A stretch of 63,910 nucleotides of DNA, counting the filler, from Myxococcota bacterium (GTDB taxonomy: Bacteria > Myxococcota > Myxococcia > Myxococcales > Myxococcaceae), in assembly GCA_049322255.1 (NCBI GenBank). It is 18 parts of 18 records of this genome, joined end to end, with 100 filler letters (N's around TTAATTAATTAA, not from the genome) between each part and the next. Parts side by side here need not be neighbours in the genome. Positions count along the whole stretch, not along the records: positions 13,240 to 17,397 come from JBMORE010000012.1; 17 more parts are not named here. One strand, given 5' to 3'. The position numbers and the translations under genes are program-made. Shown here one piece after another: positions 1 through 63,910 of the stretch. The notes beneath the pieces are model-generated. The model worked only from the letters and a program-made list of their open reading frames with translations. It had not been told where the DNA came from and searched no databases. Each line of letters opens with the position of its first letter. Position 1 is the first letter of the stretch.

Positions 1-26
1 CACGCATCACCGCTTCTGCAGGAGAG

Positions 27-1244
27 GTGAATCGGCAGCAGGACGTGACGGTGACAGCGCTGCCGCTTTCCGGCTCGCTGGACTACGACTTCGGGGATGG
101 TGGAATCGCCGTCGTCACGGTTGGAACGTTGAGCGGTGCATGGGCCGGCGCCCTCCAAACCGATGGCAAGGTCCTACTTGCCGGAACCGCGAACAATGAT
201 TTCGCCATCGCTCGCTTGGACCAGAACGGCGTGCCGGATCCGTTCTTTGGAAGTGCAGGGGCGACGACCGCATCATTTGGACCGGGAGTTTCTACGTGCC
301 GTTCTGTCGCAGTTCAGTCGGATGGACGAATCGTTATCGCCGGTCGTTTCACGCCTGGGCCTGGTGATGAAAACGTGGGCGTCGCTCGATATGAGCCTTC
401 TGGATTGTTGGATTCGTCCTTCGCGTCCGGCGGCAAGCTGTCGTTCGATTTTCGACCGAATGGTTACTCACTAGCCCAGAAGGTCGAAATGACTTCAGAC
501 GGCAAGATTCAAGTCTTTGGAAACCTTTCCATACGTGATGCCGGAGTCGCGGTGGCGCGGGTTCTTCCGAACGGTGTGCTCGATTCTTCATACGGGGTTG
601 GGGGGGCATCGGTGGTTGAGCTCCCTCCACCCAACCCGTTCGTCGACGATGGCGTGCTCCAGTCGGATGGAAAGTCGTTGCTTTGCGGTCGGGCCGCGAC
701 GGGAGGTGGCACCGCCCATTTTTCGATTTTTCGATTCAATCTGAACGGGGGCCTCGATCCTTCATTTGGTAACGCAGGACGCGTCACCCTTGTTCCTGTT
801 GGTGCAACCTCAAGTGGATGCCAGTCCGTAGCCCTTCAGAACGACGGCAAGATCGTAGCGGGAGGTAGCTACTACCCGAGCAGCGGCAACGCGGTGATGT
901 TCGTCGCGCGGTTCTACGCGGACGGGAGCGTGGACCGGACGCTTGGTGGCTCGGGCTTTGTCGAGATCCAACCCCCTGCGCCAGACACACACGGATTTTT
1001 CGGTGCCCTTGTTGTCCTTGTGGACGGTAGGATTTTGGCCGCGGCGACATTGATGCCCTCGAGAAGGGCGATGCTCACGCGGCTGATGACCACCGGTTTG
1101 GTCGACCTCACGTTCGGAACCGGCGGCCGATCTACTGCCGACGTGCTTGCTGACGGCAACGTGACGGATCTTCTGATTCAAGCGGATGGCCGCTACATCG
1201 TGATGTCCAGCACCGGCTTCCGAGCCTCTCGATTTTGGCCGTAG
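27..1244 (+). CDS. Delta-60 repeat (DUF5122-like) beta-propeller protein, probably 5'-truncated
   Basis: About 7 repeats of the type 'vavQsDGKIvvaG...vaRl..nG.LD.SFg.gG'; codon usage looks less GC3-rich than the core genes. Confidence 0.85.
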   Translation: MNRQQDVTVTALPLSGSLDYDFGDGGIAVVTVGTLSGAWAGALQTDGKVLLAGTANNDFAIARLDQNGVPDPFFGSAGATTASFGPGVSTCRSVAVQSDGRIVIAGRFTPGPGDENVGVARYEPSGLLDSSFASGGKLSFDFRPNGYSLAQKVEMTSDGKIQVFGNLSIRDAGVAVARVLPNGVLDSSYGVGGASVVELPPPNPFVDDGVLQSDGKSLLCGRAATGGGTAHFSIFRFNLNGGLDPSFGNAGRVTLVPVGATSSGCQSVALQNDGKIVAGGSYYPSSGNAVMFVARFYADGSVDRTLGGSGFVEIQPPAPDTHGFFGALVVLVDGRILAAATLMPSRRAMLTRLMTTGLVDLTFGTGGRSTADVLADGNVTDLLIQADGRYIVMSSTGFRASRFWP

Positions 1245-1412
1245 CAGATTGTCTGGCTCTGCTCCGCTCCGCCTGTGAACGGAGGTGTGCATCCCCGCAT
1301 CGGACTCTAGAGATGTTCCTTTTGAATTGAGCAGTTGCAGCTCGAAGAGGGTTGGCATCAAGGCTGCTATGACGTTGTACTTTGGCCGTCTGCGCTTGAG
1401 TCGAGGCATCCT

Positions 1413-2906
1413 ATGCTCTCCCGCTTTGTCATTCTCTCCTCGATGTTCTTGTCCGTGGTCGCCGCCGCCAACAAGGCCGGCATGACAGGGAGTTCGGGTA
1501 AGGGCCCCGAACGTTGTTCCATGTGCCATTCTCCAAGCGGAAGCCAGCCTGCTGTCACACTTTCTGGCCTTACCGCAATCACAGCAGGACAGACGGCGAG
1601 TTACTCGCTTACCGTGAGCGGTGGTCCCGGTGCTTGTGCCGGTCTGAACGTTGCTGCGAGTGCATCGGACGCGACGTTCACCGCGGGAAACGGTACCCAG
1701 GAGATTTTCGGAGAGATTACCCACGTTGCTGCGCGTCCTTACTCCTCGGGGCCGTTCACGTTCAGCATGAAAGCTCCCAACTGTGCAGGAGCGCTCACCC
1801 TGTATGCGGCGGGAATGTCCGCCAATGGTGGCGGTGGCGGGAATTGCACGACCGGCAACAACGACGGCGACAACTTCTCGCTCACCACCCTCAATGTCAC
1901 CGTCACCGGCGGCAGCACTGCGCCCTGCCTGGCGCAGGCGCCGACGGCCAGCCCGCCGGTCACCACCGCTGCCACCAGCCAACTGAGCGTGCTCGCCACC
2001 GACGACGGCGGCGAAGCCACCCTTACCTATACTTGGGCGGGAGCGGCGGGAAACCCGGGCAGCGTTTCCTTCAACCCCAATGGGACCAACGCAGCGAAGA
2101 ACACGGTGGTCACCTTCACCGCTCCTGGGCAGCACACCCTCACCGTCACCATTCTCGACGGGCAGAACCAGACCGCCACCGCCAACGTGAACGTCACCGC
2201 CACCAGCACCTTCACCTTCGTCGACGTGCAGCCGGCGAGCACCTTCGTCGAGGTGAGGAGGACCAAGCAGTTCACCGCCAACGGGCTGGACCAATTCCGC
2301 CTGCCGACTCCGCTGCCGGGGGCGATCATCTGGGAGGTCTTCAGCGGCGGCACCATCACTCAAAGCGGCCTGTTCACCGCCGGTCCCAACCCCGGTGGGC
2401 CGCACGCCATCTCCGCCCGCACCAACGGAGTGACCGGAGGCGCCTCGGTGACCCTGGTGCCGGTGGGGCAGCTGCCGGCCGACACCACTCCGCCTACGGT
2501 GACGCTCACCGCACCCGCCGCCGGGGCGGTTCTCACGGGCGTGGTGACGGTCAAAGCCACCGCCACCGATGACGACAGCGTCGCCAGCGTCAGCTTGGTG
2601 GTCGACAGCACCTCGGTGGGGAGCCCCAAGAGCGCTCCGCCTTATGAGCTCAGCTTGGACACCGCCACGCTGAGAGACGGCGCGCACACCCTGGAGGTGG
2701 TGGCGCGCGACCCGGCGAACAACGCGGGAAAGTCGGGCGCCATCACCGTCACCACACAGAACGGCAATACCGGTTCCGGAGGGGGAGGGGGAAGCAGCAC
2801 CGACGTAGGCGGCGGGTGCGCGTGCACCTCGGCGGCGGGGCTGATGAGCCCGGCGTTCCTGCTGCTCCTGTTGTCGCTGGCGCGGCGTCGCTCCCGTCAG
2901 CCTTGA
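1413..2906 (+). CDS. MYXO-CTERM-anchored surface protein: N-terminal monoheme CxxCH/Reeler-like (MXAN_6652-like) domain, PKD/Ig-like domains, Big-type Ig domain
   Basis: Signal peptide MLSRFVILSSMFLSVVAAA; CSMCH; GEITH; DTTPPTVTLTAP Ig repeat; C-terminal GGGCACTSAAG + TM + RRRSR. Start moved from the ORF-track TTG (1335) to ATG 1413. Confidence 0.8.
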   Translation: MLSRFVILSSMFLSVVAAANKAGMTGSSGKGPERCSMCHSPSGSQPAVTLSGLTAITAGQTASYSLTVSGGPGACAGLNVAASASDATFTAGNGTQEIFGEITHVAARPYSSGPFTFSMKAPNCAGALTLYAAGMSANGGGGGNCTTGNNDGDNFSLTTLNVTVTGGSTAPCLAQAPTASPPVTTAATSQLSVLATDDGGEATLTYTWAGAAGNPGSVSFNPNGTNAAKNTVVTFTAPGQHTLTVTILDGQNQTATANVNVTATSTFTFVDVQPASTFVEVRRTKQFTANGLDQFRLPTPLPGAIIWEVFSGGTITQSGLFTAGPNPGGPHAISARTNGVTGGASVTLVPVGQLPADTTPPTVTLTAPAAGAVLTGVVTVKATATDDDSVASVSLVVDSTSVGSPKSAPPYELSLDTATLRDGAHTLEVVARDPANNAGKSGAITVTTQNGNTGSGGGGGSSTDVGGGCACTSAAGLMSPAFLLLLLSLARRRSRQP

Positions 2907-2998
2907 GCGCGCCCCGACGCTTCGTCTCGAGCGTCTTGAACATCACGAGCGACTGCGCGACTGTCGGCGCTTCCTCTTTTTTCGCGGAGACTTTTCGC

Positions 2999-4386
2999 AT
3001 GGGCTGGGTACGCCTGAGCTTGGTGGCGGTGGTGCTGGCGGGCCGAGGGTGGGCGGAGCAGGACGCGGTGGTGGCGGTGGGCGACTGCCAGAGCGGGTCG
3101 GCGGCGGCGCTGGCGAGGTCTTTGCGCGCGGCACTGCGTGAGCGGCCTGGGTCGAAAGTGCAATCGGAAGAGGAGACGGCGCTGAGGCTGGGAGGGTTGT
3201 CGCGCTCTTCGCTCGCCGAGGTGGAAAGGCTTCTGGCGGGGGCGCGCTACGAGCTTTTCGACCAGGCTGCCTATGACCGCGCCGAGCGCGCCCTCACCAC
3301 CGCGCTGGAGGACTTGTGGAGGTTGCCTCCGACCGAGGAGCGCTGGCGCGACGTGCGCGAGGTGCGAACGCTCCTGGCGTCCATCTTCCTCAAGACCGAG
3401 CGCAAGCGGGAGGCAGAGCGCGAGCTGGAGGCTCTCTTGCGGGTCGAGCCCGAGTACCGGCCCGACGCCAACCTCTACCCGCCCTCGATGCGCAAGTTCG
3501 CCGAAGGGGTGGCGGGCCGGCTTCGCCGAGAGCCTTCGCACGCGCTCTCGGTCGTCACCCTGCCGCCGGGGCTGCCGGTGCTCGTGGAGGGGAAACCTTT
3601 GGGCAGCGCGCCGCAGACGGTGCGGCTTCCCGCGGGTGAGTACTGGGTGGAGGCCAGCTTCGGCGGTCGTCGTGGGCTGCCGAAGAAGGTGAGGCTGCCG
3701 ACCCGTGCCACCGTCGAGCTCGACGCTGGTTTCGAGGGAGCGGTGTACGCCGACGTCGGGCCCTGCCTGGCGACCGGTGGTTCGCGGGAGGAAAGGCTGG
3801 CGGCGGTGGTGCGGCTGGCGGCGCTGCTCGGGGTCGCGCAGGTGGTGGCGGTGCGAGTCGAGGAGCCCGCGGGCGAAGGGCGCTACGAGGTCGCCTCGAT
3901 GGTGGACGCCTCGAGCGGGCAGGAGGTACGCGAGGCGAAGGTGAAAGTGGTTCCCGGCGGTTCGCCGGCGGGTGCGATGCCACGGCTGGCGGCGTTTCTC
4001 GCCACCGGAGAGGTTCTCCCCCCGGTGGAGGCAATCAAGGGCGCGGAGAAGGTGGTGGCGAGCGCGCCCGTTCCCGCGCGGGTGGAGATACAACAGCCGG
4101 TGCCGGCAAATCGCTCAGGGCTTCGCACGGCTTCGTTCGTGGTGGCCGGAGCCGGAGTCGCCGCCCTCGCCGGCGGCGGCTACCTCTTGCTGCAAGCGGG
4201 CAGGCAAAACGAGCAGATGACCGCGCTGTGCCCCGAGAGCACTTGCCTGCCCGACTCCCTGGCGGAGTTTGACCGATTGGAGCGAGCGCGTGGCAGCTCT
4301 TCGTCGACCGGTACCGTACTCGTCGCCGCCGGGGGCGCCGCGCTGGTGACTGGCGTGGTGCTGTACATGGTGTCCGGTCGCGACGA
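2999..4386 (+). CDS. PEGA-domain secreted/membrane protein (3'-truncated)
   Basis: Signal peptide; TPR-like helices; PEGA motif LSVVTLPPGLPVLVEGKPLGSAP...LPAGEY; C-terminal hydrophobic hairpin typical of myxobacterial PEGA proteins. Confidence 0.75.
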
Positions 4387-4486
4387 NNNNNNNNNNNNNN
4401 NNNNNNNNNNNNNNNNNNNNNNNNNNNNNNTTAATTAATTAANNNNNNNNNNNNNNNNNNNNNNNNNNNNNNNNNNNNNNNNNNNN
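4387..4486. other. Artificial contig linker (first of 17)
   Basis: Ns flanking TTAATTAATTAA (stops in all six frames). Others: 8767-8866, 13140-13239, 17398-17497, 21454-21553, 25374-25473, 29266-29365, 32985-33084, 36643-36742, 40211-40310, 43773-43872, 46972-47071, 50019-50118, 53046-53145, 56058-56157, 58865-58964, 61525-61624. Confidence 0.99.
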
Positions 4487-4609
4487 GGCACATCAAGAAC
4501 AACGGCGACCCCGGCTGGAGGACCCTCAGTCGTGGATGGAGCCAGCTCCTCGGCGCCGAGGCCGTGTATCGCCTGCTCAAACCCGCTGCTACTTCCGATC
4601 AATCATGAG
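4487..4609 (+). mobile_element. IS4-family (IS50/Tn5-like) transposase 3' end and right terminus
   Basis: Frame from 4489 reads HIKNNGDPGWRTLSRGWSQLLGAEAVYRLLKPAATSDQS* (stop 4606-4608), matching the 'GGH..NGDPGW..L.RG' Tn5-type C-terminal domain; contig breaks inside it. Confidence 0.75.
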
Positions 4610-4951
4610 GGGCAGCGCGGGGAGGGGGGAGGCTGCAAACAGCCGCAACCGACGGTGTAGTCGCGTTGTGAGGCAGTGGGTTGGGCCAGGGTACTCAACC
4701 ACGCTGCCCCCGCAGGTGAACCAGACCTCGGTCGTTGCTTGTCGGTGGTTGACCCGGGCAGCGAAGAGGTATCCCCCAGGTGAGATCGGGGTCTGCCAAA
4801 CGAGACGAGTTGCCCCCACTGGCCATTGAGTCGTTTCGGCTGGCGACACTGCGGCGTCGTGTTGCAGCCGCGCTGAATGTCGAGGAACCACGCTTGCTTA
4901 GCGAAGCCTAGGGGTTGCCTGTGAAGACAACGAGGTTGTTCACGGACACGG

Positions 4952-4967
4952 TGGCACGCCCTCCGCA
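4952..4967 (+). promoter_or_regulatory. Putative sigma54 -24/-12 promoter
   Basis: TGGCACGCCCTCCGCA: GG-N10-GC spacing with perfect TGGCACG; -12 box lacks TT; about 70 nt upstream of ATG 5035. Confidence 0.45.
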
Positions 4968-5034
4968 AAGCGGTCGGTTCGCAGTCCAAACAACCCAACC
5001 GCCCGCTGAGCCGGGCAGAAAGTAGAGAACTCCG

Positions 5035-5409
5035 ATGGCAAACAAGCGCAAGACCTATTACCCGCTGAAGTCCTTCGACGACGCACTGACCGCGCTGGTC
5101 GAATTGTTCCGCAAGAACAATTGGGGCTTGGTCGATCTGGCCCGGCTGGCGACGGACGCGGTGGAGCAGCGAAAGGAACGAGCGTTCCACGTTGCCGCGC
5201 AGGCCGAATTCGCCAAGGTGCACGAAGCCTTTGGTCGAGCGCAGCACGAGCGTTTCAAGCGCTTCGCGGCGGCGCTCAATGCAGCGCGCGGTGCATTCCG
5301 GAACAATCCGGAGGTGTTGGCCCAGCTCGACGTTTTCAAGCGCGTGAGGCGCGGCTCGAGCAATGGCGTGTCGAAAGTGACCACAGAATCTGTCTCCACC
5401 GGCCGCTGA
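5035..5409 (+). CDS. Hypothetical helical protein (124 aa)
   Basis: ATG with purine-rich leader, followed by a terminator-like hairpin; no recognised domain. Confidence 0.65.
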   Translation: MANKRKTYYPLKSFDDALTALVELFRKNNWGLVDLARLATDAVEQRKERAFHVAAQAEFAKVHEAFGRAQHERFKRFAAALNAARGAFRNNPEVLAQLDVFKRVRRGSSNGVSKVTTESVSTGR

Positions 5410-5426
5410 GGACAAGACAATCGATG

Positions 5427-5454
5427 ACCCGGCTCCGATGAGGGGCCGGGTTTT
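5427..5454 (+). terminator. Intrinsic terminator-like hairpin
   Basis: ACCCGGCTCC-GATGA-GGGGCCGGGT-TTT directly after the 5035-5409 ORF. Confidence 0.6.
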
Positions 5455-5473
5455 CACTCAAAGGGGTTTGCCC

Positions 5474-6022
5474 ATGGCTCCGAATGACGCCGACACGCCG
5501 CTGAACGAGATTCGCACCGCTGTTCGCCGATTAGACGACCGTTCCGATGCCCTCAACGCACGCCTTCACACCACGAACGCGCGGCTCGAGGCGATGGGCA
5601 GCCGTGTTGAGGCAGTGGACGGCCGTGTAAAGGCGGTGGACGACCGGGTGAAGGCGATGACCGTCAAGGATGAACAACACGTCGAGGAGCTCGGGCAACG
5701 CGTGCGCCAGATTCAGACGACGTTGTACGGGCTGTCGGAGGAGTTAGCCAGCCTCGTTCGTTGGGTGAGACTGAGCTCGAATCCTGGAGGCGATGTCCCG
5801 AAGCCGCCGGCGCCGCCGCGCGAAGAAAAAATCGACCCACTGGAGGCCGGGGTGAACCTTGCGCAGATGCTGGAGAGGTTCGAGCGGCAGGTCATCGAAA
5901 GCGCGCTCGAGCGCTTCGACAACAACCGCGAACGCGTGGCCAAGGAGCTGGGCGTCGCGCGTTCAACCCTGTTCAAGCGGCTCAAGGAATGGGGCATCAC
6001 CCGGTCGTACGAAACCGAGTGA
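5474..6022 (+). CDS. Coiled-coil + Fis-type HTH (HTH_8) protein
   Basis: C-terminal 'ERFERQVIESALERFDNNRERVAKELGVARSTLFKRLKEWGI'; N-terminal heptad repeats (VEAVDGRVKAVDDRVKAM); no AAA+ or receiver domain. Confidence 0.75.
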   Translation: MAPNDADTPLNEIRTAVRRLDDRSDALNARLHTTNARLEAMGSRVEAVDGRVKAVDDRVKAMTVKDEQHVEELGQRVRQIQTTLYGLSEELASLVRWVRLSSNPGGDVPKPPAPPREEKIDPLEAGVNLAQMLERFERQVIESALERFDNNRERVAKELGVARSTLFKRLKEWGITRSYETE

Positions 6023-6182
6023 CTACTGGCGCTGGTGTCATAGGGCTGGAGATGACAGGTGCCTTCCGCCTGCGTCACCTATTGGAGATCTCCGAATTCA
6101 GGAGGGTCCACTCCCCACCAGCTGGGCTGGTAAAGGGGCATAACGCTTGCTACTTGGGCTAGGTTCGCCTTGGGTTCTCGCG

Positions 6183-7304
6183 ATGAAACGGATCTTCCTC
6201 CCCCTCGCTGCGCTTGCCCTCTGGGGCTGCCCCGAAGACAAGCTGGTGAAGACGTTGCCGCCCGACGTGCGCGTCGACACTTACGACCAGCAGGCGGCAG
6301 CTAAAATCGACGTCCTCTGGGTGGTGGACAACTCGGGCTCGATGGCGCCGCGCCAGGAGAATCTGGCCAAGAACTTCCAGTCGTTCATCGACCTCTTCTC
6401 CAAGGGAGCGATCGACTTTCGCATCGCCATCACCACCACTGACATCTTCCGCGACCAGGGCCAGTTCAAAGGCAGCCCGCGCATTCTCACCCCCACCACT
6501 CCCAACCTCCTCACCGCCTTTTCCAACAACATCAAGGTGGGCACCAGCGGCAGCCCCTACGAGGCAGGGCTGCAGGCGGCGCAGATGGCGCTGGAGCGGC
6601 AAGCGCAAGTCAACGCCCCCAAGCTGGCGGCCATCGAGCAGTGCAAGCTCGACTGCAATCAGGCGCAAAACCCGGTGATCTGCATCGAGGGTTGCCCGGG
6701 GAAAACCCCTATCGACTTTCTCCGCCCCGACGCCTACCTCTATCTGGTGTTCGTCTCCGACGAGGAAGACCGCTCCTCGCAAGACATTCGCTACTACTGG
6801 CGTTCTTTCGAGACGGCGAAGGGCGTAGGCAACGATGGCACCGTCACTACCGCTGCCATCATCGGCGATGTGCCCACCAACGGCTGCGGGGCGACTCCCG
6901 GCGTGCGCTATGTAGGCTTATCGCAGCTCACCGGCGGCGAGGTGGGCAGCATCTGCGACGCAAGCTTCGCGCAGACCCTCAAGAAGCTCGCCACCAATGC
7001 GGTGGGGCTCAAGCGCAAGTTCGCGCTGGTGAAAAAGCCCAACGTGGAGACGCTCAAGGTTTTCTTGCGCTACCCCTGCAACAGCCCGGAGGACGTCACC
7101 CAACCCTGCGCCTCGGTGGACCGTGCCGAGTGTGAAGGCGTGCCTGAAGAGGCGGTGGGGCTCGTATGCACCCCGCAACAGGGCGGCCCTGATGGCTGGT
7201 CCTATGAGGAGGAAACGAACGTCGTCTTCTTCGCCGGCGATTCGGTGCCGGGCCTGAAGGCAACGGTGGAGCTGCAGTACTACGAGGAAGGCAAGGGGCC
7301 GTGA
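6183..7304 (+). CDS. vWA-domain lipoprotein (Cys-rich, myxobacterial type)
   Basis: Lipobox LWGC; MIDAS DVLWVVDNSGSM; FLRPDAYLYLVFVSDEED. Confidence 0.85.
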   Translation: MKRIFLPLAALALWGCPEDKLVKTLPPDVRVDTYDQQAAAKIDVLWVVDNSGSMAPRQENLAKNFQSFIDLFSKGAIDFRIAITTTDIFRDQGQFKGSPRILTPTTPNLLTAFSNNIKVGTSGSPYEAGLQAAQMALERQAQVNAPKLAAIEQCKLDCNQAQNPVICIEGCPGKTPIDFLRPDAYLYLVFVSDEEDRSSQDIRYYWRSFETAKGVGNDGTVTTAAIIGDVPTNGCGATPGVRYVGLSQLTGGEVGSICDASFAQTLKKLATNAVGLKRKFALVKKPNVETLKVFLRYPCNSPEDVTQPCASVDRAECEGVPEEAVGLVCTPQQGGPDGWSYEEETNVVFFAGDSVPGLKATVELQYYEEGKGP

Positions 7305-8766
7305 GGAAGGCGCCCCTCACCCCGGCCCTCTCCCAGGGAGAGAGGGAGATTGCCTGGTGGACAGCGGTGGTGTTGTCGCTGCTTTGGGCGGGTTGTGACT
7401 GCGGCCCGGGGGATACGCGCACTGTGCGCCCGCAGCTGGTCCCCCCGGCGGAGGCGGTCGACTTCGGCGCGGTGCCGGTGCTCAACGAAAAGCTCGAGAA
7501 CGTACCGGTGCTCAACGTCGGCCGCGGCAATCTGGAGGTGACGAGCGCGTCCATCGTCGAGGGCGGTACGCCCTTTTCGGTAAAGGCAGCCCCGAGCGAG
7601 GTGGAGTCAGGCGCTACCATGCCTGTCGAGCTCTCCTTCGTGCCCCCGGCGGAGAGTGACTACACGGCCACCTTGGTGCTCGAGACCAATGACCGTGACA
7701 ACCCGCGCGTCGAAGTGAAGCTTTCCGGCAAAGGCTCCACCCGCGCCATCATGGAAGTCGACCCCACCACCCTCGATTTTGGACGGGTGGGGGAGTGCGG
7801 CGCGGCGGTGAAGACCTTCGCCATCCGCTCCAAGGGCACTGCTGACCTCATCGTGGAGGACATCGCCTTCACCGAGGGCACCTCGGCCGACTTCTCCTTC
7901 GTCGGCTCCACCCGCACCCCTGCGGTGGTGAAGGCGGTGGGGGCCAACGGGCTGCCAGGGCAGATTCAGCTCACGGTGAAGTACACCGTGGCTTTGGGCA
8001 CCACTGCGCCGGGAATGGGCGGTATTCGCGTCCGCGGGACGGATCCAGACCTTCGCGAGGTGGTGGTATCCCTCTCCGGACAGCCCAACTTGGCCCCGCT
8101 GGCGGTGATTGCTCCCTTGGGTAACGGAGCCCCCGGTTTGCAGGTCTCCTTAGACGGCAGCGGCTCCTCCGACCCGGATGCCGATCTTCCGCTCGCCTAC
8201 AAGTGGACTCTGCGGCAAAAGCCCTTGGGTTCGAGCACCACCATCGACGCACCCGACCAGGTGAGCAGCACCATGCGTCTGGATACCGCGGTGCCCGGCG
8301 AATACGAGGTGGAGCTCAACGTCACCGACGCTACCGGAGTGAAGAATTGCTCCCCCGCGCGCACGCGCATCGTGGCCGCGCCGGCGCAGAAGCTCTTGGT
8401 GGAGATGTTCTGGAACCACGCGCGCACCGACATGGACTTGCACGTCTTGCGTACGGTGGGTTCGCCGGTGAGCACTCCCCCCGATGACTGCTTCTTCGCC
8501 AACCCCGTACCCGACTGGGGCGTCAGCGGCGACACCTCGGACGACCCCCAGTTCTTGCGTGACGCGCTCACCGGCTACGGGCCGGAGATTGTCGGTTACG
8601 TCAACCCCATCGACACCACCTACCGCATCGTGGTGGAGCACGCCCACGACCACCTAGACCCCAACCCCGCCAGCGAGGTGACGGTGCGGGTGTACCAGTT
8701 CGGGGTGGTGAAGGCCGAATTCAAGAAGACCCTCACCCAGCGCGGCGAGTTCTGGGCGGTGGCCGA
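7301..8766 (+). CDS. Lipoprotein with choice-of-anchor D/ASH-like Ig domains and a PKD domain (3'-truncated)
   Basis: Lipobox WAGCDC; VDFGAVPV...NVGRGNLEV; LDFGRVG; LDGSGSSDPD PKD motif; TDMDLHV; GTGA overlap with the upstream vWA gene. Confidence 0.8.
7313..7346 (+). repeat. BoxC-like pyrimidine/purine palindromic repeat, copy inside a CDS
   Basis: CCCCTCACCCCGGCCCTCTCCCAGGGAGAGAGGG; similar copy at 32839-32872. Confidence 0.65.
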
Positions 8767-8990
8767 NNNNNNNNNNNNNNNNNNNNNNNNNNNNNNNNNN
8801 NNNNNNNNNNTTAATTAATTAANNNNNNNNNNNNNNNNNNNNNNNNNNNNNNNNNNNNNNNNNNNNTCACCGTCACGGTCACCGACTCAGACGGGACGAG
8901 CGCAAGCAATGTGGTGACGCTCGTAGGCGAGTAGGAGCGCTGCAGCAGCTCATCACGCAGCCTGTGTCTGGCCGTCTAGGATGCAGCGTG

Positions 8991-10874
8991 GTGAAAGAGC
9001 TCTCCCACTTCGAGGCGCTGGCGCGGCTGCTCGAGCTGGAGCGTGCCGCTGAACGCACCCGACTCGCCGAGGAGAAGGCCTCGCTTCCGCTGGGCGAGCT
9101 GGAGGAACGGGGGCTGGTGCTCCTCGACCTGGAATCGACCGAGGAGAGCATCGGATTGGGCGGCCGGGTGCTGGTCACCTTCGAGCGCGCCGATCGCCAG
9201 CCGTTTCGCTCCTCCCTCTCGCCCGGTGACTTGGTGGAGCTGCGCCCACGCAAGGCCGACACCGAGCACCCCGCGGCCGCCGTCGTCTCCCGCGCCACGC
9301 GAAAGTTCGTGCAGCTGGCCTTCGACCGTTCGCCACCCCTCTTCGTGCGCGAGGGCCGGCTGCGTCTCGACCTGGTCGCCAACGACGTCAGCTTCGAACG
9401 CGCAAAGTCTGCGGTGGTGAAGGTAGCGGCATGGGAGAGGGGACGGGAGCACCGGCGCCGCGACGTCTTGCTCGGAGCCGAGGCCGCGAGCTTCGAACGG
9501 ACGCCGGAATTCTCTCCCACTCGCCCGCTCAACCCCGAGCAGCGCGAGGCTGTCGCGCAAGCCCTCGCCGCGCAGGATTTCTTTCTCGTCCACGGGCCGC
9601 CCGGTACCGGCAAGAGCACCGTGCTCGCCGAGGTGGCGGTGCAGGCGGTGCGCCAAGGAGCACGCCTGTTGTGCACGGCGGCGAGCAACGCGGCTGTCGA
9701 CCATCTGCTCGAGCTGTGCCTCGATACCGGGCTGCGCTCCTTGCGGGTGGGCCACCCCGCGCGCGTCTTGCCCCATCTGGTCGAGCACACCCTCGATGTG
9801 GTGGTGGAGGAGCACCCCGACCGCGTGCTGGCGCGCGAGCTCTTCGACGAAGGCTTCGAGCTACTCGGCTACGCCCGACGCCAACGTGCTCGAGGGCGCA
9901 GCCGGCAACGCTTCGCCAAGGCCCGCGCCTCCTCCGCCGAGGCCTACCAGCTCTTCGATGAAGCCCGCGCGCTGGAGAAGAAGGCGGTCGCCTCGGTGCT
10001 CTCCTCGGCACAGGTGGTGTGCGCGACCCTCTCGATGCTCGACGCTCAGGTGCTCGCCGATGCGCGCTTCGGGTTGTGCCTTCTCGACGAGGCGACCCAA
10101 GCCACCGAACCCGCCTCGCTGGCCGCCTTCCTCAAGGCCGAACGGGTGGTGCTCGCCGGCGACCACAAGCAGCTTCCGCCCACCGTCGTCTCACCAGAAG
10201 CCGCGCGCGCGGGGCTGGAAAAAAGCCTCTTCGAGCGATTGCTGGAGGACCAAGGCGAGCGCGTGAAACAAATGCTGCGCGAGCAGTACCGGATGAACGA
10301 AGCGCTGATGGCTTTTCCCTCCCGCGAGATGTACGCAGGAGAGCTGCGCGCCCATCCGACGGTGGCGAAGCGCACCCTCGCCCAAGTCTGCCGGCTGGAG
10401 GCGCCGCCCCTGCTCTTCCTCGACACCGCGGGCAAGGGGTTTTCCGACGAGACCGATGCGCCCACCAAGAGCTTCCGCAACGAAGGCGAGGCGCGGCTTT
10501 TGGCGGCGCGGGCCAAAGAGCTTCTCGACGCCGGGCTGTCGCCTCGCGAGCTCGCGGTCATCGCGCCCTACCGCGCCCAGGTGGCGCTCCTTCGCGAGCT
10601 CATCGCGCACGACGAGTTGGAGATCGACACCGTCGATGCCTTTCAAGGTCGGGAGAAGGACGCGGTGCTCCTCTGCCTCACCCGCTCCAACGACCGCGGA
10701 GAGCTGGGGTTCCTCACCGACCTGCGGCGCATGAACGTGGCGATGACCCGTGCCCGCCGGCACCTGTTCGTCGTGGGCGACTCGGCCACCGTGGGGGCGC
10801 ACCCTTTCTACGCCCGGTTCATCGAGGAGGCGCAAGCCCAAAACGGCTACCAATCGGCGTGGGAATGGCCTTAG
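8991..10874 (+). CDS. Superfamily 1 helicase, Upf1/IGHMBP2-like
   Basis: Walker A HGPPGTGKS; ASNAAVD; DEATQ; GDHKQLPP; QYRM; TVDAFQGREKD; RRMNVAMTRAR. Confidence 0.93.
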   Translation: MKELSHFEALARLLELERAAERTRLAEEKASLPLGELEERGLVLLDLESTEESIGLGGRVLVTFERADRQPFRSSLSPGDLVELRPRKADTEHPAAAVVSRATRKFVQLAFDRSPPLFVREGRLRLDLVANDVSFERAKSAVVKVAAWERGREHRRRDVLLGAEAASFERTPEFSPTRPLNPEQREAVAQALAAQDFFLVHGPPGTGKSTVLAEVAVQAVRQGARLLCTAASNAAVDHLLELCLDTGLRSLRVGHPARVLPHLVEHTLDVVVEEHPDRVLARELFDEGFELLGYARRQRARGRSRQRFAKARASSAEAYQLFDEARALEKKAVASVLSSAQVVCATLSMLDAQVLADARFGLCLLDEATQATEPASLAAFLKAERVVLAGDHKQLPPTVVSPEAARAGLEKSLFERLLEDQGERVKQMLREQYRMNEALMAFPSREMYAGELRAHPTVAKRTLAQVCRLEAPPLLFLDTAGKGFSDETDAPTKSFRNEGEARLLAARAKELLDAGLSPRELAVIAPYRAQVALLRELIAHDELEIDTVDAFQGREKDAVLLCLTRSNDRGELGFLTDLRRMNVAMTRARRHLFVVGDSATVGAHPFYARFIEEAQAQNGYQSAWEWP

Positions 10875-11395
10875 GCGCGATCGACCGGGGAGGCCGCCTC
10901 GAGCGCCAAGTCCCGCTTCGACGTGGGCGAAGCCACGTCTCGTTTCTTTCGGAAGACGAAGAAACGTAGGACGAAGAGTTGGCCGACGGTGAACACCACC
11001 ATGTCGGCAACGATTTTTGCCGCCACGAATGGCACTCCCAGGCGGTCACGCAGGAGCACCACCAACTGGCCGTGAAGGAGCATCGAGGCCCCCGTGGCTA
11101 AGAGAAACCTCAGCGCCGGTGAGGCCAGCTTGGGGTTGTGCTCGCGGAAAGCGAAGTAGCGGTTGGCGAAGAAGGTGAAGGCCGCGCCCACCGCCACTCC
11201 GGTCATCGCCGCAAGGCGGGTGCCGGTCAAAAACACGCCTAGACAGAGCACTCCCATCCCGATGTCGATGAGCGAAGCGACTGCGCCCACCGCCAACGAC
11301 CGCGTGGCCCACGAGCGACAAAGCCGGAGCAGCGTGGCCTTCAATCGGTGGGAAAGAGGAGGGCTCATCGTTGCCGGCGCGTCGGCGAGGGCCAT
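10871..11395 (-). CDS. GtrA-family small membrane protein
   Basis: VGAVASLID...FFANRYFAF...AKIVAD...RFFVF pattern with 4 TM segments; start uncertain (11395 or 11368). Confidence 0.8.
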   Translation of the reverse strand: MALADAPATMSPPLSHRLKATLLRLCRSWATRSLAVGAVASLIDIGMGVLCLGVFLTGTRLAAMTGVAVGAAFTFFANRYFAFREHNPKLASPALRFLLATGASMLLHGQLVVLLRDRLGVPFVAAKIVADMVVFTVGQLFVLRFFVFRKKRDVASPTSKRDLALEAASPVDRA

Positions 11396-11597
11396 ATCAG
11401 AGTCATTCTCCTGGGTGCCAGTCACGCCACCGTGAAGTTCGCCAAACCAACCACGACGTCGGGGAGAAAATTCGCCGACGTCGATGGGCGACGAAGCAAG
11501 CCGTGGACCTCCAGAGCCCCTCAGCAAATTCAAGCGGTTCCGGACGAGGTGCGCGCACCAGGCATCACAGCTGCGCAGGGCTTGCGCGACCGCTCGC

Positions 11598-13139
11598 TCA
11601 GCGACGGCGCCACAGCAAGAAGAGCGCGCCCAGCGCAAAGACACCCACGCCGCCGGCCTGACACCCGCAAGGGCGCGGCGGCTCGACCTCATTCGGGCTG
11701 GCCGCCTGCACCGTCAGGGTCGCCTCGGCCCGCGCCATCTCGATGGGTGGTGCCTTGCCGGTGGCCTCGTAGACTTGGGCGAGCTTCTGCCCTTTGTCGT
11801 CGGTGTGGTTTTGCTCGCGCAAGAAGTCGACGTAGTGCCGGGTGGTCGACTGGAAGAAGAGAGACGCCGAAACGGTGACGTCGCCGGCAACCTCGGGGAG
11901 AGTAAAGTCGAAGGTCGCCTCGTCGTAGTCGCGCACGCCGCCGTCGACCTCGTCGAACCAGCTGGTCCCCACGGGTCGCGTCGCGGCAGTGGGCACGAAC
12001 CCCGCGGGCGGGATGCGGGTGTCCTTGACGATGTAGTCGTGGAGCGCGAGGTGCTCCTCTGGCCCTTTGCCTACCTGGCCGTGCACCGCTTCGTAGACGC
12101 GCAGTTGCGAGTCGGGGAGGAGCTCGGCGCTCGCCTGGTCGTAAGCGCCGCTCACCACCCGGTCACCCACTTTGAGCTGGAGGAAGACGCGTCGGCCATC
12201 GGCGTAGCCGGTCGGCAGCTTGTGGCCGGAGAGGTTCTTCACCCGCACCGTCACCGAGGTGTGCGTCCCCGCTTCGAGGGGCCCGGAGGGAACCGTCAGC
12301 GAGAGCTCGGTGGCCGCGCGCAGATTCTCCAGGGTTGCCTTTTTCGTCTCGGCGAATTGCTCGGCGTACGGGCCGAGCTCGGGGTTAGCAGCCTGCACCG
12401 CTTCGAGGCCCCACACGTTGCCGCCCACGAGCACGTGCCGGCGTGGACCCGTTCGGGTGGGTCCGAGCTTTGCCACCGCCAGCGTGCCGCTTTGCCGCGG
12501 CATGTGGCAATCGGCGCAGCTTTGGGCGCGTAAGCCGAAGGCATAGGCCGACGCCTTCCATTCCTCATAAGTCGTGTCGAGCGGAAAGCGCGGGCCGAGC
12601 ACTCCCCCGTCGGCGTCGCGCCAGGGCACCAGCGGGCTCATCACCCGATGGCACTGTCCGCACAGCTCGGAGGAGCCGGTGAAGGTGCTCTGTGCGCCTT
12701 CGTGGCCCGAGGAGAACTGATTCTCGTACGGGCCGTGCTTGAAGATGCCCGTCTCGAAGAAGAGTTGGGCGTTGGAGAGGAAGGGCGCTCCCGGGACGTT
12801 GGGCGGCACCAGCGAACGGTGGCACACGTCGCAAGTGACGCCTTCTTGGTCGAGCGCGTCGAAGGCGCCACCGTCGGGCGGCAGGGTGTGGCCGCGCACG
12901 AAAGCCTGCGGGGCATGGCAGCGCAGACACCACTGCCCCACCCCGGGGACGTCTTGGTTGGCCACCGTGAGCGCCGCCTGAAAAAGCGGATCGCGCACCG
13001 AGTTCCCCATCATCGACGAGACCCAGCCGTCGAAGGGCATGTAGAGGAGCGCCGGCTCGAGGGAGCTGTCCTTGTCGTGGCAGTTGCGGCAGCGTTCGAA
13101 TGCGCCCGCGAAGGGTGTGCCCCCGTCGAGCCCGCCCGG
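11598..13139 (-). CDS. Multiheme (at least 5 hemes) c-type cytochrome with MYXO-CTERM anchor (5'-truncated)
   Basis: CRNCH (about 13078-13092, upstream of the ORF-track start), CLRCH, CDVCH, CGQCH, CADCH; GHKLPTGY motif; C-terminal CGCQAGG + TM + WRRR. Confidence 0.88.
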   Translation of the reverse strand, partial: PGGLDGGTPFAGAFERCRNCHDKDSSLEPALLYMPFDGWVSSMMGNSVRDPLFQAALTVANQDVPGVGQWCLRCHAPQAFVRGHTLPPDGGAFDALDQEGVTCDVCHRSLVPPNVPGAPFLSNAQLFFETGIFKHGPYENQFSSGHEGAQSTFTGSSELCGQCHRVMSPLVPWRDADGGVLGPRFPLDTTYEEWKASAYAFGLRAQSCADCHMPRQSGTLAVAKLGPTRTGPRRHVLVGGNVWGLEAVQAANPELGPYAEQFAETKKATLENLRAATELSLTVPSGPLEAGTHTSVTVRVKNLSGHKLPTGYADGRRVFLQLKVGDRVVSGAYDQASAELLPDSQLRVYEAVHGQVGKGPEEHLALHDYIVKDTRIPPAGFVPTAATRPVGTSWFDEVDGGVRDYDEATFDFTLPEVAGDVTVSASLFFQSTTRHYVDFLREQNHTDDKGQKLAQVYEATGKAPPIEMARAEATLTVQAASPNEVEPPRPCGCQAGGVGVFALGALFLLWRRR

Positions 13140-13239
13140 NNNNNNNNNNNNNNNNNNNNNNNNNNNNNNNNNNNNNNNNNNNNTTAATTAATTAANNNNN
13201 NNNNNNNNNNNNNNNNNNNNNNNNNNNNNNNNNNNNNNN

Positions 13240-13360
13240 ACCTCGCGATGGCGCTGCACGCAAGACTCGGTACCAGCAATGCGTCTTTTGCTGGACGGGC
13301 CTGCCCGCCTGCTTATCGCAGGGCGTTTTCCCGCTGGTCGACGGCAACTTCGTGACGCAC
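13240..13360 (-). mobile_element. Group II intron, 5' end of domain I (copy A)
   Basis: Minus strand reads ...gacgcgccAT|GTGCGTCACG... (GUGYG 5' consensus), then GAGTCTTGCG and CCATC-GCGA-GGT; identical to 58967-59087. Confidence 0.8.
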
Positions 13361-13427
13361 ATGGCGCGTCCATGCCAGCTGTCGGCTGACGGGGCAATCG
13401 TTCGTGAGCAAATTCCGTACGGCCAGC

Positions 13428-13691
13428 ATGAACAAGTCGTCCACGCGCCTGGGCGCCAAAGCCATTGCCTATTTCCGCGACCCCGCCGTCTCGGTGTGGA
13501 AGAAGCTGGTGGGAGCGGCCGCGCTTGCTTACCTGGTGATGCCGCTCGACTTCATTCCCGATGCACCGGTCATCGGCTGGCTCGACGACCTCGGCGTTCT
13601 CTCAGCCGCGGCGTGGTTCATGGTGCGCCAGTTCAACAAGCACGCGGCCAGCGTCGAGTCCCGACACCAGACGCACGAACGCTTGCCCTGA
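13428..13691 (+). CDS. YkvA/DUF1232 family membrane protein
   Basis: ALAYLVMPLDFIPDAPVIGWLDDL. Confidence 0.9.
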   Translation: MNKSSTRLGAKAIAYFRDPAVSVWKKLVGAAALAYLVMPLDFIPDAPVIGWLDDLGVLSAAAWFMVRQFNKHAASVESRHQTHERLP

Positions 13692-13736
13692 ACGGCGCAC
13701 ACCTTTAGGGTCCGCGTCGTTCTTGGAGGAGTCCGC

Positions 13737-14891
13737 ATGCGCTTGCTTGTCCTTTTCGCCGCCGTCGTGCTCACCCTCACCAGTTGCCGCACCCCTGACA
13801 CCCCCAACAAGCCCTCCGACTCGGCGGCCAACCCTGCCAGCACCGAGCCCTTCAACCCGGCGCCTCCCACCCGGCCGACCGAGGCTTTGCCGCCACCCGT
13901 AGTACCGTTGGATGCCGGCGGGCCCGCATTCCCCACGGAGGCATTGCCTTCGGCTCCGCCACTTCCCGCCGTGCCCACGGGCCTGCCGCCGCTGGAGGAG
14001 CCGGCCACCAACCCCACCACTCCCGAGAAGGTGGCGCTGGGCCACCTGCTCTTCTTCGACAAGCGGCTGTCGAAGGACGGCTCGATGGCTTGCGAGGGCT
14101 GTCACCACATCGAACAGGCGTACACCTCCGGCCAGGCGGTGGACGCGAAGGTGGGCGGCGCCAAGAACAAGCGCAACGCTCCCACCGTGGGCAACATCGG
14201 CTACCACGCGAGCTTCTACTGGGACGGGCGCATGCCGACGTTAGAGGCGGTGAGCAATGCGGCGTGGAAGGGCCAGCTGGGCGCCGACCCGGCGACCATC
14301 GCCACCCAGCTCAACGTGCTGCCTGCTTACCGTGCCCACTTCCACCGCGCCTTCGGACAGCAAGCTACCGCGGAGAACATTCCCCAGGCCCTGGCTGCCT
14401 TCCTGCGCGCGCTCAAGAGCGGGGCGGCGCCCTTCGACAAGCTCGAGGCGGGCGATGCGAAAGCGGTGAGCGCCGAGGCCCGGCAGGGCTTCGAGGTGTT
14501 CAAGAACGCTGGCTGCGCGCTGTGCCACGCGCCGCCTTTGTACACCGACCATATGTTCCACAACGTCGGTGTGGGCTGGGACCCGAAGACGAAAAAATTC
14601 TCCGACGAGGGGCAGAAGGACGCGACCAAGGACGAGAAGGACGCCGGCAAGTTCAAGACGCCGCCGTTGCGCGACATCGCCAAGACCGCGCCTTATTTCC
14701 ACGACGGCAGCGCGAAGACCCTCGATGCGGCCATCGACTTCATGCTCAAGGGCGGGGTGAAGAACCCCAACCTCGACGAGAAGCTCAAGCCGCAGAAGCT
14801 CTCCAAGAAAGACCGCGCGGCGCTCGAGGCGTTCCTCCAGTCGCTCTCGGGCGAGTACACCTTCACCAGGGCGCCTGAGCTGCCGAAGTGA
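13737..14891 (+). CDS. Diheme cytochrome c peroxidase/MauG-family lipoprotein
   Basis: Lipobox LTSC; LGHLLFFDKRLS; CEGCH; RNAPT; WDGR; CALCH; FKTPPLR..TAPYFHDGS. Confidence 0.92.
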   Translation: MRLLVLFAAVVLTLTSCRTPDTPNKPSDSAANPASTEPFNPAPPTRPTEALPPPVVPLDAGGPAFPTEALPSAPPLPAVPTGLPPLEEPATNPTTPEKVALGHLLFFDKRLSKDGSMACEGCHHIEQAYTSGQAVDAKVGGAKNKRNAPTVGNIGYHASFYWDGRMPTLEAVSNAAWKGQLGADPATIATQLNVLPAYRAHFHRAFGQQATAENIPQALAAFLRALKSGAAPFDKLEAGDAKAVSAEARQGFEVFKNAGCALCHAPPLYTDHMFHNVGVGWDPKTKKFSDEGQKDATKDEKDAGKFKTPPLRDIAKTAPYFHDGSAKTLDAAIDFMLKGGVKNPNLDEKLKPQKLSKKDRAALEAFLQSLSGEYTFTRAPELPK

Positions 14892-16537
14892 GGTGGCTTT
14901 CCTTGGCCGTGCTCGCGCTGTCGCTCTCGTGCGCGCGCCGCGTTCCGGAGAAGGAGATGGACAGGGCCCGCGTCTACGTCGCCGCGCGGATTCACACGCT
15001 GAATCCGGCCAAGCCCGTGGCCGAGGCAGTGGCAGTACGCAGCGGCAGAGTGGTGGCGGTCGGCACACGGGATGAAGCACTCGCCGCCGTCGATGATGCC
15101 GAAGTCGTCGAGCTGCCCGGCGCGGTGCTGATTCCGGGCTTGGTCGACGCGCACGCTCATCTCGCCTCGCTGGGCCGCGCTCTCTCCATCGCTCGCTTCG
15201 AGGAGACGCGCTCTGCCGCCGAGGTGGTGGAGCGCCTGGGCACCGCCGGCCCGGAGAGCTATCAGGGCGAGTGGCTGGTGGGGCGCGGGTGGGACCAGAA
15301 CGACTGGCCCGGGCAGGCGTTCCCCCACCGCCAGCTGCTCGATGAGAAGTTCCCCACCACACCGGTATTCCTCACCCGTGTCGATGGGCACGCGGTGTGG
15401 GTGAATTCCGAGGCGCTGCGGCGTGCGGGCATCGACCGGACGACCAAGGACCCGGCCGGAGGCCGCATCTTGCGCGACGAGCGAGGCGAGCCCACCGGCG
15501 TCTTGGTGGACAACGCCATCGACCAGGTGTCGGTGAAAGTCCCCGAGCCGACCACCGTACAGCGGCAAAAGCGCCTCAAGGCCGCATTGGAGCGGTGCGC
15601 CGAGGTTGGCCTCACCGCGGTGCACGACGCGGGAATGGACTTGGCCACCTTCACCTTGTTGCAGCAGTGGGACGCCCTCGGCGCGCTTCCGGTGCGGGTG
15701 TACGCGATGGCCGATGGCCAGGGGCCGGACGCCACCTTGTTCCTCGAACGGGGCACCTTCCAGGGACGCCACCTGACGATGCGCGCGGTGAAGTTTTTCG
15801 CCGACGGCGCGCTCGGCTCGCGGGGAGCGGCGCTCCAAGGGCCGTACAGCGACGAGCCAGGACAGCGGGGGTTGCTCCTGGTGGCGCCGGCAGAGCTGGA
15901 GACGCGTGCGCGCCGCTTCGCGGAGGAAGGCTTTCAGGTGGCGGTGCACGCCATCGGCGACCGCGCCAACCACGTGGCTCTCGACGTTCTCGAGCGGCTC
16001 GAGCACGCGCGCCCGGGGAGCAGGCACCGGGTGGAGCACGCCCAGGTGCTCGCCTTCTCCGACGTGCCACGCTTTTCCGCCGCCGGCATCATCGCCAGCA
16101 TGCAGCCCACCCACGCTACCAGCGACATGCCGTGGGCGGAGTCGCGCTTGGGCTCAGAGCGGCTGCGGGGCGCGTATGCGTGGAGGACGCTGCTCGACTC
16201 GGGGGCCAAGTTGGCCTTCGGCAGCGACTTTCCGGTGGAGGACCCCCGACCGCTGCTCGGTCTCTATGCCGCGCGCACCCGGCAGGATGCGGGAGGAAAA
16301 CCGGCGGGCGGCTGGCAGGCACAAGAACGGCTCAGTGGAGAGCAGGCGCTGGAGGCGTTCACCACCGGAGCCGCCTACGCCTCCTTCGCCGAGGAGAGAA
16401 GAGGAGTGCTCAAAGCAGGGATGGACGCCGATTTCGTCGCCCTCGCGGTGGACCCGGTGAATGGGGAGGCAAAGGCGCTCCTTTCGGCGAAGGTGCTGCT
16501 CACCGTGGTCGACGGCCGGGAGGTCTACCGCCCGTAA
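14888..16537 (+). CDS. Amidohydrolase family 3 (YtcJ-like) lipoprotein
   Basis: PGLVDAHAH; GRGWDQN; KFFADGALGSRGA; HAIGDRA; RVEHAQ; SMQPTH; GSDFPV. Confidence 0.92.
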   Translation: MRWLSLAVLALSLSCARRVPEKEMDRARVYVAARIHTLNPAKPVAEAVAVRSGRVVAVGTRDEALAAVDDAEVVELPGAVLIPGLVDAHAHLASLGRALSIARFEETRSAAEVVERLGTAGPESYQGEWLVGRGWDQNDWPGQAFPHRQLLDEKFPTTPVFLTRVDGHAVWVNSEALRRAGIDRTTKDPAGGRILRDERGEPTGVLVDNAIDQVSVKVPEPTTVQRQKRLKAALERCAEVGLTAVHDAGMDLATFTLLQQWDALGALPVRVYAMADGQGPDATLFLERGTFQGRHLTMRAVKFFADGALGSRGAALQGPYSDEPGQRGLLLVAPAELETRARRFAEEGFQVAVHAIGDRANHVALDVLERLEHARPGSRHRVEHAQVLAFSDVPRFSAAGIIASMQPTHATSDMPWAESRLGSERLRGAYAWRTLLDSGAKLAFGSDFPVEDPRPLLGLYAARTRQDAGGKPAGGWQAQERLSGEQALEAFTTGAAYASFAEERRGVLKAGMDADFVALAVDPVNGEAKALLSAKVLLTVVDGREVYRP

Positions 16538-16547
16538 TTCAAGGCGC

Positions 16548-17120
16548 TCACGGGCGCCAGTCCTCCACGACCAACTCGAAGAGGAGATGGTTCCACCATC
16601 GGCCAAAGCGGTGGAAATGGTCGCGCTGCTCCCCCACGAAGCGAAACCCCAGCTTCTCGATGACGCGGCGCGAGGGGTGATTTTCTGTCGCGCAGCACAC
16701 GGTGATTTTGTGTAGGCCCAGGTCCTGGAAGCCGAAGCGAATGGCCTCGCGTGCTGCCTCGGTGATGTAGCCCCGGCCGCGGTGCTCTGCGCCGCACCAG
16801 TAGCCCAGCTCGGCGCGGTCTTGGCGCCACGCGCGAACGGTGCGCACGACCTCGTGAAGTCCCACCAGGCCGCAAAGCACCTCCTGGCGGTGGAACGCCC
16901 AGACGTAGCCCGTTCCCGCCTGCCGTGCGGCGACGACCCCCTCCACGAACTGCACCGTCTCGCTTCGGTCCCGGTGGGCCTCCCAAGTCATGAGCTTGGG
17001 CAGCTCGGGATCCGAAACGTACGGCCAGAGGGCATCCACGTGGCTTATGTGAAGAGGCCTCAGCTCGAGCCGATTCGTTCGCAGCGTGCGGTCCAACTCT
17101 TCGCAAGGGGGCGTCGGCAT
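16548..17120 (-). CDS. GNAT N-acetyltransferase (RimJ/RimL family)
   Basis: LRTNRLELRPL; AELGYW...RGRGYITEA; NHPSRRVIEKLGF. Confidence 0.9.
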   Translation of the reverse strand: MPTPPCEELDRTLRTNRLELRPLHISHVDALWPYVSDPELPKLMTWEAHRDRSETVQFVEGVVAARQAGTGYVWAFHRQEVLCGLVGLHEVVRTVRAWRQDRAELGYWCGAEHRGRGYITEAAREAIRFGFQDLGLHKITVCCATENHPSRRVIEKLGFRFVGEQRDHFHRFGRWWNHLLFELVVEDWRP

Positions 17121-17239
17121 GTCCGACGTCTACAACGATGGCGCGCGGTCGACGAGCCAACCGCTGGTCATCGCCAGGCGTGAAGCAGATCCACCTTGAC
17201 GTTCTTTCCGACGAGTCTTAAGTCAGCCCCGCTTTTCCC

Positions 17240-17312
<73 letters not shown>

Positions 17313-17497
17313 CTCATTCGGCGAGTCAGGTGGGCGACAGCAAGCCATTTGTTTGTCGAAACTGTCTGCCTGCCGGCGTCAGTATGCTGCGCTACTTNNN
17401 NNNNNNNNNNNNNNNNNNNNNNNNNNNNNNNNNNNNNNNNNTTAATTAATTAANNNNNNNNNNNNNNNNNNNNNNNNNNNNNNNNNNNNNNNNNNNN

Positions 17498-17723
17498 GGG
17501 TGGACGTACCTGCGAGCGCGGCCAGCCGGTCGACGTACGCAGAGGTGTGCACGGCGATGAGCTCTTCGCGGGTGGCCGGGCGAGGAGGGGTGCGGAAGGT
17601 GTTCTCCACCGGCGAGCGCGCAAGACCTTCGAGAATGCACCGCAGCCGTGCGGGCGACTCGGGGTGCATCGGGCCGGGGTCGTGCGCCAAAAACAGCGGG
17701 CCGGAAAGGAGGAGCGTGGCCAT
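17498..17723 (-). CDS. Histone deacetylase family protein, N-terminal fragment
   Basis: HDPGPMHPESPARL...PATREELIAVHTSAYV; runs off the contig. Confidence 0.85.
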
Positions 17724-17790
17724 GAGGCTTAGACAAGCGTAACCGTTTCTTGCCCCCGTCCGATTTCCCTCCCTACAGTCGGGCCCACGC

Positions 17791-19878
17791 GTGGCGAAGG
17801 CTGGGAACAAAGTCGGGCTGTGGTGGCCAATCTTCGGCTCGTTTGCCTTCGCGCTGATAGGGGTGCTCTTCGGGCTCTACCTGGTGGTGCCCTGGGAGGC
17901 AGGCGCTTACCTGACCGAGACGCTGTACCAGCGGGGTAGGGCGGTGGCGAACGAGATCGATCGCAGCATCGCCGGCGCGTCGAAAGACCGCGAGCAGGCG
18001 GTGACGGCGGTGCTGGAGATGCAGCGGGTCACCCAGAGCGACCCCGACATCCGCTTCGCCGCGGTGGTGGTGTGCAAAAGCTCCGAGCGCTGCGACGCGG
18101 ACGACGTGCTCGCCACCACCGGTGCCGATCCGACGTTGGTGAGCAGCGCGCTGGAGAGGTTCAACGCCGCCGGGCGGCCGGTGAAGATGACACTCGACAG
18201 CGGAAATCTCCTCGTCGCCGACCCGACGAGCCAAGCGTTCGGCCCTTCCAGCGGCTGGGTGCTGGTGGCCTTGAGCCGCAAGACCATCGAGGAGGGCGAG
18301 GCCGCCGTGCGCAACACGGTGCTGATGGCGTTGGTGGTGGGGTGCTTGCTGTTCCTGCTCATGGTGGGGGTCATCTCGCGCGTCTTCGTCTTGCGACCGC
18401 TGCGCTCGATGTTGGCGATGGCCTCGCGCCTGTCCGAAGCCGATCTCTCCGGCCAGGTCGAGGGCTCGCGTACCCGTGAGATGTCGCGCCTGGCCGACGC
18501 GCTCAACGCCATCGCCGCTTCCTTGCGCGACACCGTGGGGAGGGTGCGGGGGGTGAGCGAGGGGCTGGTGCAGGTCATCGAGCAGATTTCCCGCACCGGG
18601 CACACCGTGTCCTCAGGCGCCAGCACCGTGCTCACCCGGGTGGAGGAAACCTCCTCCTCGATGGTGGAGATGATGGCCAGCTTGCGCGGCATCGCCGAGA
18701 ACGTCGAGGTGCTCTACCAGAGCGCCGAGGAGTCGAGCTCGTCGATCATGGAGATGGCCGCCACCAACGACGAAGTGGCCGAAAACGTGCAGGCGATGGC
18801 CGCTTCGGTGGAGGAGACCACCAGCGCCATCGAGGAGATGACCTACTCCATCAAAGAGGTCGCCAAGAACATCGAGGAGCTCTACGCCTCCACCGAGGAG
18901 ACCTCCTCCTCGATGAGCGAGATGGACGTCTCCATCGGCCAGGTGGAGACCAACGCCAACGAGACAGCGCGGCTCTCGGAGCAGGTCTCCAAAGACGCCG
19001 AGACCGGTGTGGAGGCGCTGCAGAAGACGCTCGCCGGCATCGACAAAATCAAGGCGTCGAGCCGCGAGGCTTCGAGCGTCATCGAGAGCCTGGGCAAGCG
19101 CATCTCCGAGATTGGCAACATCTTGAACGTCATCGACGACGTGGCCGAGCAGACCAACCTGCTCGCGCTCAACGCGGCGATCATCGCCGCCCAGGCAGGG
19201 GAGCACGGCAAAGGCTTCGCGGTGGTGGCCGAGGAGATCAAGGACCTCGCCGAGCGCACCGGCGCCTCGACGAAGGAGATCTCCGACCTCATTCGCAACG
19301 TGCAGGAGGAGTCGCGCAACGCCGTGGCGGCGATGAACCAGGGGGTGAAGAACGTCGACCAGGGCGTGCAGCTGGGGCACGAAGCGGAAGGGGCGCTGAA
19401 GAAGATTTTCGACTCCGCCAACAAGAGCACGATGATGGTCAAGGCGATCGCCCGAGCCACCGTGGAGCAAGCGCGGGGTTCGAAGCAGGTCACCGCGTCG
19501 ATTCAGCGCATCGCCGAGACGGTGCAGCAGATCTCCAAGGCCTCCAACGAGCAGGCCAAGGGGGGCGAGCAAATCATGAAGAGCGCCGAGAAGATGAAGC
19601 TCATCACCCAGCACGTGCAGCGTTCCTCGCAGGAGCAGGCGCACGGCTCGAAGCAAATCTCCCGCTCGATCGAGAGCATCAATGAGATGGTCACTCACTT
19701 GAATCGGGCCCAGAAGGAGCAGACCAAGGGGTCGGAGCAGGTCTTGAAGGCCGTGGAGGCGATCAAGACCGTCTCCGAGCACCAAGCGCGCTCGGTGAAG
19801 CTGCTCGAAGAAGCCATCGAGTCATTGCGGCAGCAGGCCGACGTGCTGCACTCCGAGGTGCGCCGCTTTCGGACCTGA
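17791..19878 (+). CDS. Methyl-accepting chemotaxis protein
   Basis: 2 TM segments, HAMP domain, hairpin tip IDDVAEQTNLLALNAAIIAAQAGEHGKGFAVVAEEIKDLAERT. Confidence 0.95.
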   Translation: MAKAGNKVGLWWPIFGSFAFALIGVLFGLYLVVPWEAGAYLTETLYQRGRAVANEIDRSIAGASKDREQAVTAVLEMQRVTQSDPDIRFAAVVVCKSSERCDADDVLATTGADPTLVSSALERFNAAGRPVKMTLDSGNLLVADPTSQAFGPSSGWVLVALSRKTIEEGEAAVRNTVLMALVVGCLLFLLMVGVISRVFVLRPLRSMLAMASRLSEADLSGQVEGSRTREMSRLADALNAIAASLRDTVGRVRGVSEGLVQVIEQISRTGHTVSSGASTVLTRVEETSSSMVEMMASLRGIAENVEVLYQSAEESSSSIMEMAATNDEVAENVQAMAASVEETTSAIEEMTYSIKEVAKNIEELYASTEETSSSMSEMDVSIGQVETNANETARLSEQVSKDAETGVEALQKTLAGIDKIKASSREASSVIESLGKRISEIGNILNVIDDVAEQTNLLALNAAIIAAQAGEHGKGFAVVAEEIKDLAERTGASTKEISDLIRNVQEESRNAVAAMNQGVKNVDQGVQLGHEAEGALKKIFDSANKSTMMVKAIARATVEQARGSKQVTASIQRIAETVQQISKASNEQAKGGEQIMKSAEKMKLITQHVQRSSQEQAHGSKQISRSIESINEMVTHLNRAQKEQTKGSEQVLKAVEAIKTVSEHQARSVKLLEEAIESLRQQADVLHSEVRRFRT

Positions 19879-19904
19879 AGCGGGCTTGCTACATCTGCCA
19901 AAGC

Positions 19905-21176
19905 TTGGCCGCCACCTCGCCACCTTCCCGCTCCGAGCGGGCCACCGTGCTCCTCATCGCCGGAGTGCAGTTCGTCAACATCCTCGACTTCATGATGGTG
20001 ATGCCCCTGGGCCCGGACTTCGCGCTGGCCTTGGGTATTCCCCAGTCGCGGCTGGGGCTCATCGGAGGCAGCTACACGGCGGCGGCAGCGCTGTCGGGCG
20101 TCATCGGCTCGCTCTTTTTCGATCGGTTCGACCGCAAGCGGGCCCTCACGTTGACGTTGCTGGGCCTGGTGGTGGGCACCACCGCTGGAGGCTTTGCCCA
20201 GGGGCTCGTCTCTCTGCTCGCGGCGCGGCTGTTCGCCGGCTTCTTCGGTGGCCCGGCCACTTCGCTGTCGATGGCGATCATCGCCGACCTCGTTCCATCC
20301 GAGCGCCGGGGCAGGGCGATGGGGGCGGTGATGACCGCCTTCTCGGTGGCCTCCGTTCTGGGAGTGCCCGCGGGGCTTTTCCTCGCCGAGCTTTCTTCCT
20401 GGCGCATGCCCTTCTTCGCGGTGGCGAGCCTGGGTTTGGTGATGGCAGTGCTGGCAGCCAGGCTCTTGCCGCCGCTTCGAAGCCACCTCCACGGGCACGC
20501 CGACGTCGGCGAAGTGGCCAGCTTGTGGCGGCCGCTGGTGCTCGCGTCCTTCTCGATGACCGCGGTGGTGATGATGGCGGGGTTCATCGTCATTCCCAAC
20601 ATCTCCGCCTTCGTGCAAAGCAACCTGGGCTACCCGCGCGAGGACTTGAAGTGGCTCTACTTCGCCGGGGGGGTGTTCAGCTTTGCCTCGCTGCGCGTTG
20701 CCGGTCAGCTCGTCGACCGCGCCGGCTCGACGTTGGTGGGTCTTTTTTCCAGCGTGCTTCTCGTGGCCGTGATGTTCGTCTTCTTTTATCGGCCTTCGGG
20801 CCTGCCGGTGATGTTCCTGTTCACGCTCTTCATGGTGTCGATGAGCTCGCGCAACGTCGCGTACAACACGCTCACCTCCAAGGTGCCCGGGCCGCGCGAG
20901 CGTGCGCGGTTCCAGTCGCTACAGTCGGCCACCCAGCACCTCGCCTCGGCGACGGGTGCTTTCTTCTCCGCCCAGCTTCTCCGCGAGGTGCCCAAGCTGG
21001 GAAGCTCCGGTGAGGCGCTCGTGGGGACTTCGGGCAAAGTGCTCACCGAGCTTTCGGGGATGAAGACGGTCGCGCTGGTGTCGATGGCGCTCTCTGTCGT
21101 GGTGCCAATGCTCCTGGGGTGGGTGGAAGCGGGGGTCAAAAAAGAACACGCCGAAACCTTCGGGCTTCCGGGTTGA
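19905..21176 (+). CDS. MFS transporter
   Basis: Motif A (DRFDRKR); about 12 TM segments; ERRGRAMG. Confidence 0.9.
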   Translation: MAATSPPSRSERATVLLIAGVQFVNILDFMMVMPLGPDFALALGIPQSRLGLIGGSYTAAAALSGVIGSLFFDRFDRKRALTLTLLGLVVGTTAGGFAQGLVSLLAARLFAGFFGGPATSLSMAIIADLVPSERRGRAMGAVMTAFSVASVLGVPAGLFLAELSSWRMPFFAVASLGLVMAVLAARLLPPLRSHLHGHADVGEVASLWRPLVLASFSMTAVVMMAGFIVIPNISAFVQSNLGYPREDLKWLYFAGGVFSFASLRVAGQLVDRAGSTLVGLFSSVLLVAVMFVFFYRPSGLPVMFLFTLFMVSMSSRNVAYNTLTSKVPGPRERARFQSLQSATQHLASATGAFFSAQLLREVPKLGSSGEALVGTSGKVLTELSGMKTVALVSMALSVVVPMLLGWVEAGVKKEHAETFGLPG

Positions 21177-21212
21177 TCGAGCTGACGGGGGTGAACTACA
21201 CCGGTCGGCATC

Positions 21213-21453
21213 ATGCGTACCCTGGTTGCCCTCGTCCCTGTCCTGGTTCTCTCCTACGCTCCTTCGGCCCTCGCTCAAGAGGAGATTCCCGATGTCGCCA
21301 CGCCCCCATCGGCCGTTGGCAGCGAGGAGGGAGAGGGCGTGCGGGGCGCCCGTCGCCCCATCACCAAGAAGGACCGCGACGATGCGCTCAAGGCGGAGGA
21401 GGAGCGCAAGAAGGCGGAGGCCGAAGCCAAGGCCAAGGCCGAGGCGGAAGCGA
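21213..21453 (+). CDS. Secreted hypothetical protein, 3'-truncated in an Ala/Glu/Lys-rich region
   Basis: Signal peptide MRTLVALVPVLVLSYAPSALA; EAEAKAKAEAEA at the contig end. Confidence 0.6.
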
Positions 21454-21553
21454 NNNNNNNNNNNNNNNNNNNNNNNNNNNNNNNNNNNNNNNNNNNNTTA
21501 ATTAATTAANNNNNNNNNNNNNNNNNNNNNNNNNNNNNNNNNNNNNNNNNNNN

Positions 21554-22152
21554 GGCTTGGTCGGTTTCACCAGCGGCTCGTCGTTCGGCTGCCGGGGCGC
21601 ATTCAAGGCGAACGCGATCTTCCCTTCTCCCCGCACCTGCATGACGACGATTTCCTCGAGCTTTTGTCCGTCCGCGGTTTGGGCTTGCACGGTGTGCCGG
21701 CCGACGGGAATCTCGATCTTCACCGGCGCCGATCCGATGGGCCGGCCGTCGAGGAACAGCTCGACCTCAGGCTGATTGGCGGTCACCGTGAGGGCCCCCG
21801 CCAGCTGCTGGCGCACCTTGTCGAAAAGGTGGAGCACCTCCGGGCCGGTCTTGTTGGGATCGGGCACGATGGTGGGGTCTGACTCCAGCGCCTTGGTCAT
21901 CGAGCCCATGGCGCGCTCCTCGTCTTGGAGCGCGAGGCGGCACTGCGCGGAGAGCAGGTGCAGGCGGGCCCTATCCCCGGCCGGTGCCTTGGCCACCGCC
22001 TGGTCGAGGAGTGTCAGGGCACGCTCGAACTCTCCTTCGGCCATCGCCTTTTGGGCGGCAGCCTCGGCGTTCTCGGCGCGGGCGCGCGCTTTGCCTTTGG
22101 CGAAAACCGGCGTGGACAGCAGTGCCACCACCACGAGGAGGGTCCATTTCAT
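21554..22152 (-). CDS. TPR + PEGA-domain secreted protein (3'-truncated)
   Basis: Signal peptide MKWTLLVVVALLSTPVFA; TPR-like helices; ELFLDGRPIGSAP...VGRHTV. Confidence 0.75.
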
Positions 22153-22203
22153 TGGCTCGATGCTACTCGGAAATGCACCGGCACCGTATAGTCGAGGGTC
22201 ACA

Positions 22204-23865
22204 ATGAGCACCGGAGAGGTCTGCCCATCCTGCGAAGCGCCGATGTCCGAACAGGATCTCGAGTGCGCCTCCTGCGGGGTGCCTCGAATGCTCGACCGCA
22301 CCGTCGTCAAGCATGTGCGGGAGGTGCTCGACGGCAAGTGGCTCATCGAGGGGCAGCTGGGCAAGGGAGGAATGGGCGTCGTCTTCCTCGCGACCGACAT
22401 CGCGCTGGACCGGAAAGTCGCCATTAAGGCGCTCGCGCCTTCCCTATGCCAAGACACGGAAGTGGTCGCGCGCTTCGAGCGCGAGGCGAAGATGATGGCC
22501 AAGCTCGAGCACCCCAACCTGGTGCCCATCTATGCCGTGGGCAAGAAGGAGGGGGTGCCCTTCCTCGTGATGAAGTACCTCGAAGGACAGAACCTGGGAG
22601 ACCACCTGCGCGAAAAGGGCAAGCTCGATCTCGACGAGGTCGTGGCCATCATGCGGCAGACGTGCGCGGGCCTGGGCTTTGTCCATGAGCAGGGCTTCAT
22701 TCATCGCGACATCAAGCCGGCCAATCTTTTTTTGAGCCCAGAAGGACGCGTGACGCTGCTCGACCTCGGGGTGGCGCATGACCCCAAGAGCATGATGACC
22801 CGTTCGGGGCTGCTCATCGGCACCCCCCGGTACATGTCGCCCGAGCAAATTCTCGGCGTCAAAGTCGACCGCCGCGCCGATCTCTACGCGCTGGGAACGG
22901 TGCTCTACGAGATGGTGACCGGGGTCGCCGTCTTCGATGGCGAGAGCGACTTTTCGGTGATGCGCGCGCACACCGACCTGCCCCCGCCCGATCCTTCGAA
23001 GTTCGCCGACATGTCTCGTGAGGTGGCCGACGTCATTCAGACGGCGTTGGCCAAGAAGCCGGAGGAGCGTTTTCAGACTGCGGGCGAGCTCTTCGACGCG
23101 CTCGAGGCCGCGGTGGCCGGGCAGAGAAACAAATCGAAGGGCCCCAGACCAGCTGCCACCAAGCTCGCCCCGCTCAGCGTCTCCGTTCCCTCGACCGTCA
23201 TGCTCCGGGAGCAGAAGGCAACGCCCTCTCCCAAGCGACGTGCGCCGGTTCGAGAGGTGCCCAGTACCCAGCAGTTGGTGGTGGAGGTGCAGCGGTCCTC
23301 CTCGAGGTGGCCGCTCCTTCTGGGGCTGGGGGGGCTGCTTGCCGCGGGAGGTGTCGCCTGGCTGTTCTTCCGACCGGGCGAGGAGCAGCCCAAACCGATG
23401 GAGGCACCGCCGCGGGTGGAGCGCCCGGTGAAACCTCCACCGTCCTTGCCTCCCCCCGAGCCCGTGCCAGAAGTCAAACCCCCTCCCGACGTCATCGTCG
23501 CCGCGCCTCCGGTAGAGCCGCCCCCTCCCGTCAAGCCTCCTCCCGAGGAGAAAGACCCGCAGGAGCCGCGGGAAAAAACGGATAGGCCGGGGTCGATTCG
23601 GCGTCCCAAAAGTGACTCGGCGACGAAGGTGAGCATCAAAGCTCGACCGGCGGAGCTGAGGGTGGTGGTCTTGCAGGACGACGGCCCCTCCTGGGCTTGG
23701 CTCGACGTCGACGGCATTCGCAAAGGCACCACGCCCAAGACGCTTCAGCTCGAGCCCGGCGAGCACACCATTCGTCTCGAGCGGCCGGGGTTTCAAACCA
23801 TCACTCGAGTGGTTTCGCTCAAGGCCGGGGAAAATCGTACGCTCAAAGAATCGCTCGAGCAGTAG
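22204..23865 (+). CDS. Hanks-type Ser/Thr kinase with N-terminal zinc ribbon, TM, Pro-rich linker and PEGA domain
   Basis: CPSC...CASC; GKGGMG; VAIK; HRDIKPAN; DLG; GTPRYMSPEQ; C-terminal PEGA. Confidence 0.95.
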   Translation: MSTGEVCPSCEAPMSEQDLECASCGVPRMLDRTVVKHVREVLDGKWLIEGQLGKGGMGVVFLATDIALDRKVAIKALAPSLCQDTEVVARFEREAKMMAKLEHPNLVPIYAVGKKEGVPFLVMKYLEGQNLGDHLREKGKLDLDEVVAIMRQTCAGLGFVHEQGFIHRDIKPANLFLSPEGRVTLLDLGVAHDPKSMMTRSGLLIGTPRYMSPEQILGVKVDRRADLYALGTVLYEMVTGVAVFDGESDFSVMRAHTDLPPPDPSKFADMSREVADVIQTALAKKPEERFQTAGELFDALEAAVAGQRNKSKGPRPAATKLAPLSVSVPSTVMLREQKATPSPKRRAPVREVPSTQQLVVEVQRSSSRWPLLLGLGGLLAAGGVAWLFFRPGEEQPKPMEAPPRVERPVKPPPSLPPPEPVPEVKPPPDVIVAAPPVEPPPPVKPPPEEKDPQEPREKTDRPGSIRRPKSDSATKVSIKARPAELRVVVLQDDGPSWAWLDVDGIRKGTTPKTLQLEPGEHTIRLERPGFQTITRVVSLKAGENRTLKESLEQ

Positions 23866-23879
23866 GGGTCGAACCTCTG

Positions 23880-25373
23880 ATGGACCGTCGAATTTTGGCT
23901 GCTGGGTGGGTGCTCCTCGCGGCGCTGGCCGCTTGCGAAAACTTCCAGAAGCTCCGGGAGGAGTACTGCGCGACGACGGGGGCGACGACCGACGCATGCG
24001 TCAGGGACACCGATCCGCCTCTGCCGCCGGTGTTGGTGGCGCCTGCCTCTCCGGCGAACGACAACAACCCTTCGGTGACCGGCACCGCCGAGGCCGGGTC
24101 GACGATTCGCCTCTACGCGAGCGCCGATTGCGCAGGCGAGGTGTCCGGAACCGGGGTGGTGACGCCCTCGGGGGCTTTCGCGGTGGCTGTCACCGTGGGC
24201 GATGACACCACCACGAGCTTCTCGGCCACGGCGACGGACGCCGCCGGCAACGTGTCGGGTTGTTCTGCCAGCGTCACCTATGTGGAGGACAGCACGCCGC
24301 CCGTGGTGCCGGCATTGGCAGGTTCGGTGCCCATGCCTCCGGCGAACGACAACAACCCGAGCATCTTCGGGACGGCGGAGCCCGGTTCGACCATTCGGTT
24401 GTACACCGACTGCGCGGGTGCGGAGGCGGTCAGCGGCTCGGTGGACCCCGATGGCTCGTTCAGCATCGTCGTCAGCGTCGGCGACAACACCACGACCACC
24501 TTCTTCGCGCGGGCGGAGGACGCAGCGGGCAATCGCTCCGAGTGCTCCCAGGGCTTCGTCTACGTGGAGAACAGCCAGCTGCCGGTGGCGCCGCAGTTGA
24601 CAGGAACGTCTCCCGCCTCCCCGGCGAACGAAAACAACCCGTCGGTCGCGGGAACCGCCGAGGCGGGAACCACCGTTCGCCTCTACACCACGTCGAATTG
24701 CTCGGGGGCCGTCGCGGGGATGGGGAACGTCGATGGAGCGGGAGCGTTCAGCATCTCCGTGAGCGTGGCCGACAACTCCAGCACCACCTTCTACGCCACG
24801 GCGACCAACACGCTGAGCCTCACCTCCGCCTGCTCCACCGGGCTTCTCTACGTGGAGGACAGTCAACCGCCGGTGTTGACGGTGTCGGGAACCGTTCCCG
24901 CCTCCCCCGCCAACAGCAACAACCCCAGCGTGACGGGGATGACGGAAGGGGCCGCGACGGTCCGGGTCTTCACCAACAACAATTGTGGTGGGGCCGCCGT
25001 GGGGGTCGCGGTCGCCGCCGCCAGCGGAGAGTTCTTCGTTCCGGTGAGCGTGGGCGACAACAGCAGCACGAGCTTTTACGGCCAGGCGGAGGACGCCGCC
25101 GGCAACCGCTCGAGCTGCACGGGCCCCGTCACCTACGCGGAGGACAGCATTCCGCCCTCGGCCACCGGAGCTTCGGTGAGCGATGGCGTGGCGCCGGCGG
25201 AAATCGACTATCAGCAGACCGTCGCGACGGTGGATGCATACTGGTCGGGCTTCACCAATGGCGTGGCTGCGTACGAGTACAACCTGAGCACCTCGACGGG
25301 TTGCGCAGGCGAAGCCATCGCGACGATGAACGTTGGAAACGTCATTGCGAAATCCACCTCCGGGCTGACGCTC
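23880..25373 (+). CDS. Lipoprotein with 4 tandem Ig-like repeats (3'-truncated)
   Basis: Lipobox LAAC; four ~96-aa repeats 'PAN.NNPSV.GTAE.G.T.RLY...C.G...DAAGN.S.CS...YVED'. Confidence 0.8.
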
Positions 25374-25473
25374 NNNNNNNNNNNNNNNNNNNNNNNNNNN
25401 NNNNNNNNNNNNNNNNNTTAATTAATTAANNNNNNNNNNNNNNNNNNNNNNNNNNNNNNNNNNNNNNNNNNNN

Positions 25474-27853
<2,380 letters not shown>

Positions 27854-27854
<1 letters not shown>

Positions 27855-28444
27855 TGGCGGAAGTCCTGGTGATGTGCTCGCAGTGCGGCCGGCCGCAGCT
27901 CGCCGCGAAAAAAACGTGCGCCGGCTGTGGAGCACAACTTCCCCAGACGCCGGAAATGCCGCAGCTGCCTTCGCCGCGCGACAAGCTGCTTGACGCCTTT
28001 CAGCCTTTTCTCGAGCTCTCCTTGGGCGGCGGGCGCCGGCTGCTCCTGTCGGACAGGCGGCTGGAGTGGTACCCGCCGAGCGGAAAGGGGCTGTCCTTCG
28101 AGTTGGGGAACGTACGCCAGGTGCGCTTCCGGCAGCGGCCGGCGTTCGAGGCGCTCCTCTTCGCGGGGGCGTTCGCCGTAGGTGCCGCGATGGTCCCCTG
28201 GCTCTTCGTGCAGTTGGTCTTCGGTGGCCTGGCCGGTGTCGCAGCCATCGCCTGTCTCACCCAGAAGCACTACGCGCTGGTGGTGCATGCCGGTGGGGGA
28301 AGACGCACGCTGCTCTTGGGCATCGGTGCGGCCAGCTCGCCCATCGCCCAGCGGGCCCTGAGCGTGTGGGAGTCCTTGCGGTTGGAGCTGGAGCGGCTGC
28401 GCGTCACCTGCGAGCCTTCGACGCCGGAAAAGGGCAAGCAGTGA
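27854..28444 (+). CDS. Zinc-ribbon + 2-TM hypothetical protein
   Basis: Starts at the TGATG overlap with leuS; CSQC...CAGC; two hydrophobic segments; stop overlaps the lptE start. Confidence 0.65.
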
Positions 28445-28923
28445 GGCGCTTCGCCGCCGTCGGCGTGCTCTGGCTCCTGGCGGGGTGCGGCTACCGCTTC
28501 GGCGGCGGCGTGCTGCCCGGCGGAGGCCGCGAGGTGTTTGCCCCGGTGTTCGTCAACCACACCTCGGAGCCCGGCCTGGAGACGCTTTTCACCGAGGCGT
28601 TTCGTCAGCAACTGGGCCGCGCGGGCATCGACGGCGGCGAAGGCAGCTCCACCCGGGTGGAGGGCGAGGTGATGGCGACCTTTGGCGCGCCCACCATTCT
28701 CACCACCGATGGGCGGCTGGCCAGCTACCGGGTGCACGCCACGGTGCGCCTGCGCTTGGTGAAGGCGCAAGACGTGCTCGCGCAGACCGAGGTGTCAGGC
28801 TCGGAGGACTACCTACCGGGCGCCGACGTGCTCGCGTCGGAGAGCAACCGACAAGCGGCCTTGCGCCGGCTCGCCGAGTCGTTGATGCGCGATGGATATG
28901 AGAACTTGGCCGCGAGCTGGTAA
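28441..28923 (+). CDS. lptE: LPS assembly lipoprotein LptE
   Basis: Lipobox LAGCGY; FVNHTSEPGLE; position downstream of leuS. Confidence 0.8.
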   Translation: MRRFAAVGVLWLLAGCGYRFGGGVLPGGGREVFAPVFVNHTSEPGLETLFTEAFRQQLGRAGIDGGEGSSTRVEGEVMATFGAPTILTTDGRLASYRVHATVRLRLVKAQDVLAQTEVSGSEDYLPGADVLASESNRQAALRRLAESLMRDGYENLAASW

Positions 28924-29190
28924 CTACTTACTCAGCCCGCCCAGCGACTTCGCCAGCCGGGCAATGCGGCGGGAGGCGTTCTTGGCGTGGAGCACGCCCT
29001 TGGAGGCGGCCTTGGAGATGGTCGCTTCGGCAGCGCGGAAGGCCTCGCGGGCCTTGTTCAGGTCTTTGGTGGCGATGGCCTCGCGCGCCTTCTTGATCGC
29101 CCCTTTGACGCTGGTGCGGACGGCGGTGTTGCGCGCGCGGCGCTTCTGCGCCTGACGGTTGCGCTTCTCGGCGGAACGGGTATTGGCCAC
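28924..29190 (-). CDS. rpsT: 30S ribosomal protein S20
   Basis: MANTRSAEKRNRQ...KGVLHAKNASRRIARL. Confidence 0.98.
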   Translation of the reverse strand: MANTRSAEKRNRQAQKRRARNTAVRTSVKGAIKKAREAIATKDLNKAREAFRAAEATISKAASKGVLHAKNASRRIARLAKSLGGLSK

Positions 29191-29365
29191 TGCGGTGGGC
29201 TCCTTGAAGAACTCGAGGCGCGCGTACCTACTTGGCCCGCCCGTTCACGTCAAGCTGTTGCGCCCNNNNNNNNNNNNNNNNNNNNNNNNNNNNNNNNNNN
29301 NNNNNNNNNTTAATTAATTAANNNNNNNNNNNNNNNNNNNNNNNNNNNNNNNNNNNNNNNNNNNN

Positions 29366-29439
29366 TGAGCTCCCACGCCAAGCCGCGTTTGCTCAGCTCG
29401 GCGCTGTAGATGGAATCTGCCCGCATGAGGCGAGACACC
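29366..29439 (-). repeat. 74-bp direct-repeat copy of the 3' part of the ClC gene (30624-30697)
   Basis: 70/74 identical; 3 synonymous changes and 1 Thr>Ala; reads VSRLMRADSIYSAELSKRGLAWEL; extends to the contig edge. Confidence 0.9.
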
Positions 29440-29498
29440 GCGGAGCTGACTTGGGGGCCGGACTGAGCGCAACGACTTGCCGTTGAGCTTCCAAGTGC

Positions 29499-29513
29499 GT
29501 AGCATTTTGCTAC
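29499..29513. promoter_or_regulatory. Palindromic operator upstream of the TA operon
   Basis: GTAGCA-TTT-TGCTAC perfect inverted repeat 12 nt before the antitoxin ATG. Confidence 0.55.
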
Positions 29514-29525
29514 AGGGGTGGCTCG

Positions 29526-29906
29526 ATGGGTCTACCACTACGAATTGACGACGAGTTGGTGCTCCGCGCCCGGCTGGAGGCTGAGAGTACGGACAGGTCC
29601 GTCACCGGCCAGCTCGAGCACTGGGTGAAGCTCGGGCTCGCCCTGGAGGACATTCTCGGTCACAGGCAGGCGATCGAGCTCAAGCGGCGTGGAGCGAGCG
29701 TGCCCCTGGCTGAGGCGCTGGCGAAGGCGGGAACGACCCACGGCCAAGAGCTGACGCTCCGCCACCTGGAGAGCACCAGGCAGCTGCGCTACGGAGTCGA
29801 TCCAGAGCATCCCGGAATGCTCGTCCGAGTAGCCCCCGACGGAAAGCGGACCCGCGGGCGCTTCGTCAATCGGGTGTTCGTGCCCATGGAGCCCGAGCCT
29901 GGCTGA
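29526..29906 (+). CDS. ParD-like (RHH) antitoxin
   Basis: LRIDDELV..AR.EA....RSVTGQLEHWVKLG motif; C-terminal DG.RTRGRF. Confidence 0.75.
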   Translation: MGLPLRIDDELVLRARLEAESTDRSVTGQLEHWVKLGLALEDILGHRQAIELKRRGASVPLAEALAKAGTTHGQELTLRHLESTRQLRYGVDPEHPGMLVRVAPDGKRTRGRFVNRVFVPMEPEPG

Positions 29907-29925
29907 CTCTGGACCGCCCGCGCTG

Positions 29926-30486
29926 GTGGTGCTCGCCGGTCCGAACGGAGCCGGAAAGTCGACCTTCTTCGATCTTCATCTGCGAAGAACCGGCCTCCTC
30001 TTCGTCAACGCCGATTTGATCGCCCGAGCCATCTCTCCCGAGGATCCGCTGGGCTCTTCTTACGTCGCAGCCAAGGCGGCAGACCTCGAGCGCCGGGCGC
30101 TGCTCGAACGCAGGGACAGCTTCTGCATGGAGACGGTGTTCTCCGACCCCTCGGGCAGCAAGCTCGACTTTCTCAAGCAGGCACAGACTACCGGTTACCG
30201 TGTCCTGCTCCTTTTTATCGGCCTCGCATCGCCGGAGCTTTGCCAAGCACGAATTTCTCAACGAGTTGCCCTGGGTGGGCACGACGTGCCCGATGAGAAG
30301 GTGGCTGCGCGTTACCCACGAACCTTGCAGAACCTGCGGGCGGCATTGGCCTTCGTGGAAGAAGCGTACCTCTACGACAACAGCGAGCTCGATCGACCGT
30401 TCCGGTTGGTGGCACGCACGCGGGGCCACACGGTCATCGAGCAACACCCTCCTTTGCCCGATTGGGCCGCCGATGCGCTGCGATGA
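29926..30486 (+). CDS. Zeta-toxin-like P-loop ATPase/kinase (COG4185-type)
   Basis: VLAGPNGAGKST; NADLIA; ETVFS; RVALGGHDVP; YDNS. Confidence 0.85.
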   Translation: MVLAGPNGAGKSTFFDLHLRRTGLLFVNADLIARAISPEDPLGSSYVAAKAADLERRALLERRDSFCMETVFSDPSGSKLDFLKQAQTTGYRVLLLFIGLASPELCQARISQRVALGGHDVPDEKVAARYPRTLQNLRAALAFVEEAYLYDNSELDRPFRLVARTRGHTVIEQHPPLPDWAADALR

Positions 30487-30507
30487 GTGGTTCGGCGGGC
30501 TTCGAAC

Positions 30508-31944
30508 CTATTGGCCCGGCGAGCGGTCGTTTCCTGGGGTCGCGCTGGGCGCTAACGCCGGCAGAGCGCCTTCACCGAGCGGCGGGGGTGTTTGCCCGTT
30601 GAAGACACGCCGCCCCTCCAGGGTGAGCTCCCACGTCAAGCCACGTTTGCTCAGCTCGGCGCTATAGATGGAGTCTGCCCGCATGAGGCGAGACACCAGG
30701 GTGGCGACGCCGGTGGCGAGCAAGAGCGGAACGACAATCGCGTAGTCACCCGAGAGCTCGAAGACGAGCACGGCGGCCATCATCGGTGCGTGCGTCGTCG
30801 CCGCGGTCATCGCCGCCATCCCCACCAGCGCGTAGGCTCCCGGGCCCCCCAGGGGAGAGGTGCCCAAAAGCGCCGCGAGCACCTGCTGAAAACAAATGCC
30901 TACCGCGGCCCCCAGGAACAAGGTGGGGGTGAACACGCCTCCCGGGCTGCCGGAGGACACGGAGGCAGTGGTGGCGAAGGATTTGGCCGCCAAGAGCCAC
31001 ACCACCACTCCCAGCGGAATCGCCCCGTCGAGCATCGCGTTCAGTGGCTCGTACCCGTTGCCGGTGACCTGCGGAAGCCAGATGGCCACCACGCCGACGA
31101 GAAGCCCCCCGAGCGCGGCGCGCCACGGCTGCGGCAGGCGCGACCGGTCGAAGAGGCTCTCACCCGCCGACAAGAGCCGCATGAAGCCCTGGGCGGCGAG
31201 CGCAGCGACCAGGCCGAGCAGCGCGTACCCGAGAAGCTCCCCGGAGCCGACCAGGCTGAAGGTGCGCTGCCCGTAAATGGGCCCTCCCCCCACCACGGCC
31301 TTGGTCATCGCCGTCGCCAGGGCGGTGGCGACCACGGTGCTCAAGACGGCGTCCATGGCGACGATGCCGGTGACGACCTCGAGGACGAAGAGAATCGCCG
31401 CCAGCGGAGTGTTGTACGCCGCGGCGAACCCGGCGGCAGTCCCCGCGGCCATCAAGGCGCGCGCGCGGTTCTCGTCCACTCCGAAGAGGCGGCCGGCGAC
31501 ACCTCCCAAGGCGCCGCCGAATTGGATGAGCGGCCCCTCTCGACCGACGGAGCCGCCGGTGACGATGGCGAACCAAGAACCCACCGACTTGAGCAACGTG
31601 GTGCCCATGGAGAGCCGCACCCGGCCGAACACCACCGCCTCCATGACGTCGCCCACCCCTTGTCCTCGTCCGACCCGCGCCATCACCAGCGCCGCCCCGC
31701 CCGCGAGTAGCCCTCCGAAGGCGGGGAGCAGCAGCCGCAGCGCGACCGGCAGCCTCTGGAACATGGACACCACGTCTGCAGCGCCCGAGCTCACGCTGAA
31801 GGCAAGGCTCAACAGCCAGCGGAAAGCGATGGCGAACAGCGCAGCTCCCAACGCGACCGTCAGGAGCGCACAGAAGTAGCGGAAGGCCGCGCGTGCTCGA
31901 AGGGCCACCGAAAGCGCACCCGCAAGGGAAGAAGGTTCCACCAA
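30508..31944 (-). CDS. ClC-family chloride channel / Cl-/H+ antiporter
   Basis: GGSVGREGP (gating Glu); FVLEV; GGVFTPTLFLG; THAPM..AVLVFELSG; no CBS domains. Confidence 0.92.
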   Translation of the reverse strand: MVEPSSLAGALSVALRARAAFRYFCALLTVALGAALFAIAFRWLLSLAFSVSSGAADVVSMFQRLPVALRLLLPAFGGLLAGGAALVMARVGRGQGVGDVMEAVVFGRVRLSMGTTLLKSVGSWFAIVTGGSVGREGPLIQFGGALGGVAGRLFGVDENRARALMAAGTAAGFAAAYNTPLAAILFVLEVVTGIVAMDAVLSTVVATALATAMTKAVVGGGPIYGQRTFSLVGSGELLGYALLGLVAALAAQGFMRLLSAGESLFDRSRLPQPWRAALGGLLVGVVAIWLPQVTGNGYEPLNAMLDGAIPLGVVVWLLAAKSFATTASVSSGSPGGVFTPTLFLGAAVGICFQQVLAALLGTSPLGGPGAYALVGMAAMTAATTHAPMMAAVLVFELSGDYAIVVPLLLATGVATLVSRLMRADSIYSAELSKRGLTWELTLEGRRVFNGQTPPPLGEGALPALAPSATPGNDRSPGQ

Positions 31945-31986
31945 GCCGAAGATACCAGAGCGGATTTTTCGCCCGCGGCCGCTCCC

Positions 31987-32724
31987 TCAGCGACCGTTCA
32001 GGCGCGCACGGCCGAGGAGAACCAGCGTCCAAAGGAGCAGCAGGACGAAGCCGAGCGGCAAACCGGCGGCGGCGGAGCACCCTCCGCCTTGAATGCCTCC
32101 GCTTTGGCTGCCGGGCGCGGGCTCGAGGTAAGGGTCGACGAAGGTGACTCCCCCATCCCCCGTTCCGCCTTCCCCGCCGCCGTCTCCTCCCCCGGCGTCG
32201 GCCCCCGCATCGGGAACGGGAAAGTTGACGGTCACCATCAATGGCGCTGCCAGCGCCGAGTTGTCGCCGTTTCTCGTGCCGTCGTTGTTGACCGAGTTTC
32301 CGCGGGCCACGAGAGTGAACGTGCCGGCGTCGTTCGGCGCGCGAACGGGGAAGATGAACTGGGCGATGCCGTTGGCGAAGGCCAGCGGAGCCTGGTGGGT
32401 GACTTGGTTGTCCATCACCCGTGAGCCCGTACCCGCCATCACCACGGCGAGCGGGGTGCTGACTGCCGCGTTGAACCCTCCGGCGTTGGCCGCCCCACCC
32501 GCGATGGTCACGGTGTACATGTTGGTCGAGCCGGTGACGACGGAGATGGGGCCCGTCACGGTGACGGTCGGGGCCCCGCCGCCCGTGTGACAGTCGTTGC
32601 AGTTGGGCGGAGTGGCGACTCCTCCGTCGAGGGTGGTGACGCCGTTCATGCGCGCCCAGGCGCTGCCTGCCACCAGGGCTGTGACCAGCCAGAGGGCTCG
32701 CGTCATCGCGAAGGCGTAGTTCAA
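31987..32724 (-). CDS. MYXO-CTERM-anchored monoheme CxxCH/Reeler-like (MXAN_6652-like) protein
   Basis: Signal peptide; CNDCH; QVTH; DAG/DGG-rich linker; GGGCSAAAG + TM + RAR; paralog of the N-terminus of 1413-2906. Confidence 0.8.
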   Translation of the reverse strand: MNYAFAMTRALWLVTALVAGSAWARMNGVTTLDGGVATPPNCNDCHTGGGAPTVTVTGPISVVTGSTNMYTVTIAGGAANAGGFNAAVSTPLAVVMAGTGSRVMDNQVTHQAPLAFANGIAQFIFPVRAPNDAGTFTLVARGNSVNNDGTRNGDNSALAAPLMVTVNFPVPDAGADAGGGDGGGEGGTGDGGVTFVDPYLEPAPGSQSGGIQGGGCSAAAGLPLGFVLLLLWTLVLLGRARLNGR

Positions 32725-32838
32725 GACGCATGCCCAAAAGAGTCAATGCCCTCGGTGGGCACTGCACCTACCGGAGCCGGACGAAACCTGTGCACCGCGG
32801 AGGTCAGTGGAGCAGACCGGCGCACCCACTTCTCGACA

Positions 32839-32872
32839 CCCCTCACCCTTGCCCTCTCCCATTGGGAGAGGG
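32839..32872 (+). repeat. BoxC-like palindromic repeat, intergenic copy
   Basis: CCCCTCACCCTTGCCCTCTCCC-ATT-GGGAGAGGG. Confidence 0.65.
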
Positions 32873-33084
32873 GTGCTTGGCCTCGGCATCTTTGCTAGAG
32901 GTTCGGGGCCCATGAACCCCGCGCTCACCTTCGTCCTTCTCGCCGCCGCCGGCATCTTCTTCGCCGTCACCATGTACTGGCGTCNNNNNNNNNNNNNNNN
33001 NNNNNNNNNNNNNNNNNNNNNNNNNNNNTTAATTAATTAANNNNNNNNNNNNNNNNNNNNNNNNNNNNNNNNNNNNNNNNNNNN

Positions 33085-34797
33085 GAGTACCTCGCCGACG
33101 TCGGGTTCGACGACCTAGGCATGTCTCCCGAGCTGCGCCGGGCGGTGGCCGAGCGGGGGTACCAGCACCCGACCCCCGTACAGGCCAAGGCCTTCCGCCC
33201 GGTGGTCGAAGGGCGCGACCTCATCGTGCGCTCGAAGACCGGCACCGGGAAAACCGCCGCCTTCGGGCTACCGGTGCTCGAGCGCATCGCCAACGGCGAG
33301 CGGCAGGTGCGGGCGCTGGTCTTGTGCCCCACCCGCGAGCTGGCGCTCCAAGTGCAGACCGAAATTTCCGAGCTGGCCAAGTACAAGGACATTCGGGTGG
33401 CCGCCATCTACGGCGGTGCGTCAATGAAGGGGCAGGAGGACGACCTCCAGCATGGCTCGGCCATCGTCGTCGGCACCCCAGGGCGCGTCTACGACCACAT
33501 TCGCCGCAAGAACTTGAAGCTCGACGGCTGCCGCATCGGCGTGCTCGATGAGGCCGACGAGATGCTCAACCAGGGCTTCTACGAGGAAGTCACCCGCATC
33601 CTCGACCAGCTGCCCAAGGACCGGCAGGTGTTGCTCTTCTCCGCCACCGTCCCCGAGGACATTCAGCGCCTCATCGCCCAGTACACCACCAACGCTGAGA
33701 CGCTCCTCCTCTCCGGCGACGTCTACACCGTCGAGCACATCCACCACGTGCGCTACGAGGTGAGCGAGGCCTACCCCAAGCCGCGCAACCTCATCTACGT
33801 GCTGGAGATGGAGGAACCGGAGAACGCCATCATCTTCTGCAACACCCGCGACGACACCGAGCTGGTGACCGCGGTGCTCAACCGCAACGGCTTCGACGCC
33901 GAGCTTCTCAACGGGGACTTGCCGCAGAAAGAACGCGAGCGGGTGATGGGCAAGGTCAAGCGCGGCGAGGTGGCCTTCATGGTCGCTACCGATCTGGCGG
34001 CGCGCGGAATCGACATCTCCGACTTAGGCCACGTCATCAACTACTCCCTCCCCGAAGACCCGGCGGTCTACCTGCACCGAGTGGGGCGCACCGGTCGCAT
34101 CGGCAAAAAGGGCGTCGCCTTGAACCTCACCTCCGGGCGCGAGCTGGCCACCCTCACCGCGCTGGAGAAGAAGTACGGCATCGTCTTCGACAAGCGGCCC
34201 ATGCCCACGCCCGAGGAGGCCTTGCGGTTGTGGACCGAGCGCCACGTGCGCCAAATCAAGGAAGGCGCCGCGGGAGCAGTGTACGAGGGCTACCTGGGGC
34301 TTGCGGGCGGGCTCAAGGGGCGCGCCGACGCCGACGACCTCATTGCCTTCTTGCTCAAGTACTACTTCTCCCACCATCGGGTGGAGAAGCTCGCCGCCTT
34401 GCGCGAGAAGGAGCGCGAGGAGCGCCGGCCGCGCACCGAGGGCCGGGAGCGGCGCGAGCGGGGGCCACGGGAAGAGCGCCGCCCGGAGCGTTCGGCCCAG
34501 CCCCGCCGGGAAGAGCGGCCCCGCCGCGAGAGGCGTCCGCGCAGCGAGTCTCCAGCGCCTGCGGAAGGACAAGCGCGGCTGTGGGTGAGCCTGGGGAAGA
34601 ACGACCAGCTCGACGAGGCCGGAGTCACCTCGGCGCTGGAGGCGATGGGAGCTCCGGCGGGCAAAGTGGCAAGGGTGGAGCTTCGGCAAACCTATTCGTA
34701 CGTGTTCGTCGCCGACGTCGACGTGCCCGCGTTCGAGGCCGCCAGCGGCAAGAAACACGGCGAGCGCGACGTGAAGGTCGAGCGCGCCCGGAAGTAA
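33085..34797 (+). CDS. DEAD-box RNA helicase with C-terminal DbpA-type RNA-binding domain (5'-truncated)
   Basis: PTPVQ; SKTGTGKT; PTRELA; DEAD; SAT; ARGID; HRVGRTGR; C-terminal RLWVSLGKND...VERAR. Confidence 0.95.
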   Translation, partial: EYLADVGFDDLGMSPELRRAVAERGYQHPTPVQAKAFRPVVEGRDLIVRSKTGTGKTAAFGLPVLERIANGERQVRALVLCPTRELALQVQTEISELAKYKDIRVAAIYGGASMKGQEDDLQHGSAIVVGTPGRVYDHIRRKNLKLDGCRIGVLDEADEMLNQGFYEEVTRILDQLPKDRQVLLFSATVPEDIQRLIAQYTTNAETLLLSGDVYTVEHIHHVRYEVSEAYPKPRNLIYVLEMEEPENAIIFCNTRDDTELVTAVLNRNGFDAELLNGDLPQKERERVMGKVKRGEVAFMVATDLAARGIDISDLGHVINYSLPEDPAVYLHRVGRTGRIGKKGVALNLTSGRELATLTALEKKYGIVFDKRPMPTPEEALRLWTERHVRQIKEGAAGAVYEGYLGLAGGLKGRADADDLIAFLLKYYFSHHRVEKLAALREKEREERRPRTEGRERRERGPREERRPERSAQPRREERPRRERRPRSESPAPAEGQARLWVSLGKNDQLDEAGVTSALEAMGAPAGKVARVELRQTYSYVFVADVDVPAFEAASGKKHGERDVKVERARK

Positions 34798-34931
34798 CCC
34801 CAACACAATTGCACCCAGAATCACCCGCGCCCCTGTCGCTCCTAGGAGCGCTGTCCGCAACGGGCCATTCTGGGTGCATTTATGTTGGCATCCCCAGCCG
34901 CTCCGGCCGCACGTGGTAGGGTCCGCCGCCG

Positions 34932-35543
34932 ATGCGGCCCACTTTCTGTGCGCTCCTTTTACTGAGCTGCTCTCCGCCAGAACGGGGGTGCGCCGACGGC
35001 GGCGAGTGCACCACCCTGGCCACCGACGGCGGAGGCATCTGCAAAGGCGATGGCGTCGCCAGCCCGCCCAATCTCCTCGACAATCCCGGCTTCGAGTGTG
35101 GTGCGCCCTCCGGCTGGTTTGCGCAGAACGGGACGCTCACCGCCGAGACAGCCATCGTGCACGGCGGCGCCCAGGCGGCCAAGCTGACGGCGAGCGCGGG
35201 TTCGGCCGCGAGCCTGTGGCACGAGGCGGACGCGGTGCAAAATCCTGCCAACCGCACCTATTGCGCTCGCGCCTGGATGCGCGGCACCGCTGCCAATGGG
35301 CGCATCACCGTGCGCAAGGTCGCCACCGGCGGCGGGGTAGACGAGAACTTCTCCTCTCCTTTGAGCAACACCAGCTGGACCTTGGTGCCGCCCGCCTCCT
35401 ACGGACCGCTGAAGGTGGTGGGCAGCGGCGAGGAGCGCTTCCTCTTGCGGATATGGATTCCGTCACCCAACGCGGGCGAGGTGCTCTGGGTCGACGACGT
35501 CGAGCTGTGGCACTCCGCCAACGGCACGTGCAGCGAGCGCTGA
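34932..35543 (+). CDS. Lipoprotein with carbohydrate-binding (CBM4/9-like) domain
   Basis: Lipobox LLSC; NLLDNPGFE; VHGGAQA; LWVDDVEL. Confidence 0.7.
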   Translation: MRPTFCALLLLSCSPPERGCADGGECTTLATDGGGICKGDGVASPPNLLDNPGFECGAPSGWFAQNGTLTAETAIVHGGAQAAKLTASAGSAASLWHEADAVQNPANRTYCARAWMRGTAANGRITVRKVATGGGVDENFSSPLSNTSWTLVPPASYGPLKVVGSGEERFLLRIWIPSPNAGEVLWVDDVELWHSANGTCSER

Positions 35544-35554
35544 CGAACGGCAGG

Positions 35555-35989
35555 TCAGGAAATCATCGCGCGGAGCAACAGCCCGAACAAACCAAGCGCC
35601 CCGAGGGTAAACGCGAGCACCAACCATTTGGGCGCCCCGTGGCGCTCCCGTGCGTCCTCGGCGAAGAGCGGATGCTGGGCGAAGGTGGTCCACCCGCTGC
35701 CGTCGTCAACCAGGTCGCTGGGCTCGAGCTTGCCTGCGCGCAAGAGCTCCCGCAGCTCCTCGACCTCGGCCTCGCCCTCCTCGACACTCACCTGGCGGGG
35801 TGCGGAAACCACCCCAGCAATTGCCCCACCCAACTCCGCCCACCCCGCGTTGCTTCGTGCCGTCGCCCAAGGGACGTACTTCTGCCGATGGCGATGGTCC
35901 TCCTCCTCCCGTCGGCGGGCGTCGGCCGCCACCGCTGCCACTGCCTTGGGGTCGAACTTCGAGGAAAGGTTGCGGTAGCGCAGCTTCAT
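35555..35989 (-). CDS. Hypothetical protein with GYF_2-like segment and C-terminal TM
   Basis: ELRELLRAGKLEPSDLV...GW; hydrophobic C-terminus. Confidence 0.5.
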   Translation of the reverse strand: MKLRYRNLSSKFDPKAVAAVAADARRREEEDHRHRQKYVPWATARSNAGWAELGGAIAGVVSAPRQVSVEEGEAEVEELRELLRAGKLEPSDLVDDGSGWTTFAQHPLFAEDARERHGAPKWLVLAFTLGALGLFGLLLRAMIS

Positions 35990-36020
35990 CGTCGAGAGGC
36001 TGACATACTCGCGCGCCAGC

Positions 36021-36642
36021 ATGCACCACCTAAGACTTCTGACCACCCTCTTTGCCCTTCTCTCCTCCCTGGGCTTCGCCGCTGACCCCTGCCCCCGGCC
36101 CGCCAAGCGCTCCACCTTGACGCTTCAGGAGGCGGCGCAGCAGGACGAGATGCTCGCCTTGACTTTGGAGAAGGCCTCGAAGGAGTGCCAAAGCGGCGCT
36201 CCGGCCGCCTGTGCCGACGCCCGGCAGCGGTGCAGCTCGCAGCAAACTTTCGTTTCCGAGCGCGCCCCTCGCCGCGACGTGACCGCCTTCCTCGGAGACT
36301 TGCAAGGCGGGTGGCTGGGTGAGCGCTACGAGCCCTCGGAGGACTTCAGCCGCGGCATCGTCGACCGCCCCGTCCCCTGCGAGGCTCACCCTGCGTCGCT
36401 GCTCGCCGCTGCCCAAGAGCGCAAGCAATCTTCCCAACGCCGCCGCCGCCTCGTCGCCGAGTACGAGCGCTGGTTCCAGTGGGCCGAAGGGGTGCAGGCG
36501 CGCTGCTTTTCCGCCCTGGAAGACGCGCAGCGCAGCGCCGCCGCGGCCCAGGAGCGCGCTCGCCAAGAAGCCGAGGAGAAGACCCGCGCCGAAAACGAGC
36601 GCCGCGAGAAGGAGCGTCAAGCCCAAGAGGCCGCCCGGCGCG
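36021..36642 (+). CDS. Secreted Cys-containing coiled-coil hypothetical protein (3'-truncated)
   Basis: Signal peptide; charged helical C-terminus runs into the linker. Confidence 0.55.
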
Positions 36643-36742
36643 NNNNNNNNNNNNNNNNNNNNNNNNNNNNNNNNNNNNNNNNNNNNTTAATTAATTAANN
36701 NNNNNNNNNNNNNNNNNNNNNNNNNNNNNNNNNNNNNNNNNN

Positions 36743-37458
36743 TGGGTGCCTCCTACGTGGTCAGCGGCCGGCTGGATCGCCTCGGCGATGCGCTGGTGCT
36801 CAACGTCACCCTCTACGACTCGCGGCGCGGAGTCGCGCTCGCCAAGCCCAGCGTTCAGGTGGCCGGGGTCGAGGAGCTACCCATCGCGGTCGAGAAGGTG
36901 GCAGGAGAGATTCACCGGGCGCTCGAGGTTCGTGCACCGCCGACCGCAGCCCCGGCGACGGGCGGCAGACGCGGCTTCGTCTTGGGGATGAAGGTGGGCA
37001 ATCAGTTCTTGCTCAGTCTCACCGCGCTCAGCCCGGGCGGAGACATCGACCTTGGCTACCGCTTCGATGAGGAGTGGGTCGCTTTTCTCCAGCTCGGCTT
37101 CAACGCGGTCTTCGCAGGAGAGGGCGACCGCACCGCGCAGCTGTCGCTTTTTCCCAGCGCGGTGGGCGCGCGCAAGCTCTATCGCGTGGACAGGGCCTTT
37201 CAGCCCTATTGGGCGCTGGGTTTGGGCCTGCAGCTCTCCATCGGGGACTTCGCCTTGGTCACCGACACCCAGGGCTTTCCCACCGTGCTGGGCATGGCAG
37301 GCTTCCATTACATGCTCAACAAGCACCTCGGCCTCACGGTGGACGCGTCGACCAACGTCGCGCAGACTCTCCTCGGGTTTCGTCGCCACCCGGGAGAATC
37401 CAACGTCGGAGCCGGGCTCAACTTCGATCTGAGCGTGGGCTTCACCTACCGATTCTGA
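36743..37458 (+). CDS. Hypothetical protein with C-terminal outer-membrane beta-barrel (5'-truncated)
   Basis: Alternating beta strands and terminal FDLSVGFTYRF (aromatic last residue, BAM-type signal). Confidence 0.65.
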
Positions 37459-37460
37459 CG

Positions 37461-38576
37461 ATGCGAGCGCTCGCGGCCATCTGGGCGGTGATGTTGGTGG
37501 GCTGCCCGTCCAAGCCCGACCCCACGGCCCAGGCCGATGGGCTGTACCTCGCTGGCCAAACCGCCTTCTTGCAGGGCGACTTTGCCACGGCCCACGCGCA
37601 CTTCGCAGAGGTGAAAAAGCTCGCCCCGAACGATGCCCGGCTTCCGGCGGCGGTGGGGGAGGTCTTCCTCGCACAGATGAAGCTGGCCGAAGCGCTGGAG
37701 CAGTTCCGCGTTGTAGCCAAGGCAGAGCCCGGTCGTGCCACCACTTGGAGCCGTATCGGCTTCATCCTCGCGCTGCAGGGAAAGCCAGAGGAGGCGCGCG
37801 AGGCGCTGACGCGGGCGCTTTCGCTCAACCCGCAGGACTTCAACGCGCTGGAGCAAATCGCCGAGCTCGATCTCGAGTTGGGCAAGCTCGAGCCGGCGGT
37901 GAAAGGGTGGGTCGCCGCCGCAGAAGCAGCCCCGAATCCAGCGAACGTGTTCTTTTATCTGCGTGCCTCAGGCGAGCTGTCCAAGCGCGACCGGCATGCC
38001 GAGGCGCTGGCGGTGCTGGAGAAGGCGGCGGCCTCGGGGGTGAAGGCGAGCGAGCTGTTGTCCGAGCTGGGCGATTTGCTCGTGCGGGCGGGGCGGCTCT
38101 CCGACGCGGTGCGGGCGTACCGCGACGCAGCTTCCACCAGCACCGACCCGACGCTCTGGGAGCTGGTGGGAGAGCTCGAGGCGCGGTTGGAACGTCCTTT
38201 GGAAGCGGAAGCGGCCTTTCGCAAGTCGCTTTCGGTGAAGGACCGAGGGGTGGTGCACGTGGCCTTGGCCCGCCTGTGCCTGACCCGAAAGGACGAGCCC
38301 TGCGCGCAGCAAGAGCTTACGCAGGCGATGGCGAAGGCCACGGGAGAAGAGGTGCGCGAAACGCTCGACCTCGCCGATCTCCTCGTCGCCATGAAGCGTA
38401 AAGCAGATGCGCTGACGCTCCTTGCCTCGCTCTCGGAGGAGGCCGAGCTGGCGAAAGACACGGCCCTTCAGCTCAAGGTGGCGCGGCTCGCCAAGGAGCT
38501 GGGCAAAAAGGAAATCGTCTCCGCCGCGTGCGCGCGTGCGCAGGCCACCGACGCCGGGGTGACGCGCTGCCCGTAG
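37461..38576 (+). CDS. TPR-repeat lipoprotein
   Basis: Lipobox LVGC; multiple TPR motifs. Confidence 0.8.
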   Translation: MRALAAIWAVMLVGCPSKPDPTAQADGLYLAGQTAFLQGDFATAHAHFAEVKKLAPNDARLPAAVGEVFLAQMKLAEALEQFRVVAKAEPGRATTWSRIGFILALQGKPEEAREALTRALSLNPQDFNALEQIAELDLELGKLEPAVKGWVAAAEAAPNPANVFFYLRASGELSKRDRHAEALAVLEKAAASGVKASELLSELGDLLVRAGRLSDAVRAYRDAASTSTDPTLWELVGELEARLERPLEAEAAFRKSLSVKDRGVVHVALARLCLTRKDEPCAQQELTQAMAKATGEEVRETLDLADLLVAMKRKADALTLLASLSEEAELAKDTALQLKVARLAKELGKKEIVSAACARAQATDAGVTRCP

Positions 38577-38578
38577 GG

Positions 38579-39241
38579 CTACCGCTTGCCGCCAGGCACC
38601 TTCCGGTACACGCCCACCACCACTCCCAAGAGCATGGTGGAGCGGAACTGGGCCTTGTGCACGTAGATCGGCTCCATCTTGGAGTTGGCCGGCTGGAAGC
38701 GAATGCGATCGCCCTCGGGGTAGTAGCGCTTGACCGTGGCCTCGTCCTCGATGAGCGCGACGACGATCTCCCCCGGGCTCGCCGCAGGGGTCTTCTTCAC
38801 GAAGAGATAGTCGCCGTCGAAGATGCCGTCTTCGATCATCGACTCGCCCTTCACCCGTAAGGCGAAGATCTCTTTCCCGCTGCCTCCGAGGAGGAACGAA
38901 TCGATCTTCACCGAATCTTCCACGTTCTCGGTGGCGAGCAGCGGAGCGCCGGCGGCAACTTTACCGAGCAGCGGAACCTCGATCATGTTCGGGTCTTGCC
39001 GCTTGCCCAAGCCGAGCACCAACCGGGCACGCTTGGTCGGCACCAGCGCCCGGCTCTGTTGCTCGCCCCGGTTCAGATAGCCTTTGCGCTCCAGCGCTTT
39101 GAGGTGGTCGTTCACCCCGTTGGTGGAGCGAATGTCCATCTCCTCGCCAATTTCGCGGATGGTGGGGGGAAAGCCCCGGGTCTCGGTCTCCTTGAGGATG
39201 AAGCTCAAAATCTGGCGCTGGCGGTCGGTGAGCTCTTCCAT
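38579..39241 (-). CDS. lexA: SOS repressor LexA
   Basis: [33 protein letters not shown] cleavage site; VKGESM (Ser); ATVKR (Lys). Confidence 0.97.
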
Positions 39242-39282
39242 GCGGCCTCCGGTTGACGGAACGAGACAGGCGTACAGTGTTC

Positions 39283-39299
39283 CCTGAACGGACGTGTAG
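39283..39299 (-). promoter_or_regulatory. Myxococcus-type LexA (SOS) box
   Basis: Minus strand CTACACGTCCGTTCAGG matches CTRHAMRYBYGTTCAGS at all positions; abuts TTGACT; about 40 nt upstream of lexA. Confidence 0.88.
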
Positions 39300-39361
39300 A
39301 GTCAAGCTTTCGCCCGCGTGTCCGCTGGCTTCGCCGGCCCGACGAAAAGTAGAAGGGGGCT

Positions 39362-40210
39362 GTGAGCTCCTTGTCCGCCGGTCGGGCGCTGAAAATGGGC
39401 CTGTTGCAGGCGCTTTCCTTGTGGCCGGCGGCGTTGCTGCTCTTCCTCGTCTCGGCAGTGGAGGTGTTCGCCGGCTTCCTCATTCCATTGGGTATCGGGG
39501 CATGGTTGTTCGGCGCTGACCAGGCGCTCGTCCCCGCCCTGGGAGCATGGTTCGCTGTGTGGCTGGGGGCGCAGGTCTTGCGTGTCTTGGTACAGGGTGG
39601 CGCCGTTCGCCAGGGTGGGCGGCTGTGGAAGGGCGAGCCTCCCGGAGCCCTGAGCGCCCAGGCGCTGGCCGCCTCGCCGCGCTCGCTGAGCTACCTGTGC
39701 TGGATGGTGCCGATTGACTTGTTGGCGCTGGGGTGGCGTTGGGTGGCGCTTCTCGCCGCCGGTTGGGCGTACGGCCGTGCGTTCGCCGAAGGAGAGGGAG
39801 GCTTTTTCGCCGCCGGCAGCCTCGCCGCCGCGCTCGTGCTCGGGCTCTTCCTCGGGCTCGTCACCGGCACGTGGAAGCGCGCCGCGCTCGTGCGTGCGAT
39901 TCACCACGACCAAGGCGTGCTTGGCAGCCTCTACGACGCTGCGTGTGCGCTCTGCGTTCGCCTGTGGCCGCACCTGTTGCTCGTGGTCGTGTTCGGGCTC
40001 ATCGCTTTGGTCGGTGAAGCCACCTTCTCGAGCATGGCGAGCTTGGTGATCCGCCCCGTCCCCGGTGAGCTGCCGCCGCTGATGTTGGGCCTCGCCGGTC
40101 AGCTCGTCGCCGGGCTTTTGGGCTCGTTCGTGTCGGCGATCGTCGAGCTCGCCGCGCTGCAAGGTTTCCTCGCCCTTGCGCTGGACGAGCGCCACGAGCT
40201 GCCTGCTGCG
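39362..40210 (+). CDS. Multi-pass membrane hypothetical protein (3'-truncated)
   Basis: About 6 hydrophobic segments; no recognised motif. Confidence 0.6.
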
Positions 40211-40310
40211 NNNNNNNNNNNNNNNNNNNNNNNNNNNNNNNNNNNNNNNNNNNNTTAATTAATTAANNNNNNNNNNNNNNNNNNNNNNNNNNNNNNNNNN
40301 NNNNNNNNNN

Positions 40311-40454
40311 ATCCGCGCTCTTGCCTTGGAACGCTATCGACAGCCGCGTCGCGCACCGCTCCGCCTTCTCCGCGTCCATCGCGTTTTGCGCCCAGGCCGC
40401 TCCCGAGGCCATCACCGCCGCCGCCGTCAGAAGCTTCTTGCCGAGGTTCATCAT
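40311..40454 (-). CDS. Secreted hypothetical protein, N-terminal fragment
   Basis: RBS AGAAGGAGG; signal peptide ending AWA; AERCATRLSIAF. Confidence 0.6.
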
Positions 40455-40502
40455 GATTCGCCTTCCTTCTAAGGAATCCGCTCGCCTGCGTGCCGCTGCA
40501 GG

Positions 40503-40518
40503 AGCAACCCGCGTGCCG
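40503..40518 (-). promoter_or_regulatory. Sigma54 -24/-12 promoter
   Basis: Minus strand CGGCACGCGGGTTGCT = GGCACG-N4-TTGC, about 50 nt upstream of ATG 40454. Confidence 0.75.
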
Positions 40519-40735
40519 CCACGTCTGGCAGCCGTTTTTCAACCTCACTGCGCGGTTGCGCCTACCGAGGCACAGCTTGTCCGACATGGGGATGTCGAGG
40601 TTTTGCGGGCTTAGCTCCCCGTCGGTTTCGGACCTCGACTGCCCATTGGAGTAGACACGCTCCACCCTGATCGTCACGGGAGTGGGCAGTTTCGAATGGC
40701 CAGCGCGGGCCAAAAACGCGGTAGGTTTCGCGACT

Positions 40736-41272
40736 ATGAAGCGCCTTCTCGTGTGGGGAGCGATGTTCGGTGCGCTGGCGGCGAGCGCGCAGACCTCTCC
40801 GCGCAACCTGCACTCGTTGAGCGCCGATTCAATCGACGGCAAGCCGGTGCAGTTGTCGCGTTTTCGCGGCAAGACCCTGCTCATCGTCAACACCGCTTCG
40901 CAGTGCGGCCACACGCCGCAGTACGAAGGGCTGGAGACGCTCTACCAGCGTTACCGGGAGCGTGGATTCGAGGTGCTCGCCTTTCCCTCCAATGACTTCG
41001 GCGGGCAGGAACCGGGCTCCAACGCCGCGATCAAGAAATTCTGCGCCCTCAACTACAAAACCACCTTCCCCCTCTTCGCCAAGGTGAAGATGTCGCACCC
41101 GGTGTTTCGCTACCTGACCCAAGCCAAGGGATTCGAAGGCGAGGTGACGTGGAACTTCACCAAGTTCTTGGTGAGCCCCCACGGCGAGGTGGTGGCGCGC
41201 TTCGAGCCCCCGGTCGAGCCTTTGGACGAGGAGCTGGTGCACAAGCTCGAGGCCGCGCTACCGAAGCGCTGA
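40736..41272 (+). CDS. Glutathione peroxidase family (Cys-type), secreted
   Basis: VNTASQCGHTPQY; FPSNDFGGQEPG; FC resolving Cys; WNFTKFL; signal peptide. Confidence 0.93.
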   Translation: MKRLLVWGAMFGALAASAQTSPRNLHSLSADSIDGKPVQLSRFRGKTLLIVNTASQCGHTPQYEGLETLYQRYRERGFEVLAFPSNDFGGQEPGSNAAIKKFCALNYKTTFPLFAKVKMSHPVFRYLTQAKGFEGEVTWNFTKFLVSPHGEVVARFEPPVEPLDEELVHKLEAALPKR

Positions 41273-41282
41273 AAGCCTCTGC

Positions 41283-43652
41283 ATGAGCCGCTACGCCCAG
41301 AGCGGGCTGTCGGGGCTGTGGCGCCTCTTGAGCAAGAACGCCGATTACCGCCGGCTGTTCTTCGCCACCGTCGTCTCCTTCTTGGGCGACTGGTTCGCTT
41401 TCGTCGCGGTGAGTGGTTTCGTCACCGACGTCACCGGCCGCCCAGGCCTCGCCGCCGTCGTCTATGCCTGCTCGGTGCTTCCGGTGTTTCTCCTCTCACC
41501 GGTGGCGGGGATGATCGCCGATCGAATCGATCGCAAGCGGCTGCTCATCACCGCCGACCTGTTGCGCGTGCTCCCTGCGCTCGGTCTTTTGGGCGCGCTC
41601 GCGCTGGGCTCGGCGCCTTTGGCGATTCTCTGCGTCCTCTTGCTCGCCGCGCTCTCCACCTTCTTCGAACCCATCGCCGCCGCGGTGGTACCCAACCTCG
41701 TTGCACCCGAAGATCTCTCTGTCGGCCAGGCCGCCCTCTCCGGCGTGTGGGGCACCATGCTCTTCGTCGGCGCCGCGCTGGGGGGAGTGATTTCCGCCTC
41801 CCTGGGCCGCGAGGCGAGCATTCTCTTCAACGCCCTCACCTTCCTCGTCTCGGCCTTTTTGGTGGCGGGCATCCGCCGCCCGATGCAGGAGCGGCTGGGG
41901 TTGGCGTCGTACCAGGGCTTGGCCCAACTGTGGAACCTGGCCAGGCAGAGCCAAGTGACACGCTCGCTGCTTTTCACCAAGGCCGGCGTCGGGTTAGCCA
42001 ATGGAATCATCGGCCTTTTGCCCGCGTATGCGGTGACACGGTTCGGTGGCGGTGACGCGGGGGTGGGCGCCCTGCTTGCGGCGCGCGGCTTGGGGGCGCT
42101 GGTCGGACCCTTCGTCGGCCACTGGCTGGTACGCGGTGATGGGCGCAGGCTTTTCCTCGTCTGCGGGGGAGCCATCCTCCTGTACGGAGCGGCCTACGTC
42201 TTCCTCCCGCTGGCGGCGTCGCTGCCATGGGCGGTTGTCTGCATCATGCTCGCCCACCTGGGCGGCGGCGCGCAGTGGGTGCTCTCGACGTTCGGGCTGC
42301 AGGTCTCGACCCCCGACGCCTTGCGCGGGCGCGTCTTGAGCTTGGACTTCGGCTTGGCGACCTTGTCGATCGGCGTCTCCTCGCTCGCCGCCGGAGGCGC
42401 CGCCGAAGTGGTCGGCCTCGACGCTGCGTCGAGAACCCTGGCGGTGGTGGCGCTCATCTACGGGGTGTCGTGGCTTCTGTGGACACGGCGCTTGTGGCGA
42501 GGCCAACGCGATCCGCTGCGACACTTCCAGCGTTCGATGCGCGTCCTCGTCGCGCCTCAGGAGCTCAAAGGCACCCTCACCGCCGCCGAAGCGGCCCAGG
42601 CGATCGCGACGGGCCTTCGCGCAGCACGACCTGAATGGTCGCTCGATCTCGCCAGCCTCGCCGACGGAGGCCCGGGCACCGTCGATGTCCTCGTCTTTGC
42701 AAAACAGGGCGAGCGGCGCCGCACCCGCGTTCACGATCCGCTCGGCCGCCCACTCGACGCCAGCTGGGGGCTCATCGACGGCGGCGAGGCTGCCGTCATC
42801 GAGATGGCCGCAGCCTCCGGGCTCTCGTCGACGAAAGAGAACGAACGAGATCCTTTGCGCGCCAACACCTTCGGCACCGGAGAGTTGATTCGCGCGGCCC
42901 TCGACGCTGGCTGCCGGCGCATCTTCCTGGGAGCAGGAGGCAGCGCCACCACCGACGGAGGCATGGGTGCTGCTTGCGCCCTAGGGGTGCGCTTCCTCGA
43001 CGCCCAGGGAGGTCCGCTTCCGCCTGAGCCCCGGGCGCTGCAACACCTCGCCGCCGTCGACGTGCGCGAACGCGACCCCAGGCTCGAGGGCGTCGAGCTG
43101 ACGGTGCTGGCCGACGTGCAAAACCCGCTCTTGGGAAAAGAAGGCGCCGCCCATGTCTACGGGCCGCAGAAAGGCGCCACGCCCGAGCAAGTCAACGAGC
43201 TCGAGGCGCTGTTGACGCACCTGGTTCGCGTGGCGCGTCAAACATCGCTCGCGCAGCAACCGGCCACCGGCGCCGCGGGAGGTTTACCGTTCGCTCTGGC
43301 GGCATTCTGCGGGGCGTCGATTCGCCCTGGGTTCGATGTCGTCGCCGAAGCGCTGCAGCTGGAAAAGCGCGTGAAGGACGCCGACCTGGTCATCACCGGC
43401 GAAGGGAGGCTCGATGCGCAGACCTCGTACCTCAAGGGCCCCTATGCCCTGGCTCGGCTGGCAAAGGGACAGCACAAGCGCGTGGTGTTGTTCGCCGGCA
43501 CGGTGGCCAAACCTGCCCAGGCGATGGAGGTGTTCGACGAGGTTCATGCGGTCACTCCCGAGCAGCTGACTCCCGGCGAGATCAAGGCTCGGGCAGGCGA
43601 GCTGCTCAAGGCCGCGGTGGAAAAGTGGGCCAGCTCGAGCCACCAGGCCTAG
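41283..43652 (+). CDS. MFS transporter fused in frame to glycerate kinase (GlxK/GarK family)
   Basis: aa 1-~410 MFS (SFLGDWF, ADRIDRKR); from ATG 42537 MRVLVAPQELKGTL, ADGGPGT, GGSATTDGG, YGPQKGA, GAAGG, ITGEGRLD; no stop between. Confidence 0.85.
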   Translation: MSRYAQSGLSGLWRLLSKNADYRRLFFATVVSFLGDWFAFVAVSGFVTDVTGRPGLAAVVYACSVLPVFLLSPVAGMIADRIDRKRLLITADLLRVLPALGLLGALALGSAPLAILCVLLLAALSTFFEPIAAAVVPNLVAPEDLSVGQAALSGVWGTMLFVGAALGGVISASLGREASILFNALTFLVSAFLVAGIRRPMQERLGLASYQGLAQLWNLARQSQVTRSLLFTKAGVGLANGIIGLLPAYAVTRFGGGDAGVGALLAARGLGALVGPFVGHWLVRGDGRRLFLVCGGAILLYGAAYVFLPLAASLPWAVVCIMLAHLGGGAQWVLSTFGLQVSTPDALRGRVLSLDFGLATLSIGVSSLAAGGAAEVVGLDAASRTLAVVALIYGVSWLLWTRRLWRGQRDPLRHFQRSMRVLVAPQELKGTLTAAEAAQAIATGLRAARPEWSLDLASLADGGPGTVDVLVFAKQGERRRTRVHDPLGRPLDASWGLIDGGEAAVIEMAAASGLSSTKENERDPLRANTFGTGELIRAALDAGCRRIFLGAGGSATTDGGMGAACALGVRFLDAQGGPLPPEPRALQHLAAVDVRERDPRLEGVELTVLADVQNPLLGKEGAAHVYGPQKGATPEQVNELEALLTHLVRVARQTSLAQQPATGAAGGLPFALAAFCGASIRPGFDVVAEALQLEKRVKDADLVITGEGRLDAQTSYLKGPYALARLAKGQHKRVVLFAGTVAKPAQAMEVFDEVHAVTPEQLTPGEIKARAGELLKAAVEKWASSSHQA

Positions 43653-43772
43653 AGAGCTGACCCGGTTAGGTCGAGTGAGGCGAGGGCCCGAAGGTTGACG
43701 AGGGCGGCATGTCGTCGTTGGTCGAAGAGGTTCTTCCGGATGCCGCGGTAACGGGCTCGCTTCCCTGAGCGG
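43649..43772 (-). mobile_element. IS1182-family transposase 3' end and terminus
   Basis: Minus strand reads RSGKRARYRGIRKNLFDQRRHAALVNLRALASLDLTGSAL*; ends in CTAG shared with the glycerate kinase stop; contig breaks inside it. Confidence 0.7.
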
Positions 43773-43901
43773 NNNNNNNNNNNNNNNNNNNNNNNNNNNN
43801 NNNNNNNNNNNNNNNNTTAATTAATTAANNNNNNNNNNNNNNNNNNNNNNNNNNNNNNNNNNNNNNNNNNNNATGCTGCTTCGCCGACGCCTGAAGAAGC
43901 G

Positions 43902-45731
43902 CTACGGGCCTCCGCCGTGCCCGTCGAGCTTGGCGGCGGTGCTGCACGATGAGCCATCATCGACGAAGGCCACCCGCCCGGGCTTGGGCGCCACCAAGGG
44001 CTTCTTCGCCTTCTGCCAGTGGGCGACCATCGCTTCGCGGAAGTTGAGCGCTCGGCTCTCCCCCAAATCGATGCGCCCGGGGGGCAAGGCGGAGAGTACC
44101 GCGCCCAGCCCGTCTCCCCCGCGAGCGAGAAAGTCAGGCAGCGTCACCCGGTAGCGCCGTTGGGGCTCAATCGCCTTGCCGTCGACGAGCGTCACCGCCC
44201 GTAGCCGATCGTGCCCCGGGCAGCGCGACAGCGACACCTGCAAGCCCGACACCTGAAAGACGCCCTTGCGCGAGCCGTAGGCGGCATGGAGCAGGCGGCG
44301 CAGCTCCTCTCCGGTGAGGGTGACGTTGGCCACCGTGTTGTCGAAGGGGAGCACCTCGTAAATCGCCCCGTAGGTGAGCTCGCCGGCGTGCAGGTCGGCG
44401 CGCAACCCACCGCTGTTGAGCAGCGCCACGTCGGACTTTTCCATCGCGCGCAAGGAGTCGGCGAGGAAGCTTCCCAGCGCGCTCTCCGCTTCGTAGTTGC
44501 GCCCCATCGTCGCCGGCACGGTGAGCCCGAGCGCTCGCCGCTGCTCCTTCTCCACCCTGTTCAGCGCCGGCCTGATGAGCTCGGCAATGCCCGAGTCGGG
44601 CACCACCGGTTTCCCCAGGAAGGTCGCCGGCAGAAGCTTCACCCCACGCTGCTCCTTGAGCTTTCGCGCCTCGCAGCCGCCGCTCACCGTGTCCACCATG
44701 GTGCAGATGGGAATGGCCGCGCGCAGGATGGTCTTCTCCTCCAGCACCACCTTTTTCTTCAGGTCGAGGTAGAGGTCGATGGTGGAGAAGTAGCGCCCCA
44801 AGCCCCAGGTCTCCACCACCGGGGTTCCGTTCACCAAGTGGCCAATCACCGAGTGGGTGTGGCCGGCGATGACCGCATCGAAGGTCTTGGGCGGCAGCCC
44901 TTGCAGCGCCTCGAAGATTTCCCCGCTCTTCACGTCGCAGCTGGCCAAGTCCTTGGGGTTGTCGGTGGAGGCGCACTTGCCCCCGGCGTGCGCCAAACCC
45001 ACCACCAGGTGAGCTCCCTTGGCGCGAAGCCGCTGCGAGGCCGCCAGCGCCTCGGGCACCAGGCTCCCGAAGCGCAGGGAGCTCACGTTCACCGGGTTGG
45101 TGACGGTGGGCGTGGTGGGAGTGATGAGCCCGACGATGCCCACCTTCACCTTCTTCACCTCGAGCATCACCGTACCGTCGTTGAGCAGCCACGCGGGCCG
45201 GGCGCCGGTGGAGGCGTCGTAGATGTTCACCGCCAGGAGCGGAAACTTGGCCTGCTTAAGACGCGCTTTGAGGGCGCCGAACGGGTCCATCCCCGGCTGG
45301 ACCACCGAGACCGGCCCTTGCGGCCCGTAGTCGAACTCGTGGTTGCCGATCGCCGCCGCCTGGTAGCCGAGCGCGTTGAAGGCGTCGACGACCACCTCGC
45401 CCTCGGTGAGGTTTGAGACCAGCGTGCCCTGAAAGATGTCTCCCGCGTCGAGCAGCACCACGCCGCCGGGGTTGGCTTCGCGGAGAATCTTCAAGTAGCC
45501 GGCGAAGGTCGCCACCCCGCCCTGGGTGACTTCGCCGCCGTCGGCAAGCCTGGTGACGTGCGGCGCCACCCACCCGTGCACGTCATTGGTCCCCACCAAG
45601 GTGATGCGCAGGGCCTCGGCGGGTGCCCCCTCCCCCTCGTGGTTTCCTGCCGGAGCTCCGCCGGCGCCGTTGGGCGTCTTGCAGGAGAGCGCGGCGACGA
45701 CGAGGTAGAGGCAGGCGCGAAAGAAAGACAT
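43902..45731 (-). CDS. Bifunctional metallophosphoesterase / 5'-nucleotidase lipoprotein
   Basis: Lipobox LSC; TNDVHG; DAGD; GNHEFD; GHTH; NSGGLRA; LPFDN; DFLARGGDG. Confidence 0.93.
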   Translation of the reverse strand: MSFFRACLYLVVAALSCKTPNGAGGAPAGNHEGEGAPAEALRITLVGTNDVHGWVAPHVTRLADGGEVTQGGVATFAGYLKILREANPGGVVLLDAGDIFQGTLVSNLTEGEVVVDAFNALGYQAAAIGNHEFDYGPQGPVSVVQPGMDPFGALKARLKQAKFPLLAVNIYDASTGARPAWLLNDGTVMLEVKKVKVGIVGLITPTTPTVTNPVNVSSLRFGSLVPEALAASQRLRAKGAHLVVGLAHAGGKCASTDNPKDLASCDVKSGEIFEALQGLPPKTFDAVIAGHTHSVIGHLVNGTPVVETWGLGRYFSTIDLYLDLKKKVVLEEKTILRAAIPICTMVDTVSGGCEARKLKEQRGVKLLPATFLGKPVVPDSGIAELIRPALNRVEKEQRRALGLTVPATMGRNYEAESALGSFLADSLRAMEKSDVALLNSGGLRADLHAGELTYGAIYEVLPFDNTVANVTLTGEELRRLLHAAYGSRKGVFQVSGLQVSLSRCPGHDRLRAVTLVDGKAIEPQRRYRVTLPDFLARGGDGLGAVLSALPPGRIDLGESRALNFREAMVAHWQKAKKPLVAPKPGRVAFVDDGSSCSTAAKLDGHGGGP

Positions 45732-45768
45732 CGAGGAGGATGAACCAACGCAAAAATTCGGCGCCATT

Positions 45769-46971
45769 TCAACCCCGGCGCCGGGTTTTGGCCCAGAAGA
45801 CCAAAAGCACGAGCACCGTCACCGCTCCCGCCGCCGCCGAGCCGCCACCACAGCCGCAGCCGCCCTCCTCTTCCGGAGGCAGCGAGGTGCCAGGGCCTAC
45901 GAAGCTACCTCCGCCCCCGCCGGGCCGCCCACCGTCCAGCCCCCCGTCGAAGAGGCCTCCATCGCCCTCGCGCGCATCGAAGAGCGTGTCGATCTCCAGC
46001 GGGGGCACGCCGGCGTCGGCAATCGACTGCCAGGGCACCAGCTTGAAGTTGGGGCGGGTGACGTTGAAGACGTCGTGGGCGACGAACAGGCCCTGGGGAA
46101 ACTGGGCGTTGAGGGGAAGGTTGGTGACCTCGATGCCGGTGTTGCCCGCGACGCCTCCGATGCCGCCGTCGGGGTGGGGGACGACTTGGAACTTGAGGCG
46201 GAAAGCGTGCGGCGGGTTTCGCTCGTAGACGACGAAGCTGTCATCGCCCCGGCTGGAGACGATGAGGTACCCACCGCCGTCACGGGTGGAGTAGAGCGCG
46301 ACCGCCTGCAGGGGCTGCACCAGCCGCCCGCCGTCGAAGGAGTCGATGAGCACCCCGGTGTCGCCCCCGTCGGGCTCGGCGTCGAAGCGCCACAGGCCAA
46401 CGCCTCGCTCAGTGACGAACAACCACCGGTGCCGATCATCGGCCACCAGCGACGAGGGGTCGGTCAACCCCGACAGCTCCCGCACCCGGCGGGCGTCGAC
46501 CAAGCCGGCGTCGGCGAAGAGCTGCCACTGGCGCACGAAGGTGCCTCCGCTCACGAAGGCGTAAAAACGGCGGTCGAGGGGGCTCACGTAGAGCGCGGTG
46601 CCGGTGGGCACGAGGTTGGTGAGCACCGAGCGCGCCGCCACGTTGAACATGCGGCGGGTGCCGGCATCGACCGAGAGAAACCCCAGCACTCCCGTGGACA
46701 GCTCACTGTAGGCGATGAGCGGGGAGGGCCCACCGTCGAGGGGGAAACCGTAACGCACGTCGATCGCCGCCGTCGGCCCCTGGAAGAGGAACTGCTCCTG
46801 CCCGCCATCTAAGTTCCAGGAGAAGATGCCGCCGCCGATTTCGTCGGTGCCCAGAATGAGGCTCTGCGAAAGGTCGTGGGGGTGGAGCCAAATCGCCGGG
46901 TCGTGCAGCGACTGTCCCGCGGTGGGCACCGGCTGGGTTTCGCCCGTGGCCAACACCGGGGCTTGCGCCCA
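45769..46971 (-). CDS. MYXO-CTERM-anchored beta-propeller phytase-like protein (5'-truncated)
   Basis: DPAIW; IDVRYGF; GYLIVSS; FPQGLFVA; NFKLVPW; GGCGC + TM + RRRG. Confidence 0.85.
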   Translation of the reverse strand, partial: WAQAPVLATGETQPVPTAGQSLHDPAIWLHPHDLSQSLILGTDEIGGGIFSWNLDGGQEQFLFQGPTAAIDVRYGFPLDGGPSPLIAYSELSTGVLGFLSVDAGTRRMFNVAARSVLTNLVPTGTALYVSPLDRRFYAFVSGGTFVRQWQLFADAGLVDARRVRELSGLTDPSSLVADDRHRWLFVTERGVGLWRFDAEPDGGDTGVLIDSFDGGRLVQPLQAVALYSTRDGGGYLIVSSRGDDSFVVYERNPPHAFRLKFQVVPHPDGGIGGVAGNTGIEVTNLPLNAQFPQGLFVAHDVFNVTRPNFKLVPWQSIADAGVPPLEIDTLFDAREGDGGLFDGGLDGGRPGGGGGSFVGPGTSLPPEEEGGCGCGGGSAAAGAVTVLVLLVFWAKTRRRG

Positions 46972-47071
46972 NNNNNNNNNNNNNNNNNNNNNNNNNNNNN
47001 NNNNNNNNNNNNNNNTTAATTAATTAANNNNNNNNNNNNNNNNNNNNNNNNNNNNNNNNNNNNNNNNNNNN

Positions 47072-47257
47072 ATGGCCGAACCCAGTCAACAACCGCTTCC
47101 TCAAGACCCCAGCCAGCAGCCGGGCGGAGACCCGGGCCTGGAGTTCGGCCCCCGGGCGCCCTCGATGCCGCAGTACTTCTTGGGTTACGCGGTGGTGTTC
47201 GGCGCGGTGGTAGGCTTTGCGCTCCTGCTCGTCTTGCTGATGAAGGTGTTGCGGTAA
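47072..47257 (+). CDS. Small membrane protein
   Basis: Pro/Gln-rich N-terminus and one TM; starts at the contig edge. Confidence 0.45.
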   Translation: MAEPSQQPLPQDPSQQPGGDPGLEFGPRAPSMPQYFLGYAVVFGAVVGFALLLVLLMKVLR

Positions 47258-47283
47258 GGACGCGCTGCTCACCACCTTAGGTG

Positions 47284-47607
47284 CTAGAGCGCGCTGCTCT
47301 CCACGAACGTAGTCAAGCGCGCAAGATCATCTTGCCCCAACCGCAGGAAACGAATTCCCATCCCGGCTCCGTCAGCATAGGCGTGGTGGTAGCGGACCTC
47401 TCCCAGGGCAGAGACAGCCCCGCTGCCTGGCAGCTGAAGCTCGAGCTGCACGGAGCTGCCCACCGGGAGCGCGGGGCCGGTGAAGAACAGCCCGCCGAGG
47501 GAGATGTTGCGGCAGATGCCGCGCAGCGGCCCTTTGGGGCCCTCCGCCTTCGCGGCGCCACCGCAGAGGATGCGGAGGTTGCGTCGATTGGTGATTTTCC
47601 CAGCCAT
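47284..47607 (-). CDS. PilZ-domain protein
   Basis: RRNLR and NISLGG c-di-GMP motifs; GMGIRF. Confidence 0.85.
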   Translation of the reverse strand: MAGKITNRRNLRILCGGAAKAEGPKGPLRGICRNISLGGLFFTGPALPVGSSVQLELQLPGSGAVSALGEVRYHHAYADGAGMGIRFLRLGQDDLARLTTFVESSAL

Positions 47608-47695
47608 CGGCCCAGAGCCTTCAACAAGTGCATCATCGTCGCAACCCTACCCGCCCGCACAGCGGCCCACAGGTGCGACGGAGCGGACGAGCGCC

Positions 47696-48010
47696 TCACA
47701 GCTCGGCGAGCCGGCGCTCGATGTCGGCGGCAAGGCTGGCGTCTTTCGTTCCGTGCGGGGTCTTCAGCGCGAGCCGGTAGGCTTCCTTGGCACGCATCGA
47801 GTCACCGCCGCCTGCCGCCGCGTCGCCCAACGCCACCCAGGCGGCGGCATAGTGGGGGTCGAGCCGCACCGCCTCCTCCATGCATTTGACAGCGGCGGAC
47901 CAGTTTTGCGCGTCGAGGTAGTACTTGCCCAAAGAGAAGTGCCCCATCGGCGAGTCGGGGAAGGCCTTCACCAGCCTCTCGAGTTGCTTGACGCGGTCGG
48001 TGCTCACCAC
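47696..48010 (-). CDS. Small TPR protein
   Basis: FPDSPMGHFSLG; LDPHYAAAWVALG. Confidence 0.75.
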   Translation of the reverse strand: MVSTDRVKQLERLVKAFPDSPMGHFSLGKYYLDAQNWSAAVKCMEEAVRLDPHYAAAWVALGDAAAGGGDSMRAKEAYRLALKTPHGTKDASLAADIERRLAEL

Positions 48011-48741
48011 TGAGCTCCCACGCGCAGCGCCCCTGACGCAACAGGAACGATGGTGGAACCCGATGCCAGCGAAGGGCTCCAGTCACCGTTGACGGAAAAC
48101 ACATACGACAGGCGCGCGGCAAGAAGGCGTACCGAGAGAGCAAGATTCACCCCGTGCGCCGGTTGGCCGCCCAACGCTTCCACCGAGTAAGTCGCTAGTG
48201 CTTCCAACTCGCTGGACGGCCCCGACCTCCACGTGCCTTGAACCTGCCACGAACCGCCGTAGCCAAAGTCCAGCCCTCCAACAAACATGCCTGAGTACAC
48301 GCTGCCTCGCGGGCCGGCAAAGAGCGCGAGCGACAGGGAGTCTCCTCCTTGAACCGTCATGCCGAAGAGGGCGGCAAGATGCGAAGAGCCCCGTTGCCCT
48401 GTGCATCCCTCCGACCAGCCGTTGCTAAACCACTGCACGCGGTAGCGCCAAGGTGAAGCACCCATGTGGCTATCGACTCGGCCCGCAGCCGCCAGGGTGA
48501 TGGGCGGGGCGAAGGTAGTGGGGTCGAGAAGAAGGCCGATGCCACCTTCAAGGCGCCATTCGCGCTCGGAGGCGAGCAGCGCGGTGGTGGAGGCAGCTCC
48601 CCAGGCAAGTCCTCCCAACAGGAGGGCGGGCAAGTCGGGCGCAACCGGGGGACAGGGCTGCGACGCGGGCGCACGACCCGGCAACAGGAGGCAAGCGCAA
48701 AACAGGACAAGAGACCCGGCCTTCGAGGTTGCGTATCTCAT
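48004..48741 (-). CDS. Secreted/outer-membrane hypothetical protein
   Basis: Signal-like N-terminus; beta-rich; ends GALRVGAQW; atypical codon usage. Confidence 0.5.
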
Positions 48742-48779
48742 GGGCAGCAGCGCGTCTCATGTTACACCCCCCCTCTGGG

Positions 48780-50018
48780 ATGAGCTCGCTTCGACCGCTG
48801 GCCCAGGCTGCCAAGACCGCCGCCCACATGGTGGCGCTCGCCGACACGCGCACCAAGGATGCGGCGCTGAAGGCGATGGCGGAGGCGCTGCGAGCGCAGG
48901 CGAAACTCATCGTGCGCGAGAACGCAGCCGACCTCGCCGTGGCGAAGAAAGAGAAGAAGAACGCCGCCTTCCTCGACCGCCTGCGGCTCAACGAGCAACG
49001 CATCGAAGCGATGGCTCGCGCGGTGGAGGACATCGCCGCGCTCCCCGACCCAGTGGGTGAGGTGGTCTCCACCTGGCGCCGTCCCAACGGGCTTGTCGTG
49101 CAGAAGGTGCGCCTGCCCTTGGGGGTGGTGCTGATGATTTACGAGTCGCGGCCCAACGTGACTTCCGATGCGGCGGCGCTGTGCCTCAAGAGCGGCAACG
49201 CGGTCATCTTGCGCGGCGGAAAGGAAGCCTTGCGCACCAACCGAGCCATCGCCGCCGCACTGGGCAAGGGCCTTTCCACCGCCGGCTTGCCCCAAGATGC
49301 GGTACAGCTGGTGCCCTCGGTGGCGCACGAGGCGCTGCTGGAGCTGCTCACCTTCGAGGGGCTCATCGACCTGTGCATTCCCCGCGGGGGAGAGAGCCTC
49401 ATTCGCTTCGTCGCCGAGCACGCGCGCGTACCGGTGGTGAAGCACTACCGGGGCGTGTGCCACGTCTACGTGCACCGCTCGGCAGACTTGGAGATGGCGG
49501 AGCGAATCATCTTGAACGCCAAGGCCAGCCGCCCGGGAGTGTGCAACGCCGCCGAGTGCCTGTTGGTGGACCGCTCGGTGGCGACGCCTTTTCTGCCTGC
49601 CGCGGGACGGACGCTGGTGAAAGCAGGGGTGGAGCTGCGCGGCTGCCCCACCACGGTGACACTGCTTCGTCGCGCAAAGGTGCCGGTGACGCCGGCCCGG
49701 GAAGACGACTACGGCCGCGAGTTTCTCGACTACATCCTCGCGGTGCGAGTGGTGAAAGACTTGGACACCGCGTTGGGGCACATCGCCCGCTTCGGCTCGG
49801 AGCACACCGAAGCCATCGTCACCAACGAGCTGACCGCCGCCGAGCGCTTTTCACGCGAGGTGACTGCCTCGGCGGTGATGGTCAACGCCTCCACCCGCTT
49901 CAACGACGGGGGCGAGCTGGGCCTGGGAGCGGAAATCGGCATCTCCACCTCGCGCTTGCACGCCTTCGGGCCGATGGGGCTGCGTGAGCTCACCGCCCAG
50001 AAGTACGTCGTCCAAGGT
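48780..50018 (+). CDS. proA: Gamma-glutamyl phosphate reductase (3'-truncated)
   Basis: [57 protein letters not shown]. Confidence 0.97.
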
Positions 50019-50118
50019 NNNNNNNNNNNNNNNNNNNNNNNNNNNNNNNNNNNNNNNNNNNNTTAATTAATTAANNNNNNNNNNNNNNNNNNNNNNNNNN
50101 NNNNNNNNNNNNNNNNNN

Positions 50119-51257
50119 ACATCGTTTCCGCCGGCGTTCGTCGCTTGCAACGCTCCCACCACGGGCAGGTTCGTCGACGCGGTATGCCCAGCAAAGAGCA
50201 CCCCGTTCGGCACGCTGGAAACTCCGTAGGCCACGTCGGCCGAGCTGCCGCCGAAGTAGGTCGAGAACTGGAGCGTTCCGCTGGAACCGAGTCGGAAGAC
50301 GACGGCGTCTTGGCCTCCGCCGCTCGCCGGTTGTGCCGCCGTCAGGGTGGGGAAGTCATTCGAGAGAGTGAACCCAGCGAAGAGGAAATCCCCGCCGGCG
50401 ACGGGTGCGACGGCCAATGCTTCGTCATCTCCGGTGCCTCCCAGGTAGGTCGAGAACACCAAGGTGTTGGTCTGGGCGTTGATGTGCGTCACCACAGCGT
50501 CGAAGCCTCCCTGTCGGGCGATCTGGGTCGCTGACGCCACGGGGTAATTGGTCGAGTTGGTCGCTCCGACGAAGAGCGCGTTGTTGACGCACAACGGGCT
50601 GCACACGGGGACCACCAGCACCGCGTTGGCGCGGTCGGAGCCGGAGCCTCCGAGGTAGGAAGACCAGGAAAGCACTGGGTCGACCAACAGCGGCAGCTGG
50701 GAGTCCCGCTCGCCCACATCGAAACCCGCTTCGTTCGCTCCGCGCAGGCGCCACGAGGAAGGCAGTCGCCGCTGGCCCTGAAAAACCACGGGCGCGCGCT
50801 GCACCAGGCGCTCGCTTCCAAAGGTCGCCACCAACTGCCCCTCTTCGATGGTCAGCACCGTGCCGCGGCTGGCCACCAGCGCAAGGCCCTCCGGGTCCAC
50901 CCCGGCTTCGAGTCTCAAGTCGTATTCGACGGCGTCCCCTTCGAGGCGATAGACGAGGTCGACGCCCGGCAGGATTTCGAAGAACTCGACCCGGCCAAAC
51001 CTCGGCACGCGCTCGCGCCAGCGGGAGGGGTCGTCCCCCAGGTAGTAGTTCACTACCCCGGGAAGCACCTGGCGCCCGTTTCCCGGCTGCCGGCGGGCGC
51101 CGCTCCACTGCAAGCGCAAAGGCCCCCGCTGAACCCCGGTCGAGCCGATGGCGAGAAAGCCGTCGCGGGTGTGGGCGACGAAGGGCGCATCGACGGGAGC
51201 TTGACCTACGTTGGGCTCGAAGGCGGCCGCCAAGGCCACGACTGGAAGAAGGAGCAT
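50119..51257 (-). CDS. SBBP (beta-propeller) repeat protein (3'-truncated)
   Basis: FEPNVGQ; VNYYLG; DP.LSWSSYLGGSGSD; repeated STYLGG/G.T.S.NFP units. Confidence 0.85.
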
Positions 51258-51354
51258 GGGGACACCGAGTGTCGTTGCGGGCTCCACGATAGCCATTCCA
51301 GGGCTGAACGCGCGTCCCGTTCCCACGATTTTCAGCTCGGGGAACCAACGGCTC

Positions 51355-53045
51355 GTGAGAAATCAAGATTGTCCCTCCCCGTTGGCGCTCGAGCGCTACA
51401 TCGTGGACGAGCTTCCCCAAGGCCACCGGGCGCTCGTGCGCGAGCACCTGGCGAGCTGTTCGTCATGCGCCGATCGGATGCGGCAGATGCGGGCAGAGGT
51501 CGCCGCGTTTTCCTTGTCCCCGCGTTCGTTGGACGCCCGCGCGAGGTGGTCTCGCGTCGATCGCCGTTGGAGGAGAAGCGCCATGCTCGCTCTTGCTGTT
51601 CCTGCCCTCGCTGCTGCCTTGGTGGCCTCGGCTCCGTTTCTGCTGCCGCCCGATGAGGGCCGCGTGCCCTCTGCGTCTCCTTCGATGGTGCAGGCCCGGG
51701 CCGCCAGACATTTCACCCTGGAGCCGCGAGGCACCGCCCCCGTCCGTCTGCGGGAGCTTTCCATGCGAGGGGAGCGGGTGTCCTTCGGCCAAGGCTCGCT
51801 GGAGGCGGCCTTCGAGGGCGGCCGGCCTCAACCCTTCGTGCTCAAGCACACCGACGTGCGGGCCGAAGTCACCGGCTTCGTCTCTTCGGTGACGGTGACC
51901 CAGGAGTTCGACAACCCCTTCACCACGCCGGTGGAAGCCATCTACGTCTTTCCATTGCCCGACGACGCGGCGGTGGACCAGATGACGCTCACCGCGGGCG
52001 AGCGGGTCATCCGCGCCACCATTCAGAAGCGCGAGGAGGCACGTCGGCTCTACGAGGAGGCGAAAGCGCAAGGGCGGCGCGCGGCGCTGTTGGACCAGGA
52101 GCGCCCCAACATCTTCACCCAGTCGGTGGCCAATCTGCTGCCCGGCGAGCGAGTCAAAGTCACGCTGCACTACGTGGCGCCGCTTCGCTACGACGACGGG
52201 CTGTACACCTTCAATTTCCCCATGGTGGTGGGCCGCCGCTACATCCCCGGAGAGGCGCTGGCCGGCGAGGCGCAGGGCAGCGGGGTGGAACCGGACACCG
52301 ACCGGGTGCTCGACGCCTCGCGCATCTCGCCGCCGGAGGAGCGCACCGGCCGGGACATCAACGTCACCTTGAAGCTGGACGTGGGCGCGCCGGTGGAGGA
52401 ACTGCTCTCGCCTTCCCACCGGATGAACGTCGATTTCAGCTCGCAAGAGAAGGCCCAAGTGACGCTGGCGGCGTCTGACCGCATTCCAAACAAGGATTTC
52501 ATCTTGCGCTGGAAGGTGACCGGGCCTTCCAAACGGGCGGCGCTCTTGGCCACTGGAGGACGCGGGGGAACTTTCGCCCTGATGTTGATGCCCGAGTCGG
52601 CTGAGGTGCAGCGTGCTCCCGTCCCCAAGGAGATGGTCTTCGTCATCGACACCTCTTGCTCGATGGCCGGTGCGCCTTTGGACGCGGCCAAACGCGCGAT
52701 GCGCTCGGCCTTGGAACAGATGAACCCCGACGACACCTTCATGCTCATCGACTTCGCCGACCGCGCCACCGCGTTTCACGATTCGCCGCTGCCCAACATT
52801 CCCTCGTTGGTGAGCCGGGCCACCTCGTACTTGTCGGCGCTGCCAGCTGCGGGCGGGACCAACCAGCTCGCGGGGCTCTTGCGCGCGCTTCAGCTCCCGA
52901 AGGACCCCCAGCGGCTGCGCCTGGTGCTCTTGATGACCGATGGCTTCATCGGCAACGAAAGTGAAATCCTCGCCGCCGCCGAGCGGGAGCTGGGTGAGGC
53001 ACGGGTGTTCGGCTTCGGAGTGGGCGCCAACGTCAACCATTACCT
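51355..53045 (+). CDS. zf-HC2 + TM + VIT + vWA protein (3'-truncated)
   Basis: HLASCSSC; one TM; QEFDNP...EAIYVFPLP...FTQSVANL (VIT); FVIDTSCSM and MTDG (vWA). Confidence 0.88.
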
Positions 53046-53193
53046 NNNNNNNNNNNNNNNNNNNNNNNNNNNNNNNNNNNNNNNNNNNNTTAATTAATTA
53101 ANNNNNNNNNNNNNNNNNNNNNNNNNNNNNNNNNNNNNNNNNNNNCACTCGATTGGCTTGACGGCTGCGGGCGCGGGCAGCGAAGTAGCCACG

Positions 53194-54318
53194 GTGTCCT
53201 CCGCTGCGCCGTTGAGAGAGCTCGTGCGTCTGTTCTTGCGCCTGGGGGCGACTGCCTTCGGAGGTCCCGCCGCCCACATCGCGATGATGGAAGACGAGGT
53301 GGTCGAGCGTCGCCGTTGGCTCTCCAAGGAGGAGTTCCTCGACTTGGTGGGAGCCACCAACCTCATCCCCGGCCCCAACTCCACCGAAATGGCGATTCAC
53401 ATCGGCCATCGAGTCGCTGGTTGGCCTGGGCTCTTCGTGGCCGGCATTTGTTTCATCGTCCCCGCGGTGGCGCTGACCCTCCTGGTCGCATGGGCGTACG
53501 TCGAGTACGGCGCGCTCCCGGAAGGCAGGGCGGTGCTCTACGGCATCAAGCCGGTGATGGTGGTCGTCGTGCTGCAGGCCATCTGGCGGCTGGGAAGAGC
53601 GGCGCTCAAGGGCCCGCTGGCGTGGGGGGTGGCCGCAGTGGCGCTGGGGGCGGCGTTCTTCGAGGTGAACGAGCTGGTGGTGCTCTTCGGCGCGGGCTTG
53701 TTGCTCCTGGCGATTCGCGGGGTGCCGAGGAGGAAGGGGGCTTTGCTGGTGGCGTGGCCGCTCGCTCTTCCGGTGGTGGCGCTGGGAGGGGTGCCCGTCA
53801 CCTCCGAGCGGCTGTTTTGGGTCTTCTTGAAAATCGGCTCGGTGCTCTTCGGCAGCGGCTACGTGCTGCTGGCCTTTTTGCGTGCCGACTTGGTCGAGCG
53901 GCTGGGGTGGTTGCGCCCCGAGCAGTTGCTCGACGCCATCGCCGCGGGGCAGGTGACGCCGGGCCCGGTGTTCTCCACCGCGACCTTCATCGGCTACGTG
54001 CTCGCTGGCCCGGCGGGAGCGGCGGCAGCCACCTTGGGCATATTCCTCCCCGCGTTCCTCTTCGTCGCCTTGAGTGGCCCCTTGGTGCCGCGGCTGCGCC
54101 AGTCATGGTGGGCAGGGGCGCTCCTCGACGGGGTGAACATCGGCGCGTGGGCGCTGATGGCGGCAGTAACTGTCCGATTGGCCAAGGAAGCGGTGGTGGA
54201 CTTGCCGAGCGTTCTTTTCGCCTTGGTCGCGGCGGTGGCGCTGCTTCGCTTTCGGCTCAACTCGACGTGGTTGGTGGCCGGAGGCGCTTTGGCGGGGCTC
54301 GTCGGGAGTTACCTCTAG
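53194..54318 (+). CDS. chrA: Chromate efflux transporter (CHR family)
   Basis: LGATAFGGPAAHI; PGPNSTE; GSVLFGSGY; QVTPGP; start uncertain. Confidence 0.93.
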   Translation: MSSAAPLRELVRLFLRLGATAFGGPAAHIAMMEDEVVERRRWLSKEEFLDLVGATNLIPGPNSTEMAIHIGHRVAGWPGLFVAGICFIVPAVALTLLVAWAYVEYGALPEGRAVLYGIKPVMVVVVLQAIWRLGRAALKGPLAWGVAAVALGAAFFEVNELVVLFGAGLLLLAIRGVPRRKGALLVAWPLALPVVALGGVPVTSERLFWVFLKIGSVLFGSGYVLLAFLRADLVERLGWLRPEQLLDAIAAGQVTPGPVFSTATFIGYVLAGPAGAAAATLGIFLPAFLFVALSGPLVPRLRQSWWAGALLDGVNIGAWALMAAVTVRLAKEAVVDLPSVLFALVAAVALLRFRLNSTWLVAGGALAGLVGSYL

Positions 54319-54398
54319 CGTGCCGCGATGAGCTCGAGGCGGGTGTATGCGGCGGCGGAGGCCTGGTGCTGTGGGGCGTGCGGTGGCCCAGGGCGACT

Positions 54399-54971
54399 TT
54401 AAGGGCGCTTCTGGGAGTTGATGATCGCCATCATCGACTTGACCGTCTGCTCGAGCAGGCCCGGGTCGCTGCAGAAGGCATAGGCCACCACCGAGAGGTT
54501 TTGGGGGCCGAAGTGGTTGTCGATGTACGCCGCCGAGGCTCGGTCGTTCTGGTCGGCCGCAGCGGTGAGGTTGAAGATGGTCTCCCGGCCGTCGGCCTCG
54601 AGCAGCTTGACGGTCTGGGTCGAGGTGGCGACCTGAATGTTGCTCGCCTGCCAGCCGCGCGAAAGCTGGTCCAGCTTGCCCTTCACGTAGTTGTTGTGGG
54701 TGTCGGGGCTGCCCACCGTCTCGAAGTGCAAGAACCCCTCGCAGCTGCTGATGCGGTCGACGAAGTCGAAGACGTACTTGCCCGGCACATCGACGTGGTC
54801 GGGGACGTCGACGTGCGCGGGGACGGTGTAGTCGGCGCCCAGCACCGAAATGGTCACCGGCTTTCCCTTTTCGCGGGGCAGCGGCTGCGGCACGTGCGTC
54901 GCCGAGTTGGTGGTGGCGCAACCGCCTCCGAGGCAGAGGGCGACGATGGCGAGCAGCGAGGGCTTGTGCAT
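54399..54971 (-). CDS. Hypothetical lipoprotein
   Basis: Lipobox GGC; RBS GGAG. Confidence 0.65.
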   Translation of the reverse strand: MHKPSLLAIVALCLGGGCATTNSATHVPQPLPREKGKPVTISVLGADYTVPAHVDVPDHVDVPGKYVFDFVDRISSCEGFLHFETVGSPDTHNNYVKGKLDQLSRGWQASNIQVATSTQTVKLLEADGRETIFNLTAAADQNDRASAAYIDNHFGPQNLSVVAYAFCSDPGLLEQTVKSMMAIINSQKRP

Positions 54972-55032
54972 GGCGGTCTCCGAGAATCGAGGGCGCCTCG
55001 TTTAGATCGACACCGCTCATTGCACAAGCAAG

Positions 55033-55431
55033 CTAGAGGGCGTCGGGGTCCCACTCGTCGAGGGGGCGCGGCTTCTTTTCCTCCTTCTTGGTTGCCTCCT
55101 TGGGCTTCTCTTCCTTCTTCTTCGCAGAGGGCTTGGGCGCAGGGGATGCCGACGTCGGCGAGTCTGCCTCCTTGGGCTTTTCGGGCGTGGAGACATTGGC
55201 GCGGTGCAGGTCGAGCTGCTCTTCGAGGCAACCGTCGTTCTTCTTCTCGCAGCGGCCCAGGCACTGGGCGAGCTTGGGCCGCAGCTTGATGCTGGTGCCG
55301 AACTCGATGGTGCAATCCTCGCGGCAGCTGGCGAAGGCGTCGGCGCAGAGGCGGGCCGGAGTCGTCTCGTCTTCCGCGCGTGCTGGTAGCGCTGCGAGCG
55401 CCAGCCCAAAGAACATCGTCCACCGAGCCAC
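55033..55431 (-). CDS. Small secreted Cys-rich protein
   Basis: Signal peptide ending PARA; six Cys in CX6CX3C...CX3CX6C; charged tail; start uncertain. Confidence 0.55.
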   Translation of the reverse strand: MARWTMFFGLALAALPARAEDETTPARLCADAFASCREDCTIEFGTSIKLRPKLAQCLGRCEKKNDGCLEEQLDLHRANVSTPEKPKEADSPTSASPAPKPSAKKKEEKPKEATKKEEKKPRPLDEWDPDAL

Positions 55432-55500
55432 GACCAAAGGGTACCAGCGATGCGGGGTGGATGCCCGGTCAGGCACGTCAATTGCTCGCGTAGGTGACCC

Positions 55501-56057
55501 ATGCGCTTCCTTCCCTTGTGGTTGTGGCTTCTCGCCCGCATGGCGTTCGCGGCCGGAGAGCCGCGCTTGCAGATGGGCGACATCGTCTTCCACACCTCCC
55601 GCTCCGCCCAGTCGAAGGCGATTCAGCTCGCCACCCACAGCCCCTACAGCCACGTGGGGGTGGTGGAGGTCGCCACCGACGGGGTGTTCGTCATCGAAGC
55701 GGTGCAGCCGGTGTCCCGTACACCCTGGGAGAAATGGCGGCGGCGCGGCGAAGGTGGCAAGGTGATGGTGATGCGGGCGGCGCTCGACGAAGCAGCGCGG
55801 CGCCGGGTGGTGAGTGTGGCCCGCGCCTGGGTGGGGCAGCCGTACGATGCGCGCTTCGAGTGGGGCGATGAGGCGCTGTACTGCTCCGAGTTGGTGCACA
55901 AGGCATTTGGGCGCGGAGCAGGTGTCGCGCTGGGCAAACTGCAGCGGCTGGGCGAGCTCGACCTGGCTCCGGTGCGCGCCGCGGCTCGGGCTCGGTACGG
56001 AGGCGATGTTCCCGAGGCCCTCCTGCTGGTGACGCCAGCGTCGATCGCTGCCGACAA
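55501..56057 (+). CDS. YiiX/YebB permuted papain-like (NlpC/P60) enzyme (3'-truncated)
   Basis: GDIVFHTSRS.QS.AIQLATHS.YSHVG; GQPYD; YCSELV. Confidence 0.9.
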
Positions 56058-56157
56058 NNNNNNNNNNNNNNNNNNNNNNNNNNNNNNNNNNNNNNNNNNN
56101 NTTAATTAATTAANNNNNNNNNNNNNNNNNNNNNNNNNNNNNNNNNNNNNNNNNNNN

Positions 56158-57718
<1,561 letters not shown>

Positions 57719-57775
57719 GGAGACGCTCCCGAGGATACCGCGCCTTTACCGAGATACGAATCGGCGGCGGTTTGG

Positions 57776-58489
57776 CTAGCTCACGTAGAGGTCGCTGTCA
57801 TGAACGGCGGCCACCGGCTTGGTCTGCCCCGCGCGGAAGACGGCCCCGTAGGTGTTGCCGCCCGCACCGAAGTCGATCGCCACGAACTTCTCGCCGCTGG
57901 CCGGGTCTTTCAGCTGGCGGACCTCGATTTGACCTTCGTCCACCGAGGCGAACACCTCCGCCAACGTGCTCACCTCGTACTCGGACGCGAGCGCGGCGGC
58001 GATGATCTGCTTCTCCAAGAGAGAGGAGCGCACCTGAGAGGCGCCGGTGAAGGTCTTCTCCGATTCGGTGGTCATGCGCTCGAGGAAGTCGGCGAAGACT
58101 TCTCCGTTTTTGGGGCCCGCCCCGACGCCGGCGAGCTTGAGCGACTTGGCCAGCTCGACCGCCAGCTTGCCGGAGAGCGACATCTTCTTCACCTCGCTCG
58201 CCGAGAGGCCGTTCTTGTCGAGGTCGTAGCTCTCCACCATGTGCTTACGGGCATAGGTGACGGCCTTCTGCACGTCCTGCGCGGTGACCTGGGCACCCTT
58301 CTTGTGGTCTCGGTGGTCGATGAAGCGGAAGAAGACGTCCACCAGCTTCTTCTCCCCCCCGTTGAGCTTTTCCACCGCTTTCTTCGCCTCGGTGCGGCTG
58401 ATGCGGCCATCCTTGCCGCCGGCCTTCACCAGAAGTTCGCCCGCATGCTCCAAGGCGCGGTTCACGGCGGTCTTTGCAATGCGGGCCAT
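57776..58489 (-). CDS. Hypothetical protein with EF-hand-like N-terminal motifs
   Basis: GKDGRISRTE and DLDKNGLSASE; RBS AGGAG. Confidence 0.6.
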   Translation of the reverse strand: MARIAKTAVNRALEHAGELLVKAGGKDGRISRTEAKKAVEKLNGGEKKLVDVFFRFIDHRDHKKGAQVTAQDVQKAVTYARKHMVESYDLDKNGLSASEVKKMSLSGKLAVELAKSLKLAGVGAGPKNGEVFADFLERMTTESEKTFTGASQVRSSLLEKQIIAAALASEYEVSTLAEVFASVDEGQIEVRQLKDPASGEKFVAIDFGAGGNTYGAVFRAGQTKPVAAVHDSDLYVS

Positions 58490-58507
58490 GGTTTTCTCCT
58501 CGAGAGT

Positions 58508-58864
58508 TTATTCAGCCGTTTCCCAACCGAGCGCCGTGGATTCGTCGCGCAAAAGTTGCCCCAGCGCCACCAGCAAGGACACGTCTCCCTTGGCCTTCAG
58601 CGCCCCCGAGCCCACGGCGGTGGAGGGCTCGAGCTCGCCCTCCAGCCAAGCCTCGAAGGTCTTCTTGGACATCGAGAGCCGAAGCTCCGCCGCCGGGTCC
58701 AGCCCTTTGACCACCGGCTCCTCGTGGGCAAAGCGCAGCGTCCACTTGCCGGCGCCGTCGATGTCGAAGGCGATGCGTCCCTCGTGGCTGAAGTAGGTGT
58801 TGAGGTTGCGCACCGCGAAGAAGGGCAGCCCCACCACGAAAAACCGCGTCACCCCGTCGGTTGC
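58508..58864 (-). CDS. SCP2 sterol-binding domain protein (5'-truncated)
   Basis: FDIDGAGKW...GELEP..AV.SG.LKAKGD. Confidence 0.8.
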   Translation of the reverse strand, partial: ATDGVTRFFVVGLPFFAVRNLNTYFSHEGRIAFDIDGAGKWTLRFAHEEPVVKGLDPAAELRLSMSKKTFEAWLEGELEPSTAVGSGALKAKGDVSLLVALGQLLRDESTALGWETAE

Positions 58865-58964
58865 NNNNNNNNNNNNNNNNNNNNNNNNNNNNNNNNNNNN
58901 NNNNNNNNTTAATTAATTAANNNNNNNNNNNNNNNNNNNNNNNNNNNNNNNNNNNNNNNNNNNN

Positions 58965-59087
58965 CCACCTCGCGATGGCGCTGCACGCAAGACTCGGTAC
59001 CAGCAATGCGTCTTTTGCTGGACGGGCCTGCCCGCCTGCTTATCGCAGGGCGTTTTCCCGCTGGTCGACGGCAACTTCGTGACGCAC
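58965..59087 (-). mobile_element. Group II intron, 5' end of domain I (copy B)
   Basis: Minus strand ...gtcgctccAT|GTGCGTCACG...; identical to copy A over 13240-13364 vs 58967-59091; flanks diverge beyond CGC(G/T)CCAT. Confidence 0.8.
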
Positions 59088-59183
59088 ATGGAGCGACACC
59101 CTACGGCACTCGCGTCCCCTCCGCGACGGCCAGTTTTTTGACCGCAGGGCCAGGTGGCTACAGCCTTGTGGCAGGAGGTGTCC

Positions 59184-59636
59184 ATGCGCGAGACGAGGGA
59201 ACGCCGCTACACCCCACGCGAGCCGCTCTTTCAGGGCCGCCGCCGGTACCCACGCGTCTTTCTCGATCTCGACTGGTTCCTCGAATCAGAAGGCTGCTCG
59301 ACCCTGGGCCGCGGCCTGGAGGTCTCCTTGCGCGGCGCGCTCTTGCCCGTGGCGCGTACGGGCAACCTCACCGCCGCCGTTACCCTCTACCTCTCCCTCC
59401 CGGCGCGCCCGCGGATGTTCAAGGCCAAGGGGCGTGCGGTGCCCCGACAAGGACCCACCGGCTGGGTGATTCAGTTCAGCGACGTCGAAGACGAGGATTT
59501 GCGCCTTTTGGGCGAGACGCTTCTGGAAGAGTACGGGCTTTCCGCTCTTCCGGGATTGGATCGGAAGTACGAGCGCTTCGTCGGCCTACACCGCCGGTAT
59601 TTGCGCTCCTCGCTGTCACCTTCGGCTCCAAGGTAG
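59184..59636 (+). CDS. PilZ-domain protein
   Basis: RBS AGGAGGT; RRYPR; EVSLRG (variant of D/NxSxxG). Confidence 0.7.
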   Translation: MRETRERRYTPREPLFQGRRRYPRVFLDLDWFLESEGCSTLGRGLEVSLRGALLPVARTGNLTAAVTLYLSLPARPRMFKAKGRAVPRQGPTGWVIQFSDVEDEDLRLLGETLLEEYGLSALPGLDRKYERFVGLHRRYLRSSLSPSAPR

Positions 59637-59851
59637 GATAGGACGCAACTGGTGCCCCGCCTGGGCGACAATTCCGGCGGGGTGGTATAGGCGCCCGACC
59701 TTTCGGAGGTGGTATGTCCGCGGTACGCAAAGGGATTCGAGCTGGAGCGGCGTTGGCCATTCGCGCCTCCCCCGCGGGGCCGGCGATGCCGTGGAGCGCT
59801 CCGGGGGCGCGACGCAGCCCGCTCAAGGGTACCTCGTGGGCCAGCGAATGG

Positions 59852-61524
59852 GTGGCGCGTGTGCTGGTGGTCGAGCCCGACGACAGCGCCCGGTCGATTT
59901 TGCAAGTGGCGCTCACCCGCGACGGCTTCGACGTCACCGCGGTGCGCACCGCCGAGGAGGCCAAGCGTGCCCTCGCCCTGGGCCGGCCGCTTCCGAACGT
60001 GGTGGTGGTGGAGGCGGAGCTGCGCGGGGCCGACGGGTTCAGCTTCTGCGAGCAGCTACGCACCGAGCCGCGCACCGCGGCGGTTCCAGTCATCGTCCTG
60101 TCGCGCAAAGAAGAGCACTTTCATCCCGGGCTGGCTTCGGGGGTGGGGGCCGACGATTACTTGCCCAAGCCCATTTTCGTGAAGGACGTGGTGGCGCTGG
60201 TACGCCTCAAATGTGCGCCGCGCTCGGCCGACGGGGGCGCGATGCTCTCGGCCGCGACGCTGCCCTTGCCGATGATGCTCCGGGCGCTGCTTGCGGGAAC
60301 GCGCTCGGGCCGCATCGAGCTCGGCGGGCGGGGCCGCATCTCCTTCCGCCAAGGCAAAGTCATCGCCGCCTCCTTCGAGAGTAGCCGTGACGCCGAGGCG
60401 CTCATGCGCGCGCTGCTTTTGGCAGCGGGAGAGTACACCGTCTACTTGGGCCCTGCGCTGGGGCGGCCGAGCTTCTCCTTCGGCCTGCGCGAGCTGGTGA
60501 CCGGGGCCTTTCCGCGCATCGCGCGCTGGCAGCAGCTGGCCTCGCGCTCGGTGCCCCTCGACGCCCTCTTGGTCGTCGACTTTCCTGCGCTCGCGGCGGC
60601 GCTCGCTTCGCTGCCCGACGCGGTGAACGCCCTGGTGCGCCTCTTCGATGGCCGGCGGACGGTGCGCGACGTGCTGTGCGAAAGCGGGCTCGACGAGGTG
60701 ACCGCGCTCGAGGTGGTCACCCGTTTGTACACGATGGGGGTGGTCGTTCCCGCCGAGCCCGAGGAGGAGCTCGTCTTCCCCCGGCCCTCCCCGGCGCTCT
60801 TCGAGCCCGCTCCCAAGGAAGCGGAGGAGCGTCTGCGCGAGCTCTTTGGCGACTCGGTGCCTCCGCACGTCTCGCAGCCCTCCCCCGTGCCGGCAAGCGA
60901 CTGGTACGACGAGCTCCCGTTCGAGGGCGAAGGCCCCCGTTCTCTGCCGCCCGAGCTGGAGCGCCAGCTGGAGGCTTTTCGCATCGGGGAAGTCTTCGAG
61001 CCTCCCGAGCCCAAGAGGTCCGACCTGCGTGACTTCGCGTTGGGATTGTGGGAGCCGGAGCAGGGCGCCTCGATCGAGAAGGTGTTCACCCGTGCTCCGA
61101 TTCTGCTCACTCGACCGTTCGCGCCCAACGAGCACCTCGAGCACCTGGAGGAGCAGTTCTTCCACGAGGGTCTGGCCGTCGAGGCATCCCTTCCTTTGCC
61201 CGAGGTGGCTTCGCCGCCGTCGACATGGCGGAAGGTCGGCGTGGGGCTTTCGGCGCTCGTTCTCGTGGGTGGCGCAGGTCTTCTCACGTGGAAGCTCAAG
61301 CAGACGCCGCCCGTGGTGATGGCCGAGCCGTTGGAAATCATCGCCGAGGTCGAGCCCGCCGCGCCCAGCTCGGCGCTCGCCGAGGGCGTGGCGCTCTACG
61401 AAGCGGGCAACTTCTCCGCGGCGGTGAAGCTGCTGACACGGGCGGTGGAGGCCGAGCCGGCCCGCGCCCACGCCTGGTTGATGCTTGGCCTGGCGCGCTT
61501 CGATGCCGGCGACCCCAAGGGGGC
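59852..61524 (+). CDS. Atypical response-regulator receiver + DUF4388-like + TM + TPR protein (3'-truncated)
   Basis: RVLVVEPD; VVVVEAEL; GADDYLPKP; RSGRIEL..GRISFRQGKVIAA; C-terminal TPR. Confidence 0.8.
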
Positions 61525-61767
61525 NNNNNNNNNNNNNNNNNNNNNNNNNNNNNNNNNNNNNNNNNNNNTTAATTAATTAANNNNNNNNNNNNNNNNNNNN
61601 NNNNNNNNNNNNNNNNNNNNNNNNCGCGCTGCTTGGGGTTCGTGTCTTCCGCCACGGCCATGAGAAACCTCAGAAGTTCAGCGGCCTTACGCCGACAAGG
61701 AGAGGGCGCGGTATAACGTCGCGTTCCGTGCCCTGTCAACGCACCGTTGGAGGGGGAGGACAGAGGC

Positions 61768-62730
61768 GTGGCGATTTACACCCAGCTGACGCAAGAGGAC
61801 TTCGCGAGCATCTCCCAGGCCTTCGGGTTGGGAAGGGTCATCGAGGCGCGTCTCATTCCCCAAGGGTCGATCAACACCAACGCCTTCTTGGCGTGCGAAC
61901 GGGGTCGCTTCTTCTTGCGCCACACCACCGTGCGCTCGGGGGACGACCTGCGCTTCGAAGCAGAGTTGCTCGCACACCTGCACGAGTCGCGCTTCCCCGC
62001 GCCGGTGATGCTGCGCACGCGTGAAGGCCTTCCGTTCGTGGAGCGGGCCGGCGGGCGGGCGTGCGTCTTTTCCTACGTCGCGGGCGAGGAGCTGACGCGC
62101 GCCTCCTTCACCCCGGAGCATGCCGAGGCCCTGGGGCGTCAGCTGGGCAAGCTCCACCGCGTCGCCCAGAGCTTCTCGGGGCGGCGGCAGAACCCCTACG
62201 GGCAGGCGACGGTTCGCGCTTGGCTACAGGAGCTGTCGCGGCACCCGAACACCGAATTGGTGCCGCTCGCCGGCGAGCTTTTGGGTTACCTCGAAAAGGC
62301 GGTGGCGTTCGACCGGGGGTTGGCCCCGCGGGGCGTCATCCACGCCGACCTCTTCATGGACAACGTGAAGTGGCTGGGCAGCCGGGTGTCCGCCTTCATC
62401 GACTTCGAGATGGCTTGCTTCGACGAGTGGGCGCTCGACGTCGCGGTGACGCTCAACGCCTGGTGCTTCGATGGGCGTTACTTGAAAGCGCACGCGAAAG
62501 GGCTGGTGCGCGGCTACGTGGAGGAGCGGCCCTTCGTCGCCGTCGAGCACCAGGCGCTCTTTGCCCAGGCGCTCTTCGGGGCGGTGCGCTTCGCGGCCTC
62601 CCGCATTCGCGACTTCCACCTCTCGCCGCTGCCGCCCGACAAGCTCGCCCGCAAGGACTTCCGCACTTACCTTTCGCGCGCGCGTGCCCTGGCGGCGATG
62701 GGCCCCGACGGTTTTGGGGCGCTGCTTTAG
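61768..62730 (+). CDS. thrB: Homoserine kinase type II (APH-like)
   Basis: MAIYTQL; GSINTN; GVIHADLF.DNV; IDFE; DVAVTLNAWC; RIRDF. Confidence 0.88.
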   Translation: MAIYTQLTQEDFASISQAFGLGRVIEARLIPQGSINTNAFLACERGRFFLRHTTVRSGDDLRFEAELLAHLHESRFPAPVMLRTREGLPFVERAGGRACVFSYVAGEELTRASFTPEHAEALGRQLGKLHRVAQSFSGRRQNPYGQATVRAWLQELSRHPNTELVPLAGELLGYLEKAVAFDRGLAPRGVIHADLFMDNVKWLGSRVSAFIDFEMACFDEWALDVAVTLNAWCFDGRYLKAHAKGLVRGYVEERPFVAVEHQALFAQALFGAVRFAASRIRDFHLSPLPPDKLARKDFRTYLSRARALAAMGPDGFGALL

Positions 62731-63194
62731 ATGCCCGAGGTGATTTTCCAGGTGTCGCCCACGCGCAGGAAGGTCATCTCCTTGATCTCCGAGTCGTTCT
62801 GCGGCTTGGAGACCAGCCCGGGCATGCGGAATGAGGAGCTGTAGGTGTAGATGGCGCGGGCAGAGGTGTCGCTCACCTCGACCTTGCGCACGGTGATTTC
62901 CAGGCGGACGTCGTTGACGCGGGAGAGGTCCTGCGGCAGCTCCTCGCGCAGTCGCTTGAAGTCCCGGTCGTCGTCGAGCGCGGGGGTGCCCGCGTTGTCC
63001 GCGAACGATTCGGAGACGAGGGCGAGCACCCCTGGCGCGTCGCGCGCCTCGACCGCCGCGCGGTACTTCTCCATCACGTCGAGGATGGCGCGCGTCTCTT
63101 CGGTGTCCTCGAGGTCGGTGCCGGGGATGCGGCGGGGAGTGCAACCAATCGCCACGAGGGCGAAGAGCGAAACGGTCAGGAGGGTTTTGTTCAT
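62727..63194 (-). CDS. NTF2-like (DUF4440-type) lipoprotein
   Basis: Lipobox AIGC; YRAAVEARD; WKITSGI. Confidence 0.7.
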   Translation of the reverse strand: MNKTLLTVSLFALVAIGCTPRRIPGTDLEDTEETRAILDVMEKYRAAVEARDAPGVLALVSESFADNAGTPALDDDRDFKRLREELPQDLSRVNDVRLEITVRKVEVSDTSARAIYTYSSSFRMPGLVSKPQNDSEIKEMTFLRVGDTWKITSGI

Positions 63195-63256
63195 ACCTGG
63201 TCGAAGCGTTCATAGCCTCAACAGGGCGCCCCGACAAAGATTCCGGCGAAGGGCCT

Positions 63257-63785
63257 TCAACTGCCGGCCCGCACCACCTCGGCGATGAAGCGGTTGAGCA
63301 CCGGCAGCTCGCCGTCGAGGATCTTCAACCCCTCGCTCTGAATGACTTTCTCGCCGATCATCGCCAGCGGCTTGAGCAGGAAGGGCAACTTGAGCGAAAT
63401 CTCCCCGTCCATCGCGCGTTCGGTCTGCCCGTTGCCCAGGTCGCGCAGGCGCAAGGTGCCGGTGTTCACCAAGAGGTTACTGATCTTGTTCGAGGTGGGG
63501 ACGTTGGAGAAACGCAGCTCCTTCTTCCCCTTGTCGTAGGTCGAGGTCTCGACGAAGGCGAACCACTCGGGGGGAACCGGTTTGGGCCCGATGGAGGCGA
63601 TGACCGGTCTGGGGCGGTAGCGCACCTTGCGGCGCACAGTGCTCCCCTCGTCCTTCTTTTCCAGCTGCTGCACCTCCAAGAGCACGCCGTGGTGCTGGAG
63701 CAAGAAGGCCAGGTACCGCTCGTCGAGGAGCGCCTTCTCCACTTCCTCCACCGTTCCTTGAATGCGCTGCCGAGTTTCGAACCTC

Positions 63786-63787
<2 letters not shown>
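63257..63787 (-). CDS. DUF2505/SRPBCC-like protein whose start codon is split by a group II intron (AT|G)
   Basis: MRFETRQRIQGTVEEVEKALLDERY...GEISLKLPF...IGEKVI; the ORF-track extension MAAEAYL is intron domain VI. Confidence 0.7.

Positions 63788-63910
<123 letters not shown>

What the first reader, a model, noticed from the sequence alone, without database searches (positions are those of the whole stretch)
13240..13380. Two identical group II intron 5' ends in different flanks, both after CGC(G/T)CCAT
Seen: 125 bp at 13240-13364 is identical to 58967-59091. On the minus strand the intron portion starts GTGCGTCACG after CCAT, and it includes GAGTCTTGCG and a CCATC-GCGA-GGTGG GNRA hairpin (complete in copy B). 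The 5' exons (gacgcgccAT, gtcgctccAT) share only a short IBS1-like core. Both lie in intergenic DNA divergent from the next gene (ykvA, pilZ), where a minus-strand gene would start. The 5' junction AT|G also forms an ATG that opens a frame into the intron (MCVTKLPSTSGK...) with no stop before the contig edge. Inference: a recently active multi-copy intron with relaxed specificity centred on CCATG. Host translation signals might drive a leader peptide or an exon-fused RT.
Basis: partly seen in the sequence, partly recalled or inferred. Interest (0 to 1): 0.8.

Follow-up and report, generated by a model that had tools for sequence, protein, structure and literature searches.

The report
Intron family sitting inside start codons
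The two identical 125-base stretches are the front ends of a multi-copy, self-splicing group II intron whose copies sit inside the ATG start codon of many different genes, mostly genes that seem to lack a leader sequence, a way of choosing targets that I could not find described in the papers I could search.

Summary
Window 13240-13364 equals 58967-59091. Both stretches abut contig edges in a window made of 18 joined contigs, so the assembly break sets the repeat's length. Each is the 5' end of a ~1930-nt group II intron without an endonuclease domain (Rfam RF02005 and RF00029; NCBIfam TIGR04416). A third piece, a 3' end, lies at 63786-63910.

In all copies examined the intron splits a start codon: 11 of 11 5' exons end AT and 22 of 22 3' exons begin G. 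Twelve of 20 downstream ORFs match Pfam families in N-terminal register. Synteny in 9 relatives pairs copy B with a 3' exon on another contig.

Five of 11 5' exons carry TANNNT 6-8 nt before the ATG (background 0.8%), and 1 of 11 has a Shine-Dalgarno-like word. The targets therefore look like leaderless genes.

The frame opened by the host ATG is stop-free up to the RT start in 4 of 5 variants. The RT frame ends at T(G/A)A overlapping the rebuilt ATG, and domain VI lengths differ by multiples of 3 in 14 of 15 variants. I infer a translationally coupled relay; this is not shown.

It is not the known IIB1 start/stop-codon lineage. Earlier notes of this scan describe similar introns on other DNA.

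The parts
13240..13360 (-). Copy A: first 121 nt of the intron (5' GTGCG, start of domain I), cut by the contig edge
   Evidence: It is 100% identical to L012 nt 2-122. Rfam RF02005 covers the homologous part of L012 from nt 58.
13361..13427 (-). Copy A 5' exon: the AT of the split start codon (13362, 13361) plus 65 nt of intergenic DNA up to the divergent DUF1232 gene. No -10-like box found here.
   Evidence: Its 3'-exon partner was not identified.
13428..13691 (+). Neighbouring DUF1232 (YkvA-type) gene, divergent from the interrupted gene
   Evidence: Pfam PF06803, 47.3 bits.
58965..59087 (-). Copy B: first 123 nt of the intron, cut by the contig edge
59088..59183 (-). Copy B 5' exon: the AT of the split start codon (59089, 59088) and a -10-like TAGGGT (59098-59103 on the + strand) 8 nt upstream of the A. 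Intergenic DNA up to the divergent PilZ-like gene.
   Evidence: The same upstream motif precedes the ATG of the uninterrupted ortholog in L091 and L088.
59184..59636 (+). Neighbouring PilZ-like gene
   Evidence: Pfam PF07238, 22.0 bits, just under the 22.5 cut-off.
63786..63910 (-). 3' end of another intron copy (contig C76): tail of the RT frame, with domains V and VI at 63786-63864. The last intron base is 63786.
   Evidence: Rfam RF00029, 54.1 bits against a gathering score of 40. Junction ..CCTACTTGAT|G.
63257..63787 (-). ORF of 176 aa starting at the ATG rebuilt across the 3' junction (A 63787 and T 63786 are intron bases, G 63785 is the first exon base); DUF2505-like
   Evidence: Pfam PF10698 residues 6-137 match profile positions 3-131, at 26.0 bits against a 26.9 cut-off.

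Best explanation
SHOWN. The two stretches are the 5' ends of separate copies of one ~1930-nt group II intron. Its intron-encoded protein (IEP) is a reverse transcriptase/maturase with no endonuclease domain. The assembly broke at each copy. The intron interior, missing from this genome bin, is L012, which the run holding this DNA covers without mismatch.

Every copy of this clade (IEP at least about 64% identical) splits an ATG between T and G. The ATG is the start codon of a different gene at each site. Most sites have a -10-like TANNNT 6-8 nt upstream and no Shine-Dalgarno-like word. Base pairing can account for only 3-5 bp: the EBS1 loop UAUGA(C/G) against (N)(C/G)AU.

INFERRED.
(1) The targets are leaderless genes, so the transcript starts at the A of the ATG and the RNA 5' exon is only AU.
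(2) After insertion the transcript still starts AUG (AU plus the intron's G). Ribosomes then read a 166-178-codon stop-free leader across ribozyme domains I-III and stop at a UGA overlapping the IEP's GUG.
(3) The IEP frame continues through domains V and VI and stops at U(G/A)A overlapping the rebuilt host AUG, with GAGG 8 nt upstream in most variants.
(4) Unspliced RNA would thus be a relay of three coupled ORFs (leader, IEP, host gene), and splicing restores the leaderless mRNA.
(5) Something other than base pairing must confer specificity for gene starts, such as recognition of the -10 element or of promoter DNA opened by RNA polymerase. What that is remains open.
For: Group II identity:
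- RF00029 at 63786-63864, and in 5 places in the genome.
- RF02005 covers its full model in L012 and L013.
- TIGR04416 scores 309.1 bits against a cut-off of 300. The YADD motif is visible.
- Domain VI has a bulged A 7 nt from a terminal AU.

Interior: the X1 contigs cover L012 1-1932. The main pieces have 0 mismatches.

Start codon:
- 11 of 11 5' exons end AT and 22 of 22 3' exons start G.
- 18 of the 22 rebuilt ATGs open at least 63 codons.
- 12 of 20 ORFs have Pfam families, all in N-terminal register, e.g. DivIVA residues 3-132 to profile 1-130.
- The ORF on C35 lies beside the homolog of the copy-B flank in 9 relatives' loci, and the L087 ortholog starts the same 29 residues before FGGVVAPAVLP.

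Leaderless targets:
- Exact TANNNT at 6-8 nt in 5 of 11, against 702 of 87208 ATGs in the genome (p=1.5e-8).
- Exact or near box in 10 of 11 against 16.5%.
- SD-like word in 1 of 11.

Frames:
- Stops in the leader frame versus the other two frames: L012 0 vs 5 and 7; L059 0 vs 6 and 6; L168 1 vs 5 and 7; L131 only the terminal stop vs 9 and 3.
- The distance from the 5' splice site to the IEP GTG is 496, 514, 529 or 532 nt, all 1 mod 3.
- The distance from domain V to the 3' end is 75, 78, 81 or 84 nt in 14 of 15 variants.
- GAGG lies 8 nt before the rebuilt ATG in 11 of 16 variants.
Against: - No transcription start, splicing or translation data exist for any copy, so leaderlessness and coupling are inferences from sequence.
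- Copy A itself (C12) has no -10-like box, and C171 has an SD-like GAGG.
- L013 has an intact IEP frame but 4 stops in the leader frame and is out of register (534 nt), so the leader is dispensable at least there.
- In L168 the leader stops 30 nt before the IEP start.
- The G/A alternation that keeps TGA/TAA is also explained by pairing with a U in the domain VI stem.
- Long open frames are common at 66% GC: 47% of random ATGs open at least 63 codons.
- Two of 22 rebuilt ATGs open only 19 codons (L151, L059), and the UvrA-like exon of L048 diverges after about 30 residues.
- Ribosomes crossing domains I-VI should hinder ribozyme folding, a cost the model does not resolve.
- A 2-nt RNA 5' exon would bind EBS1 very weakly.
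- The variants are related, so the frame statistics overstate independence.
Confidence: 0.72

Rival explanations
1. An ordinary homing intron with a short sequence target around CCATG. The association with gene starts would be a by-product of chance or of purifying selection after random insertion.
For: EBS1-IBS1 pairing is short, and C is at -3 in 9 of 11 sites. In a 66% GC genome many ATGs open long frames.
Against: All 22 3' exons start at an ATG. Twelve of 20 ORFs match Pfam families in N-terminal register. The 5' exons are enriched for TANNNT at 6-8 nt (p=1.5e-8). No copy was seen at an intergenic or internal CATG, where neutral insertions should persist.
Confidence: 0.08
2. The intron targets Shine-Dalgarno-led translation starts (SD plus ATG), and host SD signals drive translation into the intron.
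For: C171 has GAGG with its first base 8 nt upstream of the ATG's A, i.e. a 4-nt gap. The intron's own IEP start has a strong SD, GGAGCGAAGGAGG.
Against: Only 1 of 11 5' exons has an SD-like word in the last 20 nt, while 10 of 11 have a -10-like box at leaderless spacing.
Confidence: 0.06
3. The TANNNT box is a DNA motif read by the intron RNP as part of its target, irrespective of whether the genes are leaderless.
For: Its position relative to the insertion point is tight, 6-8 nt. Group II IEPs are known to contact distal 5'-exon DNA (PMC12584367 introduction).
Against: The same box precedes the ATG of uninterrupted orthologs in other genera: L087 TAGAAT-8-ATG and L091 TAGGGT-6-ATG. It is therefore a property of the genes. 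The two readings are not exclusive.
Confidence: 0.1
4. [quoted passage not shown]
For: It shares insertion within a start codon (PMC12584367 introduction).
Against: Pfam finds RVT_1 only, with no endonuclease domain. Only 57 nt lie between the 5' end and the start of the RF02005 match, and the intron totals 1930 nt, so there is no 300-700-nt subdomain Ia. The closest solved IEPs are IIC-type (about 148 bits), above the CL-type 6me0 (120.9 bits). One variant sits in many unrelated genes.
Confidence: 0.03

Closest known systems
[quoted passage not shown] 2007, seen only as cited in PMC12584367; Avi.groEL, EcKTE56.groEL)
   Same: They insert within or next to a start or stop codon. How they colonise these sites is stated to be unknown.
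   Different: Those carry a CL1 RT with an endonuclease domain and a 300-700-nt subdomain Ia, and the studied members home to one gene (groEL). This one has no En domain, has no large insertion, and sits in many unrelated genes within one genome.
Bacterial class C (IIC) introns, which insert after terminator or attC hairpins
   Same: No En domain, very short EBS1-IBS1 pairing, many unrelated insertion sites defined by a generic genomic feature rather than a long sequence, and the closest solved IEPs.
   Different: There is no hairpin enrichment in the 5' exons (MFE -6.0 against -6.3 background, p=0.6). The generic feature here is a gene start, not a terminator. The ribozyme matches RF02005.
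Organellar group II introns whose IEP ORF is in frame with the upstream exon (yeast mitochondrial aI1/aI2; recalled, not checked here)
   Same: Translation entering from the host gene's initiation site is used for the intron's own coding region.
   Different: Here the entering frame is a separate leader that ends at a stop overlapping the IEP start, and the host start codon itself is split.
En-less varieties around former class F (g2, including the Myxococcus intron M.xa.I1; Toro and Martinez-Abarca 2013, PMC3552965, Results read)
   Same: En-less IEPs from Myxococcota and other phyla.
   Different: The sections I read say nothing about insertion sites.

Membership tests
Group II intron (mobile, RT-encoding) | 5' GUGYG and 3' AY boundaries, with a bulged branch A 7-8 nt from the 3' end in domain VI | tested here: met
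   GTGCG at the 5' end in 10 of 11 copies (L169 has GCGCG). The RF00029 alignment gives stem UAAG/CUUG, a bulged A at -7 and a terminal AU.
Group II intron (mobile, RT-encoding) | Domain V/VI and domain I-IV covariance models above curated thresholds | tested here: met
   RF00029: 54.1 bits in the window (gathering score 40). RF02005: 93.8 bits in L012 and 98.7 in L013 (gathering score 49).
Group II intron (mobile, RT-encoding) | Intron-encoded RT/maturase with a YADD active site | tested here: met
   TIGR04416: 309.1 bits against a cut-off of 300. RVT_1 E=9.1e-36. RYADDAVFVF appears in the translations. Pfam GIIM was not detected.
Specialised IIB1/CL1 start/stop-codon lineage | CL1 RT with a C-terminal endonuclease domain | tested here: not met
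   Pfam gives RVT_1 only. The ORF tail is encoded by domains V/VI. IIC-type IEPs score higher than the CL-type 6me0.
Specialised IIB1/CL1 start/stop-codon lineage | [quoted passage not shown] | tested here: not met
   The intron is 1930-1966 nt in all. 57 nt precede the RF02005 match in L012.
Specialised IIB1/CL1 start/stop-codon lineage | Insertion within or beside an initiation or termination codon | tested here: met
   AT|G in 11 of 11 5' junctions and 22 of 22 3' junctions.
Class C (IIC) introns | Insertion a few nt after a DNA hairpin (terminator or attC) | tested here: not met
   Folding the last 45 nt of 10 5' exons gave mean -6.0 kcal/mol, against -6.3 for 400 random genome pieces (p=0.6).
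Class C (IIC) introns | Very short EBS1-IBS1 pairing and no En domain | tested here: met
   The UAUGA(C/G) loop gives 3-5 bp. No En domain.
Leaderless-gene target (working label, not a curated family) | -10 box TANNNT 6-8 nt upstream of the start codon, no SD, transcript starting at the A | tested here: inconclusive
   Box exact in 5 of 11 and exact or near in 10 of 11; SD-like word in 1 of 11. The transcription start itself cannot be tested with these tools.
En-less variety g2 / former class F | [quoted passage not shown] | not tested
   No reference sequences were at hand. PMC3552965 was read for its Results only.

The most novel reading that the evidence does not exclude
A group II intron lineage whose target is the combined transcription and translation start point of leaderless genes. 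It enters 2 nt into the transcript, so its RNA 5' exon is just pppAU. It finds such sites through the -10 element or RNA-polymerase-opened promoter DNA rather than through exon base pairing. It is built as a three-ORF relay (leader, RT, host gene) with overlapping stop and start codons, so an unspliced copy neither silences the host gene nor lacks translation of its own RT. This would be a fourth kind of target choice for bacterial group II introns, beside homing sites, terminators and attC sites.
Probability: 0.35. Interest if true: 0.85.

Novelty: new variant of a known kind. Interest (0 to 1): 0.7.

Why it matters
The 2015 review I searched says bacterial group II introns choose targets in three ways: long homing sites, terminator hairpins and attC sites (PMC4424553, passages found). 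A lineage that lands in the start codon of many unrelated, apparently leaderless genes with only 3-5 bp of exon pairing would be a further strategy.

It raises two testable questions. First, how does an RNP recognise a gene start? Second, can an intron be tolerated, and express its own enzyme, by preserving a chain of overlapping reading frames instead of relying only on splicing?

It also bears on annotation. Copies break short-read assemblies exactly at gene starts, and they leave 5'-truncated-looking genes at contig edges.

Tried and rejected
- **EBS1 candidate.** I first took the loop GGCAUGUGCAGAAGGCC (L012 ~305-321) for EBS1/delta because it holds CAUG. I rejected it because the same GGCAYG element is kept in relatives with quite different 5' exons. 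EBS1 was instead placed by complementarity in those relatives.
- **IIC-style hairpins.** None found in the 5' exons.
- **Partner of copy A (C12).** No 3'-exon ORF was found beside YkvA homologs in 10 fetched regions apart from weak M16 paralog hits. No C12 or C171 flank ORF was found beside orthologs of the C101 gene in 11 loci. The partner is unresolved.
- **Sigma-70 consensus scan** of 59085-59260: 0 sites. That tool requires both hexamers.
- **Read depth of the 125-mer.** The only holder (X1) is kept as contigs, so true depth and copy number could not be measured. The word depths (283-336 for the main variant, 45-64 for the ~90% variants) are only a rough hint of several copies.
- **Expression.** No RNA holder was listed.
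- **Michel et al. 2007 (Biochimie)** is not held. I know it only through PMC12584367.
- **Literature searches** that found no description of start-codon or leaderless targeting beyond that lineage. I also searched passages in PMC7306698 and PMC4424553.
- **TGA/TAA alternation** at the 3' end as evidence for a conserved stop: discounted, because that base pairs with a U in domain VI.
- **ORF length** as evidence for a gene start: weak at this GC content.
- **Leader peptide.** It was not searched against protein families.

Full report
**Observation.** The window is not one stretch of chromosome. It is 18 contigs (4386 down to 2286 nt) joined by 100-nt spacers of N with TTAATTAATTAA in the middle. 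Window 13240-13364 and 58967-59091 are identical over 125 nt, and identity ends at the next base. Both stretches are the first bases of a contig: C12 = 13240-17397 and C65 = 58965-61524. The repeat therefore runs off the contig edge. Its apparent length of about 125-127 nt is what an assembler leaves when it breaks at a repeat (inference). On the minus strand both read ..CCAT|GTGCGTCACG... The first intron base is 13360 in copy A and 59087 in copy B, so the shared 125-mer is 121 intron bases plus the exon bases CCAT.

**Other pieces in the genome.** The whole assembly (4.85 Mb, 196 contigs) holds two further 5' ends. C171 is 100% identical and lies at a contig end. C73 is 90% identical. It also holds five domain V/VI matches: C76, C187, C73, C101 and C35. 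C76 is the last contig of the window, which gives a third piece of the element at 63786-63910 on the minus strand. No contig of the assembly holds the interior. RVT_1 is found only on C187 (a 780-nt 3' part at a contig end) and on C73. The C73 copy is internally deleted: its 5' ~125 nt are joined directly to the second half of the RT gene.

**Identity of the element.** It is a group II intron by these tests:
- RF00029 (domains V/VI) scores 54.1 bits against a gathering score of 40.
- RF02005 (group-II-D1D4-6) matches over its full model in the full-length relatives L012 and L013, at 93.8 and 98.7 bits against 49.
- The encoded protein passes NCBIfam TIGR04416 (group II RT/maturase) at 309.1 bits against 300 and carries YADD.
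- Pfam finds RVT_1 only, with no endonuclease domain.
- In the RF00029 alignment, domain VI has a basal stem UAAG/CUUG, a bulged A seven bases from the end and a terminal AU.

That last point fixes the 3' splice site after ..CUUGAU.

**The missing interior.** L012 is a 1932-nt public contig. It begins T|GTGCG and ends ..CTTGAT|G. Its first 124 nt match the window copies at 100%, and its 3' end equals that of C101 and C35. The one public run that holds the window's DNA (X1, kept as contigs) covers all of L012. The main pieces (552, 257, 184, 362 and 354 nt) have no mismatch and word depth 283-336. Minor variants at about 90% identity have depth 45-64. L012 is therefore the interior of this genome's intron. 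The depth ratio is only a rough hint of several copies.

**Where the copies sit.** I collected every junction I could find for the clade whose IEP is at least about 64% identical. The sources were the genome's own contigs, named genome contigs, 401 genomes of the phylum (12 of them, counting this genome, have a match at E<=1e-80) and a metagenome scan (120 hits, 80 loci fetched, 9 of the 80 with this clade's 3' end).
- All 11 5' exons end in AT. Position -3 is C in 9 and G in 2, and -4 and beyond are free.
- All 22 3' exons begin with G, so an ATG is split between T and G at every site.
- Of the 22 rebuilt ATGs, 18 open at least 63 codons or run open to a contig end at 93 codons or more. Two are cut by contig ends at 27 and 21 codons. 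Two (L151, L059) open only 19 codons.
- ORF length alone is weak evidence, because 47% of random ATGs in this genome open at least 63 codons (binomial p about 8e-5 for 18 of 20).
- Register is stronger evidence. Twelve of 20 ORFs scanned match Pfam families, each placed as expected for a true N-terminus: DivIVA residues 3-132 to profile 1-130, NmrA 8 to 4, RNase_T 13 to 2, DUF2505 6 to 3, a zinc ribbon 5 to 1, TldD domain 1 27 to 1. Secreted enzymes match after signal peptides.

**Empty-site evidence for copy B.** The 217-aa ORF that follows the orphan 3' end on C35 lies next to, and divergent from, the homolog of the copy-B flank in 9 of the 9 relatives' loci listed for that flank. So C65 (5' exon) and C35 (3' exon) are the two sides of one insertion. 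In L087 the uninterrupted ortholog starts 29 residues before the conserved FGGVVAPAVLP, exactly as the rebuilt ORF does. In L091 and L088 the same GCCGTAGGGTG motif precedes the ATG as on C65. The partner of copy A was not found.

**What the targets share.** It is not a Shine-Dalgarno site: an SD-like 4-mer occurs in the last 20 nt of only 1 of 11 5' exons (C171). Five of 11 have an exact TANNNT 6-8 nt upstream of the A of the ATG, against 702 of 87208 ATGs (0.80%) in the genome (p=1.5e-8). Ten of 11 have an exact or near box, against 16.5% (p=1.4e-7). That spacing is the one expected if transcription starts at the A, that is, at leaderless genes (established knowledge; the start sites themselves are not measured). 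The idea came from two earlier notes of this scan, and I tested it here. Copy A is the one site without such a box. Hairpins of the kind class C introns use are not enriched.

**Base pairing.** In relatives with about 40% identical IEPs and ordinary, longer targets, a segment at intron position ~222-240 is complementary to each different 5' exon: TGAACG to CGTTCA, TCAAGA to TCTTGA, ACGAGT to ACTCGT, CAGGAAG to CTTCCTG. The homologous loop in this clade is UAUGA(C/G)(C/G) in the four variants aligned. It can pair with only 3-5 bases of the exons. Sequence pairing therefore cannot by itself explain why only gene starts are hit.

**Reading frames.** I examined seven full-length copies falling into five sequence variants, 71-85% identical in the ribozyme part among the four variants aligned.
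- The frame opened by the host ATG is stop-free for 166 codons (L012), 172 (L059) and 178 (L131/151/153). In each it ends at a TGA overlapping the IEP's GTG (GTGA), which is preceded by GGAGCGAAGG(A/G)GG.
- In L168 it runs 166 codons and stops 30 nt before the GTG. In L013 it stops at codon 85.
- The other two frames hold 3-9 stops over the same span.
- The distance from the 5' end to the IEP start is 496, 514, 529 and 532 nt (all 1 mod 3) in the four variants with the open frame, and 534 nt in L013.
- The IEP frame then continues through domains V and VI and stops at T(G/A)A one base before the intron's end, overlapping the rebuilt ATG (TGATG or TAATG), in all seven full-length copies.
- The G/A choice is also explained by pairing in domain VI, so it is not independent evidence.
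- The domain VI hairpin varies in length only in steps of three. The distance from the domain V anchor to the 3' end is 75, 78, 81 or 84 nt in 14 of 15 distinct variants. The exception (83 nt) is L057, where one search matched only IEP residues 223-252. RNA pairing gives no reason for a period of three.
- GAGG lies 8 nt before the rebuilt ATG in 11 of 16 variants.

**Mechanism (inferred).** Transcription from the host promoter starts at A and yields 5'-AU|G-intron. The transcript is still a leaderless AUG message. Ribosomes read the leader across the ribozyme and stop on the IEP start. The IEP is made and its ribosomes stop on the host AUG. Unspliced RNA can thus still give host protein, and spliced RNA is the original message. 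The RNP then reverse-splices into other AT|G sites at gene starts. The extra specificity may come from the -10 element or from promoter DNA opened by RNA polymerase; I have no test of this.

Points against or unresolved:
- L013 lacks the leader.
- Translation through the ribozyme should hinder folding.
- A 2-nt RNA 5' exon would bind weakly.
- The variants are related, so the statistics overstate independence.

[quoted passage not shown] 2007; not held). [quoted passage not shown] This intron fails both structural criteria. Its nearest solved IEPs are IIC-type, at about 148 bits, above the CL-type 6me0 at 120.9 bits. It resembles class C in having short pairing and many unrelated sites, but not in the feature recognised. 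A 2015 review names only three target specificities (PMC4424553, passages found). Six searches found no description of leaderless or general start-codon targeting. Eight earlier notes of this scan describe similar start-codon introns in other genomes. They are unchecked AI notes, not independent support.

**Verdict.** The target is better described as the start codon of mostly leaderless genes than as CCATG. It is a new variant of a known kind.

Noticed in passing
L014-L055 (named genome contigs, mostly Verrucomicrobiota MAGs): Relatives with 34-43% identical IEPs end ..CCTACCT(T/C)(A/G)AT| and have 5' exons ending ..ACGTT| or ..CTGTT|. In 20 of 29 an ATG that opens an ORF lies -2 to 37 nt downstream of the 3' junction, often followed by a signal peptide. 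In L030 and L033 the junction itself forms the ATG. This may be a related 'just upstream of the start' habit.
   Followed up: partly
L062-L074 (G-handle Myxococcota genomes): Relatives with about 40% identical IEPs and the same RF02005 ribozyme type have ordinary junctions (..TTGA|GTGCGCC, ..GTTCA|GTGCGCC; 3' end CTACCCGAC|). Two copies in one genome share a 12-nt 5' exon, GGTAACCGTTCA. Start-codon targeting is therefore confined to one sub-clade.
   Followed up: partly
L063: The last 15 nt of the 5' exon are complementary without a break to intron positions 239-253, an unusually long single stretch of exon pairing.
   Followed up: no
L169 (metagenome contig): One clade copy begins GCGCG instead of GTGCG at its 5' end. 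It may be an inactive copy or a tolerated variant.
   Followed up: no
L048 4293-4481: The exon after the intron reads like a UvrA N-terminus for about 30 residues (..NLKNISLDIPR..), then diverges and stops at 63 aa. This suggests a rearranged or decayed target gene.
   Followed up: no
L012 (public contig labelled as from a Pseudomonadota MAG): This 1932-nt contig is exactly one intron copy plus the invariant flanking T and G. The run that holds the window's DNA covers it without mismatch. It looks like a collapsed repeat contig binned apart from its host genome.
   Followed up: partly
window 4387-4486, 8767-8866 and 15 further spacers: The largest 'repeat families' reported by the repeat finder are the artificial N..TTAATTAATTAA..N spacers between contigs, not biology.
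   Followed up: yes
window 29366-29450 and 30624-30708: An 85-nt direct repeat at 89% identity. The first copy lies at the very start of a contig, so it may be another multi-copy element or a paralogous gene end.
   Followed up: no
window 24189-25157: Four copies of a ~114-nt unit spaced 282-288 nt apart (63-75% identity), probably a repeated protein domain.
   Followed up: no
window 56158-56255: A 15-nt unit (TCTCCGCGGCGGCCT-like) repeated about six times in tandem at the start of a contig.
   Followed up: no
window 17240-17312: A tRNA gene (RF00005, 71.2 bits) near the end of contig C12.
   Followed up: no
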